Assembly (NCBI GenBank): GCA_951406725.2
Contig: OX597819.1
Location: 24,428,001 to 24,492,000, forward strand
Length of the DNA: 64,000 nt
DNA from: Octopus vulgaris
Taxonomy: Eukaryota
Reading direction: 5' to 3'
A program made the position numbers and the translations under genes. Below, piece after piece: positions 1-64,000 of this stretch. Below the pieces are notes generated by a model that did not search any database, was not told where the DNA came from, and was given only the letters and a program-made list of their open reading frames with translations. Each line of letters begins with the position of its first letter. Positions within the stretch are counted from its first letter, which is position 1.

Positions 1-435
1 GTTTGCCTGGAGTGTCGATTGGTTGATTGATTAGTTCATTGGCTGTATATTGATTAGTTGATTGACTGTGTGTTTTGTTGGCTGTCTGGTTGGTTGGTTG
101 GTTGATTGGTTGATTGGTTGTCTGGCTGATTGATTGGTTGGTTGGCTGTATGATTGGCTTGGTCAGAGTCTGGTTAGTTAGTTTGTTGTTAGATTAGTTG
201 ATCGATTGGTTTGTTATTTGCTTTGCTGGTTGATTGATCGGTTTTCTGGTTGGTCCTCTGGCTGGTTGGCTGGTTGCTTAGTTGGTTGTCTGGTTAGTAG
301 GTTTTATTTTTTGTTTGTTTGTTTGTTGGTTGGTTCTTTTGTTCGTTGGTCAGTCGATTCGTTGGTTTGTTGGTTAGCTAGCAATAGTAGTTAGGTTCTT
401 AATTGATCAAGTTGGCTGATTGCTTGCTTGGTTGT
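1..435. repeat. Degenerate (GTTG/GATT/GGCT)n low-complexity tract
   Basis: Imperfect tetramer repeats (ttggttggttgg, gattgattgg). Confidence 0.85.
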
Positions 436-554
436 CAGTGTAAGCGATGATCTTAAATACTGTGAACGATTGATTACAGCTGGTCATCCTTGACCGCAAT
501 AACAAGCAAAATCCACCAGACTTATTTATTTACATGAGGTCAACTCATCCAACA

Positions 555-850
555 CACTCCAAACTCTGATACACGGGCATTTTTCCATTTTTACCGCTAT
601 TACAGTGACCTCTACCCCTCAGGACTGCCTTATTTGATGCCACTTTTACTCAAGCCCATCCGACGCACTCGTTACCTCTCCTCTCGTCATTCCTACTGTT
701 TCCACTCCACTGGTCCCACAAAGACAACTCTGTTACAATCTTTGATCACCAGAACCTAATTATTCCCTCCGGAATTTCCATTCTGAGTATCTCCTTCCTA
801 CATTCTTCGACTCGCATTTGTTCAAAGACAACATTAAGCGCATGAGACCC
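555..850 (+). pseudogene. Decayed 3' end of a CR1/L2/Jockey-group LINE ORF2
   Basis: Manual translation FYRYYSDLYPSGLPYLMPLLLKPIRRTRYLSSRHSY, then frameshifted LRNFHSEYLLPTFFDSHLFKDNIKR; resembles the FYRY..R.TR..H..WN.LP..FK C-terminal pattern. Confidence 0.55.
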
Positions 851-1362
851 ACTCCTTTCAGAAAGCCTGAAAATGCTTTGGGTATAGTCTCTTGCTTCAG
901 AGCAAACTATTATTACTGGAAAAATGGAATGGTTGAGTAGTTAAAATGCTCACTTCGAAATAATGAAATCCTATATTAGATTTTTCTGTACACACATTGG
1001 GCATATCTCATTTAGCATATTGCCTTAGGTTGAGCGAAGCTTTGTGAATAAAAGTCATAAACTGTGATGAATCCAGCATTCGTAATCTCAAGGGCCGGTC
1101 ATGTCACACACTGTGTCACACTGATTTTGTGTGGGAATTAGCATAAGCCAACGCATATCTGTGGAATACACAGCCACTAGGTCGATAATACAAGGACTAA
1201 GCATTTGAGTGGAAGGCACAAATGGAATATGCATTGTCGAAGTAGACGAATAATTCATTTTCTTACTTGCTCGCCTAGTTCGAAATAACTGCGAAATCTC
1301 CATCAAATCACAACGGGTTCTCTTGAAAAAGGAAGGACACGTTACACAGTGTAGCCGTGGCT

Positions 1363-1640
1363 TGGCTCTCCTTCGGTTACGACGACCTGTATTCCAGTTG
1401 ATTCGATCTACTGAAAAGCCTGCTTGTAAAATCAACGTGCGAGTGGCTGAGCACTCAACGAACACGCGCACCCTTAATACAGTTCTCAGGGACATTCAGC
1501 GAGGCACAAAAGCTGGCCCTTTGAATTACAGGTACAACAAATTGTTTTCCAGATGAATGAACTAGAGTAACGAGAAATAAAGTGATTCGCTCAAGGACGC
1601 AACGCGCCGCCGGGAATCGGACCTACCGTAAGCCAAATGC
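1363..1640 (-). mobile_element. Degenerate SINE with CORE-like segment and family-A 3' body
   Basis: Reverse complement matches 42250-42435 (gctcagccact..gcaggct..gtcgtcgtaaccga). Confidence 0.7.
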
Positions 1641-2108
1641 TCTCGTCACAATTTAAATACTTTTAAGCCACAGGTTTCTTCGATAGTAGTTGATCTGAGC
1701 CCATAGACCATTATTAAGCTTGGAAACAGTACTGATACATATACAGTATAATACATTTATGTATTGGATTACACAGACATGTACAAAATGCGTATAAAAT
1801 ACACACAAAATAGAATTAAAAAAGGACCACGATGGCACGGAGATGAATAGATGCAAATGTGTAATTTCAGAAATTTGTTGATGCATGTTGACACTTCTTA
1901 CAATGCTATCTACAATTTTCAAACAATAAACAAGAAAAGGAACATGATTTTCGTCCTAAGAGACACAGTTGGTAGACATTGTCTGTTGGGTGTGTTGCGC
2001 AGAGGAAACCAAGGACTCTTATTTTTGTAAACAGCGTAAACAATGCCACTGACAGCTGTTGTATATATGTATTATCTCTCTCTCTGTCTCTGCATGCCTG
2101 TTTGTCCT

Positions 2109-2144
<36 letters not shown>

Positions 2145-2263
2145 CCTGTATGTATGCATGTGAGCATGTGTGTGCGTGTGCGTGTTCATATCCACACGCA
2201 CACACGTACACACACATACGTACATTCACATGCATACACACTCGCGCACACATACACACACAG

Positions 2264-2428
2264 AGGCGCAGGAGTCGTTGTGTGATAAGAAGCTTGCTTC
2301 CCAACCACATGGTTTCGGGATCAGTCTCACTGCGTGGCACCTTGGGTAAGTGTCTTTTACTATAACCACGAACCGACCAAAACCTGGTGAGTTGAATTGA
2401 TAAACGGAAACTGAAAGAAGTCCACCAC
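2264..2428 (+). mobile_element. SINE family B, 5' half
   Basis: aggcgcaggagt..gcgtggcaccttgggtaagtgtc..ggaaactgaaagaag as in 61755-61920. Confidence 0.85.
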
Positions 2429-2433
2429 ATACA

Positions 2434-2464
<31 letters not shown>

Positions 2465-2509
2465 CTGTTACATGATGACGCTCGATTGTGTGCATATTCA
2501 GCCCTAGCA

Positions 2510-2858
2510 CTTTCAAATTTTATAAATTGGAAATATTATACTAAAGAGAGAAGTAAAATTTAAATCACTTTAATCTCGAAACGCGTATGTAATTAATCCT
2601 GGTTGTGTTGATTCATTATTTTTCTCTTTGCCTCAGTAAAAAAAGAATGTTACCGTCATGGAGATTCTTATAGTAGCAGAAAAGGAATTTTAACTCCTAT
2701 TTCTTAATTCGGTATGTGGTGAAGCAATTAGCTGAACCCTAATTATAATTATGTGGATAATTTTACCTATAAAGGTTATTTTAACGTACCGATCTACTTG
2801 GTAAAATTATTAATTAATTGATTAATTAATTAATTAATTTAATTAATTAATTTTACCC
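2510..2858 (+). mobile_element. Non-autonomous Penelope-like remnant with HHR motif
   Basis: HHR-like motif at 2537-2591; 3' part homologous to 19517-19735 (minus); ends in aattaattttaccc. Confidence 0.6.
2537..2591 (+). ncRNA. Minimal hammerhead-like motif (core mutated to CTAAAGA)
   Basis: tata-CTAAAGA-gaga..tctc-GAAAC-gc-GTA-tgta. Confidence 0.55.
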
Positions 2859-2927
2859 TACATACAAATATATATATATGTATGTATATATAGATATATG
2901 TACATATATGTATAGTGTATATGTATG

Positions 2928-2962
<35 letters not shown>

Positions 2963-3014
2963 AGTGTATATGTATGTATATATATACATATATATATACA
3001 TATATACATATGTA

Positions 3015-3300
3015 TAGTAGTTAAGGTGTTACACTCAAGATTGCGAGATCGTAGGTTCGATTCCCAGACCGGGGGTTGCGTTGTGTCCTTGAGCAAAGCA
3101 CTTCATTTCACGTTGCTCTGCGATCATTTCACCATCTGACATGAGACACTCATTGTACCTGTACAGGTAATGTCGATCTGATGGAGAGAGTGAGATTATG
3201 TCTACACAAACATTTGATAACTATAAACAAATCATGTATGCGATTATTCGGTAAGAAATTATCGAACCCTCATGCGTCGTCTAACGACGGGAGAGTCCAT
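3015..3300 (+). mobile_element. tRNA-derived SINE with CORE-like segment and RTE-like tail
   Basis: B-box ggttcgattccc, ttgtgtccttgagcaaagcactt, 3' cgtcgtctaacgacgg hairpin. Confidence 0.7.
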
Positions 3301-3434
3301 TATATATATTTATATATATATATATATATTGTTATATTGTTATTTTTCGGGATAGTTATTTTTTTGGCATATAAACACACGCACTATATATTCGCTCTTC
3401 ACTCGTTTATTATTGTCTTTATTTTTTTCTTATG

Positions 3435-3650
3435 TCCAGAATGCACTAGGCGGATCACGAGGATACACGTGGATGGAAAGCATCGCTGAAGAGGTCACAG
3501 GTGTGTAACGAAAGATTTCCAGACAATGGACATGAGATAAAATGAGAACAATAATAGACAAGTGAAACAAAAATATAGAGTGCGTTTGTTTATCTGGCAA
3601 AAAACAAAAAAAGATGACTGTCCCGAAATTTAACAATATTTGCTTCAACA
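3435..3650 (+). mobile_element. Repeat with degenerate HHR core, homologous to 43415-43650
   Basis: CTGAAGA..gtaacGAAA at 3486-3513; shared gtgcgt..tggcaaaaacaaaa..tgac.gtcccgaaat. Confidence 0.55.
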
Positions 3651-3688
3651 CTCGATTTCACATCAAGAATCTTGCAACACCCCCCCCC

Positions 3689-3728
<40 letters not shown>

Positions 3729-5754
3729 TTCATATATCCGAAAAATCAAACAAACACACACACACACTCTAAAACATTAGCGCAGTAATATATTTAGAAG
3801 GTTGTTTGTTATGGCCGGTCGGTCAGAGAGTGGCCATTGCTTTCGCACCTAAAAAGCACTTAGCTGTGACTCGTCAGCCTCAAATGTTTACAGCTAAGCG
3901 CTTTATGGGTGCGAAACCAATGGTCACTATCTGTGTGTACAGATATGCACACACACACACACAACAGGCACCTCGACGTGCACTGACACTCTCACACACA
4001 TATACAAATTAATTAATTAACTCTTAAACAGCAAGAATGTGTTGCATGAATGGGTGTGCCAAATGTGAAAAAGAGAACAAAAAAAATCTCATTTGTATTA
4101 GATAAATTTTTAGACTTATTTTGCACTTTAAATAAGTACAAAAATTATTATAATTGCTAGTCTCTCGTACAATACAATTCACAATCCCTTTATCGAAAAG
4201 TGACCTATCATATTCCTTTTCCTTTTATGAAGGCCGTATCCGTGTAAGATTTTGAAAACATCAATTGAGGATTTTCACTGTTCTCTAAAAAAAATCATCA
4301 GATTATGATGCCCACCGTTTAAGACTTAATTGTTGAACTGGAATTCTTAATAGAGTACGGTTCGTTAATTTTCGGTAAGTACGGGAGACAATTACGGACT
4401 TATTTCTACCCTATTAAACTTCATAAGAAAAATAGTAATTTCACCATACCTGCCAAATCAGTAATCAACTATCCTATATTGTATACATATCATAGAAAAA
4501 TAAACCAATGCTCTTTAAATAAATTATTCTTATACTTTGTTAGCAACAAAATACAATAGTGAAGTTACTGATAAGGGCAAGTATTGTGAAGACTATGCAC
4601 TTCGTTGAAGATGCCTGTTAAACCGAATATATCCGGAAAAATATCGCGTAATTGGTGAAAGAATTAAATTAATATGATGTTAAATATTTAATATAATATT
4701 ACTGAATGACTAATATTAATTTTTTCCTCGTTGCATACTTTTGCTTATTCTTTTGATGCACCTACATAAAATATGATAAAATTAACTTAACTCTTACTGG
4801 TTCTTGACATGCGGATGGCGTCTACGATAATTTATTTTATGAACACATCATGTATAACAGCCTAGAGTTGTTTTGAATGAGTGTATGCACATTTTTGTCT
4901 GTTTTGTATGATTTTGTATCTTGGCTGACATATGAATTATGACAGAATCAACTCGTGATTGTAGTAAATCATATTAAGTCATTTCTGAACCTTCTCTTAC
5001 AAGGATTTTTTTTTATAAATTAGATTATCCGAGAAACTTTTCATTTAATCTGCTAAGCTTCACAATAATTAGAATTATTACAGTGCATTAATTGGTAACA
5101 AATCTAATTATGATGTCCTTTCGTCAATCTTCATAGCACTCCATTAGTCATAAAGATACAAATAAAATAAGCTGTTTCTAGAAAGGAAAAGACATAATTC
5201 ACATATGTAATTTTTCTTCTTTAACAAGATAATTGCCTTTAAAGCAGTGACAAAACATTTTTCCGAAGTCATTGACGCTAAACTTGAAGTGAAAATTCCG
5301 TTCTCTTTATGAAACCTAAATTTTGGCAATTTCCTGCTATCCGGATATTTTGTCAAATAGACGAATAATTCGGGTAAAAACTGTCGATCAGTTATTTAAA
5401 TGCAAACCAGTCAATGTTTAGAGACGTTAGAGTGTCAGACAAAATATTTGTGGTATTTCTTCTACCTCTTAACGTTCTGAGTTCAAATCTGATATGGTCG
5501 ACTTTGTCTTTCTTCCTTTCGGCATTGATAAAGAAAGCACCAGTCGATTGATGGAATAACACTCTCTCCTCATAGAGGTTGTGATAATCTTGATGATCCG
5601 CAGGATCGAAGGCGGAGAGACCAATAGGATTTTTAGGTCTTCAAGACTACATTGGAACCTAAAGGGCTTCATGAAAGCATGGTGAGTGCAATCGAGTCAT
5701 TCTCGATTGCAAGCAACGGTTGCACTTTAAGTTTAGTTACTATCTATTATATTG

Positions 5755-5987
5755 GTTTCAAATTTTGGCACAAAGTCAACAATTTTGGGTGGCAGGGGTG
5801 GGGTGGGGGCGTAAGTCAATCAATCACATAGACTCCAGTGTTCAACTGGTACTTATTCTATCGACCCCGAAAAGATGAAAGACAAAGACGACCTGGGCGG
5901 AAATTGAAATCAGTGAGCTAAGAACGTAAAAACTGAGGAAATGCCGCAGAACATTTTGCCCGAGTGCTAACGATTCTGCCAGCTCGT
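5755..5987 (-). mobile_element. SINE family C
   Basis: Reverse complement of gagctggcagaatcgttagc..gtctttcatcttttcggggtcgatagaataagtaccag; a further degenerate plus-strand copy lies at about 5400-5545. Confidence 0.8.
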
Positions 5988-6394
5988 CTGTTTTCTCATA
6001 TATGGCAATGAGACAAATATTCTCCATTGTCATGAACACGTTTGCTTTGTTCCACAATGTTGCTTGTTGTTGCATATTGAAAGCGTTTTGTTTTGATTGT
6101 TGTTGTTAAGTATTCTAGGTCAGTCTGGAGCAGAACTATACTCAAAGGCATTCCCGCCCCGACCACTTTGTTATTTTATGAGACACAGTTGTATCTAGGA
6201 TTTGATTTTACAATGCGTTTTGGTCTTTATCAATATGGTGGGGCATATTTTGAGTGACGTTTTGCGACTATACCCAACGAATACTTGTTAAATTTCCAAA
6301 TTATATGACTATTTTTCTTCTATCTTGTTGTCATTTAACCCTTGGTGACACCATGTCTAGCCTTTATTTTGTGTTTCACTCAACCACATAATCG

Positions 6395-6399
6395 TACAC

Positions 6400-6479
<80 letters not shown>

Positions 6480-6500
6480 TCTCTCTCTCTCTCTCTCACG
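6395..6500. repeat. (CA)n(CT)n microsatellite
   Basis: Direct inspection. Confidence 0.95.
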
Positions 6501-7279
6501 TACATGCACACATTTACACACACATGCACACTCAAACAGATTCACACATATAAACATACACGCAAACAAAAGAACATGATGGTCTGGTCATGGCAGAAAT
6601 GGTTTTGATTAGAGGTGATCTCGACCAGGTTTGGCCTGGGGCCAACCAACAGCAACAACAACAATATAGATGAGAAGTCGCTTCCCTTTCATTTAGCTAG
6701 AATTTGTGATAACCGAAACGAATTTGATCGAAAAGCTAACCGCATCATGTGAATGTAGTTGTTAACTCATTTCTGGTGTTGGTTATCTTACAGAGTTTCA
6801 AGAAACCAGATATATCAGTAAGCGAAACGAGATATTGTTAAATACATTAGCTGTGTTTCCTTTACAAAAGAAGTCAAGCGTCTAAACCACCAGGTCACGC
6901 TATCAACCCGAAACACTGCCATAATTCGATTTAGACACCTAAACAGTTTGTGAGATTGACTTAATGGAATGTTGTGTATGACAGCATTTCAATTTAAGCT
7001 TTTCTAAGCATTAGACTAACTGTTGAATAAAAGGTTTTCTCAGCTTGTCAAAATTTCCTAGAAACAGCGGTCACTTTATGAAGGTTTAATGGATAGCAAA
7101 TACTTTATGCTTATGAGTTTCGGATAAATATTTCTTTACGTTTGATATTCGATGAAGAAGGAAAACTACGGCAATTGAGAAACAAAGATAAAAGGGTCAA
7201 TCGGTATCTAACAAAATCACCAATTAGGAAGGCGTAGTTTCAAAGCTAAGTATCACAGTTGGTACCAAAGTTAGCGTCG

Positions 7280-7389
7280 TATATATATATATATATATAT
7301 GCATAAATGCATGCAAAGATACACACACACGTACACACACAAGTGCATGTATATATATATCATTATTCACAATATACATATATCTATGG

Positions 7390-7484
<95 letters not shown>

Positions 7485-7653
7485 CATGTATGTATCTATG
7501 TATATAAGTATGTATTTACATGTAAATATATGTATATTCATATATATATGTATGTATATATACCTGTATCTACCTTTCTTACCCTTTCTTTTTCTCTCTT
7601 TATACATACACATACACATACACATACATACATACATATATATATATACTATG

Positions 7654-7710
<57 letters not shown>

Positions 7711-7745
7711 TTATGTATATATGTATACGTATATATATATATATA
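7280..7745. repeat. Compound (TA)n/(CA)n microsatellite field
   Basis: Direct inspection. Confidence 0.9.
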
Positions 7746-7747
7746 GA

Positions 7748-7975
7748 GAGGCGCAATGGCGTAGTGGTTAGGGCAGCGGACTCGCGGTCGCAGGATCGCG
7801 GTTTCGATTCTCAGACCGGGCGTTGTGTGTGTTTATTGAGCGAAAAACACCTAAAAGCTCTACGAGGCTCCGGCAGGGGGTGGTGATCCCTGCTGTACTC
7901 TTTCACCACAATGGCGGTGCCCCAGCATGGCCACAGCTCAAGAGCTGAAACTGGAAAAACAAAAACAAAAAAACA
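7748..7975 (+). mobile_element. Chimeric SINE: family-A tRNA head with family-B-like tail
   Basis: gaggcgcaatggcgtagtggttaggg..tttcaccaca joined to ggcggtgccccagcatggccacagctc..gagctgaaac and an A-rich tail. Confidence 0.8.
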
Positions 7976-8448
7976 AAATATGTATACGTATATACATATA
8001 CATATATATTTATTTAACTCGCATCTCGTACATATAGAATTTAAACGAGTAGAAATTTGATTAAGTACCTAAAACTCCTAAGATTATTGTGGAGACTAAT
8101 GTAGTGTTACGAATGCAGCTCCACCGAATGATTAAGAAGTTTGCTTCGCAAATTACAGTGCCACAGGTTCGATCTCACTCTTAAGAAAATGTCATTTACC
8201 TTTGCTTCGAGTTCAATCAAGCCTCGAAAGTAAAACTGAGACACCGGAAACAACGAAAGGCGTCGTTTCGATTGTATCTGTGATAGAAACGTATAACCTT
8301 GTTTCACTATGAATTGGGGTAGGGTGAGGGTCATATGACCCATGCGGGTCCATAGAAGATTTTATTGTTAAAATTTGTCTGTAATAAATTTGTACTTCTA
8401 CAATTCATAAAATATTTAATCATAAATATTCCCAATAATTCCCAATTA

Positions 8449-8837
8449 TCTCTCTCTATATAAACGGCAGTTTGTCTGTGCGTTTTTCTGTGTGTCTGTT
8501 TTCTCGTACCCTCACTCTGACCACGGCTTTCAACCGATTCTGATGAAACTTGACACACACATAGCTCCAATGTCATAATTCAAAACTAACGCAGCGAAAA
8601 TTTTGAAAAGTTCCCCCAGTTCTGAAAAAAAAATCGATAAATTCGACATGGGGTCGAGAATCAGAAACCCAAACCACAGACCGTCTAGGGGACGCAACTC
8701 CACCTTTTTAACTCTCAAAAAAAAAATTTACCATAATTTTTTTTCCATTTTTTTGCTATTTTTTGGCTATAACTCTCTAAAAATGCTTTATAGTTATTTC
8801 CCTTACAAACCTGAGCAACGCCGGGCGATACTGCTAG
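8449..8837 (+). mobile_element. Non-autonomous Helitron
   Basis: 5' A|TC start, gtctgt-type repeats near 5' end, subterminal hairpin cctgagcaacgccggg, terminal CTAG|T. Confidence 0.75.
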
Positions 8838-8974
8838 TTTTTAACTAAAAGTATAATATGATTTTTAAAAACATCGAATGGCTTATGAGAGTCCCTCCGA
8901 GTAAAACAGGAATCAAAAGGGTCCATAGGTATAAAAAAAAATGGCTCAGAAACACTGCATTATATCATATTACA

Positions 8975-9127
8975 TTATTTATATTTACATTCGACGGATA
9001 CTTGTCCTCATCTTGTTTGTCGTTAACACATTTCAGCTGATATACCCACCAGCCTTCTTCAGGTGTCTTGGGGAAATTTCGAACCTGGGTTCCCATTCCT
9101 AAGGTATTTTTCGGTGTTATTATTATT

Positions 9128-9169
<42 letters not shown>

Positions 9170-9490
9170 CAGTAGCGCGGGCTACTAACCCCAAGATTCC
9201 GAGTTCGATTCCAAGCAGTAACCTGAACACTAATAATAATAATAATAATAATTAATTATTTTTATTTTTTTTAAATAATTAATTCTTTTTATTTTTATTT
9301 TTTTAATAATAATAATAATAATAACAATAATAATAATAACATCGAAAAATACCTTAGGAATGAGAACCCAGGTTCGAAATTTCACCCAAGACACCTAAAG
9401 AAGGCTGGAGGTTATGTCAGCTGAAACGTTGTGTTAACAAACAAGATGAGGACAAATATCCGTTGAATGTAAATAATGTAAATAATGTAC
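8975..9490 (+). mobile_element. tRNA-headed HHR-bearing element with 5' inverted copy
   Basis: 8975-9172 is the reverse complement of about 9223-9480; tRNA-like fragment at 9170-9225; HHR motifs at 9026-9066(-) and 9391-9434(+). Confidence 0.7.
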
Positions 9491-9868
9491 AGAATTCCTC
9501 ATCTCTTAAATAAAGAACTGTTATATCATATTAGTTCTACAAAGGGATTATATTCTTGCTTCATTTGTTGGTTCTGTAGAATCCTCACGCTAATTCAATA
9601 ATCATTTATTAAATTCAGCTGATCGAATAAATGATTCCTCATCATCGAAACCGACGGAAACCCATTTATGGTTTAGTTTTACAATATTATACTGTTATGG
9701 TTGTAGTTGTTATAGGTAACCCTGAGAAAGGACTCAAATTCAGACCAGTAAGTTACTGTTACTGTCATGACTCGGTTAGATAAGACCAGTTTATTTATAT
9801 ACAGCTGGACACTGGTCAATAGGCTGTAAATAAGAATAGTGTTGTTTTATTTCATTAAAAAAATGTTG

Positions 9869-10032
9869 AGGTGCAGACATGGCTGTGTGGTGAAGGGGCT
9901 CACTTCGCAATCTTTTGGTTTCGAGTTCAATCCATCTCAGGGACACTTTGTGCTAGTATGTTCTAGTATAAACCCGGACCGATCAATATTTGCGAGTGAA
10001 GCTGGTAGACGGAAACAATGATAAGCCAGTAG

Positions 10033-10124
<92 letters not shown>

Positions 10125-10340
10125 CATACATGCTTACATGCCTTTGTGCTCGTCCACACACCACTTGAAAACCGGTTTCCGTTTGTGTAAGTTCCGTATC
10201 TAGCAGTTCGACAAAAGAGTCCGTTAAAGTATGTTCCAGTCTTACAGATAAATATGTACTGAGGACGATTTTTCGATTAAGAACTTTTCAAGGCAGTGCT
10301 CCAGGATGGCTACACTTCAATGAGTACAACAAGTAACAAA
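9869..10340 (+). mobile_element. Degenerate SINE family B with internal (TATC)n
   Basis: Head tggctgtgtggt, ggtagacggaaac, tail ggcagtgctccaggatggc. Confidence 0.7.
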
Positions 10341-10734
10341 ATAATTGAATATTCATTAAAGGTATCTAATAAATTTAAATATGGAAACGGTAATCTATTT
10401 TTTCCAAAAAAAAAAAAAGAAAAAAAATTGTAAAAGAAGGAAAATCTATGAAAATTGAAACTATTTCAATATTCTGCAAGATATTAGGTTTTAATTAATA
10501 TGTAGAATCAAAATGAAGTTGTTATGGAGGTAAGCATATTGACTATAGATTGCTGAGAATTAAAGACAATGTTATAGCAATTCTGCTTGTCACTCCGTTA
10601 CTTAGCCCGTCTGTAAACACTTTCACGTGATTAGCTGAAGGGAAGGGCGAAGAGTGAAAGAAAAAGGAGGGAGAAAAAGAGGGTAAAGTGAAAAGTGAGA
10701 GAGAAAATGTATAGAGAATATATAAAGTGTATAT

Positions 10735-11002
10735 ATCACCGTGATCACAATGTGCTTCGCATTGTTTTAGCCTTCAAATGATGCCAGCCTGCTGGCTAAG
10801 CGAGCACGCCAACAGAAGAAAGAGTGAGAGAAAGTTGTGGCGAAAGAGTGCAGCAGGGATCACCACCACCCCCGGCCGGAGCCTCGTGGAGGCATTAGGT
10901 GTTTTCGCTCAATAAACACTTACAAGGCTCGGTCAGGGAATCGAAACCGCGATCCTACAACAGGGAGTCCGTTACCCTAACCACTGGGCCATTGCGTCTC
11001 CA
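10735..11002 (-). mobile_element. SINE family A head with alternative 3' tail
   Basis: Reverse complement ggagacgcaatggcccagtggttaggg..ctttctctcactct then ggctaaaacaatgcgaagcacattgtga. Confidence 0.8.
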
Positions 11003-11015
11003 CATAAAGTATACA

Positions 11016-11085
11016 CTTTACTTTTTACTCTTTTACTCTTTTACTTGTTTCAGTCATTTGACTGCGGCCATGCTGGAGCACACAC

Positions 11086-11117
<32 letters not shown>

Positions 11118-11253
11118 TCGACGGGCTTTTTTCAGTTTCCGTCTGCCAAATCCACTCACATGGCTTTGGTCGGCCCCAGGCTATAGTAGCAGACACTTGC
11201 CCAAAGTGCCACGCAGTGGAACTGAACCCGGAACCACACAGCCACTCCTGCAT
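11016..11253 (-). mobile_element. SINE family B, internally deleted
   Basis: (ctctttta)n tail, gtcatttgactgcggccatgctggagca, (TA)n, head segment. Confidence 0.85.
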
Positions 11254-11254
<1 letters not shown>

Positions 11255-11314
<60 letters not shown>

Positions 11315-11322
11315 ATAGATAA

Positions 11323-11401
<79 letters not shown>

Positions 11402-11402
11402 T
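11255..11402. repeat. (TA)n(GA)n(GATA)n microsatellite
   Basis: Direct inspection. Confidence 0.95.
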
Positions 11403-11897
11403 AAGGTGCATTAAGTAATCATCGTGTTCCGATTTCCTTTATTTTTCAGTGATTAGCAGACAAGCGACAATCATTTGATACAGACACAACACAGGCTACA
11501 CTTTCAGATTTTGGGGATAAAGTTTTCAGAAATAACCCAATAAGTTTATCATTAATTACGTGAAACATTCACGGGTCCTGTTAATGAATGTATCATTATG
11601 ATAAACTAATTATATAAAAAATTTAAAAACAAATATATAACAGAAATTCCCACATCTGTTTGGCATGAAACAATCTCCATTTTCCAAATCCTTTTCCTTT
11701 CTAAGATATTAACATAAACTGTAGCCCCCGAATGATTTAAAGTATTATTAAATACTTTACAAAGCAATTTACGGTGTATTTGTCTCGTTTAATGAAAGAA
11801 TTAAGATGAGATCTGCAGCAAGTGTGTGTGATTTTACATACATACCTACATACATGCTTACCTGCCCACCAACCTACTTATTTATTTAGAATCATGC

Positions 11898-11951
<54 letters not shown>

Positions 11952-12103
11952 CATATATTTGCCTAAATCCTTTTGTGAGTATGTATATGATTGTGAACAT
12001 GTATGCGCGTGTATGCATGTATATGGACCACTTCATTCCTAAGTACGTATATAAACACGTAATCTAAGTGTGTGTGTTTTTGTGTCGTTCCAAAAAGGAA
12101 TTA

Positions 12104-12178
<75 letters not shown>

Positions 12179-12328
12179 GGTAAGATAGCAGACAGACAGA
12201 TAGATATACATACACGCTTACATATATGCTTATGTAGATTCCTGCGTATATCTATCTGTCTGTCTATCTACCTATTTATATGTATGTATCTACACACATA
12301 TATATATACACACGCATACACATACATG

Positions 12329-12419
<91 letters not shown>

Positions 12420-12610
12420 CAATATATAAAAGGGCTTAGTAAAATAAATTACTTTGCCGCATACTGAACTCATTAGAAATAGCAGCTAAAAAACTTTTTC
12501 AAAAACCATTTCTAATACTTAAAGAAAATCTCTCTCATATAGTGTTTGGTCAACTCAACTCACGAAAGTTTGGGGGTAAAGACATCAAAAAATCAAATGC
12601 AAAGGTTAGT

Positions 12611-12662
12611 TGAGAACGTACGTTTCAAGATTAGTCATCACAACACTTCTATCATCAGCTCA
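12611..12662 (-). ncRNA. Minimal hammerhead ribozyme motif (inverted copy)
   Basis: Reverse complement of 13147-13198. Confidence 0.65.
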
Positions 12663-13146
12663 GAAACTCCTTGGTTTGGATTTGAAAACACTGAAAGTGA
12701 GAGCATACTCTTTCGGCCTCTCATCGCTTTCGAAGATCTGCTCGTAACTAACAGTGCCTTAGCTGCTATTTCTAATGAGTTCAGTATGCGGCAAAGTAAT
12801 TTATTTTACTAAGCCCTTTTATATATTGTAATAATTTGAATTCGCCTTAAATGGTCCCTTTGCATACTGAACACTTGGTGAAATTAATTAATAATTAATT
12901 AATTTTACCCTCAATTGTTGAAATTATAATTAATCTCCCTCTAATTAATGCTTCAGATTTTACCGAAATAAGCAGAGTGTTTGTTGATTTTAACCCACGC
13001 TGGTGGAAAGGGGAGAGCAGAAATTCTTCGCTTGCATGTTTGAGTTTGTTGGCACTGTTAGTTACGAGCAGATCTTCGAAAGCGATGAGAGGCCGAAAGA
13101 GTATGCTCTCACTTTCAGTGTTTTCAAATCCAAACCAAGGAGTTTC

Positions 13147-13198
13147 TGAGCTGATGATAGAAGTGTTGTGATGACTAATCTTGAAACGTACGTTCTCA
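13147..13198 (+). ncRNA. Minimal type I hammerhead ribozyme motif
   Basis: tgag-CTGATGA-(helix II)-GAAAC-gtac-GTT-ctca; palindromic loop III; helix II weak. Confidence 0.65.
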
Positions 13199-13482
13199 AA
13201 TAACCTTTGCATTTGATTTTTTGATGTCTTTACCCCCAAACTTTCGTGAGTTGAGTTGACCAAACACTATATGAGAGAGATTTTCTTTAAGTATTAGAAA
13301 TGGTTTTTGAAAAAGTTTTTTAGCTGCTATTTCTAATGAGTTCAGTATGCGGCAAAGTAATTTATTTTACTAAGCCCTTTTATATATTGTAATAATTTGA
13401 ATTCGCCTTAAATGGTCTCTTTGCATACTGAACACTTGGTGAAATTAATTAATAATTAATTAATTTTACCCTCAATTGTGAA

Positions 13483-13489
<7 letters not shown>

Positions 13490-13537
<48 letters not shown>

Positions 13538-13563
13538 TAGATAGATAGATAGATAACTAGATT

Positions 13564-13597
<34 letters not shown>

Positions 13598-13960
13598 AAT
13601 CAATCCATCCATCCATCCATACATACATACATACTTACATACGTGTGGACATATATTTCTTTCCACGAGTGTGTGTGTGTGTATGTGTTTGTGTGTGTAT
13701 GAAACTATGTAAATCGATGGTTTCCGGTGAAGTTTGCTTCATACACACTTAACCAGCAACCATTTAAAGGAAATGCAACTTAGTTTTGTTCATTGGCAAA
13801 TAAGAGGAAATAATTTTCACAGAAGAATTTATAAGGAGATGATAGACAAGAATGCCAATATGTCTGCAATTTTGTCAATTATTCCTGACCGACGCTATTA
13901 TTCTATTCGTCTTACATACCCGTTAGGGATTTTAAAATATATACACAAGCAAAAGTATGC

Positions 13961-14014
<54 letters not shown>

Positions 14015-14019
14015 CTGTG

Positions 14020-14057
<38 letters not shown>

Positions 14058-14219
14058 CTTATTATATACATACATACACACACACACACATATATGTATG
14101 CATATATATCTGTATGTATAGATACATATCCTGAAGTAGATATTGTATGTGTATATCTATTTCATACATGCATATATATATATACACACACACACTCACA
14201 CACATACACACGCATACAG

Positions 14220-14250
<31 letters not shown>

Positions 14251-14435
14251 CACACACATACACACACACGTATATACATACATATATATATATATAAATA
14301 TGTATATAAATACGCAAATACATTTTGTCCTTTTAGATATGTATATACATATTATGTATATATATAAATATATATAAATAAATATGAACATAAATACATA
14401 CATGCATATACATATATACATATATACATTCGTAC

Positions 14436-14479
<44 letters not shown>

Positions 14480-14598
14480 CAATATATGTTTATGTATGTG
14501 TATGCATGTATACTGTCCACTTCATTTCTATTTCCCAATTCTCTTCCCCTCGTTTCTTTCTTCCTTTCTGTCTTTCTTTCTTTTTACTCCCTCTCTCA

Positions 14599-14640
<42 letters not shown>
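13490..14640. repeat. Microsatellite-rich field (TA, GATA, CA, CT)
   Basis: Direct inspection; some unique spacer at 13690-13960. Confidence 0.85.
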
Positions 14641-14641
<1 letters not shown>

Positions 14642-15299
14642 ATTCTCTCTAACCCTCACCATCTTTACCAATTCTAGGTTTCTTTTCACTCATTATACTT
14701 AATTTCCTTTTACGCTTGCGGCATTTCTAGTAACATTAAAAATTACTTCGTACTAAAACCAACATTTTCTCCAATAGAGAACTTGGAGATCATTCATTAT
14801 CGTTCCCATTATTCTCTTATTAACAATGTCCCTCGTTTTAACCTGCAAACCTATCCATTATATCTCAGACAAGATTGCCACTCCAATTTCTTAGCGAACA
14901 TTTCTGCAATGATATCGGTTCCAAAATCAGACTGGCTCGAAGCTATTGCCAACCACTTAGTGTATACACTTCACCCTGGTGCTATTATACTGCTAAACCA
15001 ACATCCTTGAAGAATAAAACGGCCGGACACACCTCCGGTTTCACTTAAGTCTGAAAGCATTCCAATTTTGTTTCGATAAAAGGAGTTTGGTCGTTGGTCT
15101 GACAAGAAAATTGACAATCCCAAAATCAATTTTGGAAATATTTCGTTTCCAATTTCTTGACCTATCAAAACACACAGAAGATACGGTCCCCATGCGTGTA
15201 TAAATGTGTATGTATATGTATGAAATGTGAATATGTGAGTGTCGAATGGATGTGTACGTGTGTGGGTATGCATATGTGTATGTATGCACGTATGTATGT

Positions 15300-15860
<561 letters not shown>

Positions 15861-16394
15861 TAGTATGCATACACATGCCATCACGAACATACACATATGT
15901 AGATACTTTATCCATTTTACATTACACATTCAAATATTACTTTAAATCAGACATGGCCAACTTTTTTCGAGAAGCGGTTGCATGAAAATCTTGTTTTGAG
16001 AAGCAGGCTGCAAGTTATTTGGACACCAATGTGTATCTTGAAGCCTGCTAGAGTCTTGCAAACTTTTCGGCAAAAGGAACATCTTGAGGACTCAGTTTAC
16101 ACGAGTGTTTTTGTATTAATTACTATGTGTTTTCTTGAGTGAACTGCAAGCCTCCTTTGCCTCGTACCACAAAAGCACAATGACAGCTAAGGTTTCTCTT
16201 TAGAGGAACAGCGTTCTGCCAGCGTGCCTTCGTGCTTGCACGATGTTGGTCCCGATGTTGGAGTCGACTTTGCTCAAATCATTGAACTGAGGAGAAGCAG
16301 GAGTGGTGACAGGTCCCTGCATTCTGATGCTCTGGTTTCTCAGAAAGAAAAGGAAGTGATGCAGCGCGTGTGTGTGTGTGTGTGCGTCTATCTT

Positions 16395-16571
16395 TTACTT
16401 ATTGCAGTCTTTAGACTGTGGCCTCGTGGGACACTGCCTTGAAGGATTTACTTGAACATATTCATCTCAGTATTTAATTTTAAAGCCAGGTACTTATTCT
16501 ATTGGACTCTTTTCGCTGAACAAATACACACGCACATAGATATATACGCACATACGTAATACACACGCTTG

Positions 16572-16611
<40 letters not shown>

Positions 16612-16790
16612 AACAACACACACACATACATAACGTATTTCTTTCAGCTTCCTTCTACCAAATCTACTGACGAGGGTTTGACCAGTCCGGAGTTACAGTA
16701 GAAGACACCCAAGGTGCCGCGCAGCGAAACTGAAACATGGCCACGTGGTTCGAAGTAAGATTCTTACCACCGATCTTCACCTGCACGTAA
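16395..16790 (-). mobile_element. Old SINE family B copy
   Basis: gtacttattctattgg, tttcagcttccttctaccaaatc, cccaaggtgccgcgcag. Confidence 0.65.
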
Positions 16791-16866
16791 ACCTGAAGAA
16801 TTACTCGATACATTTCAATAGAATATATACGAATTAATGTTTATAAAGAAAAGACTGACGGCGTTG

Positions 16867-16956
<90 letters not shown>

Positions 16957-17149
16957 ATATAAACAACAATGTATAATGTATAAATATCAACGAATCATTA
17001 TCCATTTGTTGTTGTTTATATATTATTCATCTTATTAGGAACTCAGTCAGGTGCGGTTAATCGTATATACAACTGGAATAGTAATCTGTCTATACGTCGG
17101 TGCGTAGGTATTTGTTCCTATACTGTGTCGTAATATACACGATTCCCTT

Positions 17150-17450
17150 TATTTAAACTGACCCGGTGCTTTACCATTTAAGTACCTCATTTCCTTGAAT
17201 CCTGAGCTCTTACGTCAGATCAAAATTTATAGCACAGTTGGGTCTTTGCGCAAGTTTTATGCTTACATGAAATTTGGCCTTTGTAAGCATTCTTTCAATG
17301 ATTTGGTTTGCCTTTTACATTTTACGATAGTATGTATCTAGAGGGTCTGGTTCTTACTGAGCATGTTATGGAATATGATGTTAAAGGCCTTATTGTTTTG
17401 GGCGCTATAGGTGGAGATGCATGAAGGACATTCATTTTCGGGAATTTCTA
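17150..17450 (-). pseudogene. Penelope-like ORF fragment (RT-endonuclease linker)
   Basis: Minus strand reads HTIVKCKRQTKSLK..MLTKAKF, similar to HKILKCKRQHKSLEKLMTNAKL at 25700. Confidence 0.55.
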
Positions 17451-18325
17451 AAGTCGTTGAATTAGATAACCGATTAAGGATGGTCAGTAATCTCGGTCAA
17501 AGATACAGTTCAACTGTGACTATACAACATTTTTTGCAATAGTAGTGTAATCTAGACTACATTATTTTCCAATGTAACATTTCTTAAGATGGTAGGGTAT
17601 TGTTTGGGGAAGAGGCGCCTTGAAAACTATAATTCTTCTCGATCGATGAACACTTCGCAGCAACAAAACAACTAAAGGAGCAGCAACAATAACAAATGAT
17701 ATTAATCCAAAATGTCATTATGTCCTGATATATGTCACATTAACCTTGTATATACTTACTGATTATTCGAAAATATTCGGTTTCTAATTAACTAATTAAT
17801 TACTAATTAAAAATAAAAATTGTTCGCTTTGTGATGTTTTTTCAAAAAAGTTGATTAAGGCTGTCAATTTGAATGAATGGTTTTAAATATTCATACAAAA
17901 GCTCTGGCGTTTCAGAGCGGGAGATTCATGCATTGATTGTGCCAAGTTGTTGCTGAAACCATTCCATATGGGGAGCAAACATCGCTTTCTGGTCAAGAAG
18001 TTAGATTCAAATTTAAATGAGTTCGGTTTCAGTCCCACTGTGCAACCCTATTTCATATTAAATATGCAAGTTAATGTCTTAGCGAAAGGTTGGTAACCGT
18101 CAAAAGTTTATTTGTAATAAACAGCATAAATACTACAATTTTTATTTTACGTGTGTTTTATTGATATCTTTGCAATAGAGGTAATTGAACATTGCCAGGG
18201 TTTTATCATGTTCAATATTCATATCGTTCTGCTGCGTGCGTGGAATATATTCGACAGAGCTTCTTTTATTCCAAACTAGAATTCAACATGAGGATACTGA
18301 TTTTTTTTTTCTTCAGTGTTTAAGA

Positions 18326-18522
18326 GGGCGAGCTGGCAGAGTCGTTAGCACGGAGTGCAAAATATCTAGCGTTCTATCTCAGTTCAAATTCTGCCGAGGC
18401 CAACTTTGTCTTTCATCCTTTCGGGATCGATCAAATAAGTACCAGTTGAGCACTGGGGCGGTGTAATCAAATACCCCAATTCACCGAAATTGCAAACCTT
18501 GTGCCAAAATTTGAAAGCAATA
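18326..18522 (+). mobile_element. SINE family C
   Basis: ggcgagctggcagagtcgttagc..gttcaaattc..tttcatcctttcggg..aagtaccag. Confidence 0.8.
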
Positions 18523-19240
18523 TCTCGTTAGTGTGTTAGCAATTTGAAGCAATGTCTGACGACGTCAATTCATTCAGTAAAACCACTATTATTTGAGATA
18601 TTTGCTCACGGTACTTAATAGACCTATAGAACCTTTATGTACGAACAGATCTAAGTTTGAATGAGTTTTTCGCGGTTAGGTACGACATCTGCTATCTCAC
18701 TTCAATCTCGACGAAAAAGAAAAACAGAGATTCTCTCAAGTTGCTCGCATATACAACAGTTCATAGTATTTAACTTCAAAGCGAGAATCACTTGCGTATG
18801 GTCGACGAAAAGAAATCGGCAGTATCGACTATCTCACCATTCAAGGATGTTCAATGCATTTCCATTTTCTAAGTATTATTGTGTTATGATATTCTGATTA
18901 AGATTAACTGTTAAAATTTCTGTATGAATAAAGATTACTGTTTATAAACATGCAAAAATTACGTACTCTAAAATAGGCTTGTATCGACGTTTTTACTTAG
19001 AGGCATCTGATGATTCTCTCTCTCTATCTATCTATCTCTCTCCTTCTCTTTCTCTCTCGCTTGCTCCTTCTCTTGTTACTCAGTATGTTGTACCGTATGC
19101 GCTCAGTCAAGCAATAATATTGCCCGACAAAGTGTACGTAGCAGGATACTCTGAGGAGCAATTGATTCATTAACTGATGGAACCAGAAGAGACCAACAAC
19201 ATGTATGCATAATACTAATACGTACACATATGCATGTCTG

Positions 19241-19444
19241 CGAAGGGGATGCTGAGAAGTTTTAAGGGAAACGCGTGATTGAAGACCCAAAATTTTGAGT
19301 TCTTTTACAGGCCTTACAAAACTGAAGGACATCTGCAATAAGTTTGTGAATCTAAGAGGGGAATATGTTCAATTAAATAATAATTAACTGTTAATCTTGC
19401 ATTTTATTTTGCCCAAGGCCAAGACCTTTTCGGCACCCCTTGTA
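19241..19444 (+). mobile_element. Internally deleted mariner-like element
   Basis: Imperfect TIRs cgaaggggatgctgagaagt / ccttttcggcaccccttgta; internal ..NLRGEYV transposase-like C-terminus. Confidence 0.6.
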
Positions 19445-19468
19445 TATTTAACACACACACACACACAC

Positions 19469-19503
<35 letters not shown>

Positions 19504-19514
19504 CAATAATAATA

Positions 19515-19780
19515 ATGGGTAAAATTAATTAATTAATTAATTAATTAATTAATAATTAATAATTTTACTAAGTAGCTCGGTATGTTAAAAGAACCATTAT
19601 CGGTAAGCTTAGACAAAAATTCTATAATTATGAGTATAATTATAATTATGGTTCAGCAAAATTTGCTTCACCACATACCGAAATTTAGAATTAGCAGTTA
19701 AACTTCTATTTTACTACCATAAGAAAATCTCCCAGAGCGAACTTTGCTGAACCCTAATTATAATTATACTCATAATTATA

Positions 19781-19785
<5 letters not shown>
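19515..19785 (-). mobile_element. Penelope-like 3' remnant with short inversion, in (TA)n
   Basis: Homologous to 2660-2858; 19620-19662 inverted at 19742-19783. Confidence 0.6.
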
Positions 19786-19858
<73 letters not shown>

Positions 19859-20695
19859 AATAAGTGTGTGTGCTTGTTTGTGTGCATGCGTAAAGCTACG
19901 CGGGAGACATGCAAAACATGGCAAATTTAACCATTTCTGCGTAGATTGAAAATAGGTTTTCGAACCTTGCTGGGTTCTCATCAGAGGCCTGTACATCACT
20001 TAACAAATTCCAGAGAAACAAATTGCCAATCTGTTTATATACTCAACCGTTACAGTAGCTCTGCGCGAACGCATATGTATGTGATTATGTTCGTCGTGAG
20101 CAAGTGCGTGCGTTTGAGTATTTCTACACACAGGTATTTTTAACACACACACACACACACACAGACATACACACAGAGTCACATACAGAGGGAAAAAACC
20201 ACAAGCGTGTGTGTTTATTATGACCTATGGTATATATATCTCATCCGAACTCCGTTTGTATTTATATAAGCGTGTTCGAGAACATACGTATATCCTAAGA
20301 AAAATAAAACTAACAAATAGAAAAAAAAAACAACTCTATATATGTGTAAGGAAAAAAAGGTATAGTGGGAAATATGAGGAGTACCAATTTGTCTTTTACA
20401 TTATCACCAATAATTGCTGTGTAAATAAAACAAGGTAAACATCGTCAGCGATTGACATTGATACCGGGAATAATTATAAAAATCTGAAGCAAAGAGAGGA
20501 ATAAGGTACATAAGGAAGACATCATTGTAAGGTATAAACTGAGGCTGAGTTCTCGAAAAAAATTCCTCTGACTAAAAATGCACACACACACACACACACA
20601 CACATTCAGATGCAAAACAAACAAAAAGAACATACAGACATGTAATAAACATGTATATATAAAAATGTATGTATAAATATGTATATTTTTGTGTA

Positions 20696-20801
<106 letters not shown>

Positions 20802-20939
20802 AGTAGGTATAAATACATTATCTAAATATATGTATGCACTCACACTCACACGCGCGCACGCACGCACGCACAGACATACACACAGGATAGTTGAAATTTT
20901 GAAGCACTCCTCTATCACCTCGCAAATGCATCATAGATA

Positions 20940-21060
20940 GCATATAAAAGACCCGAAGGCAGAGTAATCTGGAAGTCAAAGACAGACATAGAGGATCTTG
21001 GGGATAAATATGTGTAATGATGCACCTAATGACTCCAGGAAACATCACTGATAATGTGTG
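20940..21060 (+). pseudogene. Possible tiny CR1-like ORF2 scrap
   Basis: KTDIEDLG..MCNDA resembles the RDLGV..D motif. Confidence 0.3.
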
Positions 21061-21157
21061 ACCAAGTGCACTACAGAATAATGTATGAGAAAATAGATAC
21101 ATGTGCGTGTGTGTGCACATGCGCCTGGTGTTTGCAAGTATATATTTGTATATATTG

Positions 21158-21203
<46 letters not shown>

Positions 21204-21344
21204 CTACATACACATACACTGACATACAGAGAAACGCACACACACACAGATACACCCACCTTAACCCGCACCTTTATATATATGCACGCTCACACATATG
21301 TATGTTCTTATCTATCTATTTATCACTCTATCACACTCTCTGCA

Positions 21345-21385
<41 letters not shown>

Positions 21386-21466
21386 TTTGATACTTTGATA
21401 GGTTTCGGCCATTATTGGCCCAGGACATGTCTAACTTAATAGCACCACCTGGTGAAGTCTTTCAAG

Positions 21467-21880
21467 TCAGAATTTGGACATTATGGCCCACTCAAGTAGA
21501 GAGTTTTTGTTTACAGAGACATATCCGGGTGTAGGGGGTTTATCCGGGATTTCTTGAAGGAATCTGTCCAAAGACTTCTTGAACCCTATACGGTCTGTTT
21601 CTGTCTTAATGTGTTTTGGTGTAATGTTAAAGAGAGCGGGGCCAATTGAGGTGAAATAATTGTGCCGTATTGTTGTTACGAGATGAGAGTGCGATTTTTG
21701 TTGTGGGCGGATGGCACAGGGCCCAAGCCTTGGATGTACCTTAATGGTGATGCCAACATCATTTGGGCAATGCTGATGGAATATTTTCCACATCATGCAG
21801 ATGATGTAGCGCTCACGGTGACGTTGGAGAGAATAAAGTTTTACCTTTTCTAGTCGACCCCAATAGTCGAGGCCTGTCAT
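21467..21880 (-). pseudogene. LINE ORF2 C-terminal segment
   Basis: LDYWGRLEKVKLYSLQRHRERY..GPALFN..FKKSLDRFLQEIPDKP, typical CR1 C-terminus. Confidence 0.85.
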
Positions 21881-21952
21881 GCCATCTATCTTTTTTGTGA
21901 TTGACCTTTGAGGTGCTTCAACTTTTATGATACTTTGTTTTGTGTGGGGAGA

Positions 21953-22660
21953 TCACAGTGGAGAACAGTATTCAAGGTGGGGTCGGGCAAAAGTGGAGAA
22001 GAGAAGGATGACGGTGTGGATATTTCTCCACTGGAAAGTTCTGAGAATCCAGGAACACATTCTGCGGGCCATGTCAGCTTTGGTGTTTATATGAGTGGCC
22101 CAGCTTATGTTGTTGTCCACAATTACTCCCAAGTCTCTGATGTTGTTGGATGTCACGAGAGTTTCACCTGAAGGAATGGAGTATGGGAGTTTCAGGGCAT
22201 CCTCTTTTCCAAAGTGGATTAACTCAAATTTATCCTCGTTCAGCAGCATATTGTTCTTTTCTGCCCATTGGATAACAGCCAGTAGATCTGACTGAAGGCA
22301 TGTCCGGTCACTCGCCTCATTTATGACCTTCTGTAGCTTGGAATCATCTGCAAAGATTTTTATGTTGCTGTGCTTGATGATGTCATTAATGTCATTAATG
22401 TAGATGATGAAAAGAAGTGGGCCCAGCACAGTGCCTTGCGGAACGCCACTACTGACTTTGGCTGGGCTTGATTTTACTCCTTCAACTACAACATGTTGAG
22501 ATCTGTCTGTCAAGAAACACTTGATGCATATCAGTAACTTTCCAGAGACACCAATGCTGGATAGCTTTTTCAGTAGGATCTTGTGATCAACCCTGTCGAA
22601 GGCTTTGCTGAAATCAAGGTAGATGACATCGGTGTTGGAGCCTTCTCCCAAAGCTCTCAA
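21953..22660 (-). pseudogene. LINE reverse transcriptase domain (partial, disrupted)
   Basis: YLDFSKAFDRVDH, SGVPQGTVLGPLLFIIYIND, FADD, IRDLGVIVD, RPHLEYCS. Confidence 0.93.
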
Positions 22661-22725
22661 AATGTCATCAAAGTGATGCAGGAGCTGCGTTAGGCAGTCC
22701 CTTCCATTACGTTAGACAGTCTCTT

Positions 22726-22775
<50 letters not shown>

Positions 22776-22791
22776 TTTAAATTTAAATTTA

Positions 22792-23130
22792 AAATGAGGG
22801 TGAGAAATTAGATATTAATTTAATTAACATCGATTTCACACCAGTGTTTAGCATATAAAAAAACTGAAGGTTCAGTAAAATTGTATTATATATATATATT
22901 AGAGGGAAACCAGTATGTGGACACCCTTATGCTAGAAATAGATCCGCTATGGTCTTACCACTAAGAAATGTTCTCGAGAAAAATTTAGCAAAACAACCAA
23001 AACGTAATCGAGCAAGACAAAAGAAAAAGCTATAAAAATATGGATTATTCGCATACATGCTTCACTATTAACATATTACGTAATTTTACTTACATAAATG
23101 TTCGTAGATCATCGGTGCGACCGTCCAGAT
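22792..23130 (-). mobile_element. Penelope-like remnant with HHR motif
   Basis: Minus strand cgca-CCGATGA..GAAG-catg-TA-tgcg at 23050-23119; 3' end ggtgtgaaat..aatttctcaccctca resembles 13436-13473. Confidence 0.55.
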
Positions 23131-23213
23131 GAATATAATTTGCAGGACTGCATACTAGAACGTCCGCACAAAGTCAGACCTGTAAACAGTTCTACCCGTT
23201 ACACTCGTGGTTA

Positions 23214-23361
23214 CTAGGGTTAGGGTTAGGGTTAGAGTTAGAGGATTAGGGTTAGGGCTAGGGTTAGAGGGTTAGAGTTAGGGTTAGCGTTAGGGTTAAG
23301 GTTAGGGTTAGGTTTAGGGTTAAGGTTAGAGTTAGCGTTAGGGTTAGTGTTAGGGTTAGGG
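23214..23361 (+). repeat. Interstitial degenerate (TTAGGG)n array
   Basis: TTAGGG hexamers with TTAGAG/TTAGCG/TTAAGG variants. Confidence 0.92.
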
Positions 23362-23725
23362 AAGTGAAAATGTCTTTAACGTTTCGAGCCTATGCTCTTC
23401 CACAGAGAGAAACACAGAAAGAAACAAGAAGAGAAAATAAAGAGAGAAAATAAAGAAGAGAGAATAAAGAGATACTTCTTTTTTGTATCTGGTTTGCAAG
23501 ATTCCTTATGTGGATTCCTGTATTGAAACAAATTTTGTTTTGTCTGCGTGGCGTCATGTTGCCTTAATATATTCCCCACACTCACCAGTTTAATTTCTAC
23601 TCATTTTTTTATTTTTTGTGTGTCTCCTAAAAAGGATTTTCGTTGCATTTGCAACCTTATCCATGGATAATGCACAGAATTGATATCCAGACAAAACAAC
23701 ATATGCATATATCCAAATACATACA

Positions 23726-23758
<33 letters not shown>

Positions 23759-24240
23759 TCTTTTATTCTTTTACTTGTTTCAGTCATTTGACTGCAACCA
23801 TGTTAGAGCACCGCCTTAACGGATTTTAGCCGAAGAAATAGACCCCAGGGCTTATTCTTTCTAAGCATAGTACTTATTCTATCGTTCACTTTTGCTGAAC
23901 CGCTAAGTCACGGGGACGTAAGCATATCGACATCGGTTGACAAGCGATGGTGTGGGGGACAAACACAGACACAAAGACACACACACACACACAAATGCAT
24001 ACATACATATATATATATAGAAAGAAAATTTTCTTTTTAATTCTCAAAAGCGTGATAATGCTAATAAAATAGTGTGGATTGGATAGATTATCCATATATT
24101 GCAGAAAAATACGTTACCGGCCAATTTCTGAATCTTTCAAAACATCTCAAACGCTTCTAAAACAAACTTTGTATACTTTCATCGTAAGTTGAATTTATAC
24201 ATACATACATACATACATACATACATACATACACACACAC

Positions 24241-24284
<44 letters not shown>

Positions 24285-24435
24285 GACGGGCTTCTTTCAG
24301 TTTCCGTCTACCAAATCCACTCACAAGGTTGTGGTCAGCTCGAGGCCATAGTAAACGACACTTGCCCAAGGTGCCACGCTATGGGACTGAACCCGGAACC
24401 ATGTGGTTGGGAAGTAAGCTGTCTACCACGCCTGT
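23759..24435 (-). mobile_element. SINE family B interrupted in its internal microsatellite
   Basis: Tail half 23759-23990, head half 24281-24435, unrelated insert at about 24020-24195. Confidence 0.85.
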
Positions 24436-24437
24436 AC

Positions 24438-24469
<32 letters not shown>

Positions 24470-24502
24470 TGCATAAATATAATTCTGTGTTTGCGCGTGC
24501 GT

Positions 24503-24534
<32 letters not shown>

Positions 24535-24645
24535 TGGTGTGTGTATTTGTGTGCGTTCTGATATTGTAGGAAGATTCATACTAGATAAGCTTTCAAAGTT
24601 TCTGGTATCTAAGACCAGATAACAAGCACAGAAGGACGTCTATTA

Positions 24646-24646
<1 letters not shown>

Positions 24647-24730
<84 letters not shown>

Positions 24731-24731
24731 G

Positions 24732-24762
<31 letters not shown>
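24647..24762. repeat. (TATC)n microsatellite
   Basis: Direct inspection. Confidence 0.95.
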
Positions 24763-25609
24763 GCTTATCTGTTTGTATGTCTCTGTGTCCTTCTATAGTT
24801 TGAAGAAATGTCCACGTATACCAACGAATGTCATCCGGTGTAGTAGGTGTACAAAAAAAGTACAAAACGTCATATTTCTCTCCTTTTTTTTACGTGACCT
24901 TATAAATATTTTGTGTCGGAATATTAATAAACTACTTCCTGTCTTTTTCAACTACCCTCTCCACTTCTTCACCATGCCCCTTTCTCTGTCTCTCTCTTTT
25001 TCCCCTCCTACTCTCTCTGTTTTTATCTGTGTTTATGTCTCTCCCTCCCTTCCTCTCTATTTCACTCTTTTTCTCTCTCTCTCCCTCATCCCTCGTTTCC
25101 GCTATTTCTCACTTTACTTCTTTCGGTTTGTAAAATATTTTCAATGTGCAATTCTCCTTTTCGTCGTCGTTGTTGATGTCCTTCTTCTTCTTGTTCTTCT
25201 TCATTGTGGTCGTCGTCCTCTTTCTCGTTGTCGTTCTCATCATCATCATCATCATCACCGCCAACACCACCATCAAAACCACCACCTTCGCCATTATCGT
25301 CATCCTTGTCGTTGTCGTCGCCGTCATCTCGTCTTTATCGTAACGATATATTTCTTATTGTTCCAAATTTTGCATCTGTTTTGGCAATATTGTATGTGAA
25401 AAATCAATACAATGATATTAGATTTATTATATCTCCATTAGTATTTAAATGTTTAAGCACATGTAGATGGAATTCTCCTCTAATAATTACGTAGATAATT
25501 TTAGTCGATCAAAATTTTTCACCACACTATGTTAATATATAAATTGAAGGTAAATTTTAATGAAAATGGGTGTATGGAAAATAATTTTTTTTTTTAAATA
25601 TTAACTCTA

Positions 25610-25930
25610 ACCGGTTTTCGTCGCAATGCATATACCACAATCATACAAAACCTCACTCTACTGTACACAGACCCAAAAATGAATAACATTATCAATACAC
25701 ATAAAATCCTTAAATGTAAAAGGCAACACAAATCTTTGGAAAAACTCATGACAAATGCCAAACTTCTCACACCACATCCACCCCCACAGGTTAAAAAGTG
25801 TACACGCCCAAACTGTGGCATCTACCCATTCCTACTTGAAGGCTCTGAATTTACTTTCAAATAAGGAACAAAGTTTAAAATCAAGACCAACTTCTCCTGT
25901 TCCTCCGAGAACCTTATCTACGTTCTCACA
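25610..25930 (+). pseudogene. Penelope-like (Neptune-type) ORF fragment: Cys linker and start of GIY-YIG
   Basis: KCKRQHKSLEKLMTNAKL..VKKCTRPNCGIYPFLLEGSEFTFK* then NFSCSSENLIYVLT. Confidence 0.75.
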
Positions 25931-26547
25931 GAAAAAAGACGAAACGAGGTATTGAACCTCTTACTTCAGTTTTACAATTATTGGACTAATAGTCCATTTA
26001 AAAATTGGGGCGTTAAGCCTCTTAAACACAATAACATACAATAACAATTAAACATTATACAATAAGCAATATAACACTGAGGCTTTTCAACCTCTTGTCA
26101 CTGTTCCTCCCCAACATCGCTTGTGCCCGTATACTCCGCCGTCACCCACGCCTCATTCAAGACCGAGGCGAGATCCGAGCCGTCGTCGCCCGGCCACAAG
26201 CGATATTCCTCACTGAGTCTCTGTAGCCTATACGTCACAAGCAACGTTATGACCTCCACAGCTATCTGAGGTGGTCATTCGGGATCCTGTGTGAAGGTTA
26301 AGTGTACTCCCTTATGGTGCTTTTCCACCACCTCTCCTACCTCTCCGCCTCTGTTGAAGAAGACCAATAGTTCGTCTTACTCCGGGTTCGAGGTAGTTAA
26401 TTCTACCGTTGGCGGCACAATTTTCCCCAACGGTGTCTTTTCCCCTTCCTTGGGGCACAACCCCTACCGGCAAGCAACTTACCACACAGCCGCTCCTGAC
26501 ATCCTCTCTGAGACCGGCACCGTATTTGGTATTTATTATGCTGAATG

Positions 26548-26985
26548 ACCGACTGTGCGGTTAAGAAAATAGCTTTGCAAGAGCATGGTCTCACGTTCAG
26601 TCCCACTGCGCGGCAGTTTGAGCAAGTGGCTTCTGCTATAGCTTCAGGCCGGCTAATGTGTTATGAGGGAATTTGTTAGAGGAAAACAGTGAGGAAGCAC
26701 TTTATATATTTATTGTTTTTGTGTGCGTGTCTGTACGTGCGTGTGTGTGTATGTTTGCTTGTGTATGTGCATGCATGTATTTATACGTGTGTCCGTGTCT
26801 TTGTGTTTGTGTTTCCTCCAACACATCTTGAAGACTGCTGTTGGCTCGTTTACGTCCCTCTCATTTTGCGGTTCGGCAAAACAGACCGATAGGCTAAGTA
26901 GCAGTAAAGAAAAAAGTCCTGGGATTGATTTGTGTGACTCAAACATACTACGCTGTGCCCTAGCATAGCCGCGCTCCAATGAAGG
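26548..26985 (+). mobile_element. Degenerate SINE family B
   Basis: gttcagtcccactgcgcggc, gcggttcggcaaaacagaccgatag. Confidence 0.7.
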
Positions 26986-27134
26986 TATTTTCCTTCAGCC
27001 ATGTCTGTCAAGATTTACCTGGTTGACATGGTGTGTTTGCATCTTTCGAATGTTTTCTCTTTTCCCTCTTTCCTTTTCTCACTCTCCTTGTCTGCGTATC
27101 ACACGCATTTTATCTCCCCCTTTTTCTCTCTCTC

Positions 27135-27175
<41 letters not shown>

Positions 27176-27203
27176 TACACTCTATATGTCTGTCTCTGCC
27201 TCT

Positions 27204-27241
<38 letters not shown>

Positions 27242-27632
27242 TAAACACACTTTTTGTCTGTCTCTGCCTCTCCCTCTCTCACACACAATCTGTGTGTCTA
27301 TCTCTTCCACCCCTTCTCTCTTTCTTTCTATCCCTGTCATTTGTGGAAATACCTTAGAAGTCATATAGAGGTCATTGCGTATGTTATGCTTCAGATAATT
27401 ATCAAACTCATTCTACAAGTATGAAAGTATAAGGTATAGGCATGTTCATGTACGTAATACCTATAAGTGTGAGCGTGTGTGTGTGTGTGTGTGTGTCTTG
27501 ACTGTATATTTAGCTTATTAATTGTAGGTACCAAACAGCTGTGGTCATGCTGGACTGTCATAAGAAATACATGCCCGAACGCTCACGCATGCACTCCATC
27601 ACTTTCATATTATATATATATATATATATATA

Positions 27633-27870
27633 TACTTTATTTAAAAGCAGCAGATATTCAACAAAACCTGTTACTCGGAGTTTCATGTTCCCGTTCGTCG
27701 GACATTTTTGTTTTAAAAAAAATAAACTGTCCGACGAACGGACGGGAACGTGAAACTCCGAGTTACAGGTTTTCTTGAATTTCTGCTGCTTTTAAATAAA
27801 GCATATTACTCTACCCCTGGTATTTGAGTACTCTTTTTCCACCTTGTTTCACATATATGTGTTTACTCCG
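27633..27870 (+). mobile_element. Palindromic HHR-bearing Penelope-like remnant in (TA)n
   Basis: Arms about 27635-27705 and 27727-27801 inverted; HHR motifs at 27669-27704(-) and 27728-27767(+). Confidence 0.7.
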
Positions 27871-27871
27871 G

Positions 27872-27914
<43 letters not shown>

Positions 27915-27958
27915 CAATAATAATTCTCTAAAAGGAATATAGACAGTAACTGCTCGAC

Positions 27959-28152
27959 AACATAAGGGACTAAGCCATCTGAATATGGCTAGGGACAGGC
28001 AGGGTGGTGGGGGTGTTACTGTTGCATTTAGCCCCAGGCGAACATCGACGTCACCAGACGTCGATGTTCGCCTGGGGCTAAATGCAACAGTAACACCCCC
28101 ACCACCCTGCCCTGTCCCTAGCCATATTCAGATGGCTTTAGTCCCTTATGTT
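27959..28152. repeat. Near-perfect long palindrome with 4-nt loop
   Basis: Arms of about 95 bp around acca (28053-28056), differing by two 1-bp indels. Confidence 0.95.
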
Positions 28153-28336
28153 ATATATATATATATATATATATATAATATGGCAATGTAACTACACTCG
28201 TGCTGTTGGCGATTTCTTTTCCTTCTTTTGGACTTTTCCTTTTCTCCTTTCCGACAAAGCGCTATGCTCGAAACGTCAAAAATTCTCTCATTTTACTGAG
28301 CATCAAACTAATACATTCCTTGTGCACGTTCTCTTG

Positions 28337-28405
<69 letters not shown>

Positions 28406-28946
28406 TGTGTGTGTGTGCATGTGAATTACATATAACCAGATGTTCAGTTATATGTATACGTAATTAATGAATAGGGTTTCTTATGATGACAGATGTGTGG
28501 TTAAAAAGTTTACTCAGATACTGCGTGGCTTCATGTTTAATCTCACTGCGCAGCATCTTAAGCAAGTATTTTCTACCATAGCTTCGGGTCAATTTATAAC
28601 TTGTGAATGAATTTGGTAAGTCGTTCCCTTTGCGGTTATTGAAACTCCCAAATTACTACGAGTACTTAGTAGATTCATTATAATAATTATTATCATTGAT
28701 AAAATCATAATGGTGACCTCACTTGGTTAGGTACAAGATTAGTTATCATTGGAGAGCATATATCTGATTGAAGTGATTGTAGAAAACTGTATCTATTTTA
28801 TCAATCACAGAGAGATGAAAATCCAACGTATAGTTACAATATCAGCTTGGATCAAACGGGGACAGAATTAAATTCAATGTATTTCATCTGGAAATGTCCC
28901 CACCAGATGCTTTCAATGTCATCTGAACTCTGGGTACGAAAGATAT

Positions 28947-29200
28947 TCTTTTCTACTCTAGGCATAAGGCCCAAAATTTTGGGGGAGAGGGCCAGTCGAT
29001 TAGATCGACTCCAGTACGCAACTGGTACTTAATTTATCGACTCGGAAAGGATGAAAGGCAAAGTCGACCTAGGCGGATTTTGAAGTCAGAACGTAAAGAC
29101 AGACGAAATACCTATTTCTTTACTACCCACAAGGGGCTAAACACAGAGGGGAAAAACAAGGACAGACACACGGATTAAGTCGATTACATCGACCACAGTA
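28947..29200 (-). mobile_element. SINE family C, two fused partial copies
   Basis: ggtacttaatttatcgactcggaaaggatgaaaggcaaagtcgacc; second tail type matches 44870-44925. Confidence 0.8.
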
Positions 29201-29257
29201 CATAACAGGTACATAACCACAGTACATAACCACAGTACATAACCACAGTACATAACA
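29193..29257. repeat. 13-bp minisatellite (CCACAGTACATAA)n
   Basis: About five tandem units, one imperfect. Confidence 0.85.
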
Positions 29258-29364
29258 CAACGCACCACCAGGTCTATGGATTGAAATCACTATCGCTAGA
29301 TCGTGAGGGCAGCACCCTAGCCACCAAGCCATGCACCCTCGCAATAATAATGATAAAGATAATA

Positions 29365-29507
29365 GCCTACAATCTAGGTGTATTGCAAAAACCGGCATTA
29401 CTTCTACTACAGGCATATTGCGCAAAGTACTGTTTATCTGAGGTCCTTGTTGTGACTTGAAGGGCAGTACAAACCCCCGGTAGACACAGTATCTTCAATT
29501 AACATCA
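29365..29507 (+). mobile_element. 3' tip of a second R4/Dong-like family
   Basis: LQK..ILRKVL-like terminus followed by a short UTR and (TAA)n. Confidence 0.5.
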
Positions 29508-29515
29508 TAATAATG

Positions 29516-29567
<52 letters not shown>

Positions 29568-29572
<5 letters not shown>

Positions 29573-30592
29573 CTGTTCTCAGTATTTAAGGAAGCTGACA
29601 AATACAAACAAGAAATCATACCACAAAGAAGAAGAAGAAGATGATGAAGAAACAACAAAAGCTATAAAACAAATGAAATCCAAACTAAAAATAGAACAGC
29701 AACGAGCCATGATAAAACGATGGCAAGAAAAACCCCTTCATGGTAAATACTGCACTAAACTAAACGCAAAAGAAATAGACAAAGAAAAATCCCAGCAATG
29801 GTTGAGAAGCTCAGGACTCAAAGCAGAAACAGAGGGATTTTTAATTGCAGCACAAGACCAAATCCTCCCCACCAGAAATTACCAAAAACATGTAATGAAA
29901 AGAAATATTACAAGTAACTGCAGAATATGTGGAGATGGACAAGAAACAATAAATCATATTATCTCTGGCTGCCCAGTCCTGGCTAAGAAGGAATATATTC
30001 ACAGACATGACAGAGTTGGAACCTACATACATTGGAAGCTATGCCAACATTATGGAATAACAACAGAAAAAAGATGGTATAGGCACACACCAGAAAAGGT
30101 CACAGAAAACGAGAAAGCAACCATACTCTGGGATATGCCGATACACACAGATAGAGAAATTAAGGCCAACAGACCAGATATAGTTGTCAGAGATCATGAA
30201 GAAAAAAAAAGCTTTCTAATTGATGTATCAATACCGGCAGATGACAACGTGTCTCTAAAAGAAATGGAGAAACTCTCAAAATACAAAGACCTGGAAATAG
30301 AGGTAACTAGAATGTGGAACCTGAAAACAGAAACAATTCCTATCATAGTAGGTGCATTAGGCATAATAATAAAATATTCAGACAAATACATAACAAAAAC
30401 ACCAGGACTTACAAACACATATAACATATAGAAAATTGCACTACTAGGCACTGCACACATCCTACGCAGAACACTTTCCATACAATAACCATCAGAGCAT
30501 CACAACAAATCACAGCACATACCCAAGGCACACAGAGCTGCGCTCGGTAGTGAAGTGAAAGCACGCTATAAAAATAAAAATAAAACTACTGA
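29568..30592 (+). mobile_element. 5'-truncated R4/Dong-clade non-LTR retrotransposon in (TAA)n
   Basis: RLE-type ORF, 3' UTR, (TAA)n on both sides. Confidence 0.88.
29673..30431 (+). pseudogene. Zn-knuckle plus restriction-like endonuclease domain (premature stop near C-terminus)
   Basis: WQEKPLHG, TEGFLIAAQDQ, CRIC..ETINHIISGC, RHD, NRPDIV, IDVSIP, EKLSKY; TAG here is CAG in the copy at 37621. Confidence 0.9.
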
Positions 30593-30617
30593 ATAATAAT
30601 AATAATGATAATAATAA

Positions 30618-30830
30618 TCCTTTCTACTAAAGGCAAATGGCCTGAAATTTTGATGGGAGAGGACTCGTCGATTACATCGACTCTAATATTTCACTGGTAC
30701 TTAAGTTATCGACCCTGAAAGGATGAAAGGCAAAGTCGACCGCAGCGGAATTTGAACTCAGAATGTAAAGACGGACAAAATGCCGCTAAGATTTCACCCG
30801 GCGCGCTAATGATTCTGCCAGCTCACCGCA
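30618..30830 (-). mobile_element. SINE family C
   Basis: ggatgaaaggcaaagtcgacc..gattctgccagctcaccgc. Confidence 0.85.
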
Positions 30831-30918
30831 ATAGTTAATAATAATAACAACAACAACAACAACAACAACAATAATAATATTTATAATAATAATAACAATA
30901 ATAATAATAATAATATAT

Positions 30919-31475
30919 GCCCTGATGCAGTACCAGGCAGTGGCACTCATAGCTTTTGATCTTAGTTGATTGGAAGTGTTATCATGTACATTGTTATATC
31001 TTGGTATAAAAGATGGGCTACAGCAAATATTCTGCTCAATACCACAGATTTGCTTGTCAGTTCTTTGATCTTAACCAGTTGACCATGTCCCTTACTGGCT
31101 GACGATATGTGCATCTCTGATCACCAGCAGAAGTAGTGGGGGAACATCATAAACCATGTGTTGAGAGGGATTCTTTGGGGTTTGAATAATTCCCCTCTGG
31201 AAACATGGGTGTTTCGTTCAACATCATTAAACAACCCTTATTCAGGGACCTTTTGAGCGGGATGGGTTACTCAACAACAAATAAATTCTAACTGGGCTCC
31301 ACCTGCAAGGTCATGCGCTGTTTATTTTGATATGAGATCATCATATCGCGTACATATGGTTGTGATGCAAGTGCTTAGTGTACCCTTATCAGACGGGTAG
31401 TCACGATGGGTATACTGAGCTTCGTATATTTTCCCCCAGTGTCACTTTGATGGCATGCACTGCCCCCTCACTCAA
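30919..31475 (+). mobile_element. Non-coding element of about 555 bp inserted in (TAA)n
   Basis: Colinear homolog at 60275-60828; ends ctcactcaa(taa)n. Confidence 0.8.
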
Positions 31476-31489
31476 TAATAATAATAATA

Positions 31490-31521
<32 letters not shown>

Positions 31522-32075
31522 AACGATGATTTCATAAAGATAATTTGTTTCGTGGGTACAAGGCCACAAAATCTGGACTTGTTGTTGATGCGGATGTGTG
31601 CTAACGGATGCGGTGGTGGTGTTGGTGAGTTGGTGTTGACGAATTATAAGGAAAGTTGATATGCGCGCGTGTGTTTGTGAGCGATATCCAAATAACACAT
31701 CATTTTTTTTGCTATTCCTTATTTCATCTCAGAGCTTCGGCTTTGGGTAAAGATACATTAAAAAAAAAGAAAGAAAGAAATTTTTGTTATAAAACACAAG
31801 GGGACTGTTGAAATCGAGTTCAGGTGGTTATCTATATCATATTATGTTATGTTTTTAAATTGGAAATTACATAGAAATGTAGCTATAATTAGTCATATTT
31901 CTGTACCTAGATTACCTGACTGTAAACAGGTAAACAACAGGAAATGAACATAAATTCATGTCTAATTACTCCACCCATAAGCGGGAAATTAGTTATGGTT
32001 TCCTCTCTGATATGTGTGCGTGTGAGGGGTGCGAGATTATGTATATAAATATGTACCATGTTATATATATATATT

Positions 32076-32205
32076 GGAAGCACTCCGTCGGTTACGACGA
32101 CGAGGGTTCCGGTTGATCCGATCAACGGAACAGCCTGCTCGTGAAATTAACGTGTAAGTGGCTGAGCACTCCACAGACACGTGTACCCTTAACTTAGTTC
32201 TCGGG
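32076..32205 (-). mobile_element. SINE family A, 3' portion
   Basis: ggaagcactccgtcggttacgacgacgagggttccgg.. Confidence 0.85.
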
Positions 32206-32233
32206 GTTGTTCGAAACCGATGTACTACTGTAT

Positions 32234-32307
<74 letters not shown>

Positions 32308-32616
32308 TAACACAGAGTAATAGCTCACTTTTCGAGGATCCGGAAACTTTTCAAACACAGATCAAAATTTTGAACGAAGTGCAATCGTTTCTGCTATCGT
32401 AACATATACTTTTAAGTGGTACCAAGAACTTTATGGATAGCGAAAAAAGAATTTCTTCTAAGCAAACAAATCTAGACTTCGGGCTTCTGCTACTCTAGAC
32501 CGATGATGGACAAAAATCTAGACTTGTTTTTTAAAAAGAAATCTACCAGCCCGTCTACAAGTGCTTGTGAATCGGCGATCGCGTCTATAAGTGATGGTGT
32601 ATATTTTTTTATTATA

Positions 32617-33119
<503 letters not shown>

Positions 33120-33646
33120 ATTTTCACATTCATTTTACTTTACATAATATCTTTGATGTTTCAACCATCGTCGGACTGCGATGTATTAGAATTAGTCTTG
33201 CGTTTATATAGTCTCTGTAGAGTTACAGAAACTTCGAAGTCACTGTTAACGACATTCTTGTATAAGAATTACAAATATGTATCTTATTCAATTTTATTTC
33301 AAGATTTCTTGCCAATAGAGAAGGAGCTGGTTTCTTGCCTAGATCCAAAGATCCTTTATCAACAATAGGGTATTTTTGTATGTATGTATATGTGCCGATT
33401 TGTATGTTTTGTTTTATGTATGTCTTCTCAAGCATATAATTGCATAACTAGACATGCTCATATATATTTAAATGATAAATTTCTGGTAACTTTTACAGAT
33501 TTTTACATTTGTATGTATGTATGTATGATGTATGTGTGCATGCATGTATGTATATATAAATATACGTATGCTTGCATGTGTGTATGCATGTATGTATATA
33601 TGCCTGCATGTATGTATTCAAGAATATATGTAGGCTTGCATGCATA

Positions 33647-33800
33647 TAGGCGTAGGAGTGGTAAGTAGCTTGCTTACAAACCACATGTTTCCGGGTTCAG
33701 TTCCACTGCGTGGCACCTAGGGCAAGTGTCTTCTACTATAGCCTCGGGCCGACAAAAGCCTTGTGAGTCGATTTGGTAGACGGAAAATGAAAGAAACCCG

Positions 33801-33882
<82 letters not shown>

Positions 33883-33929
33883 ATATATATATATATATAT
33901 ATATGCATATGTATGTATGCATATGTATG

Positions 33930-33964
<35 letters not shown>

Positions 33965-34460
33965 TACAAAATTAGAGAATGGAGAAACATACTTAAATCA
34001 ATAAAACATCAACTATCAGATGATACCCAATCAATACTTTAATACACCATTACATATCAGTAAAGGCATTATACAAAATATACAGTAAGAGTAAATAGAC
34101 AAAGAGATATAAGTATAAAATTTCAAATATAATATGTAATTAAATCAAATCAACCCCTATCTCATTTTATAACCTATATATATATATATATATATAAATA
34201 TATATGTATGTATATATATATATATGTATTTATGTATGCGTATGTGTATATGTTTCTGTGTCTGTGTTTGTCCCCCAACATCGCTTGACAACCGATGGTG
34301 GTGTGTTTACGTCCCGTAACTTAGCGGTTAAGCAAAAGAGACTGATAGAATAAGCACTAGGCTTACAAAGAATAAGTTCTGGGGTCGATTTACTCAACTA
34401 GAAGGCGGTGCTCCAGCATGGCCGCAGTCAAATGACTGAAACAAGTAAAAGAGTAAAGAG
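33647..34460 (+). mobile_element. SINE family B interrupted in its internal (TA)n
   Basis: Head 33647-33803, tail 34250-34460, AT-rich insert 33964-34175. Confidence 0.85.
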
Positions 34461-34486
34461 TATATGTATGCATTTATGTATGATGG

Positions 34487-34790
34487 TGAAAGGGCATGGT
34501 TTAGTGGTTAGGGTACTCACCTCACGATCGTAAGATCGTCAGTTCCATTCACAGTGGCCCATTGTTTCCTTATGCGAAACATTTTATTTCACGTTGCTCC
34601 AGTCCACTCAGCTGGCAAAACTGAGGCGTGCCTTTCTTACATTTTTCTCACGCGAAATCTCACTGAGAACTATATTAAGGGTACTCGTATTTGTGGGTTG
34701 CCCAGGCACTTGTTCATTAATTTCACGAGCAGGCTGTTCTGTTGATCAAATCAAACGGGACATATGTCGTCGTAACTGAGGGAGAGACAG
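34487..34790 (+). mobile_element. Degenerate SINE (tRNA head, CORE-like segment, family-A tail)
   Basis: tggtttagtggttaggg, ttcacgttgctccagtccactcagctgg, ttcacgagcaggctgttc. Confidence 0.65.
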
Positions 34791-34897
34791 GCTATGCATA
34801 ATGCCTCCAAGCAAGACATAGGATGTTGCACAGGGACTCAGCTCTGAGTGCACTGTTTCTCATAGCAGAAACATTCCTAAGTTAATGAAGTTGGTTC

Positions 34898-34941
<44 letters not shown>

Positions 34942-35112
34942 GTGAATGTATGTATATATATATATAATATAATGCACATACATATAAATATGTGTGTGTA
35001 TGTATATATGTTCACACATATACACACATACACATACACACACCCATATACATAGAAAGAGCGAGAGAGAAAGAGAGAGAGAGAACGCATAGAATACATG
35101 TGTATATCTATC

Positions 35113-35152
<40 letters not shown>

Positions 35153-35814
35153 TGTATGTATGCAGTTATATGTATATACATAATGACATATACATATATA
35201 TATATATATGTATGCATGTATGTATGCAGTTATATGTATATACATAATGACATATACATATATATATATATATGTTCATTCTCACACATATATACACATG
35301 TCTATATATAGACCTAGACACGCAATTAATGGATATATGTATACGTGAAAGTATATCATATACATTTATGTTACTCGCAGTCAATCATTTTCGCTTATAT
35401 TTACGAAACATATGCAAATAACTACTGTCAACTTTACCTGCAGGTGAAACATGATGTATGAAATGGGTAAAAGGAACGCCAACAGAAAGCATAATGGCAA
35501 AGAGGGGTGCGGTAGGAGAAGGGGAACAATTAAAGCGAGGAGGGAGATAATCGTTTTACAAATGGCTACCAGCAGCGGCGGCCATTGATCTCGGTTTTTC
35601 TTTTTGTTCTTTCTTCGTTATTTTTTTATTTTTATTCATTCTTATTCTTTTGTGTTGAGTAACTACTTACATACAAATCTAATAGATTATAAGTAAATAC
35701 CTTCTAATGTGAGAGATTCCTTTGTGGCAGTTTTACCCCACTTTTTAACTTTACACACAGATACATGCATACATACATACATACATACATATATGTCTGT
35801 GTGCGCTAGCGCGC

Positions 35815-35826
35815 GTATATATATGT

Positions 35827-35860
<34 letters not shown>

Positions 35861-35946
35861 GTGTGTGTATATGTATATATGTATATTTATATATATATAT
35901 GTGTGTGTATATGTATATATATGTATATATGTATATATATGTATAT

Positions 35947-35978
<32 letters not shown>

Positions 35979-36063
35979 GTATATATATATGTATATGTAT
36001 ATGTATAAATATATATATATATGTATATGTATAAATATATATATGTATATGTATATATATATG

Positions 36064-36110
<47 letters not shown>

Positions 36111-36175
36111 GTATAAATATATATATGTATATTTATAAATATATATATGTATATGTATATGTATATATATATACA
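35815..36175. repeat. (TATATG)n/(TA)n microsatellite
   Basis: Direct inspection. Confidence 0.9.
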
Positions 36176-36452
36176 GCGCGCGCACAGAAGTTAATCTATA
36201 TAGATGTGTTTTATAATTTAGTGTGCGTATGTGTTTCTACGCAATTATGCAAAACTTGCGAGTGTGTGTGTGTATGTCTGTGTGAGCGTGTGTGTAAGGT
36301 AATTTATTCATGATATGCCAATGGCGAAAAAAAAAGAGAGGGACTTTGTATATGGGGAAGGAGAGAAAGATCAAGGGACAAAAAGACAGCCGGGGGTAGA
36401 AATTAGGGAGATAAATTGGGAAGCAGATTGGAGAGAGAGGATGAATGAATGG

Positions 36453-36483
<31 letters not shown>

Positions 36484-37076
36484 AGGAAAGAAGGAAAGAA
36501 AGAAAGAAAGAAGGATAGAAGGGAAATGGGGACAGGGTCGATTGTGTAAGAAAACCAATTAGTGACAGCGATGAAAATTTATAGTGATTGATATCTTAAA
36601 TGTTAATAAGTTTTTTTTAAAAAGTATTTGAAGCTGTTTTGAAAACAAGAGAAACCGATAGTGTTACCAAGTCTTTATGCGATTGCTCGAACCCCCAGCA
36701 ATGGTAGTTAAATCTCCTTCAAACTCGTTTCTGCTGTTTTTTTTTTTTTCAAATGGAACAGACGTATTTACAAAAGTCAGCTTTGTAAACAGTATGTCTA
36801 AAACAGCATGACTAAAATGATATGGCTAAAACAGTTTCACTAAAATAGACTGTATGTCCAATGATAATACGCAGGTCTAGCAAACGGTTATACGACACGC
36901 TCCAACTACATCAACTTAAACTTCTTCATGATATGATTGGAGAAGCTTCGCTACATACATCTTATGGTGGTGCAAGGCTAAATATAGATAAGACACAAGG
37001 CAACATAATGAATAATCCACACTAATTGGCTTATATCTATATCTATAACTATCTATCTGTCTATCCATATATATAT

Positions 37077-37443
37077 TCTCTTTACTCTTTTACTTGTTTC
37101 AGTCATTTGACTGCGGCCATGCTGGAGCACCACCTTTTAGTACTTATTCTATCGGTCTCTTTTTGCCGAACCGCTAAGTGACGGGGACCTAAACACACCA
37201 GCATCGGTTGTCAAGCAATGCTAGGGGGACAAACACAGACACACAAACACACGCATACATATATATATATACATATATACGACAGGCTTCTTTCAGTTTC
37301 CGTCTACCAAATCCACTCACAAGGCATTGGTCGGCCCGGGGCTATAGCAGAAGACACTTGCCCAAGATGCCACGCAGTGGGACTGAACCCGCAACCTTGT
37401 GGTTGGTTAGCAAGCTACTTACCACACAGCCACTCCTGCGCCT
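37077..37443 (-). mobile_element. SINE family B
   Basis: Near full-length match to 54847-55257. Confidence 0.92.
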
Positions 37444-37469
37444 ATATATATTATATATATTATATATAT

Positions 37470-37519
<50 letters not shown>

Positions 37520-37559
37520 TAATAATAATACTAATATTAATAATAATAATAATAATAAT

Positions 37560-37780
37560 AATAAAATATTCAGACAAACACATAACAAAAACACCAGGAC
37601 TTACAAACACATATAACATACAGAAAATTGCACTACTAGGCACTGCACACATACTACGCAGAACACTTTCCATACCATAACCATCAGAGCATCACAACAA
37701 ATCACAGCACATACCCAAGGCACACAGAGCTGTGCTTGGTAGTGAAGTGAAAGCACCTATAAAAATAAAACTACTGAATG
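37560..37780 (+). mobile_element. 3' end of the same R4/Dong-like family in (TAA)n
   Basis: Near identical to 30368-30592; flanked by (TAA)n. Confidence 0.9.
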
Positions 37781-38409
37781 ATAATAATAATAAAATCGAA
37801 ATTTTGTCTGTCCGTCTGGGACCCCTGTTTCTCAATTAACATTTACTTTACATAAACATGTTATACCTTTTTGGAATCAGGATGATTTCAGGATTGAAAA
37901 TATGTCCTTCATTTGGTTCTTGAACATCCAGCATTGGGATCTAATTTAAAAGCATTTGGCTTGCTATTTCTAGCAGGTAAAGTTTGGCTGATTTACGCCA
38001 TCTTGGTGACGTATGTCAGATGATCAAGGAGGAGATGGCATTCGCTTCGTTAATTTTACGTCGAGATAAGAACTTTGGGACAAATTGGCCAACAGTTGGA
38101 ATTCAACTTGGGACTAGAGCAACATAATGATTGCATTACAGAATTAATTCTCATCCGTCCTTAACCTCCCATCAAACACCACCGGGTCATATAGTCATTA
38201 TAGACGTATTATAGTCATGTTATTTAGCTCCGTTTAGTTTGGGGCCGCATACCCAATTAGCTCTCCGCAGGAGCTAGCTTAAAAGTCCTCACATATATGA
38301 GCCCCAGTACCCAGAAGGCTGATTACCGAGTTTTCACGGCAGGTAATCGAAATCACAGCATTCTCCCAGAAACGTACACCAGTCGGTTTAAGTGTTCAAT
38401 GCCAGCATT

Positions 38410-38590
38410 TTAAGGGGAAAAGGCAAGTCATTTACCTCGACTCTAGTACTTGACTGGTACTTTATTTTGTCGGCTGCGAAGGTATGAAAGGCAAAGGTGA
38501 CCTTAGCGGGATTAGAACTCAGAGCGTAAAGAACCGGGAGAAATGCTGCTTAGTATTTTCTCCGGCGTGCACACGGGTCTGACAGTCGTC
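38410..38590 (-). mobile_element. Degenerate SINE family C
   Basis: ctggtactttattttgtcgg..atgaaaggcaaaggtgacc. Confidence 0.6.
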
Positions 38591-40334
38591 TATGTCATAC
38601 TAATATACCTACATATAACATCTCCCTATGCAATATTTTCTGCTCCGTATATTCACTTCAACGGTTTGAAATAAGAACACCTCGGTACTCTAGGGAGTCT
38701 TAGACAATACTTAAGGGCATCGTGGATTATTTTAAGGGTTGTTTCAAGTACGAATACTACAACTGACAAAAATTATTGATATCTACATTCTAAAATAAAA
38801 AGACTGCCTATAAACATATTTAGAATATAGTAGATTTTCCTCGAGCCTATATTTTCTCTCTTTGATTGAAACAAAAGCGTAACGTTACTTAAACATAGTG
38901 AGAAAGTTGTGAATGAGTCTGTTTTGAGAAACGATGGAAATCTGTCTACAAGAGCCTCATGGAAAACAGTCTTTCTACTCTTCTTCTGCAACCTAACAAC
39001 ACACAAACCGAAATAAAATCCCTTACAAAATTTCCAAAACAACTTGGGTTAGTCACTTCCACCAAGATGTGGAATTATAGTTTGAAGATTTGTAATTCCA
39101 TAATCTTAGTTATAGAATTGTAATTCCATATTCACACTATTTTCACCGACATACACGCAACAACAAAAATTGTAGAAATATCGCAAAGAACATTATCCAA
39201 AAATGTACAACCATAATTAAACAACTGAAACCGCTAGTGACTGACTTCAAACACATAACACAATTCCATAAGCTGATTAAATAAAACTAAGCATCATGAA
39301 AGTATACAAAGAAATAAGGTTAGAAATAAATTAATGGAAAGCAGAATCTGCCGCGTAGTTTTATTCAGTATGGACTACAAACATTCGATAAAAACAAAGA
39401 TTAAATACAGTAAAAGTAATTAGTAATATCAAGTGTCAATAACTATAATAACTGGAGTGCCATGTTACATGCCGCAATAACAACTTCAAACCACAACTGC
39501 CATACAACAATAGCAAACGGTCTTCCCTAAAATTAATTAACTCACAAAAAAAGTAGAAGGAAAAAACCCCCTCAAAACTTGCAGAAACACAGACTACAAG
39601 GCACATTCCACTATGCTGTAATCTTAACCCCCCCCCCCACCTCCAACAGATTCCTGAACAATTCACGAGAAATCTAAACTCAGAAAAAATTTAAATATTT
39701 CATGCCAGGAACATTCATCGCATTGGCCAGTAAATTTAATTATCGATATTAACATATATTAATTAACTAATTTCATGTTATTAATTCAAAAGAAGTAAGA
39801 TGGCGAACTAGCAGATTCGTGCTGTGCTCAGTAAATAACCGAACATGGAACCAAACATGTTGTCTGTCTTTCCTTTAGATATTATCAGCAACGTGGAGAG
39901 GGCGATTCTGACGTTTGGGTAACTCAGTCACTCTATACTTTCCACAGGTTACTCTCCTTGAGAGAAACTCCAGTTACAAAATACAACTGGGTAGGGAATA
40001 ATTTCAGATTATAAGCCTTCGGCTGGAGTGATGAATGGTAAGGTGCCAAAAGCTGTCTTCTTCTTCCAATCAGGACTCACGCCATTAGCCACAAAGAATA
40101 ATCTCTAATTCGAGCCTACTCTAAGAATGCGTGTGGCAATTTGAAGATCCACCCACCACACGCGATAGACTGGCGGTTGCACGGGCGCGAAAGCTACGTT
40201 ACTATCCTCATTGCGTAAACGGTGGCTTTTACTGGGTGGGGATCCTGGGGTACAGAGGATTCGCAATCTAGACTAGGGTCTGAAAGTTTACCACACCATA
40301 GTGGTTACACCATGGTTCCTCTACTTTGTGGCAG

Positions 40335-40525
40335 AAGTAGGAAGAAAGAGTGAGAGAAAGTTGTGGTGAAAGAGTACAACGGGGTTCACCACCACCCCCG
40401 CCGGAGCCTCGTGAACCTTAGATGTTTTTACTCAATAAACACTCACAATGCCCGGTCTGGGAATAGAAACCGCGTTCTTACGACCGCGAGTCCGCTCCCC
40501 TAACCACTGGATCATTGCGCCTCCA
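40335..40525 (-). mobile_element. SINE family A, 5' half
   Basis: gagtgagagaaagttgtggtgaaagag..taaccactggatcattgcgcctcca. Confidence 0.85.
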
Positions 40526-40838
40526 TGCCAGAAGCTGTTCCCGATTATGACAGTGGCTATTTCATTGAACAGCTGCTTGTCTCAAACTGAATATCTCTCA
40601 ACCAGTAAGGTGCTATTCGGACGCTGGTCAACTGCATGATGTGCATGCGGCATTTTTTCCGGCTCTCTACGCGCTGAGCTCAAATTCCACCGAGTTTAAG
40701 GCTGTCTTTCATTCTTTCAGGGTCAAGTACTGGAGTCGATGTGATCGACTATCTCTCTCTATAAAACTACTGGTCTGTGCCAAAATTTGAAAGAATCATA
40801 TATAAAAAGACTACAAGTGTAACCCTCTTTTACACACA

Positions 40839-40873
<35 letters not shown>

Positions 40874-41484
40874 CAATTCTTTCTCACACACTTTTTTCTC
40901 TTTCTCCGGTACATAGCCATTTAATTCGAAATTTATAGTCTTTTACTTGTTTCAGTATTGTTTCAATACTGGATCATGCAACCATGCTGGAACACTATGT
41001 AGAGGGCTTTAGTTGATCAAATCGACCTCTGTACATTTTAAGTCTAACACTTATTCTGTCGACCCACTTTTTTCTTACTGAACCGCTAAATGGTGAGGTT
41101 AGATCTCGTAACGTAAAGGGCGGTAACTAAATTCTTGAAGTATGTTCGACGTTCTCACGCTTTTATCAATACACTGTCATTATAGAGGGTTTTTAGAACG
41201 CTTTGATATTTGCCTAAACATTAAAAAGTGGAAAATAAAACTCATCAATAATTTTAGAATTATGACATTAATCGTAATCGTGACTGAAAGATCTCAGCGC
41301 TTGATGGAGCCGCAGAAATGCTGCTGAGGCATACGGTGTGTCATGGCTATTTAAAAACCTAGTGGAGCCCATTCCTTTCTAGATCTGATCACCATCTAGA
41401 TCTAGATCTTGAAAGAAACACAGAGCGCATGCGCTTAAAAGCTGCAACTCGCTTCTTTGGTTTTAGTTATGCTTCTCATCTGTT

Positions 41485-41635
41485 TTTACGTTCTGAGTTC
41501 AAATTCCGCCGGAGTCGACTGTACCATTTATCCTATCAGGGTTAATAAAATAGGTACCAGCTGAGCACTGGGGTTGATGTAATCGACTTACCCCCCATTC
41601 CCGAATTTACTGGTTTTCTGCCACAATTTGAAACT
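41485..41635 (+). mobile_element. SINE family C fragment
   Basis: ttacgttctgagttcaaattccgcc..gtaccagctgagcactgggg; a similar fragment lies at 40640-40795. Confidence 0.7.
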
Positions 41636-42053
41636 GTTATTCGTTACACTTCTGTTCTTAGGTGTCATTACCTCTCAGCAGGCTAACTATAAAGGATCTC
41701 CATTCGGATTGTCAACAGTTCATGTTTTACCGCGGGTGCAATTACGTACATGGCAAGGGCTCCGTCCTTTCCACTATCATTCTCAACAGAGTGCCCTAGA
41801 TGCAACACACATCTTGCTGTCATACCCTCTAAGCCATTGATTAAATCGGGGTACATTTGTCTCATCTACTATTTCAGTCTACGTACGCTTAACGGATTAC
41901 ATAACATCCTCTGTAGAGCATTCTTCTGAGATTACTGACACTCTCTACTTTCTTGATCACTAACAAATCCAGGTAGTGTAGTGTGGCTATCCGTGTGCGC
42001 TTCCAACCTCTGGGAGACACAAGAGAGAGTTGTGAAGTAGTTGGAGACCAGTG

Positions 42054-42440
42054 TGGAGGCGCAATGGCCCAGTGGTTAGGGCAGCGGACTCGCGGTCATA
42101 GGATCGCGGTTTCGATTCCCAGACCGGGCGTTGTGAGTGTTTATTGAGCGAAAACACCTAAAGCTCCACGAGGCTCCGGCAGGGGATGGTGGTGATCCCT
42201 GCTATACTCTTTCACCACAACTTTCTCTCACTCTTACTTCCTGTTTCTGTTGTACCTGTATTTCAAGGGGCCGGCCTTGTCACTCTCTGTGTCACGCTGA
42301 ATATCCTCGAGAACTACGTTAAGCGTACACGTGTCTGTGGAGGGCTCAGCCACTTACACGTTAATTTCACGAGCAGGCTGTTCCGTTGATTCGGATCAAC
42401 CGGAACCCTTGTCGTCGTAACCGACGGAGTGCTTCCATCC
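42054..42440 (+). mobile_element. Full-length SINE family A (tRNA-Arg-like head, RTE-like tail) with 15-bp TSD
   Basis: A-box tggcccagtgg, B-box ggtttcgattccc; TSD agttggagaccagtg at 42039-42053 and 42441-42455. Confidence 0.93.
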
Positions 42441-42649
42441 AGTTGGAGACCAGTGCTTCTGTCCACGTCTGAGAATGTGCGGCCGACAAGGTTACAAAAG
42501 GTATTACTCCTTACGCACTACTCCAAATACCACATTATACTTGGGAGTTATACTACCGCAACAATAAAGAATCCAATGTTACGTTTATGTAATTTGTTTT
42601 GCAAAACACTTGATGTGAAAACGTGTGCTGAAACAGATATTGCGATACT

Positions 42650-43372
42650 TACTCTTTAACTCTTTTACTTGCTTCAGTCTTCTGACTGCGGGCATGCTGG
42701 AGCACCACCTAGAAGGGTTTTAGTTGAACAAAGGACTTATTGTTTAAAACCTACTACTTATTCTATCGGTCTATTTTGCCGAACCGCTAAGTTACAGGGG
42801 CATAAACAAACCAACACCAGTTGTCAAGCAGTGATGGGAGGGACAAACACAAGCACAAAGACACACACATACACACATACACACACACACACATAGGATC
42901 GTGGTTTCGATTCCCAGACTGGGCGTTCTGAGTGTTTATTGAGCGAAAACACTTAAAGCTCCACGTGGCACAGGCAGGGAATGGTGGCGAACCCTGCTGT
43001 ACTGTTTCACCACAAATTTCTCTCACTCTTTCTTCCTGTTTCTGTTGTACCTGTATTTCAAAGGGCCAGCCTTGTCACACTCTGTGTCACGCTGAATCAC
43101 CCCGAGAACTACGTTAAAGATGCACGTGTCTGTGGAGGGCTCAGCCACTTGCACATTAATTTCACGAGCAGGCTGTTCCGTTGATCGGATCAACTGAAAC
43201 CCTCATCGTTGTAACCGACGGAGTGCCACGATAAACATACGAGGGGCTTCTTTCAGTTTCGTCGACCAAGGCTTTGGTCGGTCCGAAGCTATAATAGAAG
43301 ACACTTGCGCAAGGTGCCACGCAGTGGGACTGAAACAGGAACAATGTGGTTAGGTAGCAAGCTTCTTACCAC
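42650..43372 (-). mobile_element. SINE family B split by a nested family-A copy
   Basis: Tail half 42650-42893, head half 43237-43372. Confidence 0.8.
42894..43228 (+). mobile_element. 5'-truncated SINE family A nested in family B
   Basis: Matches 42098-42433. Confidence 0.88.
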
Positions 43373-43448
43373 GTTTTTTTTGCCAATTAAACTCAGGCTC
43401 TATTTATTTGCAGATAAGCCGGACAAAAGGAGACATGTGGAACAGAGA

Positions 43449-43491
43449 GTCACTGATGAGGTTGCAGAACATGTAACGAAAGAGCATTGAC
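43449..43491 (+). ncRNA. Hammerhead-like motif
   Basis: gtca-CTGATGA-g-gttgca-gaaca-tgtaac-GAAA-gagcat-tgac; helices I and II pair, helix III eroded. Confidence 0.55.
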
Positions 43492-43886
43492 AGACGTATA
43501 AACTAAATCTAATAGGAATAAAAACTAAAGCGAAGATTAAAAAAAAAACAGTGCGTGTGTTTAGTTGGCAAAAACAAAATGACCGTCCCGAAATATAAAC
43601 AAAAATGAATCCAAAACTTCTGCGAAAAAATTTCAGTTCTTCCAAATAAATTTAAACCACCATCGACCATTCATCTCACATTATTGCTATTCTTGTTTAA
43701 TCATATATTCTTATTTTTGTTGTTCTTTAACCCAGGTCACTTGCAATTGAGTAGCTCTACACTCAATAAAACTCTAAAACTTGACACCTCCTCCATGCGG
43801 ACCCGCACAACCCAGATGCGTTTCACCAAGCCGAGCTAGAGGTATGTGTGTTTGTGTGTATATTTTTGCGTGGCTATGTATGTGAG

Positions 43887-43958
<72 letters not shown>

Positions 43959-44097
43959 TATATATATATATTTGTATTTATGTATATATATAGGTGTGTG
44001 TGTATATATATATATATACTACCACACACACACACACACACACACGTAAAAGGGCAACCTATTTTATAAATGCAAACACATGTGAAAGTAACACTCT

Positions 44098-44141
<44 letters not shown>

Positions 44142-44700
44142 TACACACTCACACACACGCGTATACATGTATGTATACGCGAACATACATCCGCCAACAT
44201 TCCAGCAAATAATAAACATACACGGAAATATCGCCACCCCACCCGTGTACACGTGTATATATAGTATGCTAATATACAACCATGTCAACACAGTCATCTT
44301 AACATTCTAAATATTTCACGTGAACCAGCAGTTAATATATGCTGGCACACGTAAAAATAATAACTCCGTAGCAGTGTATTCATAATATACATATGTAAAC
44401 GCATACACAATCACAAGTATGTACATATTTATCTATACCGATATTTCAGGGTGTATATGTCAGGAAATACAACCTTCAATTTTGTTTCCGTTTATTTAAG
44501 ATGTATATTTTCGCTATGAAACTTTCAATTCAGGAAAATTGATATACAAAGAAATTGGAATAGAATTACGATTTAAGTGTAGTTGTAAAACTCAATGTTT
44601 AAAAGAACCAACTATCTATTTCAAGGCATTTCCATTGATATTTGCATTTTTTTTTTTTTTAGTTTCGTTTTATTTTTGATTTTGCAATTTCATCATTTGA

Positions 44701-44925
44701 AGGCAGTGAGCTTGGCAGAAACGTTAGCACGCCGGGCGAAATGCGTAGCCGTATTTCGTCTGCCGTTACGTTCTGAGTTCAAATTTCGCCGAGGTCGACT
44801 TTGCCTTTCATCCTTTCGGGGTCGATTAAATATGTACCAGTTACGCACTGGGGTTGATGTAATCGACTTAATATCTTTGTTTGTCCCCTCTATGTTTAGC
44901 CCCATGAGGGCAATAAAGAAATAAG
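44701..44925 (+). mobile_element. Near full-length SINE family C
   Basis: ggcagtgagcttggcagaaacgttagc..gaggtcgactttgcctttcatcctttcggggtcga. Confidence 0.88.
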
Positions 44926-45299
44926 AATCGTTATACACACCGGGCTAAACTGCTTACCGTTCTGAGTTCAAATTCCGATAAGGATACATCAAAAGATAAT
45001 TGTGCATCGAGATGTATATAAGTAACTGGTAAAAACCTCCTCTTGTATGGCCCTTCTTAACTTAATAGATCAAACTGTAGGAATTTTGATTGGTAATATT
45101 TTCCAGAACAAGTCTTCCATCTATATGCCGAAAAGCGTAACGTGTTTCACTAGAGACCCTCAGTTTAACGCTCTTTCAATTAAACTGCTTCTTTTATCAG
45201 CGAACAACCTTCATAGTTTTTTTGATTTTTTGAGAAATATACTTATCTTCAAAATGAGTTGTAGAAAGTCTCTTGACCAGTCCTAACAGTGAACAATCA

Positions 45300-45730
45300 A
45301 TTTCATATATTATTTATATTCGGATAGCATTTCTTTCAAAATAGTCCTCTTGAAAAGGTACATAGAGACCCCAAAGAGTCTTCTACGTCCCAAAAGCACG
45401 CCGAAAACCGTCTTCTACTGAAACCCACCTTTTGTGGCCTGGGTCTTTGTTATCATTTCCATGTAATTTGAGGTGCAAAAGATGTCGGTGTTTTTCCAAT
45501 CTTACAGCAACGTGACGCATGTTAAAGTTTTCTCTTGTAAGATTCAATAAATGGCACCCGTCATGTGAGACAACTGGAAGATTGTTTGTCTTTATCAGTG
45601 AAGTAAAAACATTTTTCTATATCTGGCATTTTGCCATTGATCGATTGCCCTGACAGCATATCATCTTGAACCGGTGCTTGCTCGGCTTTGACACTCGTTG
45701 TTAAACTTCAATGCAAACTTTAATGTTGGT
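45300..45730 (-). pseudogene. Highly decayed mariner transposase remnants
   Basis: Minus strand VQDDMLSGQS (cf. EDD.RSGRP) and AFGT*KTLW..QEDYFE (cf. W.KCV..GDYFE). Confidence 0.4.
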
Positions 45731-46735
45731 AAGTTGCTAGAATCTGTTAGCGATCTCAAAACTCCTTGAGCTGTTCTAACAAAATATTACACAACCTCCC
45801 ATAAAAACTAAATACACTTGCGTCAGAAATTAATTAGCACTTCTCAAATTTCTACATTAAATAGGTTAAATCAATTAACCTATGAGCTGTTCAAAACGTC
45901 TTACGCGATGAGAAAACTTAGTATGGTGTGATTTCGGTCCTTGCGAGGCGCTACCTATATCTATTAAACAAAGGAAGATTTGTCTGCATCCGCACTCCAA
46001 TTTGTTGCACTGCTATGTCAACATCATAAGGCTGTAGACTCTCAAACTGCTCTGCAAACAAAGTTACGTCATCGTTCTGCGCAACCGTGAACTCGCAACA
46101 AAGCAATAGTTCGAGATATGGCCACTAGGTGACAGCACATACCTTGAGTGAAGAGCAAATCAAGGGTGCTAATTAATTTCTGACGGTAGTGTACGTGTAG
46201 ACAATCACGAAGTATAATTCATAGACTGCATCAATAGCAGTTCTGACAATGATCTTTGTATTTAAGTTAAAGAGTAAATTTACAGCACAAGTAATCCACA
46301 AACCTTCTGGTGTACCTCAGATTTATGAAATAAAGAATAAATTACTTTATAGATATACAATACAAAACGCCATTTCGAACGAATTTAATCTGAATTTGAA
46401 CATTAAATATTAGTTCTGATGGAGAATAAAAAAACTAAAACATTTTTACATGACTACAATGCAGACAGTTTTGAGTTCAAATTTGCCTTTCATATTTCCG
46501 GGGTCATTAAAAACTATTAAAAACCTATCCACAATTTTAAGGTCTTGTTCCTATGCTAGGTCATAATTTCAAAACAGATAAGTAAAGTTTAACTGAATTG
46601 GAGCCTTTAACCTATATTTTCTTTTGTAATATATAAACAGTAAAAACGTAAAGAAAAACATCAAGCTATTCTATAAAAAGAACGCGGGGAAAATGAATTG
46701 ATGTTTAAATGCTAAGGGGAAAATACTATAGTATC

Positions 46736-46884
46736 AGGCGCAGGAGTGGTTGTGTGGTAAGTAGCTTGCTAACCAACCACATGGTTCCGGGTTCAGTCCC
46801 ACTGTGTGGCATCTTGGGCAAGTAGCTTCTGCTATAGCCTCGTGAGTGGATTTGGTAGACGGAAACTGAAAGAAGCCTGTCGTA

Positions 46885-46944
<60 letters not shown>

Positions 46945-47162
46945 TGTGTGTGTGTTTGTGTGTCTGTGTTTGTCCCTCTAGCATTGCTTGACAACCGATG
47001 CTGATGTGTTTACGTTCCCGTCACTTAGCGGTTCGGCAAAAGAGACCGATTGAATAAGTACTGGGCTTACAAAGAATAAGTCTCGGGGTCGATTTGCTCG
47101 ACTAAAGGCGGTGCTCCAGCATGGCCGCAGTCAAATGACTGAAACAAGTAAAAGAGTAAAGA
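46736..47162 (+). mobile_element. Full-length SINE family B
   Basis: Head to (agtaaaag)n tail. Confidence 0.92.
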
Positions 47163-47169
47163 TTATAGT

Positions 47170-47372
47170 AATTCTTTCTACTAAATGCACAAGTCCCGAA
47201 ATCTTGGGGGAGGGGACTAGTCCAATACATCCGTCCCAGTGTTTAATTTATCGATCCCGAAGGGATGAAACGCATAATCGACCTCGAATGGAATTTGAAC
47301 TCAGATTGCAAAGATGGACGAAATGCCGCTTAGCATTTTACTCGGGATGCTAACGATTCTGCCAACTTGACG
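47170..47372 (-). mobile_element. SINE family C
   Basis: gaatttgaactcag..gctaacgattctgcca. Confidence 0.7.
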
Positions 47373-47740
47373 CCTTAATAGAAATCCTATATAAATGATA
47401 GGAAAAGTCTTTATTCTGAATCCGTAATTAAATGAAGACTTGTAAAGCGAACAGGTGAATACCAAAAGCAACCTCTGTCCGCCTAGCAAAACTTCAGAGG
47501 GAGACTTTACATATTTACCTATGATCTTCATACGTTTTTAATTCAGGATTCAGAATAAACCTTTACTTTTTTCAATTATTAACACACACACACACACACA
47601 CACACCACACCACACCACACAGAGACACAGAGTGGCAGACCGGCAAGAGAGACAGATCTTTGGCATATCGAGGAAGCAACTGTCACAAGGAATAATAAAT
47701 ATATGTTTCTGAAACATACACATGGTTCAGTAATCAGGCG

Positions 47741-47834
<94 letters not shown>

Positions 47835-47847
47835 CCTACCTACTTAC

Positions 47848-47880
<33 letters not shown>
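47741..47880. repeat. (TATC)n microsatellite
   Basis: Direct inspection. Confidence 0.95.
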
Positions 47881-47883
<3 letters not shown>

Positions 47884-48833
47884 TTTTAAAATTTTATTCC
47901 CCCCTTTTTTTGTCCTCTTTCTCTCCCTTTACGATCCCTTTTGATCGAAAACCAAACCCCCTTTTTTTTATCCCCAAAAGAAAAGCTCTACCTTGTAATT
48001 TGTCCTGTCTGTGTGCAGCCCTGTGTGGCTAATAAAGAAACATATCTCTCTATCTATCTACCTACCTACCTACTTACCTACATATCTATCTATATACATA
48101 TCTATCTATATACATATCTATCTATATACATATCTATCTATCTGTCTGTCTGTCTGGCTGTCTGTCTGTCTCTCTGTCTTTCTCTCTCCTATGTATGTAT
48201 ATATAGATAGATATGAGTGGATGTATATACGTGCATATGTGTGTATACATACATACATACATACATAAGGAAGTTTCAAGAAAACTGGGTCAGCTTGTGA
48301 CACTTGTTTAAAATTCCGTTCAAATTCACTTTCAATGTTGACAAGTATTTACTATACTCAGCTGGGCAGCGGGATAACACCTGGGCCCAGAACACTCTTG
48401 TGTATATATTACCATTGCAAATAAATACCTATTGAAGAGGCCTAGCTTTGTTTCCTACTTCCACCTCGACCTTTTTTTCATTGTTATCCTTGTTACACAT
48501 TACAATACATTGACACATACACTTACGCACGTATGATCACATCACACCACACGCATACATACATGCATACATACACGCATACATACATACGTACATACAT
48601 ACATACATACATACATACATACATACATACATACATACATACATACATACATACATGTATACACGTATGTGTGTGTGTGTTGGCATATATAACGCGTGCA
48701 TGCAAAGACCCGAATAGGAAATATATCCATCTATTCTAGTATTTATGTATTTATAAATGAACTTTTGATTTCTGAAAGATTTGCTTATGCTTATTATGTA
48801 ATATCGTGAGGTAATGAACAACTCAGAATCACT

Positions 48834-48874
<41 letters not shown>

Positions 48875-48942
48875 CGACTGTATTTACATATATCTTTATA
48901 CATATATATGTGTGCGTGTTTATACGTATATATGTACATGCA

Positions 48943-49005
<63 letters not shown>

Positions 49006-49038
49006 TACATACATATGTATGTATGCATACATACACAC

Positions 49039-49077
<39 letters not shown>

Positions 49078-49084
49078 ATAAATA

Positions 49085-49414
49085 TTAGGGAATGAATCCA
49101 AAATTACAGGGAAAAATCAGATTTAGGGTTAAATCCAATTTTATAGTAAAATATTATATAATATAATTCGAGACAAAACCACTATTTTAAAACCAAACAA
49201 GGAAAGACTTAATCAATACATAAAATTTTAATATAAATTAAATAAACCGCCACTACAATTGTTTCATGTCTGCTACCGACAATCTTCAGGTGGATTTTCG
49301 ATCTTCTAATCAGTATCATAATTGTAGTGGCGGTTTATTTAATTTATATTAAAATTTTATGTATTGATTAAGTCTTTCCTTGTTTGGTTTTAAAATAGTG
49401 GTTTTGTCTCGAAT

Positions 49415-49423
<9 letters not shown>
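49085..49423 (-). mobile_element. Fold-back Penelope-like remnant in (TA)n
   Basis: 49155-49260 inverted at 49320-49423; contains an intact HHR motif. Confidence 0.75.
49250..49293 (-). ncRNA. Minimal type I hammerhead ribozyme, intact core
   Basis: ccac-CTGAAGA-t-tgtc-ggtagca-gaca-t-GAAAC-aatt-GTA-gtgg. Confidence 0.8.
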
Positions 49424-49445
<22 letters not shown>

Positions 49446-49493
49446 CATACATACATACATTCATACATACATACATTCATACATACATACATT

Positions 49494-49524
<31 letters not shown>

Positions 49525-49754
49525 CATAGTAAATAATGGCTTGGATGTTGGGTTCACGAACATGTGGGCATTGATTCAGTTTTAGGAGAGGACGTCATTG
49601 TGTGGACCATTTCATTTCGAGGTGCTACAATCCATTCAGTCGAAAATGAATACCAATACCAGCTGCTGGTGAGGTCAGATGTATATAAATATGTATAGGT
49701 AACCATAGTTATATAGCAATATATGTATGCGTGTATATGTATATATTCATATCT

Positions 49755-49804
<50 letters not shown>

Positions 49805-49917
49805 ATCTATATCATCAATATTTATCTGAATATGTTAACCTACTTATTAGACATACAAGTACGTCAAATCTATACCTATTTCTCCGTATATTGAAAAATA
49901 TATGTACATGTGTATTT

Positions 49918-50181
49918 GTGTGGGAAGAAGTTTACTGCCCTACCACATGGTACAGGGTTCATTCCCACTGTGTGACACCTTGGGCAAGTATCTTCTACTA
50001 TAGCTTCGGACCGACCTTGATCTTGTAAGTAAGTGGATTTGTTAGACGGAGATGCCCGTCGTATATATGTGTATGTGTATGTATGAGTGAGTATTGGGGT
50101 CGATTTGTTTGACTAAAATTCTTCAAGGCGGCGTCCCAGCACGACTGCAGTCAAATGAGTGAAACAAGTAAAAGATAAAAA
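49918..50181 (+). mobile_element. Degenerate SINE family B
   Basis: gacaccttgggcaagtatcttctactatagc, gcagtcaaatgagtgaaacaagtaaaag. Confidence 0.7.
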
Positions 50182-50328
50182 GTTTTAATCGACTTTCCAC
50201 CATTATTGGAATCTCATCAGAGAAACAAGAGACCAATTCCTTTATATACACATTCATACATGTGTGTGTGTGTATGTGTGTGTGTGTACGTGTGTGTGTG
50301 TGTGTGTGTGTGTGCGTGTGCGTGTGTG

Positions 50329-50371
<43 letters not shown>

Positions 50372-50866
50372 TGATCCAATACATATAGAGTATATCATAG
50401 CATTTAAGCCAACATGCAATGTAAATTGAAATTCTGTAAGCATTTTGACTCTGTGATAAATTTTCCTGTATAAATGGACTGTAGTGAATCGAACTAGTTT
50501 CAATCCTGTAACGAAAATTTATCGACAGTTACACATACATGTTTATGTATGGTAATTATTTCTTTATGGATGGATGGATGGATGGACGAATGGATAGATC
50601 GAATGAATGAATTTTGTTGATTATCTGTCGCGTTCGTTGCGTGGTTGCATCATACATATCCTTGCATTTATACAGCACTAACTTCACCGAACTTGGTTTA
50701 TTTTATATAACTCTGTTTATATTCTATATAAAAGTGTAAAATTTTATATAACTACAATAAAAGTGTTCGTAATACTTTGTGAATCCTTTGGTGACTCACA
50801 AATTTATGACTACCCTTGATGTACGCCAAACTATTTCGAGCAACACCCAAATAATAATTAATATTG

Positions 50867-50930
<64 letters not shown>

Positions 50931-51033
50931 ATATATATATATATATATATATGTATGTAAGTATGTATGTATGTATGTATGTATGCATGTATGTATGTAT
51001 GTATATATTTATGTACACATACGTGTGTGTGCG

Positions 51034-51076
<43 letters not shown>

Positions 51077-52075
51077 CTTTTTCCTCGGAATATTGAAAGA
51101 GGGTCGTAAAACGTCGTCCATACACATTTACCTAGATTAAAAAACGGGCAGTCTATCTCTGTACCGGGGCTATTATGGAAGCATAGAAGCAACAAGCTTG
51201 TGGAGTACAATTATTCACGAAATTCTACTCAACAGCTCAAAAGGTCCCCGAGGCTAGATGTAAGACGTGTAATGGCGCCATTTGGGTGAATATATATGTC
51301 AAGGTATATATACAGCAATAAAAACGCCTCTCATACATTCATCCGATAATATCCAAGTTGTAGTATATGTGTGTGTGTGTGTGTATGTGTGTGTGTCAGT
51401 TTTTTTTTGTTGTTTTTGTTTTGTTTTCTAGTATTCTTTTTCTATGAGATTTACGGCTTTAGTTTGATCGTTGTTTACAAACAGAATATAGAAATCATGC
51501 GAAGCGTAACAAGCGTAATGGCTGGTTACAATTCAACATTAACTGTTCTCTAGTGGGATGTTTCTCTGTGAATGTATCAAGGAGGAGGGGGGATTTTCCC
51601 ATCACCCCCTTTTAGCCCTCCTCTTGTCTCAATGCCCACCCCACCCCCCATCTGGTTGTCCTGTCATTTGTTTCTTATTTCTCACATATCAATACTCCCC
51701 CACACACACACATGCACGCGCACATATACGCACGCACGCATACACAATGGTTGAATGCCCGTCATGTTTACAGAAGATGTGAGCTCGAATCTACAAGCAA
51801 CCGGTGACTTTTTCCATTGCAGGTTTCTATATTTTTACACAAAATTTACACGCTATAACTTATAGCTTTATCTGCTTTGAGTTTGCACCATTAAAACGAC
51901 TTATTTCATATCTTTCAGATTTTAATTCCTATGAAGTGAGAAGTGGATCGTTGGTATTATAAAGTCATTATTTAGATAAGATGAGAGTATGTTTACAGCT
52001 GTTTCAGTATATCAAGCTGGGGTCAATTTGTGTGTGTGTTTGTATATATAATTGTATGTATCTATGTACTATGTA

Positions 52076-52138
<63 letters not shown>

Positions 52139-52144
52139 ATATCG

Positions 52145-52326
52145 GAGTGTGTCTCTTTGTGTCTGCGTTTGTCTCCCCCATCACCGCTTGACAACCGGTA
52201 CTAGTGTGTGTACGTCCCCGTAACTTAGCGGTGCGGCAAAAGAGACCGAAAAATAAGTACTTGGCTTCACAAATAAATCCTGGGGTCGATTGTTCGACTA
52301 AAACCCTTCAAGCATGGACGCAGTCA
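52145..52326 (+). mobile_element. SINE family B, 3' half
   Basis: cttgacaaccgg..gtaacttagcgg..ggcaaaagagaccga. Confidence 0.75.
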
Positions 52327-53585
52327 TAGATTCCGAAGTCTGTTGAATTTAGCGACTATAGTAGTAGTTTCACTTCTTATCGATGTCTCTGTGGACCATG
52401 GTGTTAGTTTCCTGGTGGAATCGGCTATAGCAGATGGCACCTTAGCAAAGCATAGTGCCTCTGGTATGTAGGTGAGAGACAACGACAAACGTTTTCCTAG
52501 TGTCTAGCCATGACTCCGCAGATTTCGGAGTTGCTACTTCGTTTCCTTAAGAGAAATTTTGTTTGAAGACCAGCTTTGGGCACAGTTCCAGACTTCTATC
52601 TCCCTTCTTGACTGGTCATCAGTCACCACGTTGTATGTGTGCTGCACTGATCCTAGAGGAATGCGGTTAAGCAACGTATGTGTATATCCTAAACATCACA
52701 TTCATGCACGCTACGAGCGTATAGCTCGTCAACCAGATATATCAAGATCAGTGTTCCTTGTTCTTTTGAGCTAGTTAAAAAGGACCACTCCGAAGAGCAT
52801 GAGCTGTGTATACCAATAAGTGATTATCGGACTCTCCCAGGTATCTTTCTATTCGGTAGATTTTTAATAAGAGATTTTCTATGTTGATATTAAAAGTTTT
52901 GAGAGACACACATACACATGACTCATTACGAGGCTCATCTAACCATTTTGTTTCCCAGTTGTGTTGTTTGTTTACAATCCAGATCCCTCATGGAAATTAT
53001 TCTAGATCAATCCAGGACGGGATTTTTTATAATCTTGATGATACATATGGTCTTTCATACTGCGATATACCGGCTGTATACATGCATATAGATATGTATA
53101 TATGTATATATATATATATGTGTGTGTGTGTGTATGTATATATGTATGTCATTAATCAGTTTATTTTACGATATCTTGCCAATAAAGAAGGGACCAGGTT
53201 CCTTCATTGGAATTTCAACATCAACAGCGGGGTATATTTGTTTGTATGTATGTATGTATGTATGTATGTATGTATTTATGTATGTGCAGATTTGTATGTT
53301 TTATGTATGTATTCTCATGCATATATATATTTAAATGTAGGAAAGTTTTATAAATTTTTACAATTCCAGTGATGGATTGGGTCTGTAGTCTTCGAGTTAA
53401 CTTTCTCCTGTCTGGTTTTGAGAAGCCTAATTTCTCACGATTGGTATTTTGGTAGTGTGTTACATATCCCTGGGCCACAATAATTACAGGTGTTATTGAA
53501 GTTGTAAAACTGGATAGAGTATGTATGTATGTATGTGTATAAGTCTGTATTTGTGAAGGCGCGTGTCTTAGGTGTTAGAATGTTA

Positions 53586-54002
53586 GGATCTTTTCGGTTT
53601 GAACGGCAGTTTTTTTCTAGCGATGTCATATGAAATTGTCACCCATAATTATGACCCTAGTATCGATCTATTGCATTTCAATCTATTTTAGGGTTAGGGT
53701 TAGGGGTGGGGGAAGGGTGTCTTTTTTTTTCTTCACAAATGTAAATAAACCCAATCTGTTTCTTAAACGAGGGACATATTCATACGGCAAAGAATGTTTT
53801 TTTACCTCAGATACGTCATTGATTGGTTGAAATTGCAGAAATTGAAGAAAACAACAACAAATATCTTACAAACTATAGAATTTTCTCAATAAAGCCAAGA
53901 GAAAAAGATGTTTTATAAACAGATTCTACCAGTATACGAAGTTTAAATGTTTTAGTTACCTAGATATTATGTTAAAAACTGCCATTCAAACCGAAAAGAT
54001 CC
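53586..54002. mobile_element. MITE with TIRs of about 29 bp and internal TTAGGG repeats
   Basis: ggatcttttcggtttgaacggcagttttt ... aaaaactgccattcaaaccgaaaagatcc; ttagggttagggttagggg near 53690-53706. Confidence 0.9.
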
Positions 54003-54029
54003 GAATGATGACTAGTACCTGGCAAAGAT

Positions 54030-54215
54030 GACTAGTACCTGTATTTCATATGGCCAGCCTTCCCACATTTTGTGTCACGCACAATCACTCTGCGCACAAC
54101 GTAAAGGGTGCTCGTGTCTGTGGAGTGCTCAGTCACTTGTACACGTTAGTTTCAACAGTAGGCTGTTCCGTTGGTCGGATCCACTAGAACTCTTGTCGTC
54201 GTAATCGATGGAACA
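54030..54215 (+). mobile_element. Degenerate SINE family A, 3' half
   Basis: gtacctgtatttca..gtgtctgtggagtgctcag..gtcgtcgtaatcga. Confidence 0.7.
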
Positions 54216-54389
54216 GCAGTTAATGTCTGTATGCACTTACGTTTGTATGTATGTATGTATGTATGTATGTATGTATGTATGTATGTATGTATGTATGTAT
54301 GTATGTATGTATGCATGTATGTATGTATGTATGTATGTATGTATTGTATGTATTGTATGTATGTATGTATGTATGTTGTATGTATGTAT

Positions 54390-54657
54390 GGTGGTGTAAC
54401 ACACCATACTAATCATATCTGTCGGGCATGTGGAAGAGAGTGTAATTCGGCAGGAGGACTTAAACGACATGCAAAGGTACATGAAGCCCAGTTGCAACTA
54501 CAGCCGGCTATTACCGGTAAAGGTTTTAGTTGCCAATTTTGTACAAGACATTGTAGATCTTTGGCTGGGCTAAAAAGTCACATTCGATCACAGCACCAGT
54601 AACAGTTAAGCTTCGTGCAATGGCCATACTCGATAACGAGGGGGCAGCCATAATAAT
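54390..54657 (+). pseudogene. Two C2H2 zinc fingers plus short UTR; probable RTE-clade LINE 3' end
   Basis: CRACGRECNSAGGLKRHAKVH and CQFCTRHCRSLAGLKSHIRSQH*, then ctcgataacgag hairpin and taataat, embedded in (TATG)n. Confidence 0.6.
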
Positions 54658-54846
54658 GTATGTATGTATGGATGGATGGATGGATGGATGGATGGATGGA
54701 TGGATGAATGTATGCCTCTGTTCTTTCTCCTCTTTCTTGGATTTTCTCCGTATATCTCACGAAGACCTATGTCCAAAATATCATATTCGATAACTTTCAC
54801 TTTATAACATTTTTCCTTCTCTGAACTTCAACCTAATAATACTAAC

Positions 54847-55257
54847 TCTTTACTCTTTTACTCTTTTACTTGTTTCAGTCTTTTGACTGCGTCCATGCTG
54901 GAGCACCGCCTTTAATCGAGCAACTCGACCCCGGGACTTATTCTTTTGTAAGCCTAGTACTTATTCTATCGGTCTCTTTTGCCTAACCGCTAAGTAACGG
55001 GGACATAAACACACCAGCATCGGTTGTCAAACAATGCTAGGGGGACAAACACAGACACACAAACACACACATGCATATGTATATACATATATACGACGGG
55101 CTTCTTTTAGTTTCCGTCTACCAAATCCACTCACAAGGCTTTGGTCGGCCCGAGGCTATAGTAGAAGATACTTGCCCAAGTTGCCATGCAGTGGGACTGA
55201 ACCCGGAACCATGTGGTTGGTAAACAAGCTACTTACCACACAGCCACTCCTGCGCCT
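54847..55257 (-). mobile_element. Full-length SINE family B
   Basis: Complete head, body and tail. Confidence 0.93.
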
Positions 55258-55989
55258 ATAAGAACTGTGAACACTACTTGGACTTTTCGTATTTAATTTT
55301 ATCTTTTGTCATTGATCAGCTCTATGTATATGCGTGAGCGCGTTCGTGTCTATATCTATGTTTGTATGCATGTATGCATGTATGTATGTATGTATGTATG
55401 TATGTATGTATGTATGTATGTATGTATGTATGTATGTATGCGTGTATGCATCTTTTTATATACAAAGACCAACACACTCAAACACGCACGCACACGCACT
55501 CACACACACTCACAAAACAGCTGAAGAGAACAGATAAGAGATATAAAAGCCGGTAGGTAGGGTGTGTGATGTGTATGTATGCGTATCTTTTTCATGTCTG
55601 TCGCTCTACGAACAAAAATAGGTGAGACTAGAAAGAGAGACAGACAGTACTGCAATAAGAGAATGTGGGTGGATGAGGGACAAGAATGAGACTAGTTATG
55701 CGCGGTAAGAAGAGGGGGGTGGTTAATGTGTTAGTATTCTAAATAAGAATAGATAAATGGACCCCGAAGATATGAAGGCTGATCTACTTCAGAAATCAGG
55801 GGCCTATTTAAATCCCTTTGCCCCTATCCTTCACATCTCATCTTCCATCATCGTCTCCTTCGCCAATTGATATTATTTCGTATTAACATGACGTATAAAC
55901 CTTAAATTTTCTCTAATCTTTTTTTTTAAGAATTCCCTTAGCAAATTCCTTTACTTATTGGATACACACACAGACACAGGCACACGTGC

Positions 55990-56092
<103 letters not shown>

Positions 56093-56314
56093 TTGTGTGT
56101 ATGTATGTATGTATGTATGTATGTATGTATGTATGTATAATGCTCGAAACGAGTAGATAGGCAGCCGACAACTGATGAAGAGTAGTTCTTTATGTTTCTT
56201 ATCCTGTTCTCCATTTGTTTCTCTCGCTGCTTGCATATTGAACTCATTTGTTTACGCATTTCATGTTTACTGTTGGTGACGTCCTGTACCTGCATATGCA
56301 TATGTGTGTGTGTG

Positions 56315-56361
<47 letters not shown>

Positions 56362-56596
56362 CGGCGAGAAATGGAGGTTATGAGAAGTAATAGTGTCATT
56401 GAGACCCATAGATGCCAGGTAATGCTGAATAAGTGCTATAGATATACCATAGTTAAGTTCCAGATTCGGTGTGATTATGCGAATAACGGGTTCAACGTTG
56501 GTCATATGTCAGCGTGTGTATATGGAATTTTTTTTTTTTAGTAATGAGATAAAATACTAAGGCTGTGTAGATTTTAGAACATTTATAGATAGAAGG

Positions 56597-56643
56597 TATT
56601 ACGGCTGTTTCCAGAATATTTATTATATCCCTTCATCGGAGAT
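56597..56643 (-). ncRNA. Degenerate hammerhead-like motif (CCGATGA core)
   Basis: tct-CCGATGA-agggatat-aataa-atattctg-GAAAC-agcc-GTA; helix I poor. Confidence 0.5.
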
Positions 56644-57429
56644 GGTGTGAGAGGATGGTTAAGTAATAGTTAATTTAGATAAGATACAAAATAGAGAGTA
56701 GGTGGAGGAAAGAAAATAGATGTGAGATATGTAGGGATATTGTAGATCCATTTTTTTAAGGCAGAATGGTATACATATAAGATTCCAATACCTTATGAAG
56801 AAAATCCAATAGTATTTAAAATTGGTCATTCCAAGTATAGAGTTTATACACAGTGTTATTAAATCAAGGGTTTTATTTAAAGTGACCTAAACATCGGGAG
56901 CGTATTAGTAGGGTCAAATCGAAAAAAAGGAAGAGAGGAATAAAGAAAGAGGAAAAGATGAGAATAAAAGGGAAAAAGGAAGGAGAAGAAAGTAAGAAGA
57001 AAAATAATAAAATAAATTAATAAAAAAATTAAAAAAACAGGAAGAGTGGAATAAAGGAGAGAAAGAAAAAAAAAACAAAGAAATAGATAAGGGAAAGTTT
57101 ACCATTTAGTGGTCAGTGGAGATAATTTGAAAGTGGGAGTGAGGAGATAAAGGGTGATAGAGAGAGAAAGGTATTAGAGTGTTAAAAGATAGAAGGAATG
57201 GGGGGGTGATAAACGGTAAAGGAGTGACAAATGTGTAGTGGTAGAGTCCATGATGACGATTCGATTTAGTTCAACGAATCGGGCGCTCACATGAAAGTAC
57301 TGGAAGCGCATTGTGACCAGCGGTGTACAACGTTATCCAGTAGTCTGTTATTATTTTACTGGTTTCTGTGTCTGAGCAGCAGCCACATTGTGGTACATTT
57401 TTCAAATTATTTAGTCAATCTTATCGGCT

Positions 57430-57782
57430 CCAGTACGCGTTTGACAATCAACTCATCGTAAGGTTCATTTAGGTCCATTGAGAGTAGCTGAGTTCTTTTA
57501 TAAGGTAACTGCAGTGTTGCCTTCGCTGAAGATCCGGCTGGGTGGATGGCTTGCGCTGGCCGATCACATGCTACATCGTCACGGCAGATGAAGAGGTATA
57601 TCGCAGAGATGGAGACTAACTGGGATTCTGGAGAGCCGTAGACAAGAACGAGAGGAAAATAAAGATGGAGACTCATTGGAATTTTAGGATCGACCGGGAG
57701 GACGCGGAAATATACCGAGCCAACAAAAGGGGAATGTTGCAACGCACTGCAACGGTGCATACCCCCACATCTGACCCGATCT
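57430..57782 (+). pseudogene. Decayed RTE-type LINE 3' end
   Basis: EDPAGW..GRSHATSSRQMKRY..EME, terminal GAYPHI* then tgacccgatct. Confidence 0.5.
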
Positions 57783-57808
57783 TCTCTAATATATTCAATT
57801 TGATAAAT

Positions 57809-58198
57809 GGAAATGGAAGCACTCCGTCGGTTACGACGACGAGAGTTCCGGTTGATCCGAATCAATGGAACAGCCTGCTCGTGAAATTAACGTGTAAGTG
57901 GCTGAGCACTCCACAGACACGTGTACCCTTAACGTAGTTCTCGGGGATATTCAGCGTGACACAGAGTGTGACAAGGCCGGCCCTTTGAAATACAGGTACC
58001 TCAGAAACAGGAAGTAAGAGTGAGAGAAAGTTGTGGTGAAAGAGCACAGCAGGAATCACCACCATCCCCTGCCGGAGCCTCGTGGAGCTTTTAGGTGTTT
58101 TCGCTCAATAAACACTCACAACGCCCGGTCTGGGAATCGAAACCGCGATCCTACGACCGCGAGTCCGCTGCCCTAACCACTGGGCCATTGCGCCTCCA
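57809..58198 (-). mobile_element. Full-length SINE family A with 13-bp TSD
   Basis: TSD caatttgataaat at 57796-57808 and 58199-58211. Confidence 0.93.
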
Positions 58199-58557
58199 CA
58201 ATTTGATAAATATTCTAAACTAGAAACACTATGGTATTTCGTACAATGCTTTATATTTCCACCACTGGTCTTTATATGTATAGATGATTTAATCTAAGTT
58301 CTAAGAGAGTGTAAAACGGAATGTCCATGGGCTAAAATGATTAATGGTAAAATGTTTTGAAGGTCATACACCTAAGTTCGAAGCTCCGTGGAGTTGGACA
58401 AATTTTTTTCTACCCTCTGCGGTCGATATTAGACCGTCTAGTTAGTAACAAGATGGTTGTTTCGTTACAAATTAGCATATTTTGTCTCCTTCTTACATTC
58501 CTTTCATTTCCCAAACATGATAATTTGGCAAAAAACAATAAATCATCATAATCACCC

Positions 58558-58700
58558 CAGTAGTAGTAGTAGTAGTAGTAGTAGTGGCGGAGGTGGTGGT
58601 GGTGGTGATGGCGGTAGTGGTGGCGGTGGTGGCGGTGTTGGTGGTTGTGGCGGCGGCCGTGATTGCAAGCCAGCAACAATAGCAACAACAACAATAACAA
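58558..58700. repeat. (TAG)n(GGT/GGC)n(CAA)n trinucleotide tract
   Basis: Direct inspection. Confidence 0.85.
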
Positions 58701-58844
58701 AAATTCTAGTTGTATCTGATGTTATTGTTGTTCTTGTTAAGTATTTTGCTTGCATATTTATGAGTCTAAGTGACAGAGAAACGAGTTTAGTTTATTGTCG
58801 TTTGACATACGCATACATACATACATACATACTTACATAGATAA

Positions 58845-58917
<73 letters not shown>

Positions 58918-59053
58918 CATAGACATATAATGACTTATATGTATATATGTGTGCAAAAATGTATGCATGTATATATGTGTATGTGTGTGTCTGTATGTGT
59001 GCATGTATATGCGTATATATATATATATATATATATATAAGCGTATATATACG

Positions 59054-59090
<37 letters not shown>

Positions 59091-60049
59091 GTGTGTGTGT
59101 ATATATGCACACATACCACACACACATACACACACATACATTTAACCAAGTGTGTGTTTGTGCATGTCAATGTTTTATGTCAATGTTTGTATTAGTCTAT
59201 GGGTATGTGTGTGTGTGTGTGTGTGTGTGTGAAATAGAAAGGAAAAGAGAAAGAGAGATTGAGAGAAAGAACTAAAATGCTTCTTCGAGTGTATATTATT
59301 TGTATGTGTTTATATTTCTTTTCCTTTTAATAAAGGGAGTGTTTAAGGTAATAAGTTCTAAATGTCTATGAAACTGAATCAGTGAGTGACAGGTTTTAAT
59401 ATCACAGGACCAAATTGATCGTTGAAGTGGCAGGGACAGCAAAATTATGTACAAAATGTTACGGGCTAAATTGTTGCCTTTTCTTTCTTCGTTTTACATT
59501 ATAAGTTCAAATCCCGTTACTTTCGAAACTTCGTTTCCGTTCTGAGGCAGGCGATATAAAAAACCGATCACGTAATAAAGTCGGTTTCGTCAGCCTCTGC
59601 GACTTGTAACTTTGAGTCAAGGTAAAGAACTAGTAGTGTCCGTTGAAACAAAAGGGTCTGTTGGAATGATGAGAAAGAGTCGAGCTATGGAACTGAGGTG
59701 ATCAGTGGTATTTAAGAAGATACAATCTACGATCGAACCCCGGCTTAATTGCGTTTTGGAAACGAAAGTAAAAATTTGATGGAAACAAAGGCGACAAGCC
59801 TGAATTTAAATGAAAATTGGGTTTTGACCTGCTCGATTTCATTTCCGGTTTACAAGTACCGTAAAACCAGCTGACCGTATGTGACACTTTCAGAAATCCA
59901 ATGGTAAATGATTCCCGAGATACCATCACATTTAATGCTTTTCTGATGATTTATAGCGTTGTCTCAAGTCAGTGGTATGAAACCGAGAGGTAAAGTGGCT
60001 AATACAATATTGCATTTAATGTGGCTGATTATATTGCATATAATTATGC

Positions 60050-60200
60050 GTCTGTTTTTACGTTTAGAGTTCAAATGCCTGCAAGATCGACTCGGCCTTT
60101 TACCCTTTCGGGGTCGTCAAAATAAGTATCAGCTGAGCCCTGGGATCAAATTGATCGACTAACCCCTTCAGCCAAATGTTGGCCTTGTGAGTATAATATC
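60050..60200 (+). mobile_element. Degenerate SINE family C
   Basis: gagttcaaat..cctttcggggtcg..ataagtatcagctgag. Confidence 0.6.
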
Positions 60201-60209
60201 ATTATTGTT

Positions 60210-60274
<65 letters not shown>

Positions 60275-60275
<1 letters not shown>

Positions 60276-60828
60276 CTGATGAAGTACCAGGCAGTGGCTC
60301 TCATGGCTTCTGATCTTAACTGATTGGAAGTGTTGTCATGTACATTGTTTTGTCTTGGTATAAAAGATGGGCTACAGCAAATATTCTGCTAAATACCACA
60401 AATTCGCTTGTCAGTTGCTTGACCTTAACCAGTTGACCATGTCCTTAAGCGGCTGACGATATGTGCATCTCTTATCACGAGTAGAAGTAGTGGGGGAGCA
60501 TCATAGCCGTGTGTTGAAAGGAATTCTTAGAGGTTGGATAATTCACCTTTGGAAACTTAGGTGTTTTGTGAATCACCCTTAAACAAACCTTCTTCAGGGA
60601 CCTTTTGAGCGGCATTAGCTACACAACCTGAAGAAAAATCTAACTGGGCCCCACCTGCAAGGTCATGCGCTGTTTATCTTGATATGCGATAAGTATGTCG
60701 TGCACATATGGTTGTGATGCATGCGCCTGGTGTACCCTCATCAGGCGGGTAGTCATGATGGGTATACTGGGCTTCGTATATTTTATACCAGTGTCACTGT
60801 AATGACATGCACTGCTCTCTCTCACTCA
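60275..60828 (+). mobile_element. Second copy of the (TAA)n-associated non-coding element
   Basis: Colinear with 30919-31475; preceded by (TAA)n, followed by (GAA)n. Confidence 0.8.
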
Positions 60829-60929
60829 GCAAGATGAAGAAGAAGAAGAAGAAGAAGAAGAAGAAGAAGAAGAAGAAGAAGAAGAAGAAGAAGAAGAAGA
60901 AGAAGAAGAAGAAGAACAACAACAACAGT

Positions 60930-61125
60930 TTCTAATTTTGGCACAGGGTGAGCTGTTTTAGGGATAAGGATAAATCGATTATATCGACACCAGTGTTCAA
61001 CTGGCCCTTATATTACTAAATCCGGAAGGATAAAAGGGAAAGTCGACTTTGGCGGAATTTGAACTCAAGACGGGCGAAAGGCCACTAAGCATTTTGCCCG
61101 GCGTGTTAACGATTCTCTCAGCTTG
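60930..61125 (-). mobile_element. SINE family C
   Basis: aagtcgactttggcggaatttgaactc..ggcgtgttaacgattc. Confidence 0.7.
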
Positions 61126-61140
61126 CTTTCAGTAATAATG

Positions 61141-61207
<67 letters not shown>

Positions 61208-61510
61208 CAATAATAATAGTTTAAAATTTTACCACTAGGGCAGCCATGTTGCAGGAGGGGATGTGTCGATTACAGGTGCACAGAAAGAGATAATGGGGAA
61301 GGACATGACACATAATAAGAAAGGAAATGGGAAATAGTGATGGTGTTGCCTTCCTTCCTCGGGGGCTTTGGTAAAATGCTGTAATGAAATCATCTCTAAA
61401 AAGGAGCCGTCGGTTCGTCTCGCTTCAAATGTACAAAGCGTACTTCCGCAACACGGGCTGCCCCCTTCCACCTATTCAAATACGTACACACACCAAGACA
61501 ATCACACACG

Positions 61511-61584
<74 letters not shown>

Positions 61585-61702
61585 GCGTGGTAAGAAGTTT
61601 GCTTCGCAACCACATTATTCTGGATTCACTACCACTGCATAACACCTTGGACATGTATCTTCTACTTTATACTCGGCCCCTTGTGAGGGAGTCCCCCTCC
61701 AT

Positions 61703-61753
<51 letters not shown>

Positions 61754-61754
61754 T

Positions 61755-62173
61755 AGGCGCAGGAGTGGCTGTGTGGTAAGTAGCTTGCTTACTAACCACA
61801 TGGTTCCCGGTTCAGTCCCACTGCGTGGCACCTTGGGCAAATGTCTTCTACTATAGCCCCGGGCCGACCAAAGCCTTGTGAGTGGATTTGGTAGACGGAA
61901 ACTGAAAGAAGCCTGTCGTATATATGTATATATATATATATATATGTGCGTGTATGTGTGTGTGTCTGTGTTTGTCCCCCTAGCATTGCTTGACAACCGA
62001 TGCTGGTGTGTTTATGTCCCCTTCACCTAGCGGTTCGGCAAAAGAGACCGATAGAATAAGTACTGGGCTTACAAAGAATAAGTCCCGGGGTCGATTTGCT
62101 CGACTAAATGCGGTGCTCCAGCATGGCCGCAGTCAGATGACTGAAACAAGTAAAAGAGTAAAGAGTAAAAAGA
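61755..62173 (+). mobile_element. Full-length SINE family B (tRNA head, CORE-like segment, internal TA/TG, CR1-like tail)
   Basis: aggcgcaggagtggctgtgtggtaag..ggttcagtccc..caccttgggcaa..(agtaaaag)n. Confidence 0.93.
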
Positions 62174-62459
62174 GTATCACAAAATCCATTTGCTACTCTC
62201 CAGATATCAATATTTCTAACCACTCTCTGATGTATACCATAGGTTTATAATTTTGTGATGCGACGTGCTTCACAAGTATCAGATTTACATATATGTGTGT
62301 GTATATTAATAATGAAGTCGCGTGGCCCTGTAGTTATGGTGTATATAATTACGAACTGCTTGGTATTTTGTGCAAATGTCTGACCAATGCCTGACTAATG
62401 TTTTGGGAATGAATTTGGCACAAGAGACTGAAAGAAGCCCGTCGAATACTTACTTTCAT

Positions 62460-62478
62460 GCATGCATACATACATACA

Positions 62479-62512
<34 letters not shown>

Positions 62513-62618
62513 CATACATACATATATACAAACATACATACATGCATGCATGCATACATACATAACATACATAACTTACATACATACATACATAACAAAC
62601 ATAACATACATACATACA

Positions 62619-62654
<36 letters not shown>

Positions 62655-62990
62655 TACATGCATGCATACATACATACATACATACATGCATACATACATA
62701 CATACATACATACATACATACATACATACATACATACATACATACATACATACATACATACATACATACATACATACATACATACATACATACATACATA
62801 CATAACAAACATAACATACATACATACATACATACATACATACATACATACATACATACATACATGCATGCATGCATACATACATAACTTACATACATAC
62901 ATACATGCATGCATGCATACATACATACATACATAACTTACATACATACATACATGCATGCATGCATACATACATACATACATACATGCA

Positions 62991-63024
<34 letters not shown>

Positions 63025-63318
63025 CATACATACATACATGCATGCATGCATACATACATAACATACATAACATACATACATACATACATAACATACATAA
63101 CATACATACATACATACATGCATGCATACATACATACATACATACATGCATGCATACATACATACATGCATACATACATAACATACATACATAATACATA
63201 CATACATACGTACATACATACATACATACATACATACATACATTCATGCATACATACATACATACATACATACATACATACATACATACATACATACATA
63301 CATACATACATACATACG
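62460..63318. repeat. Long (CATA)n array with CATG and CATAA variants
   Basis: Direct inspection. Confidence 0.95.
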
Positions 63319-63329
63319 CATTGATTTTA

Positions 63330-63570
63330 AATTTTGGTACAAGGCCAGCACGTTTGGAAGTTTGACATCGACCCAGTGATCAAGTGGTACTTATTTTATC
63401 GACGCCGAAAGGATGAATGACAAAGTCGATTCCAGGCAGAATTTGAACTCAGTACGTTAAGACGGATGAAATGCTGCCAAGTAAATTGCCCGGCGTGCTA
63501 ACGACTCTGCCAGGTCCCCACGTTAAATTTGTTGGGAGGGGGCTAGTCGATTACATCAATCCCAGTGTTT
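63330..63570 (-). mobile_element. SINE family C
   Basis: ggtacttattttatcgacgccgaaaggatgaa..gctaacgactctgcca. Confidence 0.7.
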
Positions 63571-63704
63571 CACATGGACTCCATACCCGTGAAACTTTTA
63601 GTAGCGTGGGCCATATATCTGAGGTGGTCATAAAAAGAAACAGTATTTACTTTCGTTAGATGGAGTATTATTTTTGTTGAACCAGGACATACGCACCTAT
63701 TCAT

Positions 63705-63737
<33 letters not shown>

Positions 63738-64000
63738 TTGTATGTATGTATGTTATGTATGTGTGTATTGTTAGATTTTCGTAGAAAAGAAACTGTAAAG
63801 TATCGTAGTATCATCAGTAAATATTTCAGCAGAAGATCTAATTACTCTGTTAGTTAAATCATTGATAAATAGGAGGAAGAGCGTAGGTTCCAGTTCTTAT
63901 ATTGAGGGTTGATCTTTACTCTTTCCCAGAATCGACTGCAAGAAGGGGCAAAGAAAAGTGCATTCAAATCGCATTCTCAATAATCCTTCCATTGCTACTG

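What the first reader, a model, noticed from the sequence alone, without database searches (positions are those of the whole stretch)
49250..49330. Best-preserved hammerhead; inversion breakpoint falls at its loop-III palindrome
Seen: canonical core, GUA cleavage triplet, CCAC/GTGG helix I and TGTC/GACA helix II. The inverted arm at 49320 starts with aattgtagtgg, i.e. at the AATT palindrome a few bases from the predicted cleavage site. Inference: ribozyme structure or cleavage may set the template-switch point during integration.
Basis: partly seen in the sequence, partly recalled or inferred. Interest (0 to 1): 0.7.

Follow-up and report, generated by a model that had tools for sequence, protein, structure and literature searches.

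The report
Spliced, twice-copied Penelope end with hammerhead
This is a short head-to-head scrap of a Penelope-type jumping gene carrying a small hammerhead (self-cutting RNA) motif; its break at the loop palindrome is not a family habit, but sister copies pile up at the likely start of the spliced message and about 7 bases past the predicted cut site, which likely records how these elements copy themselves.

Summary
The hammerhead motif (minus strand, 49293-49250) and the perfect 106-bp inverted arm starting at AATT (49320) are real. The locus is a 354-bp insertion in (TA)n of a Hydra-clade-like Penelope element (ORF-bearing relatives). The loop-III idea fails: 12 of about 498 arms genome-wide end there (Poisson p 0.08; 3 of 55 in an unbiased sample, p 0.5), most copies have non-palindromic ATTT (48 of 60), and the arm starts 7 nt upstream of the cut, so it is no cleavage product. 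The family test gave more: 5' ends cluster at an initiator-like site (36 of 38 spliced arms) and at +6..+8 past the predicted cut (24 of 55; 103 genome-wide); spliced junctions outnumber intron acceptors 303 to 98; 42 of 43 inverted pairs join one short and one long 3' end. Best reading: two reverse transcriptions, one from each end of a DNA break, run towards the 5' end of a sense RNA (spliced start, or hammerhead-cut end) and are joined. Cleavage is untested. The scan noted spliced copies and hammerhead-edge ends before in other genomes; I found neither in print (6 searches).

The parts
49072..49318 (-). Long arm: spliced pLTR copy, from 65 nt upstream of the predicted cut (11 nt inside the initiator-like start) to the long 3' end (+182)
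   Evidence: alignment to a real spliced copy, L003
49303..49318 (-). Last 16 nt of 5' exon, joined directly to exon 2; the 1.26-1.33 kb GT..AG intron of sister copies is absent
49250..49293 (-). Minimal type I hammerhead motif: helix I CCAC/GTGG, CTGAAGA, helix II TGTC/GACA, GAAA, 2-bp helix III, loop III AATT, GTA triplet; predicted cut between 49254 and 49253
   Evidence: sequence. Cleavage untested
49072..49154 (-). 83-nt tail between the short (+99) and long (+182) 3' ends; in ORF-bearing copies the sequence runs on to the ORF ATG at +234
49319..49319 (.). One extra base between the arms; without it the join would be a 4-nt AATT microhomology between exon 1 and loop III
   Evidence: junction against the antisense of exon 1; microhomology role inferred
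49320..49425 (+). Short arm: inverted copy from loop III (-7) to the short 3' end (+99); no catalytic core
49041..49071 (.). (TA)n target, left flank (edge approximate; no target-site duplication can be read)
49426..49444 (.). (TA)n target, right flank (edge approximate)

Best explanation
The locus is a 354-bp head-to-head pair of end-repeat (pLTR) copies of a Penelope-like retroelement inserted in a TA microsatellite, likely made by two reverse transcriptions, one primed from each end of a DNA break, on the sense, spliced front end of the element's RNA and then joined. Steps: (1, shown) the long arm lacks an intron that sister copies carry; (2, inferred) transcription starts at an initiator-like TCACTTC 76-80 nt upstream of the hammerhead cut; (3, inferred from pairing statistics and from the in vitro work of PMC11167929) one enzyme starts at the short site, the other at the long site; (4, inferred) each cDNA runs towards the 5' end of its template and ends a few bases short of it, so that family breakpoints pile up at the RNA start and about 7 nt past the hammerhead cut (templates that were cut); (5, inferred) the two 3' ends are joined by end joining, often at short self-complementary words. 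In this copy the long arm ran to 11 nt from the RNA start on an uncut RNA and the short arm broke off or was trimmed at loop III, a minor class in which AATT served at most as a microhomology. Long copies keep the intron because they are likely primed in the downstream repeat of the RNA, where it is not spliced. This copy has no promoter and its hammerhead is predicted to be locked in the 106-bp hairpin.
For: ORF-bearing relatives with RT and GIY-YIG-type motifs follow the same tail (atlas neighbours with RVT_1). Splicing: exon1+GTATG in 24 copies, AG acceptor 1.26-1.33 kb on in 18 of 20 fetched; 303 spliced junctions against 98 acceptors. 36 of 38 spliced arms end at -76..-61; 1 of 303 carries the upstream GTTATT (the allele covers 14 of 20 donors), whereas 20 of 20 fetched donor-bearing copies run on upstream. 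42 of 43 classifiable pairs have one short and one long end (p 5e-12); splice state agrees in 25 of 25 pairs; loop allele in 33 of 34. Peak at +6..+8: 24 of 55 (4% expected with simulated fillers), 103 genome-wide, often with stuttered repeats of the first bases. The arms of a pair share this fate: 3 mixed pairs seen, 18 expected (p 5e-5). 13 arms end at -2..0 (p 0.0008). A sister family shows a cluster at -3..+13 too (about 15 of 37 rows). Hairpin of this copy: -161 kcal/mol.
Against: No cleavage, RNA start or RNA end was measured; no run on record as RNA, contigs only. The main peak is 7 nt past the cut, not at it. PMC11167929 found uncut RNA the dominant substrate in vitro and no RNA reads ending at the cut. 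About 83% of arms that reach +7 read on (498 against 103). 48 of 60 copies have ATTT, which halves the predicted dimer helix III (-4.9 against -8.4 kcal/mol). The stop site in the sister family is homologous sequence, so distance from the cut and a slippery motif are not separated. A cap-derived extra G is clean in only 1 of 16 arms reaching -76. No spliced copy was seen in the sister family sample. Gene conversion could add to the agreement between arms.
Confidence: 0.6

Rival explanations
1. Same twin priming on spliced RNA, but the +7 peak is a stall of the enzyme at the folded, uncut hammerhead (helix I, which the spliced leader can extend to about +26).
For: Spliced RNA folds helix I with an extension over +4..+26 (duplex -13.7 against -8.7 kcal/mol unspliced, exon-1 shuffle p 0.02); 18 further ends lie in +9..+27; stutter fits a pause; fits the uncut substrate of PMC11167929.
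Against: Whole-fold z only -0.82; the sister family lacks the GC clamp yet stops at the same place; in five uneven pairs it is the long-primed arm that sits at +7 with the short-primed arm behind it, the reverse of a pile-up behind a stalled leader; a small excess sits at the cut itself.
Confidence: 0.22
2. The +7 peak has nothing to do with the ribozyme: it is a slippery TTTATTTA word at an AT-to-GC step where copying or end joining tends to end.
For: The motif is shared by both families; (TA)n targets favour AT-rich joins; stuttered fillers.
Against: Simulated fillers give 4%, not 44%; no peak at the similar GTGG/TTTT step at +75 or in the AT-only intron end (few arms); does not explain why both arms of a pair share the stop.
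Confidence: 0.1
3. One reading: the loop-III palindrome (dimer helix) or cleavage sets a template-switch point that makes the inversion.
For: This copy's arm starts exactly at AATT; 12 arms genome-wide end at -7..-3, 1.6 times background; among 7 of these with a readable partner allele 4 are AATT against 18% overall (small n, read by eye).
Against: Not significant (p 0.08 genome-wide, p 0.5 in sample); wrong side of the cut; minor allele; symmetric joins use other palindromes more often (the exon-1 TCAAAATTTGA word in 5 sample pairs); another hammerhead family in the window breaks about 100 nt from its core.
Confidence: 0.04
4. Self-priming on an antisense template, as proposed in PMC3846280 for head-to-head repeats and intron retention.
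For: Head-to-head geometry with palindromic joins; intron kept in long copies.
Against: 303 precisely spliced junctions in sense orientation ending at a sense initiator; one short plus one long end in 42 of 43 pairs; 12 pairs in which each arm holds sequence the other lacks.
Confidence: 0.04

Closest known systems
Hydra clade of C-terminal EN+ Penelope-like elements (Craig et al. 2021, PMC8557442; section 11, passages and supplement rows read)
   Same: DKT in place of DKG, CxCX5C linker, no CCHH between GIY and YIG, CxxC and CxH around the conserved E and N, (TA)n targets, hammerhead in the pLTR; matching motifs with Hydra-1_Obim seen by eye in the supplement.
   Different: A different family from Hydra-1_Obim (other hammerhead sequence); unit about 6 kb with long repetitive 3' UTR and 1.3-kb intron, against under 3 kb; KWK where RWK is described; Asn-rich insert; no tree was built.
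[quoted passage not shown]
   Same: 4-bp helix I, unpaired base 5' of helix II, short helix III with palindromic loop, intron end next to helix I as in D. virilis Penelope.
   Different: Palindromic loop only in the minor allele; helix II 4 bp flanked by U-U; genomic copies come in spliced and unspliced forms.
Inverted 5'-truncated pLTR plus tail at one end (PMC3846280 passages; PMC8557442 Fig. 2 legend)
   Same: Head-to-head pLTRs, tail on one arm only, palindromic or overlapping joins, initiator TCACT in the pLTR.
   Different: Tail 83 nt rather than 30-40; one-short-one-long rule counted here; sense spliced template rather than the antisense template proposed there.
Poseidon element of Anolis, PAc (Frangieh et al. 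2024, PMC11167929; parts 1-2 of 4 read)
   Same: Two internal reverse-transcription starts that bound the tail; both strands cut and extended; AT-rich targets; predicted dimer.
   Different: There the hammerhead overlaps the ORF start and cutting is dispensable in vitro; here the ORF starts 234 nt past the cut, both starts are TA-rich and could pair with the target, and genomic ends pile up just past the cut.
Twin priming of LINE-1 (recalled; no paper on it read)
   Same: Two primers from the two ends of a break give an inverted 5' part joined by microhomology.
   Different: Both starts are fixed sites, and both cDNAs often cover the same stretch up to the RNA start.

Membership tests
EN+ Penelope-like elements | Single ORF with RT and C-terminal GIY-YIG endonuclease | tested here: met
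   Relatives L139, L151, L138: RT motifs IQID..Y.SI, PMGAPDS, YRDDL; VY..YIG..RI.QH; atlas neighbours 0.93-0.98 with RVT_1 in part. Pfam itself gave no hit for this ORF. Each ORF seen is broken or incomplete. The window copy has no ORF.
EN+ Penelope-like elements | pLTR in partial tandem or inverted arrangement with a tail at one end | tested here: met
   L139 pLTR-ORF-pLTR; 45 inverted pairs in 71 sample loci.
EN+ Penelope-like elements | Intron retained in transposed copies | tested here: inconclusive
   Retained in 98 acceptor-bearing arms, including the ORF-bearing copies; absent in 303 arms and in this copy.
Hydra clade | DKT motif, CxCX5C linker, no CCHH, CxxC and CxH around E and N | tested here: met
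   SDKTRN; CTCRDKSKC, CYLC..E, LLN, CRH; one cysteine only between VY and YIG.
Hydra clade | RWK motif; length under 3 kb | tested here: not met
   RIKWK; repeat unit 6167 nt between acceptors in L139. Described as general traits, not strict ones.
Hydra clade | Placement in an RT tree | not tested
   Reference sequences were seen only in a paper supplement and were not aligned.
Neptune clade | CCHH motif and CX2-5CxxC linker | tested here: not met
   Both absent; my first label 'Neptune-like' was dropped.
Minimal type I hammerhead | CUGANGA, GAAA, NUH core with helices I and II | tested here: met
   Sequence; same core with other helices and loop GTAC in a sister family.
Minimal type I hammerhead | Palindromic loop III | tested here: inconclusive
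   Met in this copy (AATT) and in the sister family (GTAC); 48 of 60 sample arms have ATTT.
Minimal type I hammerhead | Self-cleavage | not testable with these tools
   Only indirect genomic hints.
Non-LTR retrozymes | Head-to-tail tandem units each with a hammerhead | tested here: not met
   Sample loci are solo arms or head-to-head pairs; definition from 10.64898/2026.07.22.740005, part 1 of 5 read.

The most novel reading that the evidence does not exclude
Penelope-like elements integrate by obligate twin priming: a dimer primes the two ends of a break at two fixed RNA sites on sense RNA; the stubs are fossils of RNA 5' ends, most of the spliced, capped leader and about a fifth of hammerhead-cut RNA, so the ribozyme cuts in the germ line (perhaps only after splicing completes helix I) and intron retention is a matter of position in the RNA, not of an antisense or unspliced template.
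Probability: 0.35. Interest if true: 0.72.

Novelty: new member of a known kind. Interest (0 to 1): 0.45.

Why it matters
This copy is inert debris, and hammerheads, inverted pLTRs and tails of Penelope-like elements are described. What the family adds bears on three points that the papers read leave open: how the inverted repeats form, why introns are retained, and whether the hammerhead cuts in vivo (PMC8557442, PMC3846280, PMC11167929). A young family of several hundred copies gives counts (42 of 43 pairs one-short-one-long; 303 spliced against 98 unspliced; a sharp peak 7 nt past the cut) that turn these into direct predictions for the existing in vitro system.

Tried and rejected
Rfam: no hammerhead hit. 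Pfam and PDB sequence searches did not name the ORF (a weak GIY-YIG hit, E 0.011, came from a neighbouring other element in L070). 'Neptune' label dropped. The first 40 loci (in part) were chosen for holding the whole hammerhead and were kept out of all breakpoint statistics except splice and allele concordance and the -76 check. Rows dropped: 10 duplicate loci and 7 hits to other families, simple repeats or side pieces (1 of them in the unbiased set). One search failed on a wrong reference boundary. Cap-G idea: 5 of 16 arms have G before the start, but 4 are explained by the partner arm. RNA: no RNA holder listed; contigs of four guessed-RNA runs cover the pLTR, none links exon 1 to the ORF, which is no evidence either way; no lay over the intron was obtained, so splicing is shown only from genomic copies. 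The extended helix I is not significant as a whole fold. Sister-family mapping is noisy (older copies; 37 rows from 88 loci, one false row, some arms missed by the anchor). Look-up of earlier findings by sequence gave nothing. The supplements of PMC11167929 (its Fig. S2 shows genomic coverage) and of the bioRxiv preprint were not seen and may bear on novelty.

Full report
Observation. The motif is on the minus strand: CCAC (49293), CTGAAGA, T, TGTC-GGTAGCA-GACA, T, GAAAC, AATT (49260-49257), GTA, GTGG (49253-49250). Positions below count from the first base after the predicted cut (0 = 49253). Arms 49155-49260 and 49320-49425 are perfectly complementary. Rfam does not report it, and the monomer hardly forms helices II and III, as described for minimal metazoan hammerheads, which cleave poorly and as dimers (PMC4209133, parts 1-2 read).

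What it belongs to. A 35-mer of the element has 704 exact matches in G000. Following copies that run on led to pLTR-ORF-pLTR units. [quoted passage not shown] The window holds only a 354-bp stub in (TA)n: a long arm from -65 to +182 (49318-49072, minus), one extra base, and a short arm from -7 to +99 (49320-49425, plus).

The stub is spliced. Upstream of -49 copies come in two forms. One has a T-rich stretch ending in AG; the other a 27-nt exon. The exon followed by GTATG exists in 24 copies, with the AG 1.26-1.33 kb further on in 18 of 20 fetched. Genome-wide there are 303 exact spliced junctions and 98 acceptors. The exon starts at TCACTTC, an initiator-like word (consensus recalled; PMC3846280 notes TCACT in a rotifer pLTR). 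Of 38 spliced arms in the unbiased sample 36 end at -76..-61; 1 of 303 carries the upstream GTTATT (allele present in 14 of 20 donors); 20 of 20 donor-bearing copies run on into the 3' UTR. So spliced copies stop at the likely RNA start and intron-bearing copies come from inside a longer RNA. This argues for a sense template, against the antisense model of PMC3846280, and makes intron retention a matter of position (inference).

I mapped the first 100 of the 704 hits in genome order: 71 loci, 120 arms. Of 55 ends between -48 and +55, 3 lie in loop III (-7..-3; p 0.5), 0 at -2..+5, 24 at +6..+8, 18 at +9..+27. Simulated uniform truncation with realistic flanks puts 4% at +6..+8 (p 2e-19). Whole-genome patterns agree: 498 arms span position 0; 12 end at -7..-3 (15 hits, 3 point mutants), 13 at -2..0 (17 hits, 3 mutants, 1 internal deletion), about 22 at +1..+6 (29 hits, 7 mutants or deletions), and 103 lack the G at +6 (not inspected one by one). 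Against 1.5 ends per base upstream, loop III gives p 0.08 and the cut site p 0.0008 (AT-rich flanks blur both windows). Loop III reads ATTT in 48, AATT in 11 of 60 arms. The window's short arm keeps 7 nt upstream of the cut and its long arm the whole ribozyme, so both were copied from uncut RNA. Its junction is one base away from an AATT microhomology with exon 1; joins of two same-sense cDNAs at self-complementary words recur (exon-1 TCAAAATTTGA in 5 sample pairs; CCGCGG and CCGG).

Two starts, one per arm. 3' ends fall in two classes, +99 and about +182, like the two internal starts shown in vitro for the Anolis element (PMC11167929, parts 1-2 read), which also cuts and extends both strands. 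Of 45 pairs, 42 have one of each, 1 has two short ends, 2 are unclassifiable (p 5e-12); solo arms are 12 long and 10 short. In 12 pairs the short-ended arm runs further 5' while its partner has the tail, so neither is a fold-back copy of the other. Splice state agrees in 25 of 25 pairs (both sample sets). I read this as twin priming by a dimer (inference).

The +7 peak. Arms there are often preceded by stuttered copies of TTTA. Both arms of a pair tend to stop there together (3 mixed pairs, 18 expected), which points to a property of the template. The peak at the RNA start has a similar shape: few ends at the very end, most 3-15 nt short. A sister family (719 hits; 88 loci fetched) has the same core, a long loop II, loop III GTAC and no GC run after the cut, and about 15 of 37 mapped ends lie at -3..+13, several with stutter. 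This favours run-off on a cut RNA over stalling at a GC helix, but the stop sequence is homologous in the two families, the spliced leader can extend helix I to +26 (whole-fold z -0.82), and PMC11167929 found no need for cleavage. I put cut template at about 0.6, stall at 0.22, motif alone at 0.1.

This copy. It lacks the promoter and start, and any read-through RNA is predicted to bury the cut site in the 106-bp hairpin (-161 kcal/mol). No long coding frame lies near it. RNA data were uninformative.

Known and new. Hammerheads in pLTRs, inverted pLTRs, one-sided tails and two RT starts are in print. Six paper searches and passages of five papers showed no report of mostly spliced genomic copies, of a one-short-one-long rule or of ends just past the cut; subscription papers and two sets of supplements were not seen. 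After forming this reading I found that the scan had noted spliced fold-back stubs and hammerhead-edge ends in other genomes; these are unchecked notes, not support. Verdict: real, a new member of a known kind, first interpretation wrong in place but right that the ribozyme region marks breakpoints; interest 0.45.

Noticed in passing
window 12415-13490: Insertion of another hammerhead-bearing family in (TA)n: 344-nt perfect inverted arms (12415-12758, 13051-13394), cores at 12658 (-) and 13151 (+), loop III GTAC, one short and one long end, plus an inner partial copy; breakpoints about 100 nt or more from the core.
   Followed up: partly
window 3486 (+) and 43453 (+): Two diverged hammerhead-like motifs, each with a T-rich AG acceptor-like site about 40-45 nt upstream of the core, as in the family studied.
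   Followed up: no
window 9062 (-), 19984 (-), 3877 (-): Further CTGANGA..GAAA motifs, not evaluated; some may be chance.
   Followed up: no
L139 and L151 ORFs: Poly-Asn / Asn-Lys insert between RT and endonuclease, like the Asn-rich inserts of rotifer Penelope ORFs (PMC3846280).
   Followed up: no
L120, L130, L132: The intron and the 3' UTR upstream of exon 1 are built from the same roughly 300-nt GT-rich repeat units.
   Followed up: no
L021:1388-1497, L011: A sister-family end sits directly upstream of, or beside, a copy of this family: the families insert next to each other or form chimeras.
   Followed up: partly
L166, L218: Spliced arms with an internal deletion that removes most of the hammerhead, rejoining at or near the cut site.
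   Followed up: no
L061: An arm that stutters at +7, then continues and ends exactly at the predicted cut.
   Followed up: no
L070:1561-2200 (-): 3' part of another Hydra-type ORF with its own hammerhead-like end, next to a stub of this family.
   Followed up: no
window 21953-22711 (-), 29568-30431 (+): Fragments of other non-LTR retroelement ORFs (family type recalled).
   Followed up: no
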